Part shown: one piece after another, positions 1 to 64,000 of the stretch
Position numbering within the stretch: position 1 is the first letter of the stretch
Layout: every line of letters starts with the position of its first letter
Source: Ylistrum balloti
Lineage: Eukaryota
Direction: 5' to 3'
NCBI RefSeq assembly: GCF_031769215.1
Contig: NW_026782189.1
Span: forward strand, 1-64,000
Length of the DNA: 64,000 bases
The notes under the pieces: model-generated
What the model was told of the DNA's origin: nothing
What the model saw: only the letters and a program-made list of their open reading frames with translations
Databases searched by the model: none
Program-made: the position numbers and the translations under genes

Positions 1-31
1 AAATATCAATTTGCATGAGTCATCGCTAACA

Positions 32-2828
32 ATGACGTCGCAGAAAAGCCCTCCAGAACAGCCAATCAAGGTTAGCTATACAGACAGACTTGACCCGATT
101 ACTTTGGCACGTTATAGAGAGAAAATTAAACTAGTAGACCATTTAGATCCGTATGAAGTGAAGAAAAGCGACTGGCGTTCAGATCCTGATGGTCTTCCAG
201 ATGTGACGTACCCAGACATCGTTAATTACTTGGTCCACACTCAGAGTGCCTACACATTGCAGGATTTGAAAGCTTACAAGTCCCTGGAATCCTACAACCA
301 GTTTGTTTGCGGTTGGGTGAAGGATGTCGGCCACATTTCATCGTTCGTTACGAAGAACATTCTGATGTCTGCAAAGGTGTGTAGTACTACTTACTGTACT
401 GTCCTGATCATAACTTATGCTTGATTTGATCGATTAATGGGGGCTTATAACGTCATTGTTCCGGTTATGACCGAGCCTAGAAATAATCAAAACTAAACCC
501 CCCCTACTGTAGGCTGCCCGTTTATAAATACGATCTTCAAACGACAATGTTTACACTGTCCTAGTAAAATGACCCACGTAAAGCGTAGGCATGAGTAACT
601 TGAGTTAACTGAACTTGACCAGATGTATAACATACTCTGTGTTATAACCGTAGATTATGCCAGAAGTTATAAATAAAAAATTGAGAAAAAATATTGTGAT
701 ATTAAGACTAGAATTCAGATGAAGTATAATGTTATAACAAAAAGTAGGCTTGATTGAATAGAATCTAGTGTTAAAGTATTTTCAATAAAGAAATTTTGGT
801 GGGCCTAGTATGAAAGGGTGCTAAATTATATAGGCCTATATAAAAAAAGCATTATCATAATATTTTAAACTTAATGAGTTTATCTATTTAATTTTGTCCT
901 CATACAAGTATGTAATGGACTGTGAGAAATACTGCAAATCTTTCATTTAATTAATTTTGTTTAATTACTTATTTATTATCTATCTATTTTTATTTTTTTT
1001 TTGGAGGGAGTTCTAGAGCAAGTCTTTCTTCTTATATCCCTGCCATAATTTTACCCATGGCCGTCATGTCGTGAAATCAAATTGATCCTCTTTTATTTCC
1101 TTTTTACTTTTAATTCACATGGGGCGGCGGCAGCATTCATATCTCAGACATTTTCTGTATTTTATTCTTGATGTATGAATTATCTGCCCTGAATATGAGG
1201 TAGCAGTGTGCTAGCTTAATTGAAAAATCAATATCCTGTTTTCATTTCAATATATCCTTTATATGAGTTTAATGTATTTGTTTTAGGTACGCCACTCCCA
1301 GAGGATGAATGAAGCGCCACTTCAACCATGGGTCATAGCCAATTCCGATGGAACAATTCTTGCTGCACACTGTACATGCATGGCTGGCTTGGGGGAAACC
1401 TGCACCCATGTTGGAGCATTGCTGTTCTGGATAGAGGCTGCAGTGAAGATCCGCAATTCTAAGACAGTGACACAGTCCCCTGCTTACTGGCTGCTTCCAT
1501 CAGGGATACAAAAGGTTACATACGATGAAGTCAGAGATATCGATTTCACCTCAGCCTCTACAAAAAAGTGCAGACTAGACGAGAGTATCACAACTCCACC
1601 AACTCCAACAACTCCAACCCTGAGGGCAGCTCGTAGGAATGATGTACCAACCCCTTCCAAAGATGAAGTGAATGGCTTCCTGCGGAGGTTACATGAGAGC
1701 CAGTCAAAGTCTGTATTGTTGTCTCTGATGCCAGGCTATGCTGAACACTTCAAACCTGCCTCACTGAGTGTACATCTTCCCAAAGTGCTCTCAGAGTTGT
1801 ACAATGAGGAGTATGTTGGAATGACTGAAGATGAACTTCACAACCAGTGTGACATCATCTTCGATGACATCATAGTAACAGCATCCCAGGCAGCAGCTGT
1901 GGAGGAGAGAACTCGCAGTCAGGCAAGCAGTAAAGATTGGTTTCGGTTCAGGAGTGGGAGAATCACTGCGTCCCGTCTTCATGCTGTTTGCCATACCAAT
2001 CCAGAGAAGCCATCGCTAAGTGTCATCAAGTCAGTTTGCTATCCAGAAAGTTTAAAATTTAGAAGCAAGGCCACAGACTGGGGATGTCAACATGAAAAAT
2101 CAGCCATTGATGCATACATCAAGAAAACAACAGCAGACCATCAAGACATGCATCACAGCAAGTGCGGACTTACAATTGATACCCGGTCCCCTTTCCTTGG
2201 AGCAACACCAGACCTCCTAGTTTCATGTGCCTGTTGTGGAAATGGATGTGTGGAGGTCAAGTGCCCATACAGCTGCAAAGGGAAGGACTTGTCTAATCTC
2301 AACAAGGACTTTTGCCTGGAGAAGATTGGAGATGATCTACGACTAAAGAGGAATCACCCATACTATTCCCAGGTTCAAGCTCAGATTTTCATTTGCGAGA
2401 AGGACTTTTGTGATTTTGTTGTATGGACACATAAAGCCATCCACATAGAGAGAATTCAGCCAGACTTGGACTTTTGGGAGGAAGCAAGGGGGAAAGCAGA
2501 GAAGTTTTTTAAAAGTGCTGTTCTTCCAGAGTTACTGTGTAAGCATTACTCTAAACCTGTACTTTCAACACAACTTCAGAAAGTTGAAACTGCCAACACA
2601 TTGACACCAACACCGACAGTGGATGCAAATGGTGATGATGAGACAATCTGCATTTGCAGAAAACCCTATGATGACACAGAGGATAGAGTTATTGGCTGTG
2701 ACAACCAGAACTGTTCCTATAAATGGCTTCACTTTAAATGTGTGAACTTAAAGCGTGCCCCAAGGAAGAATGCAGAATGGTTCTGTCCAGAATGCAGGAA
2801 GCTACCAGTCTTCAGCAGGAAAAAATAG
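32..2828 (+). CDS. Transposon accessory protein with SWIM zinc finger, YqaJ (lambda-exonuclease fold) domain and C-terminal PHD finger, about 628 aa
   Basis: Two exons, 32-376 and 1287-2828, joined by a GT-AG phase-0 intron (junction ...SAK|VRHSQRMNE). SWIM motif CTCMAGLGETCTH; YqaJ motifs RITAS, GATPD, VEVKCPY, YYSQVQAQ; PHD CICRK...IGCDNQNC..KWLHFKC...WFCPEC. Confidence 0.88.
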
Positions 2829-3526
2829 TTCAGTGTCACATAACATATTGGATGCAGACTTCAGGATTCCACTAACTGTTTATAACTTAAACTGTGATTT
2901 AAAGTGTTACCACTTCGAACTTTACACAGAAGTTAATTTGCTTTGTTCTTTAAAATTCTAAATTTATTTACATAAAATGAATATTACCATCGATCACTAA
3001 GTGTAAATTTATTGTACATGTAAATATTAATCAATGTTAATGTTAATGTTACTTTGTTAATTCATGATACAGACTACTTTGTTTGATACTTGTATTTTGT
3101 ACAGATATTTTTCATTACTTTTGCTTGAATTTATCCATTAATTGAAACTGATGAATTGTTAAAATTTAACACGTAATATATCTCTGACTACATATATCCT
3201 CTTCACATTAACTACATGTTATGTATGTTAAAGTATCAGGTATAATGCACTTGCTGTTCTTCCCAAGTCTTTCAAAAAGTCCCAGTTATTATTTGCACTA
3301 TGTAGAAAATAGCTAGTAGAAAACTTGTAAATTTTATAAATTTTGTATATATATATATATATATATATTGTTTCATGGACATACTTAAACATGATGTTTT
3401 CAACAATGTTTCTTTTTCTTCTCAACCAAGGAAAAGCCGAGTTTTTCACAGCCAAAGTTTTTAAGTATTAAAATTGATGAAAGAGGAAAAGCGGGTACTG
3501 TATTGAAGATCTAAAGATTCCATATG

Positions 3527-3596
3527 TGATGATGATTGATGATGATGATGATTGCATTGACATATGTGATGATGATGATGATTGCAATGTTATATG

Positions 3597-3654
<58 letters not shown>

Positions 3655-3748
3655 ATTTTATAGAAAGTTTTTTTAATTGCTAAATTTGTATTTAACTTCT
3701 TAAACTAGATTGCATATGTAATGATGATGATGATTGAGATGATGATTG

Positions 3749-3786
<38 letters not shown>

Positions 3787-3995
3787 ATGAAATTTTATAG
3801 AAATTGTTGGCAAGTTTTTTTAATTGCTTTATTTGTATTAAACTTGTTAAAGTAGATTCCATATGTGATGATGATGATGATGATTGCAATGCCACATGTA
3901 ATGATGATTGTGATGATGATGATGATGAAATTTTATAGAAATTGTTGGCAAGTTTTTTTAATTGCTAAATTTGTATTAAACTTTTCAGACTAGAT
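3527..3995 (+). repeat. (GAT)n microsatellite embedded in three copies of a longer AT-rich unit
   Basis: Long GAT runs, each followed by GAAATTTTATAGAAA...TTTTTTAATTGCT..TTTGTATT.AAC (near 3652, 3789, 3926). Confidence 0.9.
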
Positions 3996-4280
3996 GGAAC
4001 GTAATATTTAATTGTGATTGTACATATGTATGGACTCTCCTTTTGAAATTAAATTGTTTGTATTTAAAGTTAAATTATTTGTGTCTGTCATTGTTTTCTC
4101 CAGTAGTATATTGTCATATTGTCATTGGTGTGATATGACAAAATGACAATACCTGATATACAATGTTTAGAAATACAAGCAGTTGTTTCCAATTATCAAG
4201 AGTTTCCAGGTGTATGTTTACATAATATACCTGGTAGACAAATTTATTTAGTTTGACTTAAGACCTAAGTCATTTTAATA

Positions 4281-4565
4281 GTCCCCTACTGGTGAAACCA
4301 GGGGGGACAATAGTGTTTATCTCTGTCAGTCTGTTTGTCTATATGTTGGTTTCCAGATGATAACTTGAGAACGGATTGATGGATTTGAATGAAACTTCAT
4401 ACAATGGTAGCTTATGAGGTGATGAATTATTTGATATGGTTTTGGGAAGAAAGGTCAACTATAAAGGTCACTGATACTAAAAACAGAAATTGTCGTATTG
4501 AAGTTGTGCAGATAAATACTGTAATTTATGGCAGGGGACATGTGTTGCATGCAACACTTACTGTA
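4281..4565. mobile_element. Short non-autonomous element with terminal hairpin (Helentron/HINE-like), nested in the ISL2EU
   Basis: Hairpin GTCCCCTACTGGTGAAACCAGGGGGGAC at 4281, then GTCAGTCTGTTTGTC simple repeat, ending near the palindrome GTGTTGCATGCAACAC. Family assignment is by resemblance only. Confidence 0.4.
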
Positions 4566-4761
4566 AGCTTGTTTTAATAAAAACAATTCAAAGCCATAAT
4601 AAATACTTGAAAATTAATTTATTGAAAATATATTAATATTTCCTCATGATTAACACTGGGATCATATACATTACATGGCAGTAATATTGAGTACAAAGGA
4701 CAGGTCTGCAGAAACAGAAACTACAAGTACCATCTATGTACATTTCGTGCTACGATTAATA

Positions 4762-5470
4762 CAGTCAAACCTGCTTTAGAGGACACCTGTCTATAAAGGA
4801 CAGTCTCAGGAACCCCAACAAGTTTTACTATATAATATACCTCTATATAGAGGACACTCTCTATAAAGGAGACTTAGAAATTCCCCCAAACACTATTTTC
4901 TATGTAAAATAACCTCTATTTAGAGGACAACAACATTTGAATATTCTGTGTACATGTAACTGTATCTAAATATATATATATCACTACAAGTGTTAGTTAT
5001 ATCATTTATAAGCACATTTTATAGTTTTCAAAGAAACAAGTAAACTCATAGATATGATAAAAATGAATGGTTTAAGTGTCATTGTTTACATATACACAAG
5101 AGAATTATCTAGTGTCAATGATTTGGAAGGGATGCTGTTGCTTTAAGTGTCTACAGACACAAATCATACACACTCATGTTCAAGAAAGGCTGATATTCAA
5201 CTTTTTGTTTTGATTGGTTATCATGTAGAAAAATACACAAAGTGGTTATCTTAATAACTAAACAAAGATGAGATTAAAATAAAATGTCATATAAAATATA
5301 TCAGGTTGTAGTAAGATTTCTCTTATACTTTAATACTTAATTAGGGACAGACAGGACTTATTTCTGAGAAAAACCTCTGTCTCCAAGTTTTGTATGGGTA
5401 TATAAAGGACACCTGTCTATAAGGGATACTTGTCATTTCCCCTCAGTGTCCTTTATACACAGTTTGACTG
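4762..5470. mobile_element. Tc1/mariner-pogo-type MITE (709 bp) with TA target duplication
   Basis: TA|CAGTCAAAC...GTTTGACTG|TA. Imperfect 25-bp TIRs (CAGTCAAAC N10 GGACAC at both ends); subterminal repeats AGGACACCTGTCTATAA near both ends; no ORF. Confidence 0.85.
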
Positions 5471-5697
5471 TACTTATAATCAGCATCATCATTTGAACAC
5501 AATATGGTTGCAAACAAATATTTAAATATAGAGTTATAAAATATTAATAATATATAATATTCTTAATATGGATTAATTATGATCCAGACAATGCTAAATC
5601 ATTCAGAAAAAAATGCCATATTCACTAATTTCAAGATTTCACATTCTTTTGACAAATACACTACTTTAAGTGTAAAATGTATGAAGTGTTTTCATTG

Positions 5698-7868
5698 TCA
5701 ATCAAAATTCACAATAGAACCACACAAGTTGGTCAAACTACAGCAAACAGTAACAATTTTGTCTACAGCTGGAACATCTCCTGTGCGCGCAATCAAATAG
5801 TCTACAGGTAAAGTATCTGAAAGAATTGTAAACTTGTTCCTAACCAGTCCAATCACGCGTTCCACATGAATGCGGACATGTGCAATGTTTCTTGTGGATT
5901 CTACCTCAAGTGCTGACAACTGGCTCTTTCCTTTAGTAAAACTTGGTATTTTAACCTCCGCACACATTACACCGACACTTTCCTGAATGTCGAAACCACG
6001 GTCAGCAAGTACGATATCTCCTGGAAGAAGTTTCTTTAAAAAGCCACTGTTTTCCACAATATACTTGTCACTACTGCGTCCTCCCCAAGCATTTGACAGA
6101 TAGGTTATACATCCTTGAGGGGCTATTCCAATTAATATTTTTACAGTATTATGGTGTTTATACGAAGACCATGTCTTTGCTCTTGCAAGAAGATTTGAAG
6201 GCCGCTCAATAAAGATTTCAAAACAATCAATGATAACAGCGACTTTCAAGCCAAAATGCTTCCTGAATTCCATGGGCATTGAAAGTCTCAGTTCCTCTCT
6301 CTCTGGCCAGTAAACAAACTCTCGCAGTCTAATGTATAAAACGTCCAATACAGTTAGGAATGTCCTTGATGCGGTGGGCTGTGAGATATTGAAGATATAT
6401 CCAAGAAACTGAAGGGAGAGTGTAAGTCGCAGTTTCATCAGAGTCATAATAAATCTCTGAAACTTTGAGAATGTCACACGGCCGCTATCTGGAATGTAAT
6501 CTTTCACAAAGTCAAACACAGTCATCAAAGTTAAAAATCCTGGAAGCCCTGTGAAGCAGTTTACCTTCTTGTCATTGTCTCTGAATGCATCCTCACTGAA
6601 TATCTGCCCTTCCAGGATATGTTGCCTTAATGTAAGGTTTTCTGTTGTCCGCTCCTGACACTCTGCATTTAACTTCTTCAACAATTCTTCCTTTTCCTGA
6701 CTTCTAACCTCCATTAGGTCTTTCGCTGATTCTGCAGGGAAGAGAGGTCCTAATTTGAAGAAGTGAACAGGTTTGTCATCTTTCTGAAGCCAATCACACA
6801 CCTGTGGCTGACTGTCTTGGACACTACATGTGGATAAATCCATTAAAGCTCTGGCAGCTAAATGCTGTTTCCGCTTGTCATCACGTTGGTTTGCCCGTTG
6901 GAAACGCTCACTCTGGCTGCTTGGAGTTGTTGGAGATGTCAACTTCCTATTCAACTTCAATGAGGGGACCCAGTCAGGATTTGCTTTATCAAAAATCTTT
7001 GATGGTTTACCTGCAAAAAAAAAAGAAAAATCTTAAAAAAAGGAATGGGATTAAAAATAATGAACTGGTTACAGAACTAAATACTTTTTTTTTCATCACA
7101 CTATTTATAGTGAGACAGGCCTGATAGTGTATGTATGTTACATGTACTTGAAGTTGACCTGGTTTTTATATATGATAAAAGAGATAATATAAGGACATGT
7201 TATGATCAAAGTATATTATCACGGACTTATAAATATAGATATAAGTCCGTGGTATTATTGATATCTTTAAAAGAATGCATCTACTACATACGTTGTAGTT
7301 ATACAAGATCGTACGTAACTACTAGTCGGTACTAGGCCTAGAGCCTAAATAAAGATATAAGATTATTTCCGGTACAGGACTCGTATGTTGTTCGAAAGCA
7401 CCACTAGGAATAAATCACTTCGAGTGAAGTAAAACACGTCATATAAATATTGGATAAAACAATAAGTTCAGATTTACAGGTATTTGCACCAAATGCCATG
7501 TTACAAAACTATCGCATGCTGTACTGTACTGTACGGTGTCTCATTATAAATGTGATTCGCATTATTAGTGCACGTTTCCAAAACTCGTGTGACTTTAAAT
7601 ATTTTATGTAGCTAAGTAGTAAATGAAATCAATTGATGTCAGTTTATCTACCTTCTAAAAAATGATCCGAGCACACTTTAGAATGGGTTGATGGCACGAA
7701 GTCCTTTCTGCCTATGGCCGCGATCCATTTTGTTCTTCTCTCTCTGCTGAGTTCTTCTGTCCATTTGTCCTCGTGGAGTCTTACAGTAGGGAATCCATAA
7801 AAACCACGCTTTGTTCCCCTGTCGTTCGCCCGATTCGTACAGCCGTACACTACGCAGGTGTGAACCAT
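5698..7868 (-). CDS. Harbinger/ISL2EU transposase (THAP + HTH_Tnp_4 + DDE_Tnp_4), about 509 aa
   Basis: Exons 7868-7652 and 7010-5698, GT-AG phase-1 intron. THAP: [10 protein letters not shown]...W...VCSDHF|GKPS...NPDWVPSL. Catalytic triad motifs IIDCFE, LADRGF, HVERVIG. No stops or frameshifts. Confidence 0.92.
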
Positions 7869-8016
7869 CGTCTGTTTGTTTACCAATATATTCAAATGTG
7901 CTTCGCTCGAATGACTGATTATTATCGCTTGACCCACAATATGGCGGAGGTCGCAAGATGCCCGGATGTGTGACGTCATGGGAATTCTATCTATTCTTTA
8001 GTTTCGTATTTTGACT

Positions 8017-9171
8017 GCGGTTTGACGATTTACAGAATCGGGCAGGATCGGACAGAATTGGGCAGAATCGGACTAGAATAGTGCCGTTTTAATGATTTTT
8101 GTGAATTTCTTTTGCATTGATATCATCATATGTTACACATTGTGAAAGGTTTTTAAGGAAAAATGAAGACGCATTACATAAAACACTCATTTCTGATTTG
8201 GTCGCGCAAGACCGAAAGACGATTTACAGGATCGGGCAGAATCGCGGTAGAATGGGTCCTACTTAAACCAGCCCGCAGACGAGGAATCTTAAGCCCCGCC
8301 CACTTCCCGTGGTGTTAATATGAAGAACCATAGACATATAATATATGGAAGAACTTAGCACTGCTGTCGCCGGGATGAAAAAATACCTGTGCTGTATGAA
8401 TAACTGCATAAATATATATAAAATAAATGTTAAATAAATCAACTTGAAATACAATTATATTAAATAATTGTTAATATCAAATGAATATTGACCAGATAAT
8501 TGGCTTACAAAAATATACCATGACTCATCATGGCGGGCGGCGCTGCTAACACGCTGTTACGAGAGGAAAATCGTATCGCGTATAACTTTCTTAATCAGCG
8601 AGAAATCACTTCGAAATTTTACAGATGGGATTAATTAAGTAAAAATAACCATTATAAAACTTTATTTCTTAACTATCGTATCCACAACGCCTGCGGGCGT
8701 CTAAGTATACTTGCGGGCGTCTGCGGGCTGGTTTATGCGGTTAGACGATTTACAGAATCGGGCAGGATCGGGCAGAATCGGACTAGAATAGTGCCGTTTA
8801 AATGATTTTCGTGAATTTCTTTTGCATTGATGTCATCATATGTTACACATTATGAAAGTTTTTTAGGGAAAAATGAAGACGTATTACATAAAACACTCAT
8901 TTCTGGTTTGGTCGCGCAAGACCGAAAGACGATTTGCAGGATCGGGCAGAAACGGGCGGTTTATATGTAGAATTTGGACATTAAATTGTTTTTAGTGTAA
9001 TTATTGTGGTGTTAAATGATATCAGTTAAAACATCATAATTTCATATCGATCAACAACGGCCAAAAAAAGTATTATGTTCTTTTCACATAACGTAATGTG
9101 CCGCACTGGACCGAAAGACGATTTGCAGGATCGGGCAGAATCGGGCGGTTTATATGTAGAATTTGGACATT
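8017..9171 (+). repeat. Dispersed direct-repeat complex: a ~220-bp block twice and a 63-bp block twice
   Basis: 8017-8244 is nearly identical to 8737-8954. 8920-8982 equals 9109-9171 with one mismatch. Shared motif GACGATTTRCAGRATCGGGCAG occurs at least five times. Confidence 0.9.
8264..8735. mobile_element. Small non-coding TIR element (MITE-like)
   Basis: Perfect 18-bp inverted repeats TAAACCAGCCCGCAGACG (8264-8281) and CGTCTGCGGGCTGGTTTA (8718-8735). The outer TA may be a TSD. TGCGGGCGTCT is reiterated inside the right end. Confidence 0.7.
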
Positions 9172-9382
9172 GGTTGATTTGTAAATTCATAGGTTAATTA
9201 TAAAATATATCATAGAAAATTGATAATACCTTTTTGTGCTGTGTTAACAATTTTGGAAATCCCCCGCACCCCCACTATAGTAAAGAATAGTGACTATACA
9301 CTTGGTAATAATGTTGTCGGCAGCATGTGAAATAAGTCGGGGATGTTTCCCTTTCAGTTTTATTATTAAGTGATATAATGTA

Positions 9383-9502
9383 GAAAGCCATCTGCTACGG
9401 TGATAATGTCCTGATAATGCTGCTAATTAAGTAACATTATCAGGGATATCTCACCGCATTGCCCAGGTCTCGGGATCGTGGACCCTGCTTTCATGGAGAC
9501 CT
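9383..9502 (-). ncRNA. HDV-like (delta-like) self-cleaving ribozyme
   Basis: Minus-strand fold: P1 AGGUCUC(9502-9496)/GAGACCU(9471-9465); J1/2 CAU; P2 GAAAGCA(9492-9486)/UG[G]CUUUC(9390-9383); P3 GGG/CCC; L3 UCCACGAU; P1.1 CC/GG followed by GCAA; long P4 UGCGGUGA..CCUGAUAAUG/CAUUAUCAGG..UCACCGUA; J4/2 G-C-A-G-A with the catalytic-equivalent C at 9394. Confidence 0.85.
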
Positions 9503-9560
9503 TTTTGGGGGGGGTGGGGGTGTTTTTTTTTTTTTTTTTTTTTTTATTTTGTATTTATGT

Positions 9561-9899
9561 CTACCTGTACCCAAACAACACTCTACAAATATCATGATAA
9601 TACTTCGCTAGTCCTTTGTCATTGAAGTGGACAAGGTCTGTCGTATACATCGCTGGATACGGAATGTTCATTTTTACTACACTGTCCTTGAAAATCTTGA
9701 ATAGTTTCTTGTTCACTGACGACTGCTGGCGTTTGAAATGTTGCATGGATAAGCCACCCCTGAATTTACCCCGCGCTACAATTTCCTGAATTAGAACTGT
9801 CTTCACGCCTGACGCTTCAATAACATCTACTAAAAGCGAGTTGGCGCCATGATAAGAAGGTAGTCTGGTGGCTTGGTTTGAATTATCAACTAACAGCAC
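9561..9899 (-). pseudogene. C-terminal fragment resembling an SGNH/GDSL hydrolase
   Basis: 112-aa open frame with a block-V-like motif DLVHFNDKG.AKYY and an upstream VLIQEIVARG...VNKKL pattern. No N-terminal GDS block and no usable ATG at the start. The stop is followed by an AATAAA running into A23 (9545-9523). Confidence 0.45.
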
Positions 9900-12119
9900 T
9901 TATAAACAAACAAAACTTACAAACAGAACATCAATTTTGCTTTAATCCTTGTCGTTGTGGCAAGATCGTCTTAATATATAACATCACTTTACCTCATTAG
10001 ACGTCACAAAATTGGACTGTTCGTCCCACGCGCACACCCGCCGATATGACACTTTTTCAGGTTTTTCACACCCACCGCCATGACACTTTTTCAAGTTTTT
10101 GAAGATAAAAAGTTTGCGATTCGTAGGCAAGGTACATTTGGTGCTCATGGTTTATGAATAATATATTTTTAATACTGTACTGATCATGATGTTGACTTTG
10201 TTATAACTTGTATTTTTTGTCTTTTAGTTTTATTTGATTAAGGTTGATTGTGCTGATTTCTCAAGGTTTGTTAATATGTATCAAAGTTCCTTGGAATGAA
10301 AATATTCCTTCAAACAAAACGCGTATAAAAAAACAAAATATTCATGTTTATAATTATCAATTAACTAGAACGAAATATTTCCATAACATATTTATGGTGA
10401 CATTGTCTAATGCATTGGAGATCAGAAATAGTAGTAGCTATAGTATAGTGAAAGACAATATATTATAGTTTTAGTCGGATTTGCAAAGGCGATGCTTATA
10501 TGTTTAACAAGTTTTCATTATTAAAACCAGAATGTTCTCTCCAACCGTTTTCATTTCTCTTTGCTATTGAGAGTTTTCGTTCTGTTAATTAACAAATCAT
10601 AAAATGCTTTAGAGCCTTCAGTTTTTAAGCAATGTTAACTTGTCTTGCTAGCAAAAAGAGAGTAAAGTTATAAACACTGTTCTGTTATACATTATAATTC
10701 AGAAAATCAATCTAAATATATCTGTTTAAAGAAAAATCTTATTACAGTCACAAAATATTACATAAACTGCATTTTTCTGGAACCCCCTCCCCCTAGAAAA
10801 TTTCTAAACATTCAAATACTTGATCATAATCAATTTCTAACAGTTTTCGAAAGAACTTCCACATCTTGCAGAATTAATATAGTTAAAAAGACGAAAAAGT
10901 TTTTCGCCAAATCGGGACCTTTCGACTGCTTCCACGTAAAAGACGGTGTCTAACGGAAAGTGACCAAAGTTCACCAAGGTTAACCCGGAAATCAGGTACA
11001 TCGGAGAACAAACATGCTCTCATCTTGAATTTTCAAATTGTAATTTTTCAACGAGGTGTTTGTTATGTTTTTCAAACCATTACAGTATATATTTTTTACC
11101 AGAGTTTGACTTTCAAGACTTTGCGGCAAAAATGTAGTCATAGTTTTACTGTTTGACAGCACTGAAAATACATCGTATTTGGTTTCCATGAAAGGTCTTC
11201 TGACCTGAAAGTAAGGGTATACCACCCTGGAATCCAAGGCGTAGCATGCCACACCCACAATTTTCTACGAAGTTGATATTTATCCATATTAGCAGGTCGT
11301 TATTTTTCAGAATCTGATATACCCAAGTCAGTAGTATAGCATGCAAGTAAGTGAATCGATCTTTTAAGTCAAATATAATCATATTAAAGATACTTTATCC
11401 CCTTGAAAGATCGACACTTTTACTTAAAATATACCAAGATAATGTTTTCCTGCATTGTATTTCTTTTATTTTTTATTCGTTCTTGTTTCAGTTATCCACT
11501 ATGTTCATCCTGCCTGGAACCATCATGACCATGGATGATCATTCGTATTCTTTGGTAATTAAAAAAAACTCACAATGGAAACAAACTTGTAATAGTATTA
11601 CATCACTGTGACAAGTGAGCTGGCTGGTACCATTTATTTATTTATTATTTATTAGAAATTCTACATGGGTAGCCTGAATGTGTGTATTTTATGTTTTTGT
11701 AACATATATATAATGATATGGAGGAATTCCAGCCTCATTACAATGGTATGTTAATTATATTCAAATTATATTAAACACTCTATGATGTGTACATTCTATG
11801 TCATAAGGAAAGGGCGTTAATAATACTCACATTACTTCTGTCCAACCCTTTCGTCTTTTGACTATGAACTATTTAAACTGGAAAGAGGAAAGGTCCAGTG
11901 GGAAAAACTAAAATATCAGAGAATTTCTTAACCGCATTTTTTAAAATTCATAGCAATCTTATACAATCCATGTATTGAATGAATAAAAACGCATAAACAT
12001 CCTTATAAATTTGCATATAACTGACAACAGATGTTGACATCCTGGGGTTATACAAAGAGCCTATAGAACTTACTCACATCAAATATTTGTTTACTTTTGC
12101 AAACAGAAGAGAAATTTTG

Positions 12120-12990
12120 AATTTCTGCCCGCTTCCTCCACAGTCACATTGATGCTGATTCAGCTAGCTGGCAAACTGAGCCAATCAGATGCTTCCTGCT
12201 TTCCCCGATGACAGCTATTTTCCCCATGGCCCTCCACAAAGACTGACAGGCAAATCCTCTACAGCAAACCTGCGCAGGAAAGGACCATACCCTCATCCCT
12301 TCTGTTGATAATCGCCTACCAGCCCCTGATATCTTGCCATCTACCTCTTCCACGCGTTCTTCCTACCACACTTTCAGTTCTACAATGATGACCTGTGCGG
12401 TTGTCGACGACTACAGTACTATATCTTGTCTCCGGATTGTTGTGATAATATCCTATGGGAATTTTATTCTGCCATTCATATCTGCCTTCATGTTTGAGTC
12501 TCCCACTGTTGCCATGATCCCTGTTCCTTCGACTCTTGCCTTTTCACTCCCACCTGCTCGAATAAACTTTACAAACTTAGGCCCTTTTGTCACCTTTGGT
12601 GGATTCTTACGATGCACTACCCGTGTAATGCAAGTTGAGAAAGCACTTTGTCGTGGCGCCAAATGTATTGTCTATCCTTCAGAGCCACTCGGTAACATGA
12701 TAAGACATGTTCTAAATTCGCCACTCTCTGGCACAAGGCACCCTTCGGATCTTCACTGAGACCCCATGTACAAAGGTTTGTTGGGCTTGGCTGCACATCC
12801 TACAGAGATCTCAGAAGAAATCAGATATGTTGCTCCATGAGAGAGTCCTCTCTCGAACTCCCTGCCAGTTCAGCCAACTTCCCTGGGCTTTTTTCATAAA
12901 TCCTGCCTTTACCTATGTTTATACTTTATGTCCTGCTTCTCTTCCATTTCCATCACTTCTTTCTGCATCAATTCTGTTCCGTTCCTGCAT
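12120..12990 (-). mobile_element. Degenerate 3' fragment of a Hero-like non-LTR retrotransposon (CCHC knuckle + restriction-like endonuclease)
   Basis: Across stops and frameshifts: CALCQRVANLEHVLSCYRVAL...YIWRHDKVL, then R.DIVL*S...QVIIVELKVW*EERVEE, then VCCRGFACQSLWRAM. These are the zinc knuckle and PD..E..K RLE motifs. Confidence 0.8.
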
Positions 12991-13140
12991 TACTTTGAGA
13001 AGTTTATCAATTACGTGATATTTGCGGAATCAAAATATGTTTTTGATATCTATATTTAACAAAAAGTATCATTAACTTTCATGACACCAAAGAGATAATT
13101 CTCTGAAGCTGGGGACAGAGAGGGCTTAACAACAATGGAA

Positions 13141-13555
13141 AGTTCTCTCAAGCAGAAGGCAAGGATAAGCTTGACGCCAAAGGGAATCTTCTCTCAAGCT
13201 GAAGAGGTGGGCATAACCCCATAGGGAACTTTCTCTCAAGCTGAAGAGGTGGGCATAACCCCATAGGGAACTTTCTCTCAAGCTGAAGAGGTGGGCATAA
13301 CCCCATAGGGAACTTTCTCTCAAGCTGAAGAGGTGGGCATAACCCCATAGGGAACTTTCTCTCAAGCTAAACACAAGGGTAAGCAATAACACCAGAACAT
13401 TCCCCCAAGCTGAAGAGGAAATGGGCATGGGACCCAATAAACGTTCTTTTAAGGTGGAGGCAAGGACAGCTATCAACACAAAGGAAACATTCACCCAAAC
13501 TGACGACAAGGGTGGGCATAACACCAGAGTAACGTTCTCTCAAGCTGACGACACG
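13141..13555 (+). repeat. 42-bp minisatellite, about 3.5 exact copies plus degenerate flanking copies
   Basis: Unit TCTCTCAAGCTGAAGAGGTGGGCATAACCCCATAGGGAACTT, exact in 13190-13347. Explains the repetitive ORFs 13126-13524 and 13148-13348. Confidence 0.92.
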
Positions 13556-13883
13556 TTGTGACAATGCTGATATAATGAACAGAAAAAGTGAAGGATCACA
13601 AATATATGTGATTTTTTTCTGCCATTGAAATAAATCAAGCTTGACACCCCTTGACCACTTTTTTATCACCAATGTATGTAACATGACTTTTTGTCATGAT
13701 TTGTCCGCGCAACCTACAGTAAACATATGACATTACGTCATGTAATACAGGGTTAAAACAAGCTGTCAGTTGCGGTTTTATTGAAAGTCTGTGTGAACTT
13801 AACAACAAATAAATAAACAATTTTTGTGTTTCTTCTTAATGTCCTGTCATTTTGCATCCTGTTTTGAACATTTGAGACGTCAC

Positions 13884-14040
13884 ATGACCGCTACAGCGAC
13901 GGCCATAGCAGTCGGGATGCTGCAAGCAGGACAATCACAACAAACAGGGGTCGCAGCGTATCATTTCTCGATTATTGAATTCCAGATGACCGGAACCGTC
14001 ACCGTGAGACCGCGATCGACAGTGGCAGCCTATTCTTTCT
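13884..14040 (+). pseudogene. Tc1-like transposase N-terminal (paired-like HTH) relic
   Basis: AIAVGMLQAGQSQQ..VA and FQMTGTVTVRPRS resemble Tc1 HTH motifs (AIGMLQAG.SQ..VA / F..TGSV.DRPRSGRP). Short, with no DDE region. Confidence 0.5.
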
Positions 14041-15779
14041 GACGTGAGTATCCAGGTTTTGCTTTTTGTTTTCTTATTGTTTGACTTCACTCCAAAAGTT
14101 TTTTCCTTTTGATGAAAAATTTATTTATTTTCCAAAACTAATCACTATTTTTTCCCAATATATCATACAGTTATTAGGTTATTAATAATTTCTTAGGAAA
14201 AGGGAAATTTTTAAAAAATGTCCCTTGGTTTGCAGACTTTTCGGGAACGGTTTCTTTACATCATCACCGAGTGCATTAGTTTAAATGAAAGATTCATAAG
14301 GTCTTGTATCAAATTGACTTTCGGTCACTTAAGAACGATGAACTAGTCCATTAATTATCCTTCTTTCAACTGTAGGAGACAGTGGTTGCAGTGGTGGTTC
14401 ACCGCGAACGAGCGAGAAACTTGTGTATCCAGCACCTCTTCGATATGGAATGTATGAAGTCCTGGCCATTTCTGGTCGTCTAGGACGGTATCGATGGTGA
14501 TGGCGGTAACGATACCAGCTATTATCAGATAGAAATGGTGGCCGACCCAAACACTACCATAGCTAAAAAAAAAACGAGAGAAGAAACAGAAGCCTGACAA
14601 ACACGGCAGAAGGGTAAACAAAACTTGATAGAATTGGAAAACTAATACGGATAACCTCCCTTTGATTCTAATGTTTGTTCAGAGCATGTTTATAAATATT
14701 TTTTCTTACGATTTTTCCTGACTTAGATATTAAAGACTAGCATACAAAACAAAATACCAAAAATGAGGTATGGTGTATGCTTTTACTTCCGCGGTAGAAA
14801 AAAGTGGGTTTTTTATGATTTTTTTTTCGTTTTTGTCGCGGTTTGGTCGAATGAATGTGTGTATATACTATATCTTACTGCACTTATTTGTAACTGATTT
14901 AGATAACTAAAATGTTGCTAACAGACCAGTCCTTTTACAGGTATAACTAGACGGTATATTACACCCACAATGTAAACATATTTATGGTAGAACGTTATAT
15001 TGGGTTAATCAAACTTGATACGGAGGTTGTCGTCAATGAAGCTTTATATGCTTCCTGATCACACCGGCTTATTCTCCTCACTCATTCACTCCTCAGTTAT
15101 CTCTGCGTTAATCACCGTTTGTTTATATTCTCCATCGCTTCACCGATTTTAAAATACGGCTTATGAGTGTGTGTAGGGGGTGTTGTTGTTTGTTTTTTTT
15201 TCCTATTCTACTATTTTAAAACGTGACCAGCCATTTTTTCAAAGCTTTTGACACAGGCCATGATTGTGTTAAGATCTCTTCGTCAGAATTTTCTACTACT
15301 TCCGTGTTATTTATAACAACATCAGTATCACCGCTTTATAATATACTGGCAGCGTGAAAACATCAAAAACTGGAATGTTTGCTGGAAAAGAACAATGAAT
15401 CGGACTTTAGTCGGATTACAGGTGAGAATTATCACATCGCTGTGGATACGTTCTTCATAAACGCTGCTACACTTCCCCAGACTGACGATACGGCTACACC
15501 CCTCACCCTTCCACCAGTGACGCCTACCAAACGTTCTCACTCCAAAAAGTACAAAAAGAAAATGAAAATGGCTTCTTACGATGTAGACGTTTTGTAATGC
15601 GTTTCGTTGCTTAATTAACTGAAGTATGATATCAATGCAACTTTTTAATGTTAGAAACAGGAAAAATTGTAAACCTTCTGTACCACATATCAAATGCAGA
15701 TCTATCAATAATTAGAAAGTGCATTATAGATAATGTAAAATTAATGTAAATTTGAATTAATGTTATGACATTCTATATC

Positions 15780-16030
15780 ATTTTATAATAACTATGCTGT
15801 AGATAATGTATCATTCTATAATTACTGTGTTGTAGATAATGTATCATTCTATAATTACTGTGCTGTAGATAATGTATCAATCTATAATTACTGTGCTGTA
15901 GATAATGTATAATTATATTATAACTGTGCTGTAGATAATGTATCATTCTATAATTACTGTGCTATAGATAATGCATAATCATATAGTAACTGCGTTGTAG
16001 ATATAGTTATCTATAATTACTATGCTGTAA
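15780..16030 (+). repeat. 33-bp AT-rich minisatellite, about 7 copies
   Basis: Unit GTAGATAATGTATCATTCTATAATTACTGTGCT. Confidence 0.9.
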
Positions 16031-16142
16031 ATTCTACAATTATCATCTTTTTTTTTAATTCAAAAAGATATGTATCAATTCAACGATTATCCTGAAGAAG
16101 TATACGTACGGATTATACTACACGTACACATTCAGTATTACT

Positions 16143-16280
16143 AGTTAACCTCGACCAAGTGCCAGGCGAGCTTATACCGTGGTGAGGCGTCCATCGTCCG
16201 TCCGTCCGACGTCAACTTTTCTATTTAAACAACTTTTTCTTAGTAACCAAAAGGCCTAGAACCATCATATTTAACTGGAC
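16143..16280 (+). mobile_element. Truncated HINE/Helentron-associated-like element
   Basis: Head followed by a (GTCC)n microsatellite CGTCCATCGTCCGTCCGTCCG and an AACTTTTTC/AACCAAAAGGCCTAG core start, the layout of mollusc HINE-type elements. Confidence 0.4.
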
Positions 16281-17120
16281 GATTACAAGATGATGAAGCA
16301 CAGAAACGCCTGCAGAAAGAAATGACATTGAACCATATTGAAGGTCAAAGAGGACACATTTGTTTAAAATGTTCAAACAATCTCTTCTGACTTACCAACA
16401 TGCCTAGAATTAGTATGGTATTCGGCTGTAAGCTATTGGCATAGATGTCAAAAATGTGAAATGATGATGTGTTTGTGAAAAGCTTTGAATGCAATGTGAG
16501 CGATAAAAGACCAGTGGACCTCTTGTTGTTACAATAAAAATATTCATTTTAATGTTATATCACTCAGGGAAATTAAACGATAATGTTGGTTGAAGATAAA
16601 GAAAGGATATTGGAATTATGTCTACGGTATATAGGAAAAAAAATTAACGAGTTGTAGGTTGTATTATCGGTCACACATTATACAAGTTATAACTTACACA
16701 AGAACACTAACACTATGACTGTGTAACTTAGGAACATATTTAAGCTTTCCAGTACATTGGTTATTGTATTGTTAGCTACTTTGAAACACGGTAGGTAGTT
16801 ATAACATCTAAAATGCTCATCTGATACTCAAATAATTAGGAAAAGGCAATACAATTTTAATATCTTATTGTACATTCCAGAACATGAAAAGAGGTCCACG
16901 TTATTGAAAGTTAATGATGTTGGCGAAATAAAGAGTGATTACAATAAAACAATAAATAGTGTATTCTCGAGCTGATGTCGCTTCATTTTTTCTACACCTT
17001 TCTGGGATGGGAGAGATAGTTCATTTAAAATACAACAGTGTGGATTTTACATCAAATCTAGAACTACAGAAATAGTTTAGTTTATTTACGTTTACACCAA
17101 TGGGAAAACGCAACACTTCA

Positions 17121-17300
17121 GCTGTCAGTCCAACGTCTATCAATGATTGACAGGGCTACTTTCTCTAACAGACATTCTCGTGTGGCTATTCAATTGACAA
17201 TGGTAACGCCCATATAACGATGTCCGAGCACGGAAAGTTAATGGTTAGTTAGAGCATTTGTTAGCCTTTGACCAGGAAAAGACGTGCAAGTCTTGACAGT
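17121..17300 (+). promoter_or_regulatory. Cluster of TALE-homeodomain (Pbx/Meis-Prep) type sites upstream of the Olig-like gene
   Basis: Exact decamer TGATTGACAG at 17144-17153; CTGTCA at 17122; TTGACAG at 17293; TTGACA at 17194. Motif presence only. Confidence 0.35.
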
Positions 17301-17411
17301 CAATCGCTAACATTAAATATCATTGTTACATGTTCTCTGGTCAGTGTGGCTCTGGTTTAAACATTAACATAACCTTAGTAATTATACTCTCATTTTGTTC
17401 TAGCAGACATT

Positions 17412-18197
17412 ATGGAGTATTCTGGAACGAAATGTGTGCCCGAAAACTCTAACAAAACAGGAAACGATAGCAATCTCGACAACAGAGACAACGAAGAAAA
17501 TGGAGGGAAATATCAAGTTCTAGGAATTAGTGAAGACACGCCATACGAAGGACATTCTGAGGAGGAAATGAAAACTGACGATAACTATAGAGACAAGAAG
17601 GGGCTGTGCAGTTACAGAAATAACCTACAAGGTGACAAAAGTGACAGAAAATATCTCTCACCGAAGAGTCGGTGTGGTGAAGGTGTTAAGGAGATGCGAA
17701 ACACCATTAACAGGAGAGAACGACGAAGGATGCATCAGCTTAACATAGCTCTGGATGGCCTGCGAGATGTGATGCCCTCTGTTCACTCGTCGTCTGCTCG
17801 AAAACTCTCTAAAGTAGCCACACTGATGTCAGCCAAAAATTACATTCAAATGCTGGTCAAGTCTGTCCAAGAAATGCGCGTTTTACTGCACAAACTCGGT
17901 GGGTGGAGTGGGGCTTTCAGTAAAGGTGTGCCTTACTACCGTGGTCCTGTCGTGACGCCGCCGCAATTTTCCTCGCCATCACAAAGTTTCCTGGACACTC
18001 CGTCAACTCCAACGAGTCTTACTCCGTGTACTTACAGTTACAGCAGGGAGACGCCTGTTACTTCGACAATGAAGGTGAATATAATGTCACCGTTACACCA
18101 TCAGGAATATTGTCAACATGTGTATCATACCAACAGATCGCAAACTTTATCGGAACATTACTCACACAGAGCCAACTGTTTTCATTGTTATTATTGA
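17412..18197 (+). CDS. Olig-like: Olig/BHLHE22-family bHLH transcription factor, single coding exon, 261 aa
   Basis: bHLH RNTINRRERRRMHQLNIALDGLRDVMPSVHSSSARKLSKVATLMSAKNYIQML aligns with the Olig signature R..IN.RER.RMHDLN.A.D.LR.V.PYAH.PSVRKLSKIATLLLA.NYI.M. Confidence 0.88.
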   Translation: MEYSGTKCVPENSNKTGNDSNLDNRDNEENGGKYQVLGISEDTPYEGHSEEEMKTDDNYRDKKGLCSYRNNLQGDKSDRKYLSPKSRCGEGVKEMRNTINRRERRRMHQLNIALDGLRDVMPSVHSSSARKLSKVATLMSAKNYIQMLVKSVQEMRVLLHKLGGWSGAFSKGVPYYRGPVVTPPQFSSPSQSFLDTPSTPTSLTPCTYSYSRETPVTSTMKVNIMSPLHHQEYCQHVYHTNRSQTLSEHYSHRANCFHCYY

Positions 18198-18929
18198 TAT
18201 ATCATCAGTAGCTGTTGTCTAATGAGATATTAAGTGGACATCACCTAGACTAACATTGACTGACTTTGGTATGCAAATTACGAAAAACTGTTTTCAACGT
18301 GATTTTTCGAAATCCTATGTATGCTACAGTAGTATTTAAAGTAAATAAAAACTTAGAAGGCATACATATCATTTAACATTATATTTATGTATCATATCCT
18401 CCTGACCTGTCTGTATGCGTGGTGGTTCAATTAATAACTTTGATATATGAACAGAACGATTTCGTTCATATTGTAATAATTATTCAGCACGTCATCAAAT
18501 ATTTGATAAAATATCACAATTATGAAACATATTTGGATTTATCATTATTATCAAACTCTTGAAATCTATTTTCAATGTCGGGTATATTTTGGGGAGTTGA
18601 TAAGAAATTGCCTGATAACTGGATCTTTTGTCATAGCCCAACCTCAACATACATGACCATGTCACGAATTTGAAGAACGAAAGCACCCTCTCATTTAATA
18701 TGTATAAAGCTAGTTAAGTAAATATTATTTATTTACAACAAATTTTCACTTTGTCCAAAACTATTTTGATGATAATTATTCTTCGAGCTTTCTTTATTTA
18801 TGCCACATTTATGCCATATTAAGTAAGTAAAATCTTTAGAAAAAATATACTAGATACTTTAAGATCGTTATACACTTTTATCTCTATAAACATTTAATAC
18901 ATTATCAATTGTTTCCCTTACCTGCAACA

Positions 18930-21900
18930 TAAGTATAACATCGTTACACGTAATGTTCCCAACCGGGACAGAATTTGTCTGTAAGTATAACATCGTTACA
19001 CGTAATGTTCCCAACTGGGACAGAATTGGTCTGTAAGTATAACATCGTTACACGTAATGTTCCCAACCTGGACACAATTTGTCTGTAAGTATAACATCGT
19101 TACACGTAATGTTCCCAACTGGGACACAATTTGTCTGTAAGTATAACATCGTTACACGTAATGTTCCCAACTGGGACAGAATTGGTCTGTAAGTATAACA
19201 TCGTTACACGTAATGTTCCCAACCGGGACAGAATTTGTCTGTAAGTATAACATCGTTACACGTAATGTTCCCAACCGGGACAGAATTGGTCTGTAAGTAT
19301 AACATCGTTACACGTAATGTTCCCAACTGGGACACAATTTGTCTGTAAGTATAACATCGTTACACGTAATGTTCCCAACTGGGACAGAATTGGTCTGTAA
19401 GTATAACATCGTTACACGTAATGTTCCCAACCTGGACACAATTTGTCTGTAAGTATAACATCGTTACACGTAATGTTCCCAACTGGGACACAATTTGTCT
19501 GTAAGTATAACATCGTTACACGTAATGTTCCCAACTGGGACAGAATTTGTCTGTAAGTATAACATCGTTACACGTAATGTTCCCAACTGGGACAGAATTT
19601 GTCTGTAAGTATAACATCGTTACACGTAATGTTCCCAACTGGGACAGAATTTGTCTGTAAGTATAACATCGTTACACGTAATGTTCCCAACTGGGACACA
19701 ATTTGTCTGTAAGTATAACATCGTTACACGTAATGTTCCCAACTGGGACACAATTTGTCTGTAAGTATAACATCGTTACACGTAATGTTCCCAACTGGGA
19801 CAGAATTGGTCTGTAAGTATAACATCGTTACACGTAATGTTCCCAACTGGGACAGAATTTGTCTGTAAGTATAACATCGTTACACGTAATGTTCCCAACT
19901 GGGACAGAATTTGTCTGTAAGTATAACATCGTTACACGTAATGTTCCCAACTGGGACAGAATTTGTCTGTAAGTATAACATCGTTACACGTAATGTTCCC
20001 AACTGGGACAGAATTTGTCTGTAAGTATAACATCGTTACACGTAATGTTCCCAACTGGGACAGAATTGGTCTGTAAGTATAACATCGTTACACGTAATGT
20101 TCCCAACTGGGACAGAATTGGTCTGTAAGTATAACATCGTTACACGTAATGTTCCCAACTGGGACAGAATTGGTCTGTAAGTATAACATCGTTACACGTA
20201 ATGTTCCCAACTGGGACAGAATTTGTCTGTAAGTATAACATCGTTACACGTAATGTTCCCAACCTGGACACAATTTGTCTGTAAGTATAACATCGTTACA
20301 CGTAATGTTCCCAACTGGGACAGAATTTGTCTGTAAGTATAACATCGTTACACGTAATGTTCCCAACCGGGACAGAATTGGTCTGTAAGTATAACATCGT
20401 TACACGTAATGTTCCCAACTGGGACAGAATTGGTCTGTAAGTATAACATCGTGTAAATTGTCTGTAAGTATAACATCGTTACACGTAATGTTCCCAACTG
20501 GGACAGAATTGGTCTGTAAGTATAACATCGTTACACGTAATGTTCCCAACTGGGACAGAATTTGTCTGTAAGTATAACATCGTTACACGTAATGTTCCCA
20601 ACCTGGACACAATTTGTCTGTAAGTATAACATCGTTACACGTAATGTTCCCAACTGGGACACAATTTGTCTGTAAGTATAACATCGTTACACGTAATGTT
20701 CCCAACTGGGACAGAATTTGTCTGTAAGTATAACATCGTTACACGTAATGTTCCCAACTGGGACAGAATTGGTCTGTAAGTATAACATCGTTACACGTAA
20801 TGTTCCCAACCTGGACACAATTTGTCTGTAAGTATAACATCGTTACACGTAATGTTCCCAACTGGGACAGAATTGGTCTGTAAGTATAACATCGTTACAC
20901 GTAATGTTCCCAACCTGGACACAATTTGTCTGTAAGTATAACATCGTTACACGTAATGTTCCCAACTGGGACAGAATTGGTCTGTAAGTATAACATCGTT
21001 ACACGTAATGTTCCCAACTGGGACAGAATTTGTCTGTAAGTATAACATCGTTACACGTAATGTTCCCAACTGGGACACAATTTGTCTGTAAGTATAACAT
21101 CGTTACACGTAATGTTCCCAACTGGGACAGAATTGGTCTGTAAGTATAACATCGTTACACGTAATGTTCCCAACTGGGACAGAATTGGTCTGTAAGTATA
21201 ACATCGTTACACGTAATGTTCCCAACTGGGACAGAATTGGTCTGTAAGTATAACATCGTTACACGTAATGTTCCCAACTGGGACACAATTTGTCTGTAAG
21301 TATAACATCGTTACACGTAATGTTCCCAACTGGGACACAATTTGTCTGTAAGTATAACATCGTTACACGTAATGTTCCCAACTGGGACAGAATTGGTCTG
21401 TAAGTATAACATCGTTACACGTAATGTTCCCAACTGGGACAGAATTGGTCTGTAAGTATAACATCGTTACACGTAATGTTCCCAACCTGGACACAATTTG
21501 TCTGTAAGTATAACATCGTTACACGTAATGTTCCCAACCTGGACACAATTTGTCTGTAAGTATAACATCGTTACACGTAATGTTCCCAACCTGGACACAA
21601 TTTGTCTGTAAGTATAACATCGTTACACGTAATGTTCCCAACTGGGACAGAATTGGTCTGTAAGTATAACATCGTTACACGTAATGTTCCCAACCTGGAC
21701 ACAATTTGTCTGTAAGTATAACATCGTTACACGTAATGTTCCCAACTGGGACAGAATTGGTCTGTAAGTATAACATCGTTACACGTAATGTTCCCAACTG
21801 GGACAGAATTGGTCTGTAAGTATAACATCGTTACACGTAATGTTCCCAACCTGGACACAATTTGTCTGTAAGTATAACATCGTTACACGTAATGTTCCCA

Positions 21901-21970
21901 ACTGGGACAGAATTGGTCTGTAAGTATAACATCGTTACACGTAATGTTCCCAACTGGGACAGAATTGGTC
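18930..21970 (+). repeat. 52-bp tandem satellite array, about 58 copies
   Basis: Unit GTAAGTATAACATCGTTACACGTAATGTTCCCAACTGGGACAGAATTTGTCT. Variation is confined to a few positions; one truncated unit near 20440-20460. Confidence 0.97.
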
Positions 21971-22659
21971 GAAGTTTAATGACCTGTGGAAGTTTGAGAG
22001 GCTATAACCAGAGACGGGGCTGTATAAACAATTTAAAACGTGATAGTACAAAGTACACGTGATACCATAACAGCTAATATGTAACTGTAACAACACAATA
22101 TAGGATTGTCGATATTTTACATTATGAAACAAGGAGAAAAAATATATTTGTAAGAAAAAAAGTATGGAGAAAGTAGATAATCTGTGATTCTTAACAATGA
22201 ACACATCTATAATCACAGTAAAGATTAATAAAATGTAGATCACAACGTCACCACTTTTCTAGTCATCATTCTGAAACATCGGGGAACATTATACATTACA
22301 GCCATTGTTAAAAAACTAAGACATCTGTATATATGTATATATATATATATGTGTGTATAGTTAAACATGTGAGGAATGACTCAGTGTAACTGACCTTCTC
22401 ATCGTGAACCTATCTTGATGTGACAATACTGGGCGATTATCTTGTCTCTTCTTAGACTCGAAAAAAGTTTCTTTTGAATGATTGAAGGCAGTATTTAATC
22501 ATTGATTTAGTTATTCTTTATATGCATGTCCCATTGTTGTTGATAACAAGGACTTCTCAGAAATGTACATAACCATACATCACTATAGCACTCCACTTGT
22601 CTCTTGATTTGTATAGAAACGTGATTTTACATTTTATATGCATGGGTTATGACAGAGCT

Positions 22660-23660
22660 ACTACTGATTTCTCGTCTGTATAGTGATTTCTCGACTGTAA
22701 AGCGATTTCTTGTCTGTTTAGTAATTTCTCGTCAGAAAACTGATTTCTCGTCTGTATAGCTACTCCTCCTCAGTATAAAGATTTCTCGTCTGCATAGCGA
22801 TTTCTCGTCTGTATAGCTACTCCTCCTCAGTATAAAGATTTCTCGTCTGCATAGCGATTTCTCGTCTGTATAGCTACTCCTCCTCAGTATAAAGATTTCT
22901 CGTCTGCATAGCGATTTCTCGTCTGTATAGCGATTCCTCCTCAGTATAAAGATTTCTGGTCTGTATACTGATTTCACGTCTGTATAGTGATTTCTCGTCA
23001 GCATATTGTTTTCTCGTCTGTATAGTGATTTCTAGACTGTATAGGGATTTTTTGTCTGTATAGTGATTTCTCGTCAGAATACTGATTTCTCGTCTGTATA
23101 GCGATTCCTTCTCAGTGTAAAGATTTCTCGTCTGTATAGTGATTTCTCGTCAGCATACTGATTTCTCGTCTGTATAGTGATTTCTCGTCTGTATAGCGAT
23201 TCCTCCTCAGTATAAAGATTTCTCGTCTGTATAGTGATTCCTCAACAGTATAAAGATTTCTGGTCTGTATAGTGATTTCTCGTCAGCATACTGATTTCTC
23301 GTCTGTATACTGATTTATCGTCAGCATACTGATTTATCGTAATCACTGTTATTTCTCGTCATTATACTGATTTCTCTTCGCTATAGTGATTTCTCGTCAG
23401 CATACTGATTTCTCGTCTGTATAGTCATTTCTCCTCTGTATAAAGATTTCTCATCTGTATAGTGATTTCTCGTCTGTATAGTGATTTCTCTTCGCTATAG
23501 TGATTTCTCTTCGCTATAGTGATTTCTCGTCATTATACTGATTTATGTATAGAATAGCGATTTCTCGTCACAGTAATTGCATAATGTCAGTATATTGATT
23601 TATCGTTAGTATAGTGACTTGTCATAATAGTGACCTCTCTTCAGTATAGCGATTTCTCGT
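22660..23660 (+). repeat. 19-bp-based minisatellite with local 57-bp (3x19) higher-order units
   Basis: Core GATTTCTCGTCTGTATAGT. The 57-bp unit is exact in about 22745-22920 and gives the 19-aa repeat ORF 22732-23004. Confidence 0.9.
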
Positions 23661-25089
23661 CATTGCAATTATACGTCAGTATATTTTTTTCGTTAGCATA
23701 GTAATTCCTAGTTATCAATTTGAGAATATTTCCTTAGATTGAATTCAGTTTTCATGGCGTAGCGGATATTAACCCCATACACTAGTAACATTTGCTTAGC
23801 AGTATTTCGAAGCAGTTCGTCGTCGTGATTCGTGTAGGTGGATAGTTTTTACATTGTTCAGGTGACTGACTTAACGTTTGATGATAATGTAAAGCAGTAC
23901 ATGTATATGTATAAGAGACATAAGTAGTAAAAGCTATCTTTTATTGAAATGTTATATATTAGCAGTTGTGACGCTGTTAAATATAACATTAATTATCATT
24001 ATTCTACGAAGTATAATTTGTTGAAAGGCCATATTCAGATTCATCTATACAAATCATGGTTATGTGCTATATATTTCACTGTGGTAATGTGTGTGTCATT
24101 TGTTTTTTCTCGTGTTTTTTATTATTCAGCCCCTAATTAGAACAGATGACAAAGACTTCAGTAAATTTGTTTTTATGTCCTGCCCTAGTTATAACCTGTA
24201 GTATAAAGTCATTGGTTATTGTCGATTCTCAAGTGATATTCTGTGATAATTCAGTAATGTTGAATGTCCATCTGTCTTGTTTTCCTGATAAATCAGTCCA
24301 TGATAATCTCCTGATGTTGATATCGTGAAGTTACCAGTCAAAGTAGGATTGTTCATGTACCGGTCAGTGTGACAAAGACCGATCGCCAATTGAGAGAAAA
24401 GACGTACGGAGGGTCTAGTAATTGGTTAAGCACTTGATAGCCGACATTGCATGCCTTTTTAGCACGTCTATCACACTGGCTGCAGGTGTGGAGACAATGC
24501 TAGCTATAAGTGGTTTATTTAGTAAACTGTAAACATTGAAGCATTGGAGGAAATGAGAGATGGTGCTGAGGAGTTTCCCATAATACTGACAGGCGGGACA
24601 CTAGGGGGAGTACGCTATTTCACACAATATACCTCGAATTAATTAATACGAGTCCATGGAGTCTGCGTGGTCGGCTCCTGTTGCTAGGATTAGTGAAACG
24701 CTGACCTCCGTTACGCCCCTCACCACGCCCCATCCTCCATTTACAATACCCAATCTGTCCCTCCACACCTCACCACCGCTGTCATTGTTCGAGTAGTCAA
24801 TGAGTTTGAGAATACTGTAACATAATGACCAATCCTAACACTTGAGAGAGGTAGAGATATTACAAAACTGTTTTAACGTCTAAATATGATGTTACTTCCC
24901 GTCGTCTTTTTTTCTTTTCTTTTTTTTTATAAATGACAGAAATTGGGACACTGGAATCATCATTGTTTGGTTATCAAATCTCTCATTCGATATCAGATTT
25001 AGAAAGGTATAATCATGAATTTAGCAGTAATTGGAGCACTGAGGAAAATCACATGTTGTGATTTAACTCATTTGTCTATTAATATATAT

Positions 25090-25705
25090 TGATATCACAA
25101 CAGCGGTATATTGATATCATGCATTAATATAATCATACAAAATGTAATACAAATATATTGATATCATAGATTAATGTAACCATACAAAATGTAATACAGT
25201 TATATTGATATCATAAAACTGGTGTATTTCTAATATTACCATACAAAATGTAATACAAATATATAGATATCATAACATGGTATATTAACATCATAATCCT
25301 ACTAAATGTAATACAAATATATAGATATCATAACATGGTATATTGACATCATCATCCTACTAAACGTAAAACAAATATATTGACATCATAATCCTACTAA
25401 ACGTAAAACAAATATATTGACATCATATTCCTACTAAATGTAATACAAATATATAGCTATCATAACATGGTATATTGACATCATAATCCTACTAAACGTA
25501 ATACAGTTATATTGACATCATAATCCTACTAAATGTAATACAGTTATATTGACATCATAATCCTACTAAATGTAATACAGTTATATTGACATCATAATCC
25601 TACTAAATGTAATACAGTTATATTGACATTATAATCCTACTAAATGTAATACAGTTATATTGACATCATAATACTACTAAATGACATACAGTTATATTGA
25701 CATCA
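25090..25705 (+). repeat. 37-bp minisatellite
   Basis: Unit TATTGACATCATAATCCTACTAAATGTAATACAGTTA, most homogeneous at 25510-25690. Confidence 0.9.
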
Positions 25706-27017
25706 AAATACTGGTATGGCAGATGTTAACGGTGATTTGTTGTATTGTTGAACCACGTGGTGAAATGTCCAGGTTTTTTTAGGGTGGCTCTCACAAGTGT
25801 TCCGCGTATGAGTGAATTTTGTTGATTTAACACTAGGTGGAAACTAATCAAAATTATTGTAATACATTATCGAGTAATTAACCATCGTTTTGTCGTCACT
25901 ACACTCACGTGATAACGACAAACATCACTTTTATAACACGACATGGGCGTAGTGGTTGTGTTTAATGTGTGAACAATACACATTTGATTTTAACTTGCTA
26001 TATTTAGCACGTTAAACGAAACATCAGATGACACACCATATGACCAGTTTTTTTTTTACATCAAATATGGTAGCATATCAGACATTAGGGGAAACCCGTA
26101 TTTGACACCTTGCCTGTCCATTGGTACTGATAACAATGAATACCGAATGTCACTTTAATATGCTGGAACACGTTCTGATTGTCTAACCGAGATATGGATG
26201 TGAGAAAAATCTTTAGACATGATACGTTCTGTATTTATCACACTTTAGATATACGTTATCGTCCGGTTTTATACATTGGGTAAATCCTGTGGTCCTCTAC
26301 ATAAAATAAGAGAAGACAGATCTACCGAATCAATAAACATCCAATGACGTCAAACACCAGCGGTATCGTTATATATACATTTTCTACTGTTTTGTCGGTC
26401 GCTTCATGATGTCACATGTATGCACATCTTTGAATAAATATGTCTTCGAAAATACTAATTTGACGAATTTAGTTTAACGTCGAAGTATACGTAACTTAAT
26501 GCAAACATTCTGTACATGTGTATACTCCCTGTAAAAGTGTATTCTTGAAGAAAAAATACAAGATATTGTGAAAGTGTCCCGAGACAGAGTAAGAAAAGTG
26601 AATCTACCTTCATACTCCAGATATTGCACGTGTTAGCATCATATGTGCCGTTAAGAGAAATTCACTTACGATAGTAACTACACATATGTCTGTAATAAGA
26701 TGCAGTATAGATTTTAATGCGCTTTCAATTTGGTACATTGGTTGTAATGTGTTCGGATAAGTTCAAATTTTAAAAAAAAACCAAATACCTATAGGCCCCT
26801 CAGTCATATCACAGATGTGTCCTAGAAGGACGTATCAGCTTTATGGTACGATTCAATTATTTTATTTATCTATTTCTTTATTTGTTTTTTTTTTTCTTTA
26901 CTGGATCTACTTTTAAATTCGTATTGAAAAATGCTTTTTCTCCGGAGTCATTTATGTTAAACCCTTAACACACCGTTTAAGAAAATGACAGGAAATGATC
27001 ACCAGTGAATAATATAG

Positions 27018-27560
27018 ACAAGAGGCCCGTGGGCCTTGATGGTTATCTGACACAGAGAACGTATGTGCTGTTCCACACAAAATTTATGAAAAATTGGTGA
27101 GGCATGTCAGACGAGAATAATTTCAAATCCACATTCCCCGATTTCTCCTAATGGGCTTCACCCCTTGGATCTCTACGGCTGCTATACCTTCAGTAATATC
27201 CAATATGTTTACCTTACCCGCATGATCTTTCAGACCAGAAGAGAGTTATAAATAAAAATTTAAGAATGTTAAAATTTGGACCCCGCCCCCGTGTCATCAT
27301 CAGGGATCGAATCAACTTCAACCAAATTTTTACCTTACGAGTCTTGGGTCGCTATACTTTCACAAATATTTCAGGCCAAATTTGGGTGAAATATGTTCAG
27401 GCATACAATGTGTATAAAACACTATTTATTATAGATCCATTTCAAAAGTTGAATATATTAGAGGAGATTCCTTCGTAGTCACTCCACATAAAACTTTCAA
27501 CATAGAACAAAGTTCTGAAATGCCCTAAAATCTCTCACCTTATACTTACACTGAAACTTT
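27018..27560 (-). mobile_element. HINE/Helentron-associated-like element, reverse orientation
   Basis: Terminal palindrome ACAAGAGGCCCGTGGGCCTT; internal GGACCCCGCCCCC and AACTTCAACCAAATTTT core-like segments. Boundaries approximate. Confidence 0.4.
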
Positions 27561-30500
27561 TATGGGGTGTAATTAACATTGCGTCTTTCGGCTCCGCAAA
27601 TATTCCTCCCTTAGTTCACAAGCAGAGTAGTTTGGGAGATGTCTTCTCACTATACTCGGGTTGACAACCTTTGGGTAGGTCATTCTTCCTACTGTATTCA
27701 AAATGACCCAACCAATATCTTATTGAATAATACCAACTATACACAACTTTCTGTAGTCGTGTCTCAATATATTTTGATCGTCATTGATCTCCTCTTTGGT
27801 TGAAAGTCTCCCTTTAGTTTAGGAGGCAACATAGATAAAATCGATGTTTTTTCTTGTAATTCCATCCATAAGGTCAGCCTCTATTTCGGGCAGCCCCTTA
27901 ATCTGTGAGATTCATGGCGGTACAATTGACGTGACAGAGCAATGGCCTTTATCCGTGTATTAACATATATCACAAAACAAACAGTTTGGTACCTATATCA
28001 ATTTTTATTGTTTACATACTACATAAATATCTTGTGTGGTGGATGTTTTCACACTTATCAAACGACAGGTACGTTCCCAATATCAGATGTGCTCATTGCT
28101 TTTCAGAAATTTGGATCCTATGCTTACACAATGTACTTATTCTCCATATAACATGTAACAATGAGAGCATTGCTAAGCATTTAAAAGCAGAACCTAAACA
28201 TCAAAATTTTGACGACTTTTTGTATAATTAAGTGAAATTTATTTTTTGTGTACTTAAACTGAACTTTGTACCTTCTTCTGTCAAGATTTCTATTCATAGT
28301 TAAATTGTTCCTTAATCTGATACACAGAATAATAAAAAGAAAATTCTGGTCATATAATTTCATCACTTTCGAAGTATTAAAAGACAGATTTGGCCAATAA
28401 AAAGAAAGACAATTCTCCACTACAATATCCTTGTACAGTGTTGTCAAACATACACAAAGACAGCAACATGATAAGAAAAGATATTATCAGTCCCAAGTAA
28501 GTTAATCACTGAGACAATAACCACAAGAAATATGGCAGATGTGGATATCAACAGTGACTAATGCACAATCTGACAGCTGTTAACTGTGTTAATATACACA
28601 GAACAATTTGAGACAAAGTTTGAGTAAAAAACATCTAAATGCCTAAACACATAGTGATGTTGTATGCCATATTTTTTTCCATCCAATCTTGTCTCTAGCA
28701 AGCATAAAATCATTGATACCAAAATCTTCACAACTATTACGATTTAAAATACAAAGCATAAATTTATTACAAATCATGATAACTTTTCCAGGCTCATACA
28801 TTATACATTATATACAACCTGTTACATTTCATAAACATGGAATTTTCATTCCCCCTACCATTCATTGTAGGATTACAAAATCCATCTGCATGTACTTCAA
28901 CATACAGGATACCAACATAAAATTTTTTTTAAATAAAAACAGTTCTATCATACGAAGTGCAAAAGTATGTATTGCCATATGTGAAAGTTTCAACATCTTG
29001 ACATTTTTTCAAAGATGATAAACTCTACTTGTACATACAATTGTCTTTATTTCCTACCAAAAGCTTGTTCATTTACAAGTGAGTGTTTCCATATTCAGAT
29101 TCTTAAAATGCTTAGTGCAGTTACAAATGTATTGCAAATCTGTAAATAGGTTGGTGGACGTTTTAAGAGACAAACTAATAAAGCATTGAAGAAACTGAAT
29201 CATTTTTACAAAAAATAACGATTGACTATGCCTTCTCATGATTAGGTAAAATGTCTGATATACTTTATTGATACAAATATCGCAAATAAAAAATCTACAT
29301 TTTATATATAGTAACTAAACACCTAAATCAAATGTTACTGTAAATCCGGTTTATTGCACTAAAATATCTGTCTACATACTAATTATATATTTTCTCAAAG
29401 GAAAAAACAATGTGGACTCCAAATGTCACATAGAGATACCATCTCTGCAGACTTGGAAAAACATTGGCTATTTTATGCCTAGAAAAACAGAATATGTCAG
29501 ATTGAAGATAATATTTTGTTTCAAAGCATGGTTTAATTTCAATTATTGTAAGTTAAGTCTGTACAATACAGAAAATATGTACAATTTCTTCCTAATATCA
29601 CATGTTTGGTTATGCTGAATTGATCTAATGATAGGGTAAGATTTTCAAGCTATAATACAGATTGAGTTTGTTTATCTATAATAGAAAACCGGCTTAACAA
29701 CAACAAATGGAAATGAATAAATAGCAATAAAGACAAGCTCCATATATATTATTTCATATTTAACGGAATGAATTGTAAGACATTGTGATCAGTACTGCGA
29801 GTCAATATTGATCAGTGTGCTAGTAAATCCCTATATACACTTTAATTTGCTGGCTACACGATAGTGACATTGAAGTAATCTCATTAACATTTAATCTTTT
29901 TTTTTTTTTCATTTTGGTATTTGACTCTCGCCATACTTCATATAAAAATTCTGGTACATGAAACACTCACCACAACATAGTGCTGGATTTTTCTCTCCTC
30001 AAGTCCGTTTTGTTCATAAAAATAATGCCATATCCCAGTCTTTCTACTGTACAACCCACAACAGATATAAATCAGCTTAGCCAAAAAAATACAAAAAAAC
30101 AGAAACAAATGCTTGTATTGCTTTTATACAATTTTGATAGACGTATGAATGTAGAATATGTTATCTGTAACTTTAGAAATCACTATACAAGTACTTCAGT
30201 TTCAGACTGACACTCTGTATCATCTTATTCTTATTGTCACCACTGGTGAGATTTTGTTACAGAAGATCAGTCTGTGACTGAGAAAATTGATCTCTCACAC
30301 AAACAGGTGACAGATTGTATAACAACGCCATCAAATGTATTACTTATAGCTGAAATTCATTCCAATAAAGTTCTATTAGTATCATTTTTTCATTTTTAAG
30401 AGATTTCAGTTTTCAACAATGAACTTAAGTCGTCAAGGCAAACCGAACTATGGTGACAGCAGCATATTTTAACAGAATTATAACTTGTTTTTACAGCACA

Positions 30501-30650
30501 CAATGGTTCACTTTGGTAGGTCCAGCATTAACTTACAGTACCAGGACATTAAAGACTACAATAACATGCCTAAGTGGTCAAGGCATTCTTTACACATGAA
30601 ATGTACATATATGAAATAGATTGAAGAGTCTTTGAGAGATTATTTTCTCA

Positions 30651-33600
30651 TCATGTATTTCTAATTTTGCCTGGAACATAATTCTTGTCAATGACTGGTT
30701 CTTGAAGAAACATGTGTAAACATCTCTCATTCTGGGCCAAGGGATGTCCAGCAACCCTGAAAAAAGAAAATGATATACTGATCAATAGGTTTTCACCATT
30801 ACCAATCCATCAGAATCCAGTGGTGAAATTTAATGTTTCCTCATTTTGACCAACAAACATATATCACCCTGCTACTTTATCAACCTTTTATCTTCAGTAA
30901 AATTCATTTTTTTCAAGATCTAGTCTGTTGTCATATTGACAATGCCATTGACAATGTTCGTTAAAGCAATCAAATCACAGGAAAGAAAAAGGTAATATAG
31001 AAATTAATTCAATGTGTGGATGTGTTACCAAAAACATTAACATTAACTTTAACAAGACAACTCACTTGTTGACAAATTGTTCTAGTCCTTTTCGTCGATC
31101 TTCTATAAATTCATCCTCAAATATACCATCATCTCCTCGGAAGGGCAGCTGACGTTTCCATGCCTTCCCTGGCATGGGTGGTACCACAATCTGTTATAAA
31201 GTGGGATGTAGGATAAAAGTGTGCAAAGAGACAAAAACAAACTAATATGTAGAAGACCAGTGCTTAATAAAATGTTTATTCAAATATATATACTAACCTT
31301 TAAATCATCAATCAAATTAACAATATATCAGAAATATTGCAGCTTTAAGCTTGTTTTTCCAGCTCAAATGTATCTATCTGGGTTTAAGAAATAGGAGGAG
31401 GATTATTAAATGAAGTACTGTTTAAATTAAAAACAGACATACAAATACCCTCTATCCCGATCTACACTTATATTTGGGATAATTTAGTTGAACAAATCCT
31501 AATAATAATGAATTGAAACCTAAGGGAAGGCAAACTTTGAATGTTGAATTGACATCACTGCATGAGAATACCTTATCACATAGCTATTTACTAATTACCT
31601 TGCTGTCTCGCTCCAACTCATTCCGCAACCATTCAAAATCACTGTACCGTCGACGAACACTAGACTCCTTCACCTTGAAAACTGGTAAGTTTGTCTGTAA
31701 AATTTAGATTGAAAAACATGTATTTTTACAACACAAGTTTTTAAGACATCATTCCTTGCTTTTATCCATATAATTAGTATGCTTATATTTACAGACACTA
31801 TTGTATTTTCGAAGAACATATCAATTTCATGGACATTTGATTTCATGCACAAATATAGTTCAATAAACGTCCTCACACTAATTATAACAGTCCATGGATT
31901 AATGAATTTCTGGACACAAGTATCAATAAAATCAATGAAAATAAATACCTCTTCAAAATGATTTATTTCAAAGCAGATATTGACTTTTAAAGTGAATTTT
32001 GGAAGAAAAAAGAATTGCAGATAAACATTCATAATGGTAGTAAATATTACAGAATGAGTTTAACATCAACTCATCAGCATGGGTTGAAAATATCCCATCA
32101 TCATATAAACACTTTGTACTAGTCACAGGTGGCTCTGTTCAGCTGATCTTTCAACATCTTACCTTGACAAGCAAATGCTTTTTAAGAATGATTACTACTG
32201 CATAATGAAATGACAATTAAAAAAAGTTCCCTTGCACAGATCTTATGAGTAACTTGAGCTTATGGTATTCCCCAGATAAACCCAGTGACTTTTAGGACAC
32301 AGATATACCAGTCTTATGCCTTATACTTTTTCCCAAATCTTTGAAACTGACTTGATCTCAAAGTAATCATGCTGGGGAAAAATGTGATGAAAATAATTGC
32401 AGACCTCTGATATATGGTACCTAAGCCATGTTTCATGACATATATGACAAAATATTTTGCCAAGGACATAAGGACTGGCTAAATGTTTGTTTATTAATCA
32501 TGTATGTGCTGTTATGTGTCCATAAGGTTGTTATGTTCCAGTGGTCCTGAGAGAGTGATGTCAGAATTAATCCTATACTTTGTTTTTGCTCTTATTATTT
32601 TTGGAAATTTGAAAAAAGTAGTGATAATAATCTTTGACTGGCAAATTCAAGATGGCTGCATGACAGCAATTTTGTTTTTCTGAAACAATCTCAATATCAA
32701 AAGGGCACAAATACATAGGGATCAAAGGGAACCTATATACGAGAGTAATATATGCAGGATTTTGGACCAGCGAGTTCTGAACTCCCTGTTGTTCCCAGAG
32801 AAAATCAGCAGGTCCCAGGCAAAATCAGTGAGCTCTAGTTTCACACACAATACTTGCACCCATTCAAACCAACACGTTCACTAAAATATCCACCAAAATA
32901 TGGTAATTCATATATATGTATAGATGTTTTTTTATATGTGGTATACATTGGATTTATACTAAAATAAGTGTTTTTTTGACAAGGAATATAAATCCATCTT
33001 CTTTACTCTGATAATTTTTTTATTCTTATTTTTGCTTTTGAATTAACAGTCATTTTCTGATGGTACATGGCTCAGGCCTGGTTGATTGTGTTGTAAATGT
33101 GAGTGAAATTTAATTATCAGTTTCATAACCACAACATTTTATAATCGTGTAGTCATTGGTGTCTTCCCTCTCAAGTAAAAGCAATGATTAAGCTTACAAA
33201 CTTAATTTTGTAAATAAGAATTTCAACAATATCAATAGAAAATACAGATAAGAGGTGAAAGATGCTGTTTCCAATGTTAATTATCAACAAAATTGAATGA
33301 AAATAAAAAAAGAACTAATGCAATTTGTGATGTACAAAACAAAAACAACACCTCAAACATGTATGCAGACACGTTCTATATAGAAATGGAGCCACCAGAT
33401 GGATTTCAGCAATTACAAGATGTATAATTTTGCATTCTCAAAATTGCTAACCTACATGAAATCTAACAAGAATGCAACAAGCCTTTCCCAAGAAATAGCA
33501 ACAACAAACACTTATTGTCAAAATTCAAGATGGTCATCTTTCAGCAGTTTTGTTTGGCTGATTAAGAGGCACAAGTAAGGATCTAACAACATATATCATT

Positions 33601-34386
33601 TGTATGAAATTTGATCCATCTGACACTCAGTAAGAAATCAAGTTAACAATTTTTCATAGCAAGCCAACATCCAAGATGGCCACCTGTCAGCCAATCCGTC
33701 CTTCTTAAATTCCAAGAGGGCCGCCAGTGAGCCATTTTGTATTTCTGGATAGTCCAAAAATAAAAAGGGCACAACTTGGGACCAAAGGCAAATTTTGTGA
33801 AACATACGTCCAGTGTTTCTCCAGAAATAGCAATAATCTTAATCGTGATCTTTATATAGTCCATTGGTTTATGGCAGCTGTCATAATGAACACGAAAAAC
33901 GCATTGTGAACAGATATATACACATATAAACGTACACAACGGCATTAATAACAATCATAAGTAACCAATTCTTCAACTGTCAATATCACACACTAATGAG
34001 CATGAAGCGAAATGGTCGCATTTCACAATATCATAATTTTAGTCAATGTCAATAAATTTCACACAAAACGAATAAACACTTCCAACTTTTAATACTAAAA
34101 GAACCAAAAGAAGACAGATCATGGGGGTAAACTATGATAATGCAGATAACACGAGACCGTTCTATTTTTTACGAAAAAACAAAGCAATCGAAGCTTCCGG
34201 ATTTCTGACTTCGCATATTCAACTTACTCTCATACGGACTTCATAATCCGTATATCGCTTCTTTTCCACGCCATGTGTTTGAGGGTCTAGAATATCTATC
34301 TCCAGAAAATTCGCTGGAGGAGAATATGCGTCTTCCAATGTCTGTTTTTTAGTAGTAATACGGGCTGTCGCTGGCTGGGCAGTCAT
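30651..34386 (-). CDS. SNX3: Sorting nexin 3/12 (PX domain), 161 aa
   Basis: Four GT-AG exons 34386-34228, 31694-31599, 31190-31066, 30756-30651 translate without stops: MTAQP...PPANFLEID...KKRYTDYEVRMR|TNLPVFKVKESSVRRRYSDFEWLRNELERDSK|IVVPPMPGKAWKRQLPFRGDDGIF...|VAGHPLAQNERCLHMFLQ...PGKIRNT*. Confidence 0.97.
33380..33860 (-). mobile_element. Degenerate HINE-like repeat in SNX3 intron 1
   Basis: Recurrent CAAGATGG(C/T)CA motifs and a segment resembling the reverse complement of the 63.1-64 kb core repeat. Confidence 0.35.
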
Positions 34387-34748
34387 TTCGCTGCAACTCC
34401 TACAGCACTTATATCGATGACATCACCAGTACTTGTGTATATGTTAAAAACAAATTCTGTAACAGAGTGACTGAAAATTATGTCCGGAAAAAAATAAATA
34501 GACATCAGAAAATGATTATATATACAATATATTACATATTTTTTAATGTAAAGTTATAATATCTAAAAAACAGATATTTTATTTCTGTTTCTAAGTTTTT
34601 GTTTTTCGTCTTTTCAGTGTTATTACCTGAATGATATGCCGTTATCGCGAGGCGTGAAAAATATCAACGAACGTCGTGAACTGCTGATGTTCACGAATAA
34701 CGTGCCCACGAAAGTCAAATGACATGAAGGACAGTTCGTGCTCTCGAA
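34387..34748. promoter_or_regulatory. Bidirectional promoter / 5' UTR region shared by SNX3 and AFG1L
   Basis: Divergent start codons only 362 bp apart (34386 minus, 34749 plus). Confidence 0.6.
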
Positions 34749-37700
34749 ATGAATGGTCACAGGTTTTTTTTGACTGGAACACGACGCGCTTGTGAAGGAT
34801 TTCACAAGAAATGTTGTTTATCTCCCCACACAGGAGGTAAACTTTGATATGCTGCTCACCTTAATGACAAATATGACTACAGTCGCACAATGATCACGTA
34901 CTGGCAGTGCTCTGATCAGATCATAACTATCTATCCGTGATTTTATTTTGTCTTGGTTGCTGACCAAGAACCATTCGGGTTATGTATATTTATTGTCATT
35001 GATCTAATACGATTCTGTGTAGACTTCTCCTGTATTCATATTCGGCAATGCTTATATTGTAATCATTTTATTGGGGGACCAATCTCTTGAGCAGCATCGG
35101 GTTATGTAACTGCAGTTAGGCCAAATTGTATCATCGATCATGGCGATATGATATTGTTGAAAATCTGTTTCAGAGCAAATTAAAAGATTTGTGCAGATTA
35201 AGCCCAGACAGCTGTGTATTTCAGTTTGTATTTTAATTAGAACATTAAACCAGACACGTATAGAACACATATATATATTCTCTGATTAAACCATTCAATA
35301 TTATGTAATTAAAACCTATTAAGTCAAAGAGTTTGATTGTGTTTAAGTTGTTGCAAGAAGAGCACATCAAGCTACTGGAAAAACTGAATCATCTGTCAAT
35401 GACCATGAAAGGAAAGAGTTACAAGGTTCTCCAGATGGACCAATGTCAATATACAGGGAGCAAATTGCAAGCAGAAAACTTAGATATGACCAATATCAAG
35501 TCAGCATTGTCCAAAACCTTGAGGATCTTCATACCACCCTAGAGGGTTATGTGCCACAGTCTGAAGGATGGTTTTCAAAGGTAGAAGGAACTGTACCATC
35601 TGAGGCAGTTTACTATAATCATTTTACTTTGTAAAGATACAGTAATACTCTGCAATGTCCTACAATTCTACCTTGTTGCAGGGATTGTCTACATAGGTAC
35701 AGTGTATATACAATTATACGGAGAGTTATGTCCCCTTTCCTACTTCGTCTCCACAATTAATTAAAATCATATTCTATGTAGCTCTGTCATTAGACATAGC
35801 ATTAGCCCTTCTAGTAACTCTTGCCCCTTATTTTGCGTAATCTGAGGTATTGTCTACAAAGTCCAGAGTCTTGTACCACACTAGAGAGTTAGCTCCCCTC
35901 TCCTACACTGCCTGAAGAATCGTGTACAAAGGAACATTGAATGTACCAGTCAGATTTCATACCTTGTCAAGTTCAACATGTACACCTAACCTGATTTTAG
36001 TCTACATATAAAGTGTACGGGCATTTGTGTCTTGTGTAATGAATGATAAGTTTATTGGTGAAAAATCGTGTACTTCTGATAAAATCATATTATGATTAAT
36101 ATTTTAGTTGATCTTAGGTGAAATATTTTTTTGCATACAACAGACAATACTTAATGATTAAAGACATAACACTGGGATATTGGGATATTTAGAGTTTACA
36201 GTTGTAGATTATAATTTAATTTCATTACAGTAAGTTTGAATTCAAATGCAATGTGAACTTTTATTTTTAATTCTCAGATGTTCTTAAAGAATGAAAAAGA
36301 CAAAGAAAATCATCCCAAAGGCTTATATCTTCATGGAAAAGTAGGTAAGGAATTATACTTATTTCCATAGCTGCAGATTAGTACTTTTGTTTGTAAATTG
36401 TATGTATATATGAACATATCTTCAGTAAAATGTGTATTCATTTAAAATTAAATCATCGGTTATATTAAATCATCTTTATGGGTAATGTGTAGTCATCTCA
36501 CATATTTGTAATGTTTTATAGGTACAGGGAAAACAATGCTGATGGATCTCTTTCATGACCAAAGTCGAGTAAAGAAGAAAAAGCGTGTCCATTTCCACAA
36601 ATTCATGTTAGATGTTCATAAACGTAAGACAACTGTTAAACAGCATATATCTATGACCAATGATCACTTGTGGGGATACACTGTTACATACTGCTGCTAT
36701 GTTTATCAACTGATAACTATAGTTACAGTGATGAGATCTCTATTACCAGGTACATGTAAGGCAGGTTTATAGATTGGTAGCAATATAGATACTGATCTTC
36801 CATTTAATCATGGCTGTTATTCTAAACATGGTGAAAAGGAGGAGGGGGTGGGGATCTTCTTTTTTTCATCCTATTACCTCATTAACACAATACGAAAAAT
36901 CACAACCCTCTTTTATATAGCCCAATAAACCTCTTCTATAGTAATAAGATCTTTTTCCTTTTTTTTTCATTTAAAGATGTTCTTACCAAGTTTCAAGGGT
37001 ACAGGGGTTAAATGCACCACGATCATTACATATTTTCTTCTAAACATTCAGTATATCCTGAAAAGTATCTGTTGAGAGACATGTGTAAATTTTACCACAA
37101 TATCACTTTTTGTGTGTTCTGAAATGAAGATATTAACATTCTAGGAATCCATGCTATAAAACAGACAATACCTCGTCAGTACAATGTACAAAAGATTGAG
37201 CCGTTTGATCCTATACCGCCAGTAGCCAAGGAAATCAGTGACGAAACATGGCTGCTCTGCTTTGATGAGTTTCAGGTGATTTTCACAACATGCTTTCTAC
37301 TGTTCTAAAAGTTCACTGCAACTTAAATTAGGCTTATCTTCCTTCTGTCCATTTGTTTTTAAACAATGCATGGGATGTGTTCTTTAACAAACTTCATTAT
37401 AAATGTGAGCAATGGATTTGTATTGTTTGCAATGCCTTGATGTTTGCTTCAGAACACTACTTCTTCATACTTCAATGGATTTAATTCAAATTTTGTCTGA
37501 AATATCATAAGAGATGGGCAATTAATTCTTTGATTTATAAAGTTGATTCAACCATCAGGGACTTTGGAGCAGTGCCCAAAAAGGGGAAGTTAGGGAGTAT
37601 TTTGGAGTTTAATTTTTAAGGGAAAGAATCAGATGGTGTGTTGCTATTTTTCAGACTATTCAAAGCTTCTCAACATGATAACCACAGTAGCCATTTTGAA

Positions 37701-40700
37701 AAATGATTGCACAATTGTTTATCATGTACAAAACCCATTTATTAGTTTCTTATACTTTTAAGGAATGTTCAATATTTAAATTCATCAGACTTTTAGAGCA
37801 CTGTCACCAGATTGTGTGTTCTGTCAATCCATCCTTAGTTTTTTAGATTATGGCTCAGGACTGTGTCCCTCTGGTTTTTACAGGTGACTGATATTGCTGA
37901 TGCAATGATTCTGAAGCGACTTTTCAGTGAACTTTTTAAAAATGGAATTGTTGTGGTGGCCACCTCCAACAGACCACCAGATGGTAAGAAACCTCGTTTG
38001 ATTGATGACACTGATCTAGATAGTACATTCAAAGATATTTTTTTGTTGATTATTTTGTAAGCTAATAGTTTTTTTAAATGGATAATCTGTAAAACATTTA
38101 GCCAAAATGCTTGTAAATCTATCAAGAATTATCAAAATGTTTTGCATAAACAATAAATAAGGGAAAACGTTTTTGATTGCATTAGATTAAAAGCTGTTTG
38201 AATTCGTTTCATATGTTAAATATATTATTTATAGTGAGAACTTCAACTTGAAAACCAATGACATTCTCAAAATCTGCCAAAATTAAGTATTGTTGACTGG
38301 ATGTCAGATTTGGTTGTTGAAGCATTTATCCATTCTAAGAAACCTATACTTAAATACGTGTGTAATACCTGGGTACCTTCATTTACATAAAGGTAACACT
38401 TTTACTTTGATTCGTTCATGACCTCTACAAGCAAGATGCAGTAAGTTGTTAATTTGTCAGATCAAAATTTACTACACACCACATACCATTCCAGCAGTTC
38501 TGACTGGATTCTTAGTACCAGAACAAAAGTCATTATAGCTACATTTTTTTTCTCAGATCTCTACAAAAATGGTTTACAAAGAGGAACATTTCTACCATTC
38601 ATTGGAATTTTAAAGGTGAATATAATTCTACTGTATATATTTCTGATTAAAGAAGTAAGTTTATGAGAAATTCACTTTACACAATATTGCTGCTCACTGA
38701 CTGCCCTGCAGTTTGTTTCCTAAGACCTTCTGCTTATAGAAATGCTGATAAGATTTTAATGTCATCAACAGTTATTTTCTCAAACATGCTAGGTTGAGTA
38801 TTAAATAGTCTGGACTAGGTACTGCAGAAAATATCTGTGATGTGAAAACTGCAAACAAGATGGAACTATGTAAAGAAATACTGTTGGAAACATCACAAAC
38901 ATGGCCCCTAAACAAAACAGAATTCATCCATAGCATGCAGGCATGCATAGTCTTGTACTTAAAGAATATACTCTGTAACTGAAATTGATTTTGATATTAT
39001 TTAATCATAACAGAGCCACTGTAAAACTCTAAACCTGGACTCAGGCATAGACTACAGAATGACCATTGACCCAGCGGAAGGCAAGATTTACTTTTTGTAA
39101 GTATCATATTGCCAAAAATGGATGTAATGTGTAACTTTTTTTTAAATATATGATAAAAGAGCAACCTGTATCTTTGATACACTGGAAGGATTCTCAGCTT
39201 ATGACATGAATTTACCCTATCGGTCTCTCAGTCTGGCAGTCAATTAAGTCTGTGTCTCACTTTATCCTAGAATATCATGTATTTTCTTCCATTAACAATT
39301 CCTAACTTTAGATACAAAGACTTCTTGCGATGGAAGTGTTGTATTTCAAATGATTTAACTACCTGGTATACACAGAGTTATGGTCCTTTGATAACCTTGT
39401 GTCACTTTGTTGTAACTCCTGTCTTGGGTACCTTGTGACCTTGGAAATAATGAAAGGCAAAATTTGGTGATATCGAAAATAATGAAAGGCAAAATTTTGA
39501 ATGCAAATAGCTGATGTCATTACTCAGTGTTTCATGTACATATACAATTTAAATATGATCTCATGCCTCACAAAACTGGAGCAGTTGTTGCAGTGTAGTA
39601 TTTAGAGCTATGGATTGTTAGAAATACATTAAACCAGTTAAATGAAATGTTATGGATGAACTAATCTGAAACTGAAGTGGAAGAATATTTTTCACCAATT
39701 CTTTTCCTTCCAAAACATGGACCAGACTCCATAGCTCTAGGAAACATCGGGCTGTTGAAAGCATTTATATTATAATGATATTAATTCAACTTACATGATA
39801 TGGTCTCTTACATGAACTTTGTTAACAATTATTGCAGAACTTCAGACAGTAATGCTGACACAGAGCTAGACCACATATTTGATCATCTTCGTGCTGAAGA
39901 AAGCCAAGGTAACAATCAGAATGTACTGCTGTGAATATAGGTTTTCACTAAAGTGTTGATTCTGTTGTATTTGAATTCTGTTCCCTGTGTTAATCTATTG
40001 TTCACAGTGATCAATTAGTTACATTAGACAGGCTTTGTATTATAAGGTTGATATAAATTTTGACTTTTTGAAAATTTGTGTAATCTATTTACCGGTCATT
40101 GAACAAGGTTCCTAGTCTCCACGACATGTTTCAGACAAATATCTAATTGTAAATATGTCGAGATTAGTTACATTTATTTCATTATGCTTTGGTTGAAATA
40201 TCTGTCATATTTTAATGTTTGTATGTATGTAAGTACATTAAAGTATGAAGATAAGTATCGGGTTGAAAAACATTGCAACTAATGAAAAAAGGCAAAGGAA
40301 ATAAGTATATTTTAGCAACATGATGTTACATTTGTTTGATCTATTTGGGTCTCATCATTAACACTTACACATAGGTCAGCTTACTAAAGCTTTATTAATC
40401 AAATGTTCTTTAACCCAGAAGTAAACATAGTAAATAAGAAAAGATAGTTGTTAAACTCTTAATCACTCCAACATCATTCCATCATTTTATAAATTTTGAT
40501 TGTGATATATGAACATGCTGCTTATTAAATATTATTTTTTCCAGATACTGGTCCAAAAGAGTTAATTGTCCTGGGACGGAAACTTCTGTTGCCAAAGACA
40601 TGTGGAGGTTTACTGGACACTGATTTCCGCAGTATGTGTGAACAGGTGAGAAGACATCAGAGATCATGGCATCAGTATCTCACATGCTCATTTTACTTAG

Positions 40701-42647
40701 CAGTAAAGTTGTATAAAGCTACAAGAGAGGGCGGGTTGATCAGTACACATGTACAGTGTTAGTGATTTAATTTCTCGTTTGTTCCAAAAATTCAAAAAAG
40801 AAAAAACGCATTAATCAAAATAACTTTTTTAAAAGATCCAGTTACTTTTGATCCTTTGGTCAATATTTTTCATAGAAATATTTGAAATCCAAAATTTTTA
40901 TTTTTTTTTTTAACTTGTATTTAAAAATTGTGTTACAGCCTCTTGGAGCAGTTGACTACTTGGAAATAAGCCATAACTTTGACACTGTCATCATAAGGAA
41001 CATACCAAGAATGTCACTTAGTCGCAAGTCAGAAGCTCGCAGGTTTATAACACTCATTGACACTCTCTATGATGGCAAGGTATGTTTTACACTTTTCACT
41101 GGTAACCATAGAGACGCAACAATTCTCAATTGAAACAACTTTGTTCAGCTCTATTCATCTAATATTGCATGAAAATATTTGATGTCTTATATGGAGAATA
41201 TGTAACTTCTAACCAGATGAAAATAACTGTTTGGTATTTTTCAGCAATCTAAAGTGAGAAGTATGAGTTCTTGTATGTAGTTTACTTCTTAAATCGTTTA
41301 AAAGTGGTAAAGGCAAATTTTGGTAACATCAAATAGTGAGTGAATTACATGTCTACAGGTCAGGTCCGCTCTGTCTGCCTCTATTATTGGTTGAATTACT
41401 AGCAATTTTATTTTAACCTGTTGCAGGTAAGGGTGGTATGCTCTGCAGAAGAGGAACCAAAAGAACTGTTTGGAAGTGGAAACATCAGTAAACGAGATGA
41501 GGAGTCTAACAGCATGTTAATGGATGACTTGGGTATTTTACAGGTTAGTCTTTGTAGTTGGATAACATTTTGGGAAAGGGGATTTGGCAATAGGTGGAGA
41601 TGGGGTGGGTAGGGGGGCAAAGGGCCACTGGGAGGGGGCATTACCCTTTAGATGTCAGTCTCAGTTTTATATAATGTATAAGGTGTGTATAATATATACT
41701 AGTGGCCAGTTTGAGTTGTTGGTTCTGGAGTTAATTTATATTTAATTCTGCCATTTTTTTGTTTTTTTTTTGTTTTTGTTTAAGAAAATATATACACAAT
41801 CTTGTACTCTTATATGACAGACTTACTAATTTACAAACCCTCAAACTTTGCTATCTTCTCAAGTGGGATTTGTATCCAATTTGAATGAAACAAAGATTTC
41901 TTACATGAATTTAATTTTATTATGTTAATAATGGTTAGCCATATTTTTCCTGAATGTATCTGCTCTTTAAAATGGCAGGAAAAGTTTTCACAACTGTTAC
42001 TGTAGGTCTAAACTGGGATAAAACAAGACTAAAAACTTTGATATAAACTGTCTTTCCATGTACAGTATTTTTGGGAAATAGGATTCACATAAATTAATAG
42101 AAATTTTTCAGCATTTCATGTTTTAAATTGTGATTACCAAGGCTGTTTTCATTTACCAGTTTGACGAGGGTTGTTCATTTATGAAATAAAGGTGAACCTA
42201 CTGATGTTCTTTTGCTTTCTTTAGAGCTTTAACCAAGCCTTTTGAGGCCTGTTTGAATATTTGCAGATCTTTTGTGATTTTTGCCTGAAATGAGCAAACT
42301 GGTTTGCATAAATGAGCAGGCCCCAAAGAGGTGGTCAAACTGAACCCACAGAAGCATCTCGAGTGAAATAGGATTTGTGTTTAGTCTGATTGTTTGAGAT
42401 TACAAAGTTTGACAGCACTATATAGATATCAGATTTAAAATTTTGTTTTTAATGTTGTTTGTTTCAGAGATCTGGGGTTGGTGACGCCAAGGCCAGTATA
42501 TTTACAGGAGAGGAGGAACTGTTTGCTTTTGAGAGAACTGTGTCACGCTTGACAGAAATGCAGACTTTAGAATACTGGAATGAACGCAAACCCAATAGAT
42601 TGTATCAACCTAGCAAATCACAGAAAGAAACTGTTAGTTATGTATGA
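34749..42647 (+). CDS. AFG1L: AFG1-like mitochondrial AAA+ ATPase (LACE1)
   Basis: 13 phase-consistent exons: 34749-34836 (tentative Arg-rich presequence), 35348-35580, 36278-36344, 36522-36623, 37145-37275, 37884-37983, 38557-38615, 39014-39096, 39838-39908, 40545-40645, 40939-41079, 41427-41543, 42468-42647. Walker [14 protein letters not shown], Walker [59 protein letters not shown]. Confidence 0.95.
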
Positions 42648-45600
42648 CACAGACTGGATGTTTAGGTATCTTAAGAAATACGTGTATTTGTTAAACATTA
42701 TTTGTTAATTTATATCTTAAGTCATTTTGATACAGATGTACTGGTGCAATGGAAATCTTTTAATGTCCTGTAAGAAAAATTGTTTAAGCCATAGGTTATG
42801 GAAATCAGGAACACTGACCTTTTTCAAAACGATACAATTTTTTTTATATATATAGTTTGAAAAGTAAAAGATATATAAAAACAAAATGATCATAACATAA
42901 AAAAACTTTCCACCAACATTGTATTTACATTATCAACTTCTTCAGATCTGAATTACTAGTACTAGTGATACCTGTTACTATCACAGAACACCTGCTAATT
43001 AAAAAGTTTCCCTATGTCTTTCAAGTCTGTTTTGTGTCTTCTAACTTCCTTGAGTGGTTACATTTATATCTTCAGAGTCAGTGTTTTGATGCTTTGGTGT
43101 ATAGGTAATATATATTAGGAGCCCTATGAGCTAGACAATGTTGCTTTGGTTTCGTACTAAAATCAGAAAAAAAACAACCTGACCTCCATTACAGTATATA
43201 TGGTTCCATCATATTCAGTACTAGAGCTTATCCCATCTCTCATTCTTATGCATATTAAACCCAAAACAGCTGAAGGGGTCAAATGTGTCCAGGGTGCTTG
43301 TAGCATTTCCAGAGAAAAGGACTACCAAGTTTCTTCAAACAAATTACCATTATTCACTTCAAGGTCATAGGGTTAAATGTTAAATATTGGAATATTGGTT
43401 CTGTAACATACTTTGATGAAGGACTGCTGAATTTCTTCAATGTCTGACCTTAACTCACTTCCAAGATCTCAAGGGTCAAACTTAGAATTTGTTCTTCCAA
43501 CAAACAACTAGTCAATTTCAGAACATGAAAGATTAACAATATCTATAGGTGCTTCTGCGTAAGCAGTTGAAACAAATGGATTGGTTGACTCTGTAAGAAA
43601 AAACCAGGTACAGATCAGGACCGAGGCTGGACTGCAGAATATTTGGCACATGCAGTTTGAGGGGTCCAACCGTACCTGTTTGAAACTAACTTGCTGAATA
43701 TCATTAGTTTTCAGAATTGCAGCATAAAAAGTAGAGTCAGTGCACTTACTATTTCTGGGAGCATTGTGCTATAAGGTATAAGTAAAACAGGTGGAATCTG
43801 ACTTTAGTTAATTGACATATGCTTGATGGGAAATTTTAAAATTTGTGAATTTTGAACTTAACATATATTAGGTCCAACACCTGGCACATAAGTGTTCATG
43901 TATAGTGGAATAATTTCAGACTACCTGAAACGTTCCAACCAGGTTAAGCTAATGTGTCCATAATGTGAACATAAATCTCTGTCACATCTAAGTAATGGAT
44001 TATGACCGCAAAAACCTCATGTTGATATCAAATTTGTTGATATTCATATCAAACTACCTAATAGAAATTTTCCAATCAATCACGAGGACGACTGTAAAAC
44101 TTCATCTTAAAAGCTTCAATATCTTTTCAAACCTTATGTTGCAAGTTTTTTCTGTCAGTGGTCAACATCTACCAAGAAAAACAGTGTATTTAAACTGGGA
44201 GCAATCATTTATATAGCTGTGTAATAGTCATAGTTTCATGATATAAAAATCATAACAAGTCTTCACTATTGTTACTGTAAAGAATGAAATTTTGTGTTTC
44301 AAGATATAGAAAATATATGCAAGTGAAACTTACAATTTGCTTCAATAAATAGTGTGTTATTGATGTAACCTGAAATGTTTCGATCATAATTGCATGAGAA
44401 TGTATAAACTGATGTCAGGAAAAGGGTTGTTCTTTTTTTATATTAATATTTTGTTCCATTTTTGTACCAACTTTTAAGATGTTCCTTAATGGTGAGGGGA
44501 AGTCTTAAGAAATAATTTTCCAGATTTTACAAGATGTAATGTTGCTCTATGATAGTTTGGAAGATTTTGAAGTCCTTTTCATTTCTAGCCAGTGTTTTAA
44601 TTATTAAATGATATACCAATATCGTCAATGTTAAGTGCTGTATTTGCACAATTGTCCATTATCCTTATTTTGATCATAATAGTGTTTAAAATTTGTCATG
44701 GTGATGTAGTTTATTTTAGCTATGTTGGTTAGTTAAGATTTTGGAACCTTTGCTCCATAAGCCAGGGTTTTTAAAGAGGCCAAATTATGCAAAAGTAGGA
44801 TACACTGTATGTGATAGCCATATATATTTTACTTTGTCACAAGATGGATATTTTTACTCCTTGTTATATTTACATATGCATGAAAGAGTGATGATGTAGT
44901 ACAGTCACAGATACACTGTGTTTGGATTAAATCAACTTTTACAAAATATCTTCAGATTGTGGTATTATTTACTAAATCTCTGTGTAATGGAAGGAAAACT
45001 ATTTTAAACCTTAACATTTGTTTTTCTTATTGGGCCCAGTCTTAACGTGGGCCAAGTCTCCAGATGTACTAAATAAAGATATTTTCAACCAAAGATTTTC
45101 TGAACCAAATTTGTCCAAAGTTTTCTTATTTGAAAAGCAGGAATTAAAGTCTACTGGGGTTTAGACCCTTAGTTTACACAAAATTTGAAACCCCCTGACC
45201 TTCACCCATTGCCAAATGTTCAAATTTTGTGTCAGAATATAAACATACAAGGACTATCCACCTTTCAAAGAAAAACAAGTTGACAGGTGAACTAAAATGA
45301 ATTACACTGCAGATATGTTACTTCACAAGAGTTGAGTTATATAATGTCAGGTAATTCCATAAATATTTTCTAAGCTTATTTCTTAAGTTCACCAAAAATA
45401 GGATTCAGTGAATTCTTCTATATTTTCAATAGATATTAAGCTACTTGTATTTTGGAATACTAAAACATTATATGTATGATCCTGTCCTCTCCAAGAAGTG
45501 AACAAAGACATCCTGTTGGTTTTACTGCATTCTGAAGTAGACAATTTTCTATGGCATCTATACAGTGATTACCTCCATTTTTGGTCAGCTGTACTGACAA

Positions 45601-48600
45601 GTCTTTATATAGTATTCATGAGTGACACTTAAGGTTGCGAGATGCTTAGATTCCAATGATTATCACCAAAATAATCAGTTCTAATATTCAACAAAAAGAC
45701 TAACAAATTGCACTTAGTTGGCATTTTTTAATCAAATGTTAAATACTTCCATCTCAGATTATAAAATAACTGAAATAACACAATTCTGACTTTTCCAAAT
45801 ACAAGTTAACAACATAACTTCCATGTAACTACTAATTCTATGGCTACCACATTTCCCATTATGAAAATGTCTTCATGTATTGGCCTTTAAAATAAAATAT
45901 AATAATTTAACTAAATGGTGGCAATGAAAGTAGTTCTAACAATACATTATTAGTTTTCAAAAATTCTACTCCGCTGTGAAATACACAACAGTTGTGGACC
46001 TTCACCACAAATGTATTAACCATTTGCTATCTGGCTTGAAAATGAAAGTGAAAATGTTATGTGAAAACCTAAAACAAAAATATCATTTGAAATGATGTAA
46101 ACTGTATTTCTGAATTTGAATCATTTCAAGCTATTATCTGAGTCTTTAACACAATGCAATTCATTGATGGATTGTAAATTGTACTACAGGTATATGAGAA
46201 AAGAAGTTACAATTTACATTACCGTACTGATCATTACTTGAAGAAGTGATTACTACACACATCATTTAAAAATGTAGCATGTTGTTCACATTTATTTACC
46301 CATCCAAATTTTTTTAGGTCTTTGTTTTTCATCCAATACAAAGTCGTGCTACAAATGCATTTCAACATTTCTGTGGAAGTTTTACACCAACAACTTTGAT
46401 AGTTGATATTGCTGACAGATATACCTGGAGTATAAGATACATTGTCTAAATTCTGGTTATAATCAGATGTGCACCATATATATACTTAAACAAAACCTGA
46501 GAATATGCTTCAAATATATTTCAATTGCCAGATTTGAAACCAAAACAGCAGATTTGTCTGTAAAACATATGGTACAAACAGAGTGAACATAACAAAAGTA
46601 ATCCATGGAATACTGTATACTTCTATTTGTTAGTAAATATACACATACATACTCAAGGAAACATTCAAATTGTCCAATTTCACCAGGTGTTATATTAGCT
46701 CCAAAATGAATTAAATTGATTTTCAAATTGAACATTAAGCCCAGCTTTAATTTGTCTTATTTTCAAAAGAGCAAAAATGACTGAAAATTAAACTACAGTG
46801 GAATTTTTCTGTAGACAAAAATGCATAATGATCACAAACAACTACAGCAATGTTATCCTAACCTTCTGTAAACTTAATTCTATCTAAATTCCAAAATTTT
46901 CCACACACCTACATAACAGCCCTGTTTTCCTTGTACAAAGTATCAGATGGTTTACAATAAATACATGTATTTTCAACAGTGTTCATTGAAAAGAACAAAT
47001 TCAAAAAATAAATCTTGAACAAGGAGGAAAGAACAAGTAAATACCACACAACAAACACTATTCAACACACCTAGCACTGGTAAAAATTAAAAAGACATCT
47101 AACTTTTGTGTGAGATAAATTAACAGATGGGTTTACATGGAATGTTTTATAATTAATCCATGGTATGTATGTTAACCTAGGGACAAGGACAATAATTAAT
47201 CTTGTAAAATTCTCTATGCTGTTGAGATATCTTTCAGTTAGTTCATTTTCTCTCTTGATATCTTTCACCACCTTGATGGTGAGATTGAGGGATCTCATCA
47301 CGAGGGGAAAGATGATTTGGATGGCAAAGATTGAGCTTGCTGAGTATTAGCAATTTAATATTCCTTCCCCCAGGGTTAAGATACCTCTTCCTCACCAACA
47401 AAGGGTGAATGATTACTTTTCTCTTCCTCTGCTGGCCTGCTAAGGTATGTGATTCATTGCCCCAATGCTTTGCATTGTTGACATGATGTTAAACATACAT
47501 TACCAATTTTATATGCTAAATTTTAATGCTAAATCTTTAACGTTAACACCTGTTATGGGTAAGAGAATAATATCATTATCATGTCATTCGACATCTATGA
47601 ACATTTTTACATAATAATCTCTTATATACCTATTAACAAAGTAAATTGTATCTTTACATATCTCTCTAAATCTATAAAACTCATTCATATGAAATGAAAA
47701 ATTTAATATAACTATGTGCCTTTTGTTTGTAATCTCGTCATAATTTATTAAATGCATGAAAGGATAAAAAACTTTAAAATATGAATCACTAATGCCATTT
47801 GTTCTGTTGGCACCATAAGCTGGAAAAATTTTAAGGCAGTGGCCATGCATATGAGGTATTTTCATCCCAAGCACAGGCAATTAGAATACCACTGTCAGAA
47901 AATAAATCAGAAAGAAATCTGAATATTGAGTAGAGAACTTTCCACATCTTGATATTGGAAAACAAGGAGCTGAATATAACATCTCAGTTAAATTATATAT
48001 CTAAATACTTGAAATAATCTTTTGGGGTTCACTCCCTATGACTGAATACACACATAAATCCCAAACACCCACATACCATCATACAAACAATTCCCTAATT
48101 TAAAAAAGGTCCCCATACACACAGAAATGTAATCCCCATTACACAATGCCCCTACCATGTAGCGTTTACAGACTTTGATAAAAATTGACCCAAACACACA
48201 TGCTTCCAAATAAACATGTCTTCAATATACAGTCTTCTACTATTTCTCAATACAGACAGTCCCCAACCCAGTACACACAACCTTCAATACACAGTCCCCA
48301 CCAAGTATACACATCCACAATCCCCATTTCTCAATATGCCGTCTCAAATGCATAAACCTCTTTCAAGTATATACTTTCACAACTTGTTAATGCTCTGGCT
48401 AATTTATACAGATTTCAATCCATTTAAAATTAAGATACTGAGATAATGCACTTCAGAGATTCTTTATAAACTCAAAATAAATGTTCTGGAAAACCACAAA
48501 AATAAACACAAAAGTGACAAACTAGGGTAAAAATGACCATTTGAAAGGGGAAGAGAGAATAAACACCCAGAAGGTAAATATTTACAAAATTTTAACTTTA

Positions 48601-49629
48601 ATATCTCCTTCCCTACCTAAATGATCTTACCCAGCAGTGTGCCATATAGCCTTGCAGTGTAACTTATTGCTCAGTAATTTACCAAATCTCATTCACTGTG
48701 AACAGATGTGATACCATCTTACAGTATACCAGCACCTGAACTCTAATTATTCATCTCAAATCATAAAAATAGATGTTTAACATGACACTGCTTGATGTGG
48801 GCATTTAATAGTTGCATTTGTGTTATGATCACATACTTCAACAAAGTTATTACGCAATCAATTTCACGAAATTCACATTGTTGGCCAATGGATGTACAAT
48901 ATACAAAATTTACCTGCATCATCTTAACTATTATGATGTCACTTAAATAATTGCCCAAAATTAAAACTACAAATTACTTTCTCCATAATCATGTACTTGA
49001 AATAAGAGCAGACAAATCTATTGTCCATGAACTATGATGTTGTATGATCAGGATTCCAATACATCTAGCAAGAAATGTTTATACACAGTACAAGATCATT
49101 TACTTCCTATGAAAAAATCATACGAAAATGATAAGTACCGGCGTATCTTTTAAAATCACTCTCATAGTTAAAACAAACATCAGCATGGCTGAAAATTAAT
49201 ATAGTAGTGCTATAATTAAAGTATTTTTTCCTAAATCTAATTTAAATGCAACTTGAGATATGTTTTTAGTAACACAAACATACATGTATATCATACAGCA
49301 GATATTGATAACAATAACAGCATGATGTATCACATCGATAAACAACGGAGAAAATGTATACAGAAAATGTTTTAAAATTATTTATGCAGTCTTACATAAT
49401 GTTTGTGCTCCATAACTAACCTGAAACTCTTCATTCAATTGTAAAACACAACATGTCTTTGTAACTAAATCAGCTCAGTTCTGTTGTCATAATTATACAT
49501 ATATACGTTAGAGACAATATCACTGAGCAGGCAGGCTATTGTAACAATTTTACCAATATTAACAGCCACACAATACCAGCATTTATTCCATTGTAAAGCA
49601 TATAGATATGCTGTTGACTACATTTGTAC

Positions 49630-52600
49630 CTATTCTGTTGGCTTAAGTAGAGATGCTTGGTACTTGTCTCTATCCTCTGGGGACTTAATATAACTGTAAA
49701 CAAAGCAAAGAAAGAGTTCAGACAAAAGACAAAGGCCTACTAACATCCAAGACATGCAAACAGCAGCAAGCATCTTTTTAAGTCCAAATATTTTATTCAT
49801 GCCTCTCATTATCAAGTCTATCACAGCTATATGGCTTGCCAGTGTTTGGGAAACCTAGGGTTCAATTCCTCAAACTGTGTCCTGATACAGTATAGGGCAC
49901 TTGCAGTAGTGCTAATGTACAATGCAATAGAAAGCCTGCAAACACTTATCTGTACACTATGACACATATTAGTAGTATCCTGCATTATTGCACAACTACA
50001 ACATATGTATACACTCGACACACTTCTGCAATTTGTATGGAGATACAAAAACAAATGGAAGACTTATATGACAATGACAGAATGGAGATCATATCAATAG
50101 AGATTTCATCTGGGGCTGGATAGTTATAATCACAACAAAAATGGACTCTACCATTAGTCTGTCTGGCATTGAAACATTGTAAACTTTTGCGAGTAATGTA
50201 CCAGAACTCTTATGATGATTAGACTGTAGATAAACATAGGTGTTCATTATACTTACTAATAATGTGTAAATCGCATTAACTGCACCAACTGTGTTGTTTC
50301 ATTTGTTGCATGACAGGCAAACAGTAGCATGTTTCTTGGCTGTACTTTCCAGGCAAACCTCATAAACAACATGGAATATATACATAGGGCTGAAAAAAAG
50401 TAAAAAACACTTGTCAACATTTAATTACATTTCATACTTTAAATATTTCCCGATAAGAAAATTAATATTTCAATACCAGGATTTGGGATCAGCATCTATC
50501 TTTAAGGTCAATTATATTTTTTGATACTAAATAAGCCCTTAATTTGACCTAATACTAAAAGTAACACATCCATTGTTTCATAACTGATGGTATATTTTAG
50601 GATAAACTCTGCCCTATCATTTAGCTACTAGCCAATAAAAAGTGTATTGTTTCTTATTTTAGCTTTTGGAAATACATTTCAAAGCTCTCGTGAGAAATTA
50701 GAGAGAGAGTGAACAAGACTGAGCCTAGGGTACAAAAGAGGGTGTTGGCCTTTGTACAGATGACCCATATGGACTACACCAATTTTAAAGAACTGTATGG
50801 CCACATCTTCATTATCAATCATATAACACCATCCCATCCCCTCAAACAAGCCTACCTAAATGAAAGCAGCACTGATACATGCTAAATATATCATCAACAG
50901 CATGGAACTGCTTTAAAAGCAAGTTTCTATTTGTGTAAATCAGCTGTTCCTAAGTATATGTGTCAATTGTTTCATTGTGCTGTGCAGAGATGTCAAATAT
51001 CACTGTGCACAGGCTGCCACATGTGTCTGGTATTCTGTGTACAGGTATCATGTACTCTGTGAACTGTGATACATGACAACTCAAGCTTTACAAGAGAACT
51101 TACCTGTAGTCATTTTACCACTGATCATTGTTGGGTCTTTTTTCAGGTCCAGCATAGCAGCTATTGGCAGGCCCCAGTTGGCAACTTAAAATAACATTAT
51201 ATTTTCATTTAAATACCTGACTGATTTGATGAAAAAATTGTTTCCCTCCCACATCCAATTAAAAATCTGTTGTGTGTTTCCCCTCTCATTTAACTATCCA
51301 CTGTAAAGTTTTTGTTATCCTTCTCATTTACCTGTCAGCTATAAAATTGATGTTTCCGCGTTTATTTACTTATCCACCTGTAAGTTTTTACCCCTCTCAT
51401 TTATCTATATAAACCAAAATGTTGCCTCCCCTTATGTGTAGATATTTATCTGTCCACCTTAAATTTGTAATTTTCTCTCACATTTACCTACCCAGTGTAA
51501 AACTGTAGTTTCCACTCTATCATGTACATTATATCCACATGAAAGTTGTTGTTTTCTCTCTCATCTATTCACTATAAAGTTGTTTCTTGTTCCTCCCTCT
51601 TTTACCTACCCACACTCGAACTGTTGTTGTTTCCCCTTTTATTTACAAACAAAGCAAAAACTGTTGTTTGTTTCTATCTCTCATTTACCTACTCACTAAA
51701 AACTGCCCCCCATCCCACCCCCACTCCCCTTCCAACCCCCTACCCCTTCTCTGTTTGACTTTGCCATTTTAAAGTTTATTTGTACTTTTGTTTCCGAACT
51801 TGACTTTTGTATGAGATGAATAGTAGTTTCCTCTTCTTTTATATGATAAAGATTTACAGAAAAACACCTTATTTCTCACTAGGCTTCTTCTATATTATAC
51901 ATACATGATGATTGCATATCTTTCCTTGTTACTTACCAGGCCCCCAAAAATGCTGCAACAAAACAGAAAAAGGTGGTCTGAATTATTTCATGAGGAAATT
52001 AATAACCAATGCAATAAGACATGATATGTACTTAGTCAATCGTGATCACAGTCACAAAACAAGGAATTTATGGATACAGACAGAAGATATACCTCATCAC
52101 TGGGAACATGGTCTATCACAAGTTTCTGATCTTTTTTGAAAATTGCCCAACAAAACAACAACTCAAATTTGGTCATTCGTTTTATGTACAGACACATTAA
52201 AAAGTAAACTCTCAAGAGATCACAGCTATTTGCAAACAATTAATTTACCACAATTGTCCATGACTTACATGCATGCATAGGTTTGAAGAAAAATGTCTGC
52301 TCTCAATCATTTTCTGATTAATAATCATCATTATGGTCACACTGTTATAAAACACACCATTGTACATGTCACCAGCTGGTACATAAAATTTTGATTGAAT
52401 GTTACAAACCCAATGCAGGGGTCACTAAAATTTTAAAACTCTAACTACTAACTGAGATATAAAACAAAGATCTATCATAAATAGAGAGTGAGGACCATTT
52501 CCACTAAAGCAACATTATTAATTTGTATACTTTTTACTTACTGTGCTGTTTGTTTTACATCACCATCATCAAAACAGGATATGAAATAAAAAACAAAAAA

Positions 52601-53356
52601 GATAAGTGGTCAAGAAAGAAATGTTATTTGTAAAATTGACATGTAAATGTCAGTGGATAGCTGACAACACTGGTATATTCAGTATATATATGCAGTGTAC
52701 TACCACCATAAAACTGACAGGCATAGATTATTTACAAATCATATTTACATTCTGTTGGCAGAAAATGATCAATAGTAGTTTCAAAGAGAAAATAAAGCCA
52801 ACTTTTGTCACTGAATTTCACTAGACAGTAAAAATTTAACACTTTAAAAAAGTTAATATTGATAAAGTTGTCAAGGTTACAGTAAAGGTTGTTTTGAATA
52901 ATGGCATTAGTAAGAAGTTTGGTAACAGAATCTAACTATGTGTGGTGTGTGTAGAGTATAAAGAAACCGGGCATTTCATTGACATTACCATAACTTCATG
53001 TTAATATTGCTAGAAATATCAATCATTCGAAAAGAGCTTGATTTTGCTTTTACCAAGTCTGTTTTTCTATTGATACAAAAGGCACATTGCTTGTACGTTG
53101 GATCAACAATGCATTGTTTTAGCCGACAATCGTAATTTTAGAATCAGTTCATAGATACTCAGAAAACAGACACAAAAGAAGACATATAGCTGAGCTTCTA
53201 AGTATTTAATGAAATATTAGCTACTAAAATATCAATAACTCTACTTTCGTTTTACCGAAGATGACCATACTGTACTGAGAAAATGTAAGATCGGACATTA
53301 AAATCTGGAATTCTACATTACCTCATTAAGTATTTGCCCCATGTCATTCCAGCCAT
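49630..53356 (-). CDS. MPC1: Mitochondrial pyruvate carrier 1, 110 aa
   Basis: Six exons 53356-53322, 52545-52542 (4 nt), 51952-51937 (16 nt), 51184-51104, 50389-50257, 49693-49630 give [110 protein letters not shown]. Signature [17 protein letters not shown] and QPRN.LLFACH..NE. Confidence 0.95.
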
Positions 53357-53686
53357 TGTGACAGTTTTAAAGATGTTGAAAAAACAGGGCAAAGTTGTCA
53401 ACGCTGTGGGACGTTTATACAGCTGCAGTATCAGCACGAACGAGAAACTGGTCCGAAAATGACCTCTGCAAACGCGAGCCAGATACAGACTAAATAATCT
53501 CCAATCCAAAATGATAATATTTACAAATTCTCTTAGTTTAAAAATATTTCACATCAACAATATCTTATTCAACAGTAAAAGTACTAGTGACAAGTTTTTT
53601 TGTTAAACATCAAATACTGAAATAAAATATTTACTGTATCAAAATTAATTACCACCGCTTGAAGGCTAATGTACTAACGAAGAAAG
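53357..53686. promoter_or_regulatory. Bidirectional promoter shared by MPC1 and CSTF2
   Basis: Divergent ATGs 330 bp apart (53356 minus, 53687 plus). A YY1-like AAGATGGCG overlaps the CSTF2 start. Confidence 0.6.
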
Positions 53687-56600
53687 ATGGCGACACAACT
53701 GATGCCAAATCCTCCACTTACTGCTGCAGAAAGGGCCTGCCGATCAGTATTTGGTATTTAAGATTTCGTTACTTTCACCTTTTCAAATTATTGATTTTTT
53801 TATTTTTAATTTGATTGACATGAAATTGTGTCCATTATTGTTTTACATCGTATTAACTAACGAATAACATCCCCATAATTTCATAAAACCGGTCAGAGGT
53901 GCACGTGCCGACGAAAGATACTTCGGGGTATTAAGATGCAATGCATACCAGATGATGATAATATACCTTATGTACTGGTATAGATGTTTCCATTTTATGA
54001 TTGCAAATTGCTGTGATATATTAATCACGGATTTTATACTACGTAAAATACAACACAAGGGCAGTAACTCTAACAGTATTCATTTTTTAATAAGAAATTC
54101 CATCTAAAAATCCTGAAGAACTTTGCTTAGTATGGTTGATTAAATAGTACTGTTCGGAGCCTGTCTCTGTAACGTCGTCGTCATCAATACAGTTGATTTC
54201 ATACTGCACCAACAAAACTCATACAAAGGATTTTTTTATGGAATACCATATTGTGTTTTATCTTGGCAGTTGGAAACATTCCATATGAAGCTACAGAAGA
54301 ACAGCTACGAGATATATTCACACAGGCTGGACCTGTAGTAAGCTTCAGGTATGATAAATTAAGATTTGAATTATTTGATAGATCCATCAAAATGAAGACT
54401 ATATTTTCATACCAAAGATATATATACATGTATGACATATAGCAGGACAATTATTTATGGTCTACTTGCCCTGATCAAGTGCTGTGGGGAAAAAAAGTTT
54501 GATTACATTAAGAAGGGGCAAAAATGGCTAAGTTAGCAGAGCACAAATCAGATTTGAACTTCATAACTGCAGGTAAAGATACCTGGATTGCTTTCACCCA
54601 AGCAGTTAAAATGGTCGGGACAGTGCTAGCTTACTAGAGAAACATTGAGAAGACATCAGAACAAATGTTGGACTGTGAAATATTCAGTACATGCAGTTTA
54701 AGAAGTCCAGACAAACACTTCCAAAACTAAATGGCTTAATATTATAAGTTCTGTATGAAAATGCTGCTGGTATATTTACAGCAATAATAATATATTCAGT
54801 ACAAGTTAAAATTGAACATATCTTCTTATTGGTGCAATAATTTGTTTGATAGGAAATTCCTAAAAAAAATGCATTTTAGTTTTACACGAAGATGTGTTCA
54901 TTTAGCATGAAATAATTCTGTACCACCTGAACTGATTCAAATGGGTTATACAAAAGCAGCCCAGGTTTGTGGTTCAATACCAAACCTGGGCTATTTGTTG
55001 TCTCAAGAAGCTGAGATCACAAACTGTTTTGTGCTGTGGCAGTGTGTCCTTGGACAAGACACATCATTCCAGTTGTTCTTGGTAGCATGTGGTGGGCTTC
55101 CAACATGCTGTTACTGAGGTAGCCACCAGTTTTACTAAGTGATTCCACCAGGAGCTTTAACTGCTCATGGGGCCATAAACCATACAAATAAGTGGAAAGA
55201 GTTTAAAGCATGATATTTATGAAATATTCTAATGACATCAAGTTTGACAACAAGGTTGCATGATGTTCTATTGTAATCATCTGGTTATATTTAATTTCTA
55301 CAAAGTTTTAGCAGTTTGAAAATCAAAGATACACCAAATCAACAACAATCTACTAGGTATATATGGTTCATTGAGGTTTGAATGAAGTGAATGGAAAGTG
55401 ACTACAAATCTGATTGGGATTGATACCAAAACTTCAATACTTACTTCTATTTGATCATGTTGTGTGTTTTCATGAAGTTGGTCAAATTAATGTGTCTTTC
55501 AAAAGTGGAAAAAAAGGTGATGATTAGTATCATGCACTTAACAAACTTATAGGCAATGTCAGTTGAGGTATATTAGCTATGAACTCATCATACAGAAAAT
55601 AAGACTTTGCTATTTTGGTATTTCAGACTTGTATACGACAGAGAAACAGGGAAGCCCAAAGGTTATGGATTTTGTGAGTACCAAGATGTTGAAACTGCGC
55701 AGAGTGCCATGCGCAACCTTAACAACTATGACTTCAATGGTCGACCACTACGTGTGGGTGTGGCTGCAGGGGAGCAGAACAGAGATGAAATGAAGGGCAT
55801 GCAACAGGCCATGGGGGGCCCCCTGCTAGAGGTAACACTTTTATTTTGATACATAAATTGTGACCAAGTGTCCATGACAAGGGTATAAGATACCATCACT
55901 TTATTTTGTGTTTTTCCTGCAAAGACCCAACTATAGTCAATTTTATAGTAATCTTTATAGAGTTGTCGAAAATTATTTATGTAAGTGGTGATTCATACCA
56001 GGTACACTTCTCTGACTTCTATAAAAATTGATGTTACTAATAAAGATACCTACAAACAAACAAAACAGGGAATTATTTGTTGAGAAAATTAACAGGTGGC
56101 ATTATGTAAGCCTTTTTAATCATAATTATTTCACCTGTGTTGACAGAGTCCATTTGGAGACCCAACAGAGCCAGAAAAAGCCCCAGAAGCTATTTCCAAG
56201 GCTGTAGCCAGTTTACCACCAGAACAGATGTTTGAGCTGATGAAACAGATGAAGGTATCAAGAATGCTTATTCTAAATTTGCCCTTGATGTTCATGTGAA
56301 TTAGTTTTTAAAAAGACACCTTACTTTACATGTCTAATAATTACAATCAGAACTTCTCTGGAGGATATTGGAGATAAACATGCTGTGACACCTGTTGTTT
56401 ACTTTTGTAGAGGATGTTGGAAAGATAAATTGAATAACATGAAATTTTGATCTGTTGCAGATGTGTATCCAAAACAACCCAACAGAGGCTAGAAATCTAC
56501 TTTTACAAAACCCTCAGTTGGCCTATGCTCTCCTACAGGCACAGATTGTAATGAAAATTGTTGATCCCCAGGTTGCCATGGTAATGATACATTTGTTCAC

Positions 56601-59600
56601 CCAGTCTAATTTGCCAAGGTTATTCCAGAAAATGATCTACTTTTTTACTTCAGAACTCCAAAATAAATCACTTTTGATACTATTCATGATCTTGCTTTCT
56701 GCCGAAACTAAGTAAATTATCAATTTAAATAAAATGATATGGGTGGCATCCATATACAAATCTTGATGTACTGGTGTGGAATAGATGTTTTACTGAAATA
56801 GCCCTTACTTACTAGCTTTTTTTCTATCTGGTGCTATGGTCAGATTTGTTATCTGGATCTACACATATCTCTACAACAAATCATGTATATCCTGATGTTA
56901 TTGCACAGAGACTGTCTTGAATTACTTTTGCTGTCGTTCATCATCTGTCATTGTGTGCCGTTTGCCAGTTGCCATCTGTAAAATTTTCGTTTAAAACACT
57001 ACTCCTGTTTAACACCTCGGTAGATTTCAACCAAATTTGGTCTGAAGCAGCAGTGGGGATGTGGGATCATTTCTTAAATTCAGAAATTTTATTAGATCTC
57101 AAGGGACTTGGGGGCGGGACCCTGAAAGGGGAAATTAGAAAATATTTTGCTTCAGAATGCTACTTCTTCTTATTGCAAGGGTAGATTTAAACCAAATTTG
57201 GTGTGATACAATAGTGCAGATGGGTTATCATTTTTTAAATTCAGAAAGTTGATTCAACGCTTAGGGACTTGGGGGCAAAGCCCCAAATGGGAAAGTTAGT
57301 CAATATTTTGCTTCAAAATACTACTCTTACTTAATCTTTGAATGGATTTCAACCGGATTTGGTCTGAAACATCATTGAGAGTTGGGAATCATTTCTTAAA
57401 TTCAGAAAGTTGATTTGACCCCAAGGGACCAAATGGGAAAGTTATTCAATAATTTTCTTCAAAACGCTACTCTTCCTTAAGGCATGATGTGGTACAAAAC
57501 GTCATTGTGACTGGAGAATCATTTCTTAAATTCAGAAAGTTGATTCGATTCCTAGGGACTTCAGGGCAGCACTCCAAAAGAGGAAGTTGAACAATATTTT
57601 GCTTCAAAATGCTATTCCTTCTTAATGCTTTAGAAGATTTCAACCAAATTTGACCTGAAACATTATCAAGGAGTGGCAATGATATCAAATATGCATGAAG
57701 TGACCCTGAGGTTTTTCTGACCAAATCTTATTTTTATAATCTTCTAGAGCAAATAGGTTGAACTTTTTCTCATGTTTCATTCACACCAATTAGAAAAATA
57801 TTTGGAGTTTGATTTTTTTGTAAATAAAAGAAAGAGGTAATTTGTTATTATTTTTCATTCTTATTAAATCTTCAACATGGTAACCACTGTAGTTATTTTG
57901 TAACATGATTGTGCAAATATTTTTTATGAACAGAACCTACGATTTATGAGTTTTTGATACTTTGTATGTTCAAAATTTGAATTCATCAGATTTGACAGAC
58001 CACCATCAGTGAATTCTTTGGTTTGTCCATCCATTTATCGATTTTCAGATGACTGTTAAGGGCCATGGCCCTCTTGTGTAGAATGTTTTATTCCTTATAT
58101 ATGTTTTGCTTGAATTTGATCATTTCTTTATATATTTATTTTTAGATATTTCTTGTTCATTGTTAAAAAGTCACAAATATCAATTTCATTGCATTTTTGT
58201 CTTTTGTTATCACAGGCTATGTTACACAGAGACACTAACCAGATTCCACCATCGAGTGTACCTTCTTCACAGCCTGTTAGCTTACCACCTCAGCTTAGAA
58301 TGCCCAACACAGTTAGTATATTACTGCTAATGTATCAGAACTGTGACACTAGCTGTGGACTCTTCAGTACACTGTCATGGGCAGCCTGATAATTGGATAC
58401 TGTCCTTACTAGTGATGACTATCAAAAAAATAAACTTAACTTTTGCTATAATTTTGAAGAAAGTTATTCCAACAAATTGACTCTCATTGTCTTGGATAGA
58501 AGTGTAGAGGGGTCTTGTTATTTGAGAGGAAACAGTAGCTTCCAGGGGAAAACCATGTGACCTGGCAGCTACCTATAGCAGTGTACTGATAGTATACTGC
58601 TGCTATGTCACCAGTTGAAGGCCCTAATGACCTTTTATGTGTTGACGGCAGTTAAGAATGAAATAATAATAATAACTGTTATGATATTCACTCAGTTTTT
58701 AGACTTTGGACATAGACTATCTGTACGCTGTCATGAACAGGTCAGTTACAATATACTGATAGCAGACTGCTGTTGATTTTGTACTGATAGGGTACTCCAA
58801 GGGAAGATACAGTTTACTGTCAGTACACTCTCATGGACAGTATACCATCAGTACACTGTTATCTGCAGTATATCAGTATACTGTCAGTACAATGTCACTG
58901 TTATTACATACCAAACAGTATATGAGGATTGAGACATAAGTCATTGTCTGTAAACTAGGAGTATTACTGTCAATTCAGAATGAATCAGTATGCTTTCAGT
59001 GTAGTTGGTTGTTCTTACATTGTCTGTACTGACACCTCATATATGGTCATATATCATCACTGTCAATGCATATAGCACTTAGGCTGCAAAGCCTATTGTA
59101 TCTGAAGAAAGTCTAGTTATAGTTTCTGTTACATCAGGGATATTCAGAGATAGTTTATAGTCCATGGCTATGTTGCCGACATCTGATTAATTTTTATCAT
59201 TTCAGTCGGTGCCCCAGGGACCACCAAACTCCATGGGAGGACCAATGGGCATCAACATGGCTTCAGGTAGGTCTTTCTTCCTAGATGGAAGTAAAAGTAC
59301 ACACATACCTGATGTATGTACTATTAAATTACACTATTGGTTGTATAAGGTTTTATAAGTATGTATTTGTCTTAATTTTCTGTCCATCCTTTTGTGCATC
59401 TACATGTATGGGGTAAGAAAGCACTTTATAGTGACATTATCACCAATAGTTATTTTTTCCTGGTCCTCTCTTGACCTATATTAACAATAGCCCACCACCC
59501 ATATTTACTCTTTTAAAGTGTCTTCTTTCCTGTACACGCACACATATTACATACACCCATCCCCTTCATATGCAAATGCCATCAATTTCACTCTCATACA

Positions 59601-62435
59601 GCAATGTGTCATCAAACAAGGTTGTCAAATGTATGTGGGTTCGATTCAACAAATGTTAAGGTCACTTACTGAAGATAAAATTTCACAGTAATCGCTAGCA
59701 TCAGTATTTATTTAGATTTAGTCGAAAATTTCTCATTTGATGCCATCTTCAATAATGTTTAATATTGGAGAGTTTTACACTTGAGCTTTTAATTGGTGTC
59801 CTTTGAATGAAATGAATTTTGTATTTTCATTTAAGGTCCACATGGACCAGGCGGTCCAGGCCCTCATGGTCCTGGAGGCCCCAGCTCCCATGGCCCAGGG
59901 GGACCAGGTCCACATGGTCCAGGAGGTCCAGGTCCACATCCAGGGGGTCCACATGGGCCAGGAGGCCCTGGACCACGTGGCCCTGGGGTCCCTGGCACTC
60001 GTGGTCCTGGAGGCCCAGGTCCTCATGGCCCAGGAGGGCCAGGACCAGGGGGACCAAGAATGGGTGGGCCAGAAATGATGGGCAGACAACAGGGACCTTT
60101 GATGGGTAAGTGTGAAGCTTAGTACTTTTTAATTGAAGGTCTTTTTCATGGACATGTTTTATCTATTTACATCATTTTGTCACTTAATGTTAGATATTTT
60201 AAAAAGTGCTGTGTAGCTGATCAGAAATTATTAGTTATAGATCATATAATAAAAACAAAGTCAAAGGTATTGTCTTAATGAAAAATCTGCAGTCTACCTT
60301 ACTGCATCAAACTTACATAAGTACTACATGGTGACATTGTGTAAATGTGAAGAACCAAGAACCTATCTTAGCCAGAAGTTGATCATTTGATTACATATAG
60401 AAGATGCCTCTCATATCATACAGGTCCAGGTGGTCCTCAGCCCAACATCGGAGGGCCTCAGTCTAACATGGGAGGACCTCCAATGCGGGCAGACATGGGA
60501 GGTCCTCCTCAGTCTCGTGCTGAACAGAGAGACCCCAGGATGGGAGATGGGCGTGGTATGCCTCAAAGATCTGTTCCCCAGGGAGGAGCCCCAGCTGGTA
60601 TTCCTGGACTGCCAAATCTTTCATTGGTAAATGACACAGTCATTGTGGTCAAATATTGTACACAAACATTAGGCAAAATAGAGTGATTTTATCAACATCA
60701 CACTCATCATTGGATATGTAGGATGTATATCGCTGTTGGCCCAGGAGCAGATACTGTAGTACATTGAACTTCACTTACAAATTCCTATCAGTCCACAACA
60801 GAAGAATGAGTCCTTTTGTAAAAAGTATTTGATTTAGAATTCATAGGAAGAGTCATGCCATCACTCAAAATGAACCCTATAAGGAATGAAAACATCAACA
60901 AGGAAAAGTGTACCCCCTTAGGGAGAAGTGGGGTGGGGGGAGGCAGGAGGGGGGCAAAGGTGAACTGTCAAAATTTGACAGAGTTTGGTTTTGTTTTTGG
61001 ACAAGTTCTTATTGATTAATGCGTAGTATCAGTGAGGAAAATTGTATTTATTGTGGTGCATTAGAAATTATAAAAAACTTAGATTTGATATTTTCTTTAA
61101 CCGGACAGGTTGCTTAATAGTAAAATGTTATAATCTATAAACATGGTTTTACACAGCAAAACCTAGTCTCTCATATTTTTTCTTAGGTCTTTCATTATTC
61201 TTTTGTTAAGCTATAATTTACTGTACGTGTTTATGAAGCAATGGATGTTCGACTTTATAATTAATACCAGTTTGTGATTTCTGGTTTAACTTCACTCCTT
61301 AACAGGGTGGCCTACAGTTACCAGGAGGTATGCCAAATATGTCCGCAGGAGCCTCAATCTCAGCACAAGATCAAGAAAAGGTAAATCTAAGCCATTTTTT
61401 TAATGTTTCCTCTCTCCCAATCAAGACATTATAGATTCATACTAAATCTACAGAGAGTAGAAGAGGACCCGGAATCAAGCGCTTGGGGAATAAATTGCCC
61501 TTAACACTGAAATAAATGATAGATTTACCAAACATCATAGCAGTATATAATGTAAACGTATATTCAGGATAAACAGCTCCTTAGGTAAATTGTCATGCAT
61601 TAGTAACAGCTATGAAGTTATTAAAATCATTATTTAAGAGTCATGTTATAATATTTGCAGTGATTCATTTGATGATTTTGCTACATTTGCAAAATTCCAT
61701 GAAAGATATTGGTTCACATTAATGTATTCTGCTCCAAAAAATAAACCTCTACAAATAAAATCTGTTGTTTTGAAACAAATTTATCGCTATGTCAATGTTG
61801 TGAAAGGCTATATAGTTGATTAAAGAAATAACTATGTAAGTAAGGAAGTGCCAGGTATTAGAATGTCAATTGTACAAGATTTCAAAGGTTGACAAACATG
61901 ACACAAATTTGCTGACAAAAACTGTGTAAAATCAAATATGAAAGTTTTTGATGACCTCTTACATTGAGAATTAATAGGAACTTATTAGGCAACAAAAGGA
62001 GTCACAGTTTAACCTGAAAAGAAACCGTGATATTGAATCATTGTCATTATGGCATCAGTAATACAAAGATGGTTTCTCGTTAACATGTCATTATGGTTAA
62101 CAATTAAACAAAAATCTCCATCCCTGCATAACTTAAGCATGATATGATCATTAATCTTCTGCCCATACAGACTGTGTTTCATCTGGTTACATTTCAATAC
62201 TTTAATACTAGGTTTATTTGTCATTTTTGTCCTACAGTGGCTTTGAATAGATGTTACACATGTTAGTCAGAGAGATATATGCGTGTATGTAATGTTGAGT
62301 TATGTTGTGTTTCAGGCTGCTTTGATCATGCAAGTGTTACAGCTAACAGACCAACAGATAGCCATGTTACCCCCAGACCAGCGCCAGAGTATTCTCATCC
62401 TAAAGGACCAGATAGCCAAGAGTGCAAACCCGTAG
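53687..62435 (+). CDS. CSTF2: Cleavage stimulation factor 64-kDa subunit (RRM, hinge, Gly/Pro-rich region, C-terminal domain)
   Basis: 11 phase-consistent exons: 53687-53753, 54270-54348, 55627-55831, 56147-56254, 56461-56580, 58216-58311, 59206-59266, 59836-60105, 60424-60626, 61306-61380, 62316-62435. [34 protein letters not shown], hinge [25 protein letters not shown]-terminal [34 protein letters not shown]. Confidence 0.96.
54950..55190 (+). mobile_element. tRNA-derived SINE in CSTF2 intron 2
   Basis: B-box-like GGTTCAATACC inside a CCCAGGTTT/AAACCTGGG stem; central GTGTCCTTGGACAAGACAC core motif; A-rich tail AAACCATACAAATAA. Confidence 0.55.
56900..57725 (+). mobile_element. HINE-like element with about 4 internal ~160-bp tandem core repeats
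   Basis: GATTT.AACC.AATTTGGT.TGA recurs near 57023, 57185, 57346 and 57638; ATCATTTCTTAAATTCAGAAA recurs in each unit. Confidence 0.55.
58480..58678 (+). mobile_element. Degenerate SINE-like repeat
   Basis: Ends in GCCCTAATGACC...GTTGACGGCAGTTAAG followed by an (AAT)n tail; internal palindrome TAGCAGTGTACTGATAGTATACTGCTGCTA. Confidence 0.3.
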
Positions 62436-63103
62436 ATACTGTCATTATTTTCTTACACTGACCATTTGGTGTTTAAAGCAGGCATGGTGCACTATTAGGT
62501 AGACAAGCTATGAACTCTCTGAAATTTAGAGTATAGCATGAAATATCATTATTGTGCATTCCAAACTGAAGTACGTTACTTTTATATGAAATAGAACTGA
62601 ATAGCTGTTTGCTCAAAGTAATCAGAGTCCAGCAGTATGAATAATGTACTCGTGTTTAGGAGTATGTATGTCACCTGGCATGGTAATAATGCTGTTAATG
62701 TTTGATCTCTTGAAAATCTTGGATTTTTACAATTCATTAAATGTCTAAAATTATCATAATATTTGGAAGCATAAGTGACAGAAGCACTTGAGGAAATTAG
62801 TGCATTGATGTTTTTATCATTCATTTTTAGAATTGGTTTTGAAAAATGAACACAAATAGTTATCAAATGTAAACAGTATTTTGAAGAGACTTTGATATTT
62901 TCAGAATCCGCCATCTTACCAATGTGTGCCATGCAATTCATATCTTTCATGTTGTTATACTGTTACATATTGGTGTCAGAATTTCATATAAAAAATTGGT
63001 CAATTTTGATATGTGTATGATTTGTTTATTTTGGCATCCAAGTCATGACACGATAAAGATATCCTGGTTACAGTACATAATTGGTATGATAGCATTATTA
63101 GCT

Positions 63104-64000
63104 TTTTAGCCAACCATCATCAGATGATGATCTATTCAAATCGTCCAAAGTCCTGCGGACTGTCATCAATCTGATAACAGTTTTTGTTATCGTTATTTAT
63201 TGAGAAAAACGGCATTGATCTCTCTCAAATTTCATATGTAGGCTACCCTTGGTCCCTTGTGCCTGTTTGATTATGGGACTGATCAGAAAGATTCCCCATG
63301 CCAAGTAAAGTTTTTTATTGCTATTTTATGAGAAGTACTCCATGGATCTCTCTCAAATTTCATATGTAGATGTCCCTTTGTTCCTAGTTGTGCCCATTTC
63401 ATTTTGGGACTAACCAGAAAAACAAAGTTGCTGACAGGTGGCCATCTTGGATTTACACTTTGAAAGTTTGTTATCGCTATTCTAGAGAATTACTGCATAA
63501 ATCTTTTTCAGATTTCAAGTGTCTCTGGGCACTCCCATTTGATTTTGAGTCTGATCAGAAAAACAAAATGGCTGACAGGTGAATATCTTGTATTTTGACT
63601 TTAAAAGTTTGTTATCCCTATTTCTTGGTAACTACAGCATACATCTATTTTAAAATTCATGAATATTGTTCCCTCTTTTCCTAGTTGTGCCTGTTTGTTT
63701 CTGAAAAAGAAAAGGGCCAACAAATGACCATCTTTGATTTTGACTTTGAAAGTCTTATTTTTTCTTGAAAAACTATGACGTAGATGTTTCTCAAATTTCA
63801 TGTATAGGTTCCTCTTGGTTCCTAGTTATGCCGGTTTGATTATGAGACTGATCAGAAAAACAAAATGGCCGACATGCAGCCATCTTGGATTTTGCGTATC
63901 AAAGATTGTTATCCCTCTTTCTAAAGAAGTTCTTAACGGATCTCTCAAATTACATATGTAAGTTCCCTTCGGTCTAGTTGTGCCCGTTTTGAATTTGGGA
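63104..64000 (+). mobile_element. HINE-like element with internal tandem core repeats, running off the window
   Basis: Head TTTTAGCCAACCATCATCAGATGATG (palindrome); repeated units containing TCTCTCAAATTTCATATGTAG, CCTAGTTGTGCC, CTGATCAGAAAA and GCCATCTTGGATTTT. Confidence 0.55.

Follow-up and report, generated by a model that had tools for sequence, protein, structure and literature searches.

The window analyzed here, a stretch of 64,000 nucleotides of the Ylistrum balloti contig NW_026782189.1, carries an HDV-like ribozyme fold on the sense strand of a partial SGNH hydrolase gene, 58 nt past the stop codon and behind an A23 tract and a C-run. The fold and both tracts are real, and their host is a Mutator-like (MULE) DNA transposon, not a retroelement. 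Related folds follow genes of five MULE families and one hAT transposase gene in this genome. The ribozyme probably makes the mRNA 3′ end of the SGNH gene, behind an A/C tail encoded in the DNA.

Results

A Complete HDV-like Fold behind an SGNH Gene Remnant

The HDV architecture is a nested double pseudoknot comprising P1, P1.1, P2, P3 and P4 (PMC4836649), and the window fold contains all of these elements in full (Table 1). The catalytic cytosine in J4/2 and the L3 residues U20 and G25 are present in all seven representatives, including the window copy, and the window fold has a folding z of −4.99. A strict pairing descriptor gives three distinct matches in 1,046,576 bases versus none in 960,000 shuffled window bases, and a relaxed version gives five, one of them doubtful, versus one in 1,046,576 shuffled bases. 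Descriptor matches at L092 and L270, which have long linkers and weak stems, were set aside. The Rfam HDV-clan models do not match the window fold at the gathering score or at E values up to 10; these models are bound to sequence. The cut-site pair is G1-U37 in six of seven representatives and A1-U37 in the window copy, position 1 being A in the window and G in the other copies and types. The fold is predicted to self-cleave. The order given in the initial annotation, in which the SGNH stop is followed by A23, the C-run, AAAA and then the ribozyme cut, is confirmed by the window letters together with the descriptor.

Table 1. Positions of the cassette, its fold and the adjoining sequence in the window
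Feature	Position	Strand	Basis or detail
Truncated left end of family A MULE	window, ~1.1 kb		broken 5′ of the SGNH part
Family A left terminus (CGGTTAG...) and ~190-bp subterminal repeats	8738..9175	+	terminus comparison, 7 other loci
Non-coding spacer, ribozyme to subterminal repeats	9176..9382	-	common to family A copies
HDV-like ribozyme fold	9383..9502	-	descriptor, folding, cross-family pairing table
P1	9502-9496/9471-9465		7 bp
P2	9492-9486/9390-9383		7 bp; 9389 bulged
P3	9485-9483/9474-9472		3 bp
L3	9482-9475		
P1.1	9481-9480/9464-9463		
P4	9458-9396		long
Catalytic-C position	9394		
U20; G25	T9482; G9477		
Predicted cut	between 9503 and 9502		
Predicted templated tail	9503..9560	-	5-nt spacer, A tract, C-run, short A run
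A23; C-run; then four A's	9545-9523; 9522-9507	-	window sequence
SGNH stop TAG	9563-9561	-	
SGNH/GDSL gene, C-terminal 92 codons	9561..9837	-	DxxH block and stop
Unrelated high-copy repeat piece, outside the cassette	9836..10443		copy comparison and depth

In fuller copies the gene is intronless and encodes an SGNH/GDSL hydrolase of ~175 aa; all four blocks (Ser, Gly, Asn and Asp-x-x-His) are readable among family A copies, and the window retains the last only. The window part matches P0001 at 73%. A 112-aa SGNH-like ORF had been called at 9899-9561. SGNH sequence accounts for 9837-9561, and the remainder, 9899-9838, derives from an unrelated repeat, so that the ORF is a chimera, with neither a start codon nor the Ser and Asn blocks. 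Both the 5′ half of the SGNH gene and all remaining element sequence have given way to this repeat. All 10 of the repeat copies tested match it at 89–93% and diverge at the junction, and depth in run X1 exceeds 12,000 over the repeat versus ~50–120 over the SGNH part. Loose contig ends at 8738/8739 in the same run support the element end at the other side. The window copy is a dead fragment that has lost its 5′ half, and any function would belong to active parent elements.

A Pfam search with the window ORF alone gives no SGNH match. A fuller copy matches Lipase_GDSL_2 (PF13472) at E 1e-5, below the cut-off, all four SGNH paralogues tested match PF13472 above it, and a family profile searched against the PDB finds GDSL proteins at E 1e-5. 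The SGNH identity that was proposed from the window ORF is established for the family through the fuller copy and the paralogues, and not by that ORF itself. Codon counts in family A (7 silent and 11 replacement among shared variants, 16 and 36 among private ones) are too few to show selection.

The L068 and L077 SGNH proteins match weakly to OSK, the RNA-binding domain of Oskar, in Pfam (E 0.004 and 0.09), and an ORF for a KptA/Tpt1 (PF01885) RNA 2′-phosphotransferase lies at L092:3880-4452 (C1079), 2.6 kb from an SGNH gene that ends in a stem-loop. The database protein P0040 is an SGNH domain fused to KptA. MULE transposase genes at L272:4334-7240 (C329) and L175:8198-9217 (C1081) carry a second SGNH domain at the N terminus and ULP1 and PHD domains at the C terminus.

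The Host Is a Mutator-like DNA Transposon

The window terminus recurs at seven other loci and, in the C705 and C211 copies, forms the right end as well, in inverted orientation. The C705 copy, 7.2–7.3 kb long, has both ends and a target duplication of 9 bp (8 bp on another reading); the C211 copy, shortened by deletion to 4.3 kb, has a perfect 8-bp duplication. The terminal inverted repeats (TIRs) measure 81 bp at 91% in C705 and several hundred bp in C211, and, in the related families described below, 45 bp in C and 57–71 bp in D2. Target-site duplications (TSDs) are also present at the D1 copies C254 and C950 and the D2 copies C104, C454 and C251. MULEs are described as making 8–11-bp duplications (PMC6446971), and those found here lie in that range; the truncated window copy has no readable one.

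The opposite strand of C705 carries a PHD exon (above the cut-off), an OTU-like frame (E 5.5e-4) and decayed transposase pieces. These pieces have no Pfam MULE match, and they match the C254 ORF (E 9e-17 and 2e-16), which is over the cut-off in a MULE family search and reaches 26.7 bits against 27.6 in another search. In relatives the MULE domain is over the cut-off in family C (C647) and D1 (C254 and C225), and it scores 33.8 bits in D2 (C329) and 43.9 bits in D3 (C249). In family A the PHD-OTU-MULE-type gene and the SGNH gene lie on opposite strands and diverge, each running towards one end, with the SGNH gene transcribed towards the left end. Judged by its sequence, the family A element fits the MULE description in PMC6446971.

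The window corresponds to C332, and of ten protein relatives looked up, the two that carry names come from bivalves. A search with window 9380-9900 gives 42 matches. The SGNH end, the A/C tract and the ribozyme occur together at eight loci, the window among them and one pair being near-duplicates, and all eight adjoin ~190-bp repeats and one terminus. This recurrence as a unit speaks against the chance juxtaposition of two insertions. Of the two readings that the initial annotation had offered, a terminal repeat or tandem junction of a Ngaro-, Penelope- or retrozyme-like element is not supported, as the unit sits inside a MULE bounded by TIRs and TSDs, once per end; an RNA 3′ end with a genomic A tail remains the best-supported reading, in a host that is not a retroelement. 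Inverted ends and TSDs were found, with no linked reverse transcriptase (RT) or recombinase: ~20 kb around each of nine copies contains inverted ends, one A-type fold per copy and no RT common to the loci. A link to Ngaro was considered and rejected, since the Ngaro-like element at C705 is what the transposon inserted into: its gag is interrupted, and a target duplication flanks the insertion.

The window holds further features. Positions 8250-8735 are a short, two-ended D1 MULE derivative that has no ribozyme and is wedged between two family A left ends (8018-8245 and 8738 on). The minus strand at 5698-7997 carries a Harbinger-type transposase gene (THAP plus DDE_Tnp_4) whose 444-aa frame is open, and 13126-13539 is a short tandem repeat with a ~39-bp unit and open frames.

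Related Folds Lie behind Other Transposon Genes

DNA, pattern and model searches recovered seven fold types in the genome (A, B, C, D1, D2, D3 and E), and the fold counts are lower bounds. Type A follows the SGNH gene of family A, and type B is found towards the opposite end of that family's deletion copies. In sister family C, type C follows the transposase at ~175–200 nt; type D1 follows the C254-type transposase, types D2 and D3 follow SGNH-MULE-ULP1-PHD genes, and type E occurs in another OTU-MULE family. For types C, D1, D2 and D3, ~175–790 nt separate the fold from the final ORF of the transposase gene, which is on the same strand. MULE-family sequence of at least 100 nt lies beside 37 of 40 ribozyme matches, and the other three share flanks with such a copy. 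Every fold that could be placed points towards the closest element end, which is 500–1030 nt away, and the non-autonomous copies C88 and C834 have one fold at each end.

Across the seven representatives, 118 of 119 stem cells are paired, a one-base P2 bulge is common to them, and two-sided changes occur at 11 of 17 positions, although the independent events are few because the representatives form two related lineages (A/B/C/E and D1–D3). These compensatory changes, amid wholly different flanks, point to selection on the fold between families. Among family A copies the ribozyme shows no better conservation than its surroundings, differing by 0.10–0.17 versus 0.18 in the flank, the mean pairwise difference of the spacer 9176..9382; a first alignment of 13 closely related copies had no two-sided change, and 392 of 500 shuffles reached its score. 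Conservation within the family neither helps nor excludes selection, because copies decay after insertion.

One new fold among 10 pattern matches is linked to a hAT element. It lies on the minus strand at L301:882-952 (C258), ~130 nt after a transposase ORF (PF05699, 59.8 bits) and behind an A-rich stretch; the one copy inspected is slightly decayed. Two further matches to the hAT end are at C14 and C80. Outside this genome, L278 (MOXF01000799.1), a metagenome-collection contig from another animal, has an intact fold that lies 250 nt past an ORF resembling a MULE C terminus. Its P4 differs and its similarity is restricted to the ribozyme; the MULE likeness of the ORF is weak (local profile E 7e-5), and a database search with the ORF gave no match. 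Viral contigs searched with two ribozyme patterns and two protein queries gave no match.

The ribozyme is not a general MULE trait. At 60 loci surveyed, out of 130 MULE matches, a clear fold is present at two, both in known families, and one more is doubtful; the control had no fold in 1,794,909 shuffled bases. No fold lies behind the transposase genes of C705 and C298.

The A/C Tract Is Variable and Specific to Family A

All six family A copies aligned have an A/C tract, with an A-rich length of 7 to ~90 nt. The A tract is slippage-prone, and in some copies it is too short for stable binding of poly(A)-binding protein. The A-C-A layout is confined to family A, and D3 and L278 are without an A-rich leader. 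In six of seven types the 50 nt ahead of the cut are A-richer than at least 97.5% of local windows, and six of seven representatives have AATAAA or ATTAAA at most 50 nt before the cut versus 0–20% of local windows. We do not claim a conserved poly(A) signal at this position, which is inseparable from A-richness and not common within family A: the AATAAA that had been noted in the window is indeed there, at 9548-9543, and is absent from that site in five other aligned copies. In D2 an AATAAA lies ~130 nt past the stop and 650 nt before the fold, and D2 mRNA may therefore end normally.

The Cassette Stands Where the Sister Family Has a Histone Stem-Loop

Most SGNH paralogues elsewhere in the genome have a histone stem-loop 18–53 nt past the stop, which matches both Rfam RF00032 and the host's own histone genes. 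Among 30 SGNH 3′ ends, 16 have the stem-loop, one has a decayed stem-loop, nine (seven loci) have the ribozyme, four have neither and none has both. A 25-protein tree pairs the ribozyme-ended SGNH of family A with the SGNH of family C, which ends in a stem-loop, as sister groups (support 97/94), and the two families share the same layout; stem-loop ends appear in two further branches, the deeper forks being weak. The most economical interpretation is a swap of end signals in family A. A single D2 element carries both, with a stem-loop after its SGNH gene and a ribozyme after its transposase gene.

Many non-histone intronless genes have a stem-loop and, downstream of it, a purine-rich element (among others L055:1993-2039, L075:1931-1975, L068, L069, L077, L211, L201 and L204). 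They include SGNH genes, a KptA/Tpt1-like ORF with two tandem hairpins (C474) and ORFs at C240, C272 and C508. At L084-L086 (C1237) stem-loop-ended SGNH genes occur in tandem units with non-LTR elements, and at L079-L083 (C86) several such SGNH copies cluster within 35 kb.

Discussion

A Probable Ribozyme-Made mRNA 3′ End

HDV-type self-cleavage leaves a 2′,3′-cyclic phosphate on the 5′ product. If, as we consider probable, the ribozyme forms the 3′ end of the SGNH mRNA, transcription would start at an internal two-way promoter and the RNA would be cut co-transcriptionally at the predicted site. The mRNA would then end in a templated A(n)-C(n)-A bearing the cyclic phosphate, needing no poly(A) signal, and the spacer 9176..9382 would fall on the 3′ cleavage product. 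The A tract would bind poly(A)-binding protein, and the C-run would shield the tail from deadenylation. The chemistry of self-cleavage is stated in general terms in PMC8782182. Reporter work describes comparable ends: an mRNA ending in A95-C7-hammerhead is translated, with C7 blocking deadenylation (PMC4888236), and an A32 tract before a ribozyme aids translation, a result given there as unpublished (PMC2702688).

More tentatively, and at somewhat less than even chances, we suggest a wider pattern, in which animal cut-and-paste DNA transposons of several superfamilies, MULE and hAT among them, may finish their mRNAs with exchangeable end modules that avoid normal polyadenylation, either an HDV ribozyme with an A/C tail or a borrowed histone stem-loop.

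A less likely account is that the cut acts against the transcript, destabilizing the mRNA or keeping transcripts from running on into the host flank and the inverted end, with the A tract as a slippery, unstructured leader for folding. Upstream flanks influence HDV folding, which counts for this account, as do the facing of the placed folds towards an element end 500–1030 nt away, the position of several folds 650–790 nt past the stop, that of D2 lying behind a possible normal poly(A) signal, and a hammerhead between stop and poly(A) signal that lowers Clec2 expression (PMC6765202). It leaves unexplained, however, why the cassette, 58 nt past a stop and lacking any poly(A) signal common to the copies, occupies the site of the sister family's histone stem-loop, a productive end signal. 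A structured cut end with a 5′-OH is, moreover, described as a poor entry for the terminating exonuclease (PMC2702688).

We regard it as very unlikely that the ribozyme instead sets the 5′ end of a non-coding RNA that spans the subterminal repeats and transposon end and guides or regulates the transposase. The fold would stay with the 3′ product, each one that could be placed points towards the element end, and the non-autonomous C88 and C834 keep one at each end, but the distance from fold to end varies, the downstream sequence differs between types, no guide-using nuclease is seen in the elements, and many short derivatives, such as the D1 piece at 8250-8735, have no fold.

Least probable of all, and largely refuted, is functionless retroelement debris, either a Ngaro- or Penelope-like repeat or a LINE or SINE 5′ head landed in an A-rich target: known eukaryotic HDV-like ribozymes do head non-LTR elements (PMC6765202), SGNH esterases occur in LINE ORF1 (PMC3905857) and the A run ahead of the fold resembles insertion into poly(A), but DNA, pattern and model searches found no copy outside DNA-transposon sequence, the folds are followed by no shared body, tail, RT or target duplication, compensatory changes keep the stems amid wholly different flanks, the upstream sequence common within families is transposon sequence, and in each family whose gene could be placed the fold follows that gene on its sense strand.

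Relation to Known Systems

The fold shares its double pseudoknot, core positions and mobile carrier with the HDV-like ribozymes at the 5′ ends of the non-LTR elements R2, L1Tc, RTE and Baggins and of SINEs (PMC6765202). In contrast to these, its host is a DNA transposon with no known RNA intermediate, and it lies downstream, with the coding RNA as the 5′ product. Theta ribozymes of gut phages also have an HDV-like fold, whose cleavage would give an upstream RNA its 3′ end, a task otherwise left to protein enzymes (PMC10879173); those are minimal and follow phage tRNAs, whereas the folds described here have a P4 stem and follow protein-coding genes of animal transposons. The F-Luc-A95-C7-HhR (PMC4888236) and A32-ribozyme (PMC2702688) reporters have the same succession of ORF, encoded A tract, C-run and self-cleaving ribozyme, but are man-made, with a hammerhead and a fixed long A tract, whereas the present cassette is natural, HDV-type and variable in its tract. 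The stem-loop behind the sister SGNH genes resembles the 3′ end of replication-dependent histone mRNA (RF00032), with a purine-rich downstream element at histone-like spacing; here it is found on non-histone genes of mobile DNA, and the window family has the ribozyme cassette instead.

Among MULEs, including the OTU-bearing MuDR-6_HM and the PHD-bearing Rehavkus, the inverted ends, 8–11-bp duplication, MULE-type transposase, extra ORF, and OTU and PHD domains have counterparts (PMC6446971), but the available part of that survey does not mention a ribozyme, SGNH or esterase. A second MULE survey (PMC13359780) mentions neither ribozyme nor SGNH. The Texim genes of fish Helitrons are likewise SGNH hydrolase genes on an animal DNA transposon, a likeness by description only; the transposon class differs, and the abstract names no ribozyme (PMC4021074). 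In the accessible portions of the ribozyme literature, HDV-like ribozymes are listed in retroelements and introns with no mention of a DNA transposon (PMC6765202), ribozymes are mentioned solely for Penelope-like elements (PMC6431247), and a 2026 preprint on ribozyme discovery mentions neither DNA transposons nor MULEs. The literature searched contains no report of ribozymes in MULE or hAT elements, and supplementary tables, Repbase or Dfam may list copies. The ribozyme class is known; its setting here and its likely role we did not find described.

Implications

Eukaryotic HDV-like ribozymes have been understood as 5′-end tools of retroelements. Folds kept with compensatory changes behind DNA-transposon genes, together with the swap with a histone stem-loop, point to a role at the mRNA 3′ end, and they provide a testable natural counterpart of the ribozyme-ended mRNA reporters. 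They also add compact natural ribozymes of 69–120 nt that Rfam misses, and suggest that mobile DNA of invertebrates has resorted repeatedly to ends other than poly(A). If the wider pattern suggested above holds, these would be natural, translated eukaryotic mRNAs whose ends are made by a ribozyme, and transposons could express their genes free of the host's poly(A) control, germ cells or early embryos being possible settings.

What the first reader, a model, noticed from the sequence alone, without database searches (positions are those of the whole stretch)
9383..9502. Complete HDV-like self-cleaving ribozyme on the minus strand
Seen in sequence: every element of the nested double pseudoknot can be paired by hand: 7-bp P1 (A-U first pair), 3-nt J1/2, P2 (7 bp with one bulged G), P3 GGG/CCC, L3 UCCACGAU, P1.1 CC/GG, a long two-segment P4 and J4/2 GCAGA. 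Established: HDV genomic L3 is UCCUCGCU with a U20-G25 contact, P1.1 is followed by GCAA, and J4/2 carries the catalytic C followed by N-R-A; all of these are matched. Inference: the RNA self-cleaves 5' of A9502. No ORF or gene annotation would reveal it.
Basis: partly seen in the sequence, partly recalled or inferred. Interest (0 to 1): 0.88.

Follow-up and report, generated by a model that had tools for sequence, protein, structure and literature searches.

The report
HDV-like self-cleaving ribozyme in scallop
A 120-base stretch of a scallop genome has every hallmark of the well-known HDV-like self-cutting RNA family, and its core recurs in a marine metagenome contig, so it is a real but fairly ordinary new member whose activity and purpose here are untested.

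Summary
On the minus strand, 9502-9383 folds into the complete HDV-type nested double pseudoknot. It has a 7-bp P1, a 7-bp P2 with one bulge, a GGG/CCC P3, and L3 UCCACGAU with the U and G of the reverse wobble. P1.1 is CC/GG, followed by GCAA, a 63-nt P4 hairpin, and GCAGA carrying the candidate catalytic C9394.

It is not chance. A strict descriptor hits only this site in the window, against 0.007 hits per shuffled window. A marine metagenome contig (L045) carries the same core at 89-93% identity. Its P4 sequence is unrelated but still forms a hairpin, and its flanks are unrelated.

No Rfam model detects it, and I found no paralogue in the window. The window is the start of a Ylistrum balloti (scallop) contig.

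- The ribozyme is intergenic.
- It lies just after the poly(A) of a 5'-truncated esterase retrocopy.
- It lies 1.5 kb upstream, on the same strand, of a THAP-Harbinger transposase gene.
- No reverse transcriptase is nearby.
- It is absent from the part of the syntenic Mizuhopecten locus that I could examine.

This copy has A1-U37 where L045 has the usual G1.U37. That change cripples CPEB3 ribozymes, so activity may be weak. Verdict: a new member of a known kind, of moderate interest.

The parts
9496..9502 (-). P1 5' strand (AGGUCUC). The predicted cleavage is 5' of A9502, between 9503 and 9502.
   Evidence: Pairs fully with 9471-9465. The minimum-energy fold recovers it.
9493..9495 (-). J1/2 (CAU).
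   Evidence: Unpaired linker. It is AA in the homologue L045.
9486..9492 (-). P2 5' strand (GAAAGCA).
   Evidence: Pairs with 9390-9383. Duplex energy is -7.0 kcal/mol. It is identical in L045.
9483..9485 (-). P3 5' strand (GGG).
   Evidence: Three G-C pairs with 9474-9472.
9475..9482 (-). L3 (UCCACGAU). U9482 and G9477 are the reverse-wobble positions; C9481 and C9480 form P1.1.
   Evidence: Identical in L045. It matches HDV genomic L3 (UCCUCGCU) at 6 of 8 positions.
9472..9474 (-). P3 3' strand (CCC).
9465..9471 (-). P1 3' strand (GAGACCU).
9463..9464 (-). P1.1 3' strand (GG).
   Evidence: Pairs with C9481 and C9480.
9459..9462 (-). J1.1/4 (GCAA).
   Evidence: The same four bases occur in the HDV genomic ribozyme and in L045.
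9396..9458 (-). P4, a 63-nt hairpin: 8 bp, an internal loop, then a 12-bp helix.
   Evidence: Folds at -28.6 kcal/mol on its own. In L045 the sequence is unrelated (52% identity, the shuffled baseline) but still forms a hairpin closing at the same junctions.
9391..9395 (-). J4/2 (GCAGA), with the candidate catalytic cytosine C9394.
   Evidence: Its position matches C75 of HDV. It is identical in L045.
9383..9390 (-). P2 3' strand (UGGCUUUC), with one bulged G (9389 or 9388).
   Evidence: L045 has a bulged C at the same place.
9503..9522 (-). Leader just upstream of the cleavage site: CACCCCCACCCCCCCC followed by AAAA.
   Evidence: In folds that include the leader, the C-run pairs with U37-G40.
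9523..9545 (-). A23 tract preceded by an AAUAAA-like signal: the poly(A) tail of the upstream retrocopy.
   Evidence: Read directly from the sequence.
9561..9899 (-). 5'-truncated SGNH/GDSL esterase ORF, covering the C-terminal half of a family of about 176 aa. It is a neighbour, probably not part of the ribozyme unit.
   Evidence: Residues 23-111 of the query align to about 85-175 of 176-aa proteins that hit Pfam Lipase_GDSL_2.
5698..7979 (-). THAP + HTH_Tnp_4 + DDE_Tnp_4 (Harbinger-type) transposase gene in two exons, downstream on the same strand. It is a neighbour.
   Evidence: Pfam hits. It is 100% identical to Ylistrum balloti LOC132551957.

Best explanation
This is a genuine member, by sequence and fold, of the HDV-like self-cleaving ribozyme family, present as a solitary copy in an intergenic region of the scallop Ylistrum balloti.

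When the minus strand is transcribed, the RNA should fold into the nested double pseudoknot. P1, P1.1 and P4 stack as one column, and P2 and P3 as the other. C9394 in J4/2 would act as general acid, and a Mg2+ ion would be held near the L3 U.G reverse wobble. The RNA would then cut itself between A9503 and A9502. The upstream piece would end in a 2',3'-cyclic phosphate, and the downstream RNA would begin with a 5'-OH at A9502.

The fold and the homology are shown here. The chemistry is inferred from the family.

The copy most likely arrived with a mobile element, as most animal HDV-like ribozymes do, and now sits among transposon debris. Its A1-U37 cleavage-site pair suggests a slowed or partly disabled copy.
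For: - All helices and junctions are present at the stated coordinates.
- The fold energy has z = -4.85.
- It is the only strict-descriptor hit in the window, against 0.007 per shuffled window.
- A metagenome scan with 17 fixed bases returned 66 loci. One of them, L045, also shares P1, P2, J4/2 and the P2 bulge position.
- Against L045, identity is 89% over the 5' core and 93% over J4/2 plus P2. Identity in P4 and in 100-nt flanks is at the shuffled baseline, and P4 is still a hairpin.
- That pattern, with a conserved catalytic core and a free P4, is what is described for R2 and other HDV-like ribozymes (PMC3774820).
- As a control, 27 chance matches to the P1/P2 strings in prokaryote genomes have no P3, L3 or GCAA.
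- The mobile origin is supported by three observations. Flanks are unrelated between the two copies. The ribozyme is absent from the examined part of the syntenic Mizuhopecten yessoensis locus. The neighbours are transposon and retrocopy sequences.
Against: - No Rfam family matches, even at E up to 10 on the 130-nt stretch.
- Only two family members were found, and there are no two-sided compensatory changes in P1, P2 or P3. The comparative support rests on the conservation pattern and on P4.
- L045 itself has a C.A mismatch at the seventh P1 pair and an A.C mismatch in P3, and it does not fold well. It may be decayed.
- This copy has A1-U37 and A at -1 (PMC8233481, PMC1874588).
- No reverse transcriptase or other retroelement body lies downstream. 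The 9.4 kb to the contig end hold only local repeats and a DNA-transposon gene pair.
- No target-site duplication was found.
Confidence: 0.75

Rival explanations
1. It is an inactive relic. The sequence descends from an HDV-like ribozyme, but this copy no longer cleaves at a useful rate. The causes would be the G1-to-A change at the cleavage site, an unfavourable A at -1, and leader pairing with the P1.1 guanines.
For: - L045 keeps G1.U37 while the window has A1-U37.
- All CPEB3 sequences with G1A have very low activity, and rat falls from 92% to 3% (PMC8233481).
- The -1 preference in HDV is U > C > A > G (PMC1874588).
- The leader C-run pairs with U37-G40 in minimum-energy folds.
- The copy sits among decayed mobile-element fragments, and no other HDV-type note exists among the 759 windows of this genome with notes so far.
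Against: - All five helices, the L3 wobble bases, GCAA and the J4/2 C are intact. That is unexpected for an old neutral relic.
- L1TcRz is active with a Watson-Crick C1 first pair (PMC3185411).
- Active R2 ribozymes tolerate P1 and P3 mismatches (PMC3774820).
Confidence: 0.35
2. The ribozyme serves the downstream THAP-Harbinger transposase gene. It would trim read-through transcripts to give the transposase mRNA a defined 5' end, as HDV-like ribozymes do for non-LTR retrotransposons.
For: It is on the same strand, 1.5 kb upstream of the THAP exon, and no annotated gene lies between them.
Against: - Paralogous THAP-DDE loci in Y. balloti (L100) and Pecten maximus (L101) have no such motif within 6 kb upstream.
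- No terminal inverted repeats place the ribozyme inside the element.
- The closest copy, L098 (84% identity), has too little upstream sequence to test.
Confidence: 0.06
3. The esterase ORF, A23 tract, C-run and ribozyme form one cassette. The ribozyme would cut just after an encoded poly(A) to make a 3' end.
For: The ribozyme begins 20 nt after the A23 tract, on the same strand. An earlier scan note (s1-229079) raised this idea.
Against: - The ORF is only the C-terminal half of a 176-aa esterase family and has no proper start, so it is a truncated retrocopy.
- Related esterase genes (L067-L070) have neither a poly(A) nor a ribozyme downstream.
- L045 has the ribozyme without any such ORF.
Confidence: 0.03
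4. It is a chance look-alike with no ribozyme ancestry.
For: - Loose HDV descriptors give many false hits.
- The strict descriptor gave one false hit in 0.65 Mb of unrelated DNA.
- No Rfam model scores it.
Against: - The L045 homologue shares the functional segments and nothing else.
- The exact GCAA and GCAGA junctions and a P4 flush with them make the combined chance estimate negligible.
Confidence: 0.02

Closest known systems
HDV genomic ribozyme (the family archetype)
   Same: The topology is the same, with a 7-bp P1, a 3-bp P3 and a 2-bp CC/GG P1.1. L3 matches at 6 of 8 bases, including the U and G of the reverse wobble. GCAA follows P1.1. A G-C pair precedes the purine-rich J4/2. An A-U pair of P2 abuts P3.
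   Different: The first pair is A1-U37 instead of G1.U37. P2 has a one-base bulge. P4 is a 63-nt two-segment hairpin. The sequence is encoded in animal DNA, not in a circular RNA agent, and there is no delta-antigen ORF nearby.
[quoted passage not shown]
   Same: It is an animal genomic copy with a conserved catalytic core and a freely varying P4. It occurs with unrelated flanks in two genomes, as expected of a mobile-element passenger.
   Different: No reverse transcriptase, endonuclease or element body follows it in the 9.4 kb to the contig end. No target-site duplication was found. It appears to be low-copy.
CPEB3 intronic ribozyme of mammals (PMC8233481)
   Same: It is a single-copy cellular HDV-like ribozyme. 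Natural G1A variants exist in CPEB3 and are weak.
   Different: It is not inside an annotated gene, and it is not conserved at the syntenic locus of another scallop.

Membership tests
HDV-like self-cleaving ribozymes | Nested double pseudoknot with P1 (6-7 bp), P1.1 (1-2 bp), P2 (at least 5 bp), P3 (3 bp) and an optional P4, in the canonical order. | tested here: met
   All helices were paired explicitly. P1, P3 and P4 also appear in the unconstrained minimum-energy fold. The P2 duplex energy is -7.0 kcal/mol.
HDV-like self-cleaving ribozymes | A cytosine in J4/2, directly after P4, in the position of C75. | tested here: met
   C9394 in GCAGA is conserved in L045. Its catalytic role was not tested.
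HDV-like self-cleaving ribozymes | L3 carrying the U and G of the reverse wobble and the two pyrimidines that form P1.1. | tested here: met
   L3 is UCCACGAU, with U9482, G9477, and C9481 and C9480 pairing G9464 and G9463.
HDV-like self-cleaving ribozymes | A G.U wobble as the first pair of P1. This is usual but not universal. | tested here: not met
   The window has A1-U37, while L045 has G1.U37. L1TcRz is active with C1 (PMC3185411), so I treat this as a risk to activity and not as an exclusion.
HDV-like self-cleaving ribozymes | Mg2+-dependent self-scission at the 5' end of P1, giving 5'-OH and 2',3'-cyclic phosphate ends. | not testable with these tools
   This needs transcription and cleavage assays, or sequencing of RNA ends.
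HDV-like self-cleaving ribozymes | Pairing is maintained across homologues while sequence changes. | tested here: inconclusive
   Only one homologue is available. P4 is replaced wholesale and stays helical. The first pair changes A-U to G.U. Two pairs are broken in L045, and there is no two-sided compensation in P1 to P3.
Rfam HDV-type families (covariance models) | A score at or above a family's gathering threshold. | tested here: not met
   There were no hits at gathering thresholds in the window. No HDV-type family appeared at E up to 10 on 500 nt or 130 nt. From my own knowledge, these models cover narrow subgroups and cannot encode the pseudoknots.
Retrotransposon 5'-end ribozymes (R2, RTE, L1Tc type) | The ribozyme lies at the 5' end of an element encoding reverse transcriptase, or of its non-autonomous derivative. 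| tested here: not met
   Only three ORFs of 150 aa or more occur in the 64 kb, and none is an RT. No target-site duplication was found. The contig ends 9.4 kb downstream, so an interrupted element cannot be excluded.

The most novel reading that the evidence does not exclude
The ribozyme is not retrotransposon debris but a working part of something new. One possibility is a 5'-end processing device for the THAP-Harbinger/YqaJ DNA transposon that lies directly downstream on the same strand. The other is a free-standing ribozyme kept by selection in marine invertebrates, given that its core is 89-93% identical in an unrelated metagenome contig while everything around it has diverged.
Probability: 0.07. 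Interest if true: 0.7.

Novelty: new member of a known kind. Interest (0 to 1): 0.38.

Why it matters
HDV-like ribozymes are known from deltaviruses, mammals (CPEB3), insects, nematodes, sea urchins, lancelets, trypanosomes and bacteria, mostly tied to retrotransposons. This one adds a bivalve example that current Rfam models miss. It has a recognisable relative in marine metagenome data and no visible retrotransposon partner.

It offers a natural A1-U37 versus G1.U37 pair of variants for testing the role of the cleavage-site base pair. It is also a seed for a covariance model that could reveal how common this subfamily is in molluscs. By itself it does not change what is known about the family.

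Tried and rejected
- **Rfam.** I ran it at gathering thresholds on the whole window, and at E up to 10 on 500 nt and on 130 nt. No HDV-type family appeared. The hits were weak miRNA-like matches to the P4 hairpin plus other sub-threshold noise hits.
- **Paralogues in the window.** A pattern search with 3 mismatches and a self-BLAST found none.
- **Viral contigs.** Two patterns gave nothing.
- **Prokaryote genomes.** The 27 matches to the P1/P2 strings were all chance.
- **Literature.** A search for the L3-P3 string returned only unrelated primers.
- **The esterase route.** Relatives exist, but their loci carry no ribozyme. A word-indexed search found no close copies.
- **The transposase route.** Paralogous loci have no ribozyme.
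- **The syntenic Mizuhopecten locus.** It aligns at conserved blocks but not around the ribozyme.
- **Target-site duplications and terminal inverted repeats.** None were found.
- **tRNA or SINE head.** None was found.
- **A loosened descriptor.** It was useless, with many false hits.
- **Papers not held.** Cerrone-Szakal 2008, Webb 2009 and Ruminski 2011 are not in the library. The effect of A1-U37 in HDV itself therefore could not be cited.
- **Covariance model.** I did not build one. Two sequences, one of them misaligned by MAFFT at the 5' end, would add nothing beyond BLAST on the few loci held.

Full report
**What is in the sequence.** Read on the minus strand from 9502 down to 9383, the 120 nt contain every element of the HDV-type nested double pseudoknot.

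- P1: AGGUCUC (9502-9496) pairs with GAGACCU (9471-9465), seven Watson-Crick pairs.
- J1/2: CAU.
- P2: GAAAGCA (9492-9486) pairs with UGGCUUUC (9390-9383), seven pairs around one bulged G.
- P3: GGG (9485-9483) pairs with CCC (9474-9472).
- L3: UCCACGAU (9482-9475).
- P1.1: the two L3 cytosines pair with G9464 and G9463.
- J1.1/4: GCAA follows P1.1.
- P4: a 63-nt hairpin (9458-9396) of 8 bp, an internal loop and a 12-bp helix.
- J4/2: GCAGA (9395-9391), which places C9394 where HDV has C75.

The unconstrained minimum-energy fold recovers P1, P3 and P4. It scores -43.3 kcal/mol against -28.4 +/- 3.1 for shuffles, z = -4.85. The HDV genomic segment used for comparison is the one widely printed for that ribozyme.

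**Is it more than chance?** I wrote a strict descriptor requiring a 7-bp P1, a 3-bp P3, an L3 starting UCC, GG for P1.1, a P2 of at least 5 bp, and a C in J4/2. It finds exactly this site in both strands of the window. In 150 dinucleotide shuffles it finds 0.02 cores and 0.007 full motifs per window.

On 0.65 Mb of unrelated fetched DNA it gave one false hit, inside an actinobacterial coding region. A loosened version gives many false hits. A descriptor hit alone would therefore not be convincing across a scan of this size.

Several features are not in the descriptor: the exact GCAA, a G-C pair before the purine-rich J4/2, a P4 helix flush with both junctions, and G at the L3 wobble position. 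By my rough multiplication these bring the chance expectation below 1e-9 per window.

**A homologue.** I scanned the metagenome contigs for TCCACGATCCC, seven free bases, then GGGCAA. This returned 66 loci, about the number expected by chance. In 65 of them nothing else fits.

One contig, L045 (a 3.2-kb JGI contig), also has GGUCUC, GAAAGCA, AGACCU, GCAGA and GCUUUC in the right order. BLAST of the whole window against L045 aligns only these two pieces.

Measured directly:

| Segment | Identity, window vs L045 | Shuffled baseline |
|---|---|---|
| 5' core | 89% | not computed |
| J4/2 plus P2 3' strand | 93% | not computed |
| P4 | 52% | 51% |
| 100 nt upstream | 44% | 52% |
| 100 nt downstream | 56% | 59% |

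The unrelated P4 of L045 still folds as a hairpin closing exactly between GCAA and GCAGA. The P2 3' strand has a one-base bulge at the same place in both copies (G here, C there).

A conserved catalytic core with a freely evolving P4 is what has been described for R2 and other HDV-like ribozymes (PMC3774820). Identical P1 and P2 sequences indicate common descent, not convergence.

As a control, 27 matches to the P1/P2 strings in prokaryote genomes show none of the P3, L3 or GCAA features.

**Limits of the comparative evidence.** There are only two members. Within P1 to P3 the differences are as follows: A1-U37 here versus G1.U37 in L045, a C.A mismatch at the seventh P1 pair of L045, and an A.C mismatch in the middle of its P3. 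There is no two-sided compensatory change. L045 does not fold convincingly on its own (z = -0.48).

No Rfam family detects the window sequence at any threshold tried. From my own knowledge, the Rfam HDV-type models cover narrow subgroups and cannot represent pseudoknots. I therefore read this as "not a close relative of a curated subgroup" and not as evidence against the fold.

**Would this copy cleave?** The helices and the core bases known to matter are intact, but three features argue for reduced activity.

- The cleavage-site pair is A-U. In mammalian CPEB3 ribozymes, G1A accounts for most cases of lost activity, and in rat it alone drops cleavage from 92% to 3% (PMC8233481).
- The -1 base is A, and HDV prefers U > C > A > G (PMC1874588).
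- With the native leader included, the upstream C-run pairs with U37-G40. This displaces the A1-U37 pair and occupies the P1.1 guanines.

On the other side, L1TcRz cleaves at a C1 that forms a Watson-Crick pair (PMC3185411). Active R2 ribozymes tolerate P1 and even P3 mismatches (PMC3774820). I put the chance that this copy is effectively dead at about one in three.

**Where it sits.** The 420-aa ORF at 6960-5698 is 100% identical to Ylistrum balloti LOC132551957. The window is the first 64 kb of contig JAUZWB010000507.1 of that scallop assembly.

The only annotated genes nearby are this THAP + HTH_Tnp_4 + DDE_Tnp_4 transposase (minus strand) and a bHLH gene starting at 17412 on the plus strand. 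The ribozyme is therefore intergenic.

Immediately upstream on the same strand lies the C-terminal half of a 176-aa SGNH/GDSL esterase family. It is followed by its stop codon, an AAUAAA-like signal, 23 A (9545-9523), a C-run and AAAA. This looks like a 5'-truncated, polyadenylated retrocopy.

Downstream there are local repeats (8016-9171) and then the transposase gene. No ORF in the window resembles a reverse transcriptase. No tRNA-like head is present. No target-site duplication or terminal inverted repeats were found.

**Tests of linkage to the neighbours.**

- Loci of related esterase genes (L067-L070) have no ribozyme and no poly(A) after the ORF. L045 has the ribozyme without any esterase ORF. 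The esterase, poly(A) and ribozyme "cassette" raised by an earlier scan note is therefore probably a juxtaposition.
- Paralogous THAP-DDE loci in Y. balloti and Pecten maximus have no HDV-like motif within 6 kb upstream. This argues against a role in the transposon. The closest copy (84% identity, L098) is too short to test.
- The orthologous bHLH locus of Mizuhopecten yessoensis (L102) aligns collinearly with the window at 14373-14620, 15384-15578, 17129-17176, the coding region, and 24355-24776. Nothing between 7 and 14.3 kb of the window aligns reliably, and no ribozyme match exists anywhere in L102. The ribozyme is thus not a conserved syntenic element like CPEB3. A lineage-specific insertion is the simplest reading.

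**Conclusion.** The claim of self-cleavage is a reasonable inference that remains untested and is weakened by the A1-U37 pair.

The most likely history is a ribozyme carried by a mobile element, now a solitary copy in transposon-rich intergenic DNA. The evidence does not exclude a role in processing the downstream transposase transcript, nor a selected free-standing ribozyme, but I rate these as unlikely.

This is a new member of a well-known kind. It is useful as a seed for finding the subfamily in molluscs and is not otherwise surprising.

The scan had noted this same stretch once before (s1-229079). I found no other HDV-type note for this genome.

Noticed in passing
window 5698-7979 (-) and 1305-2828 (+); also L100 and an ENA contig: A THAP-HTH_Tnp_4-DDE_Tnp_4 (Harbinger-type) transposase gene is followed by a convergent YqaJ-exonuclease gene, which here also has a PHD finger. 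The same pairing appears in the window, in a second Y. balloti locus, and in an unrelated 2-Mb ENA contig. This suggests a conserved two-gene mobile element.
   Followed up: partly
window 9394-9460 (-): The P4 hairpin gives a sub-threshold Rfam match to the mir-190 precursor (28.3 bits, gathering 48, E = 7e-4 for a 130-nt search). It gives weaker matches to other miRNA families on both strands. This is probably just a generic long hairpin, and P4 is not conserved in L045.
   Followed up: no
window 14373-14620, 15384-15578, 17129-17176, 24355-24776 versus L102: There are collinear conserved blocks (75-88% nucleotide identity in those that BLASTN aligned; 15384-15578 was seen only by TBLASTX) around the bHLH (Olig/e22-23-like) gene between Ylistrum balloti and Mizuhopecten yessoensis. 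They are likely regulatory elements or unannotated exons. In M. yessoensis an annotated 393-aa gene overlaps two of them.
   Followed up: no
window 8016-9171 (+): Five same-orientation copies of a 22-nt motif (GACGATTTRCAGRATCGGGCAG) lie within 190- and 710-bp local repeats, between the ribozyme and the THAP exon. They could be transposase-binding subterminal repeats.
   Followed up: partly
L070 854-2560 (+): In a Logan contig, a full-length relative of the esterase is followed by an ORF of at least 569 aa with no Pfam match. This does not fit the expected esterase-ORF1 plus APE/RT-ORF2 layout.
   Followed up: no
L097, minus strand, about 4666-4785 of the reverse complement: The strict HDV descriptor also hit an actinobacterial MAG whose P1 is GGCCGGC, identical to HDV. 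It lies in what appears to be a PP2C/SpoIIE-type coding region and lacks the L3 G, so I took it as a false positive.
   Followed up: partly
window 9513-9520 and 9268-9275 (-): ACCCCCAC upstream of the ribozyme is perfectly complementary to GUGGGGGU about 110 nt downstream of it. L045 also has G-runs downstream of its ribozyme. The significance is unknown.
   Followed up: no
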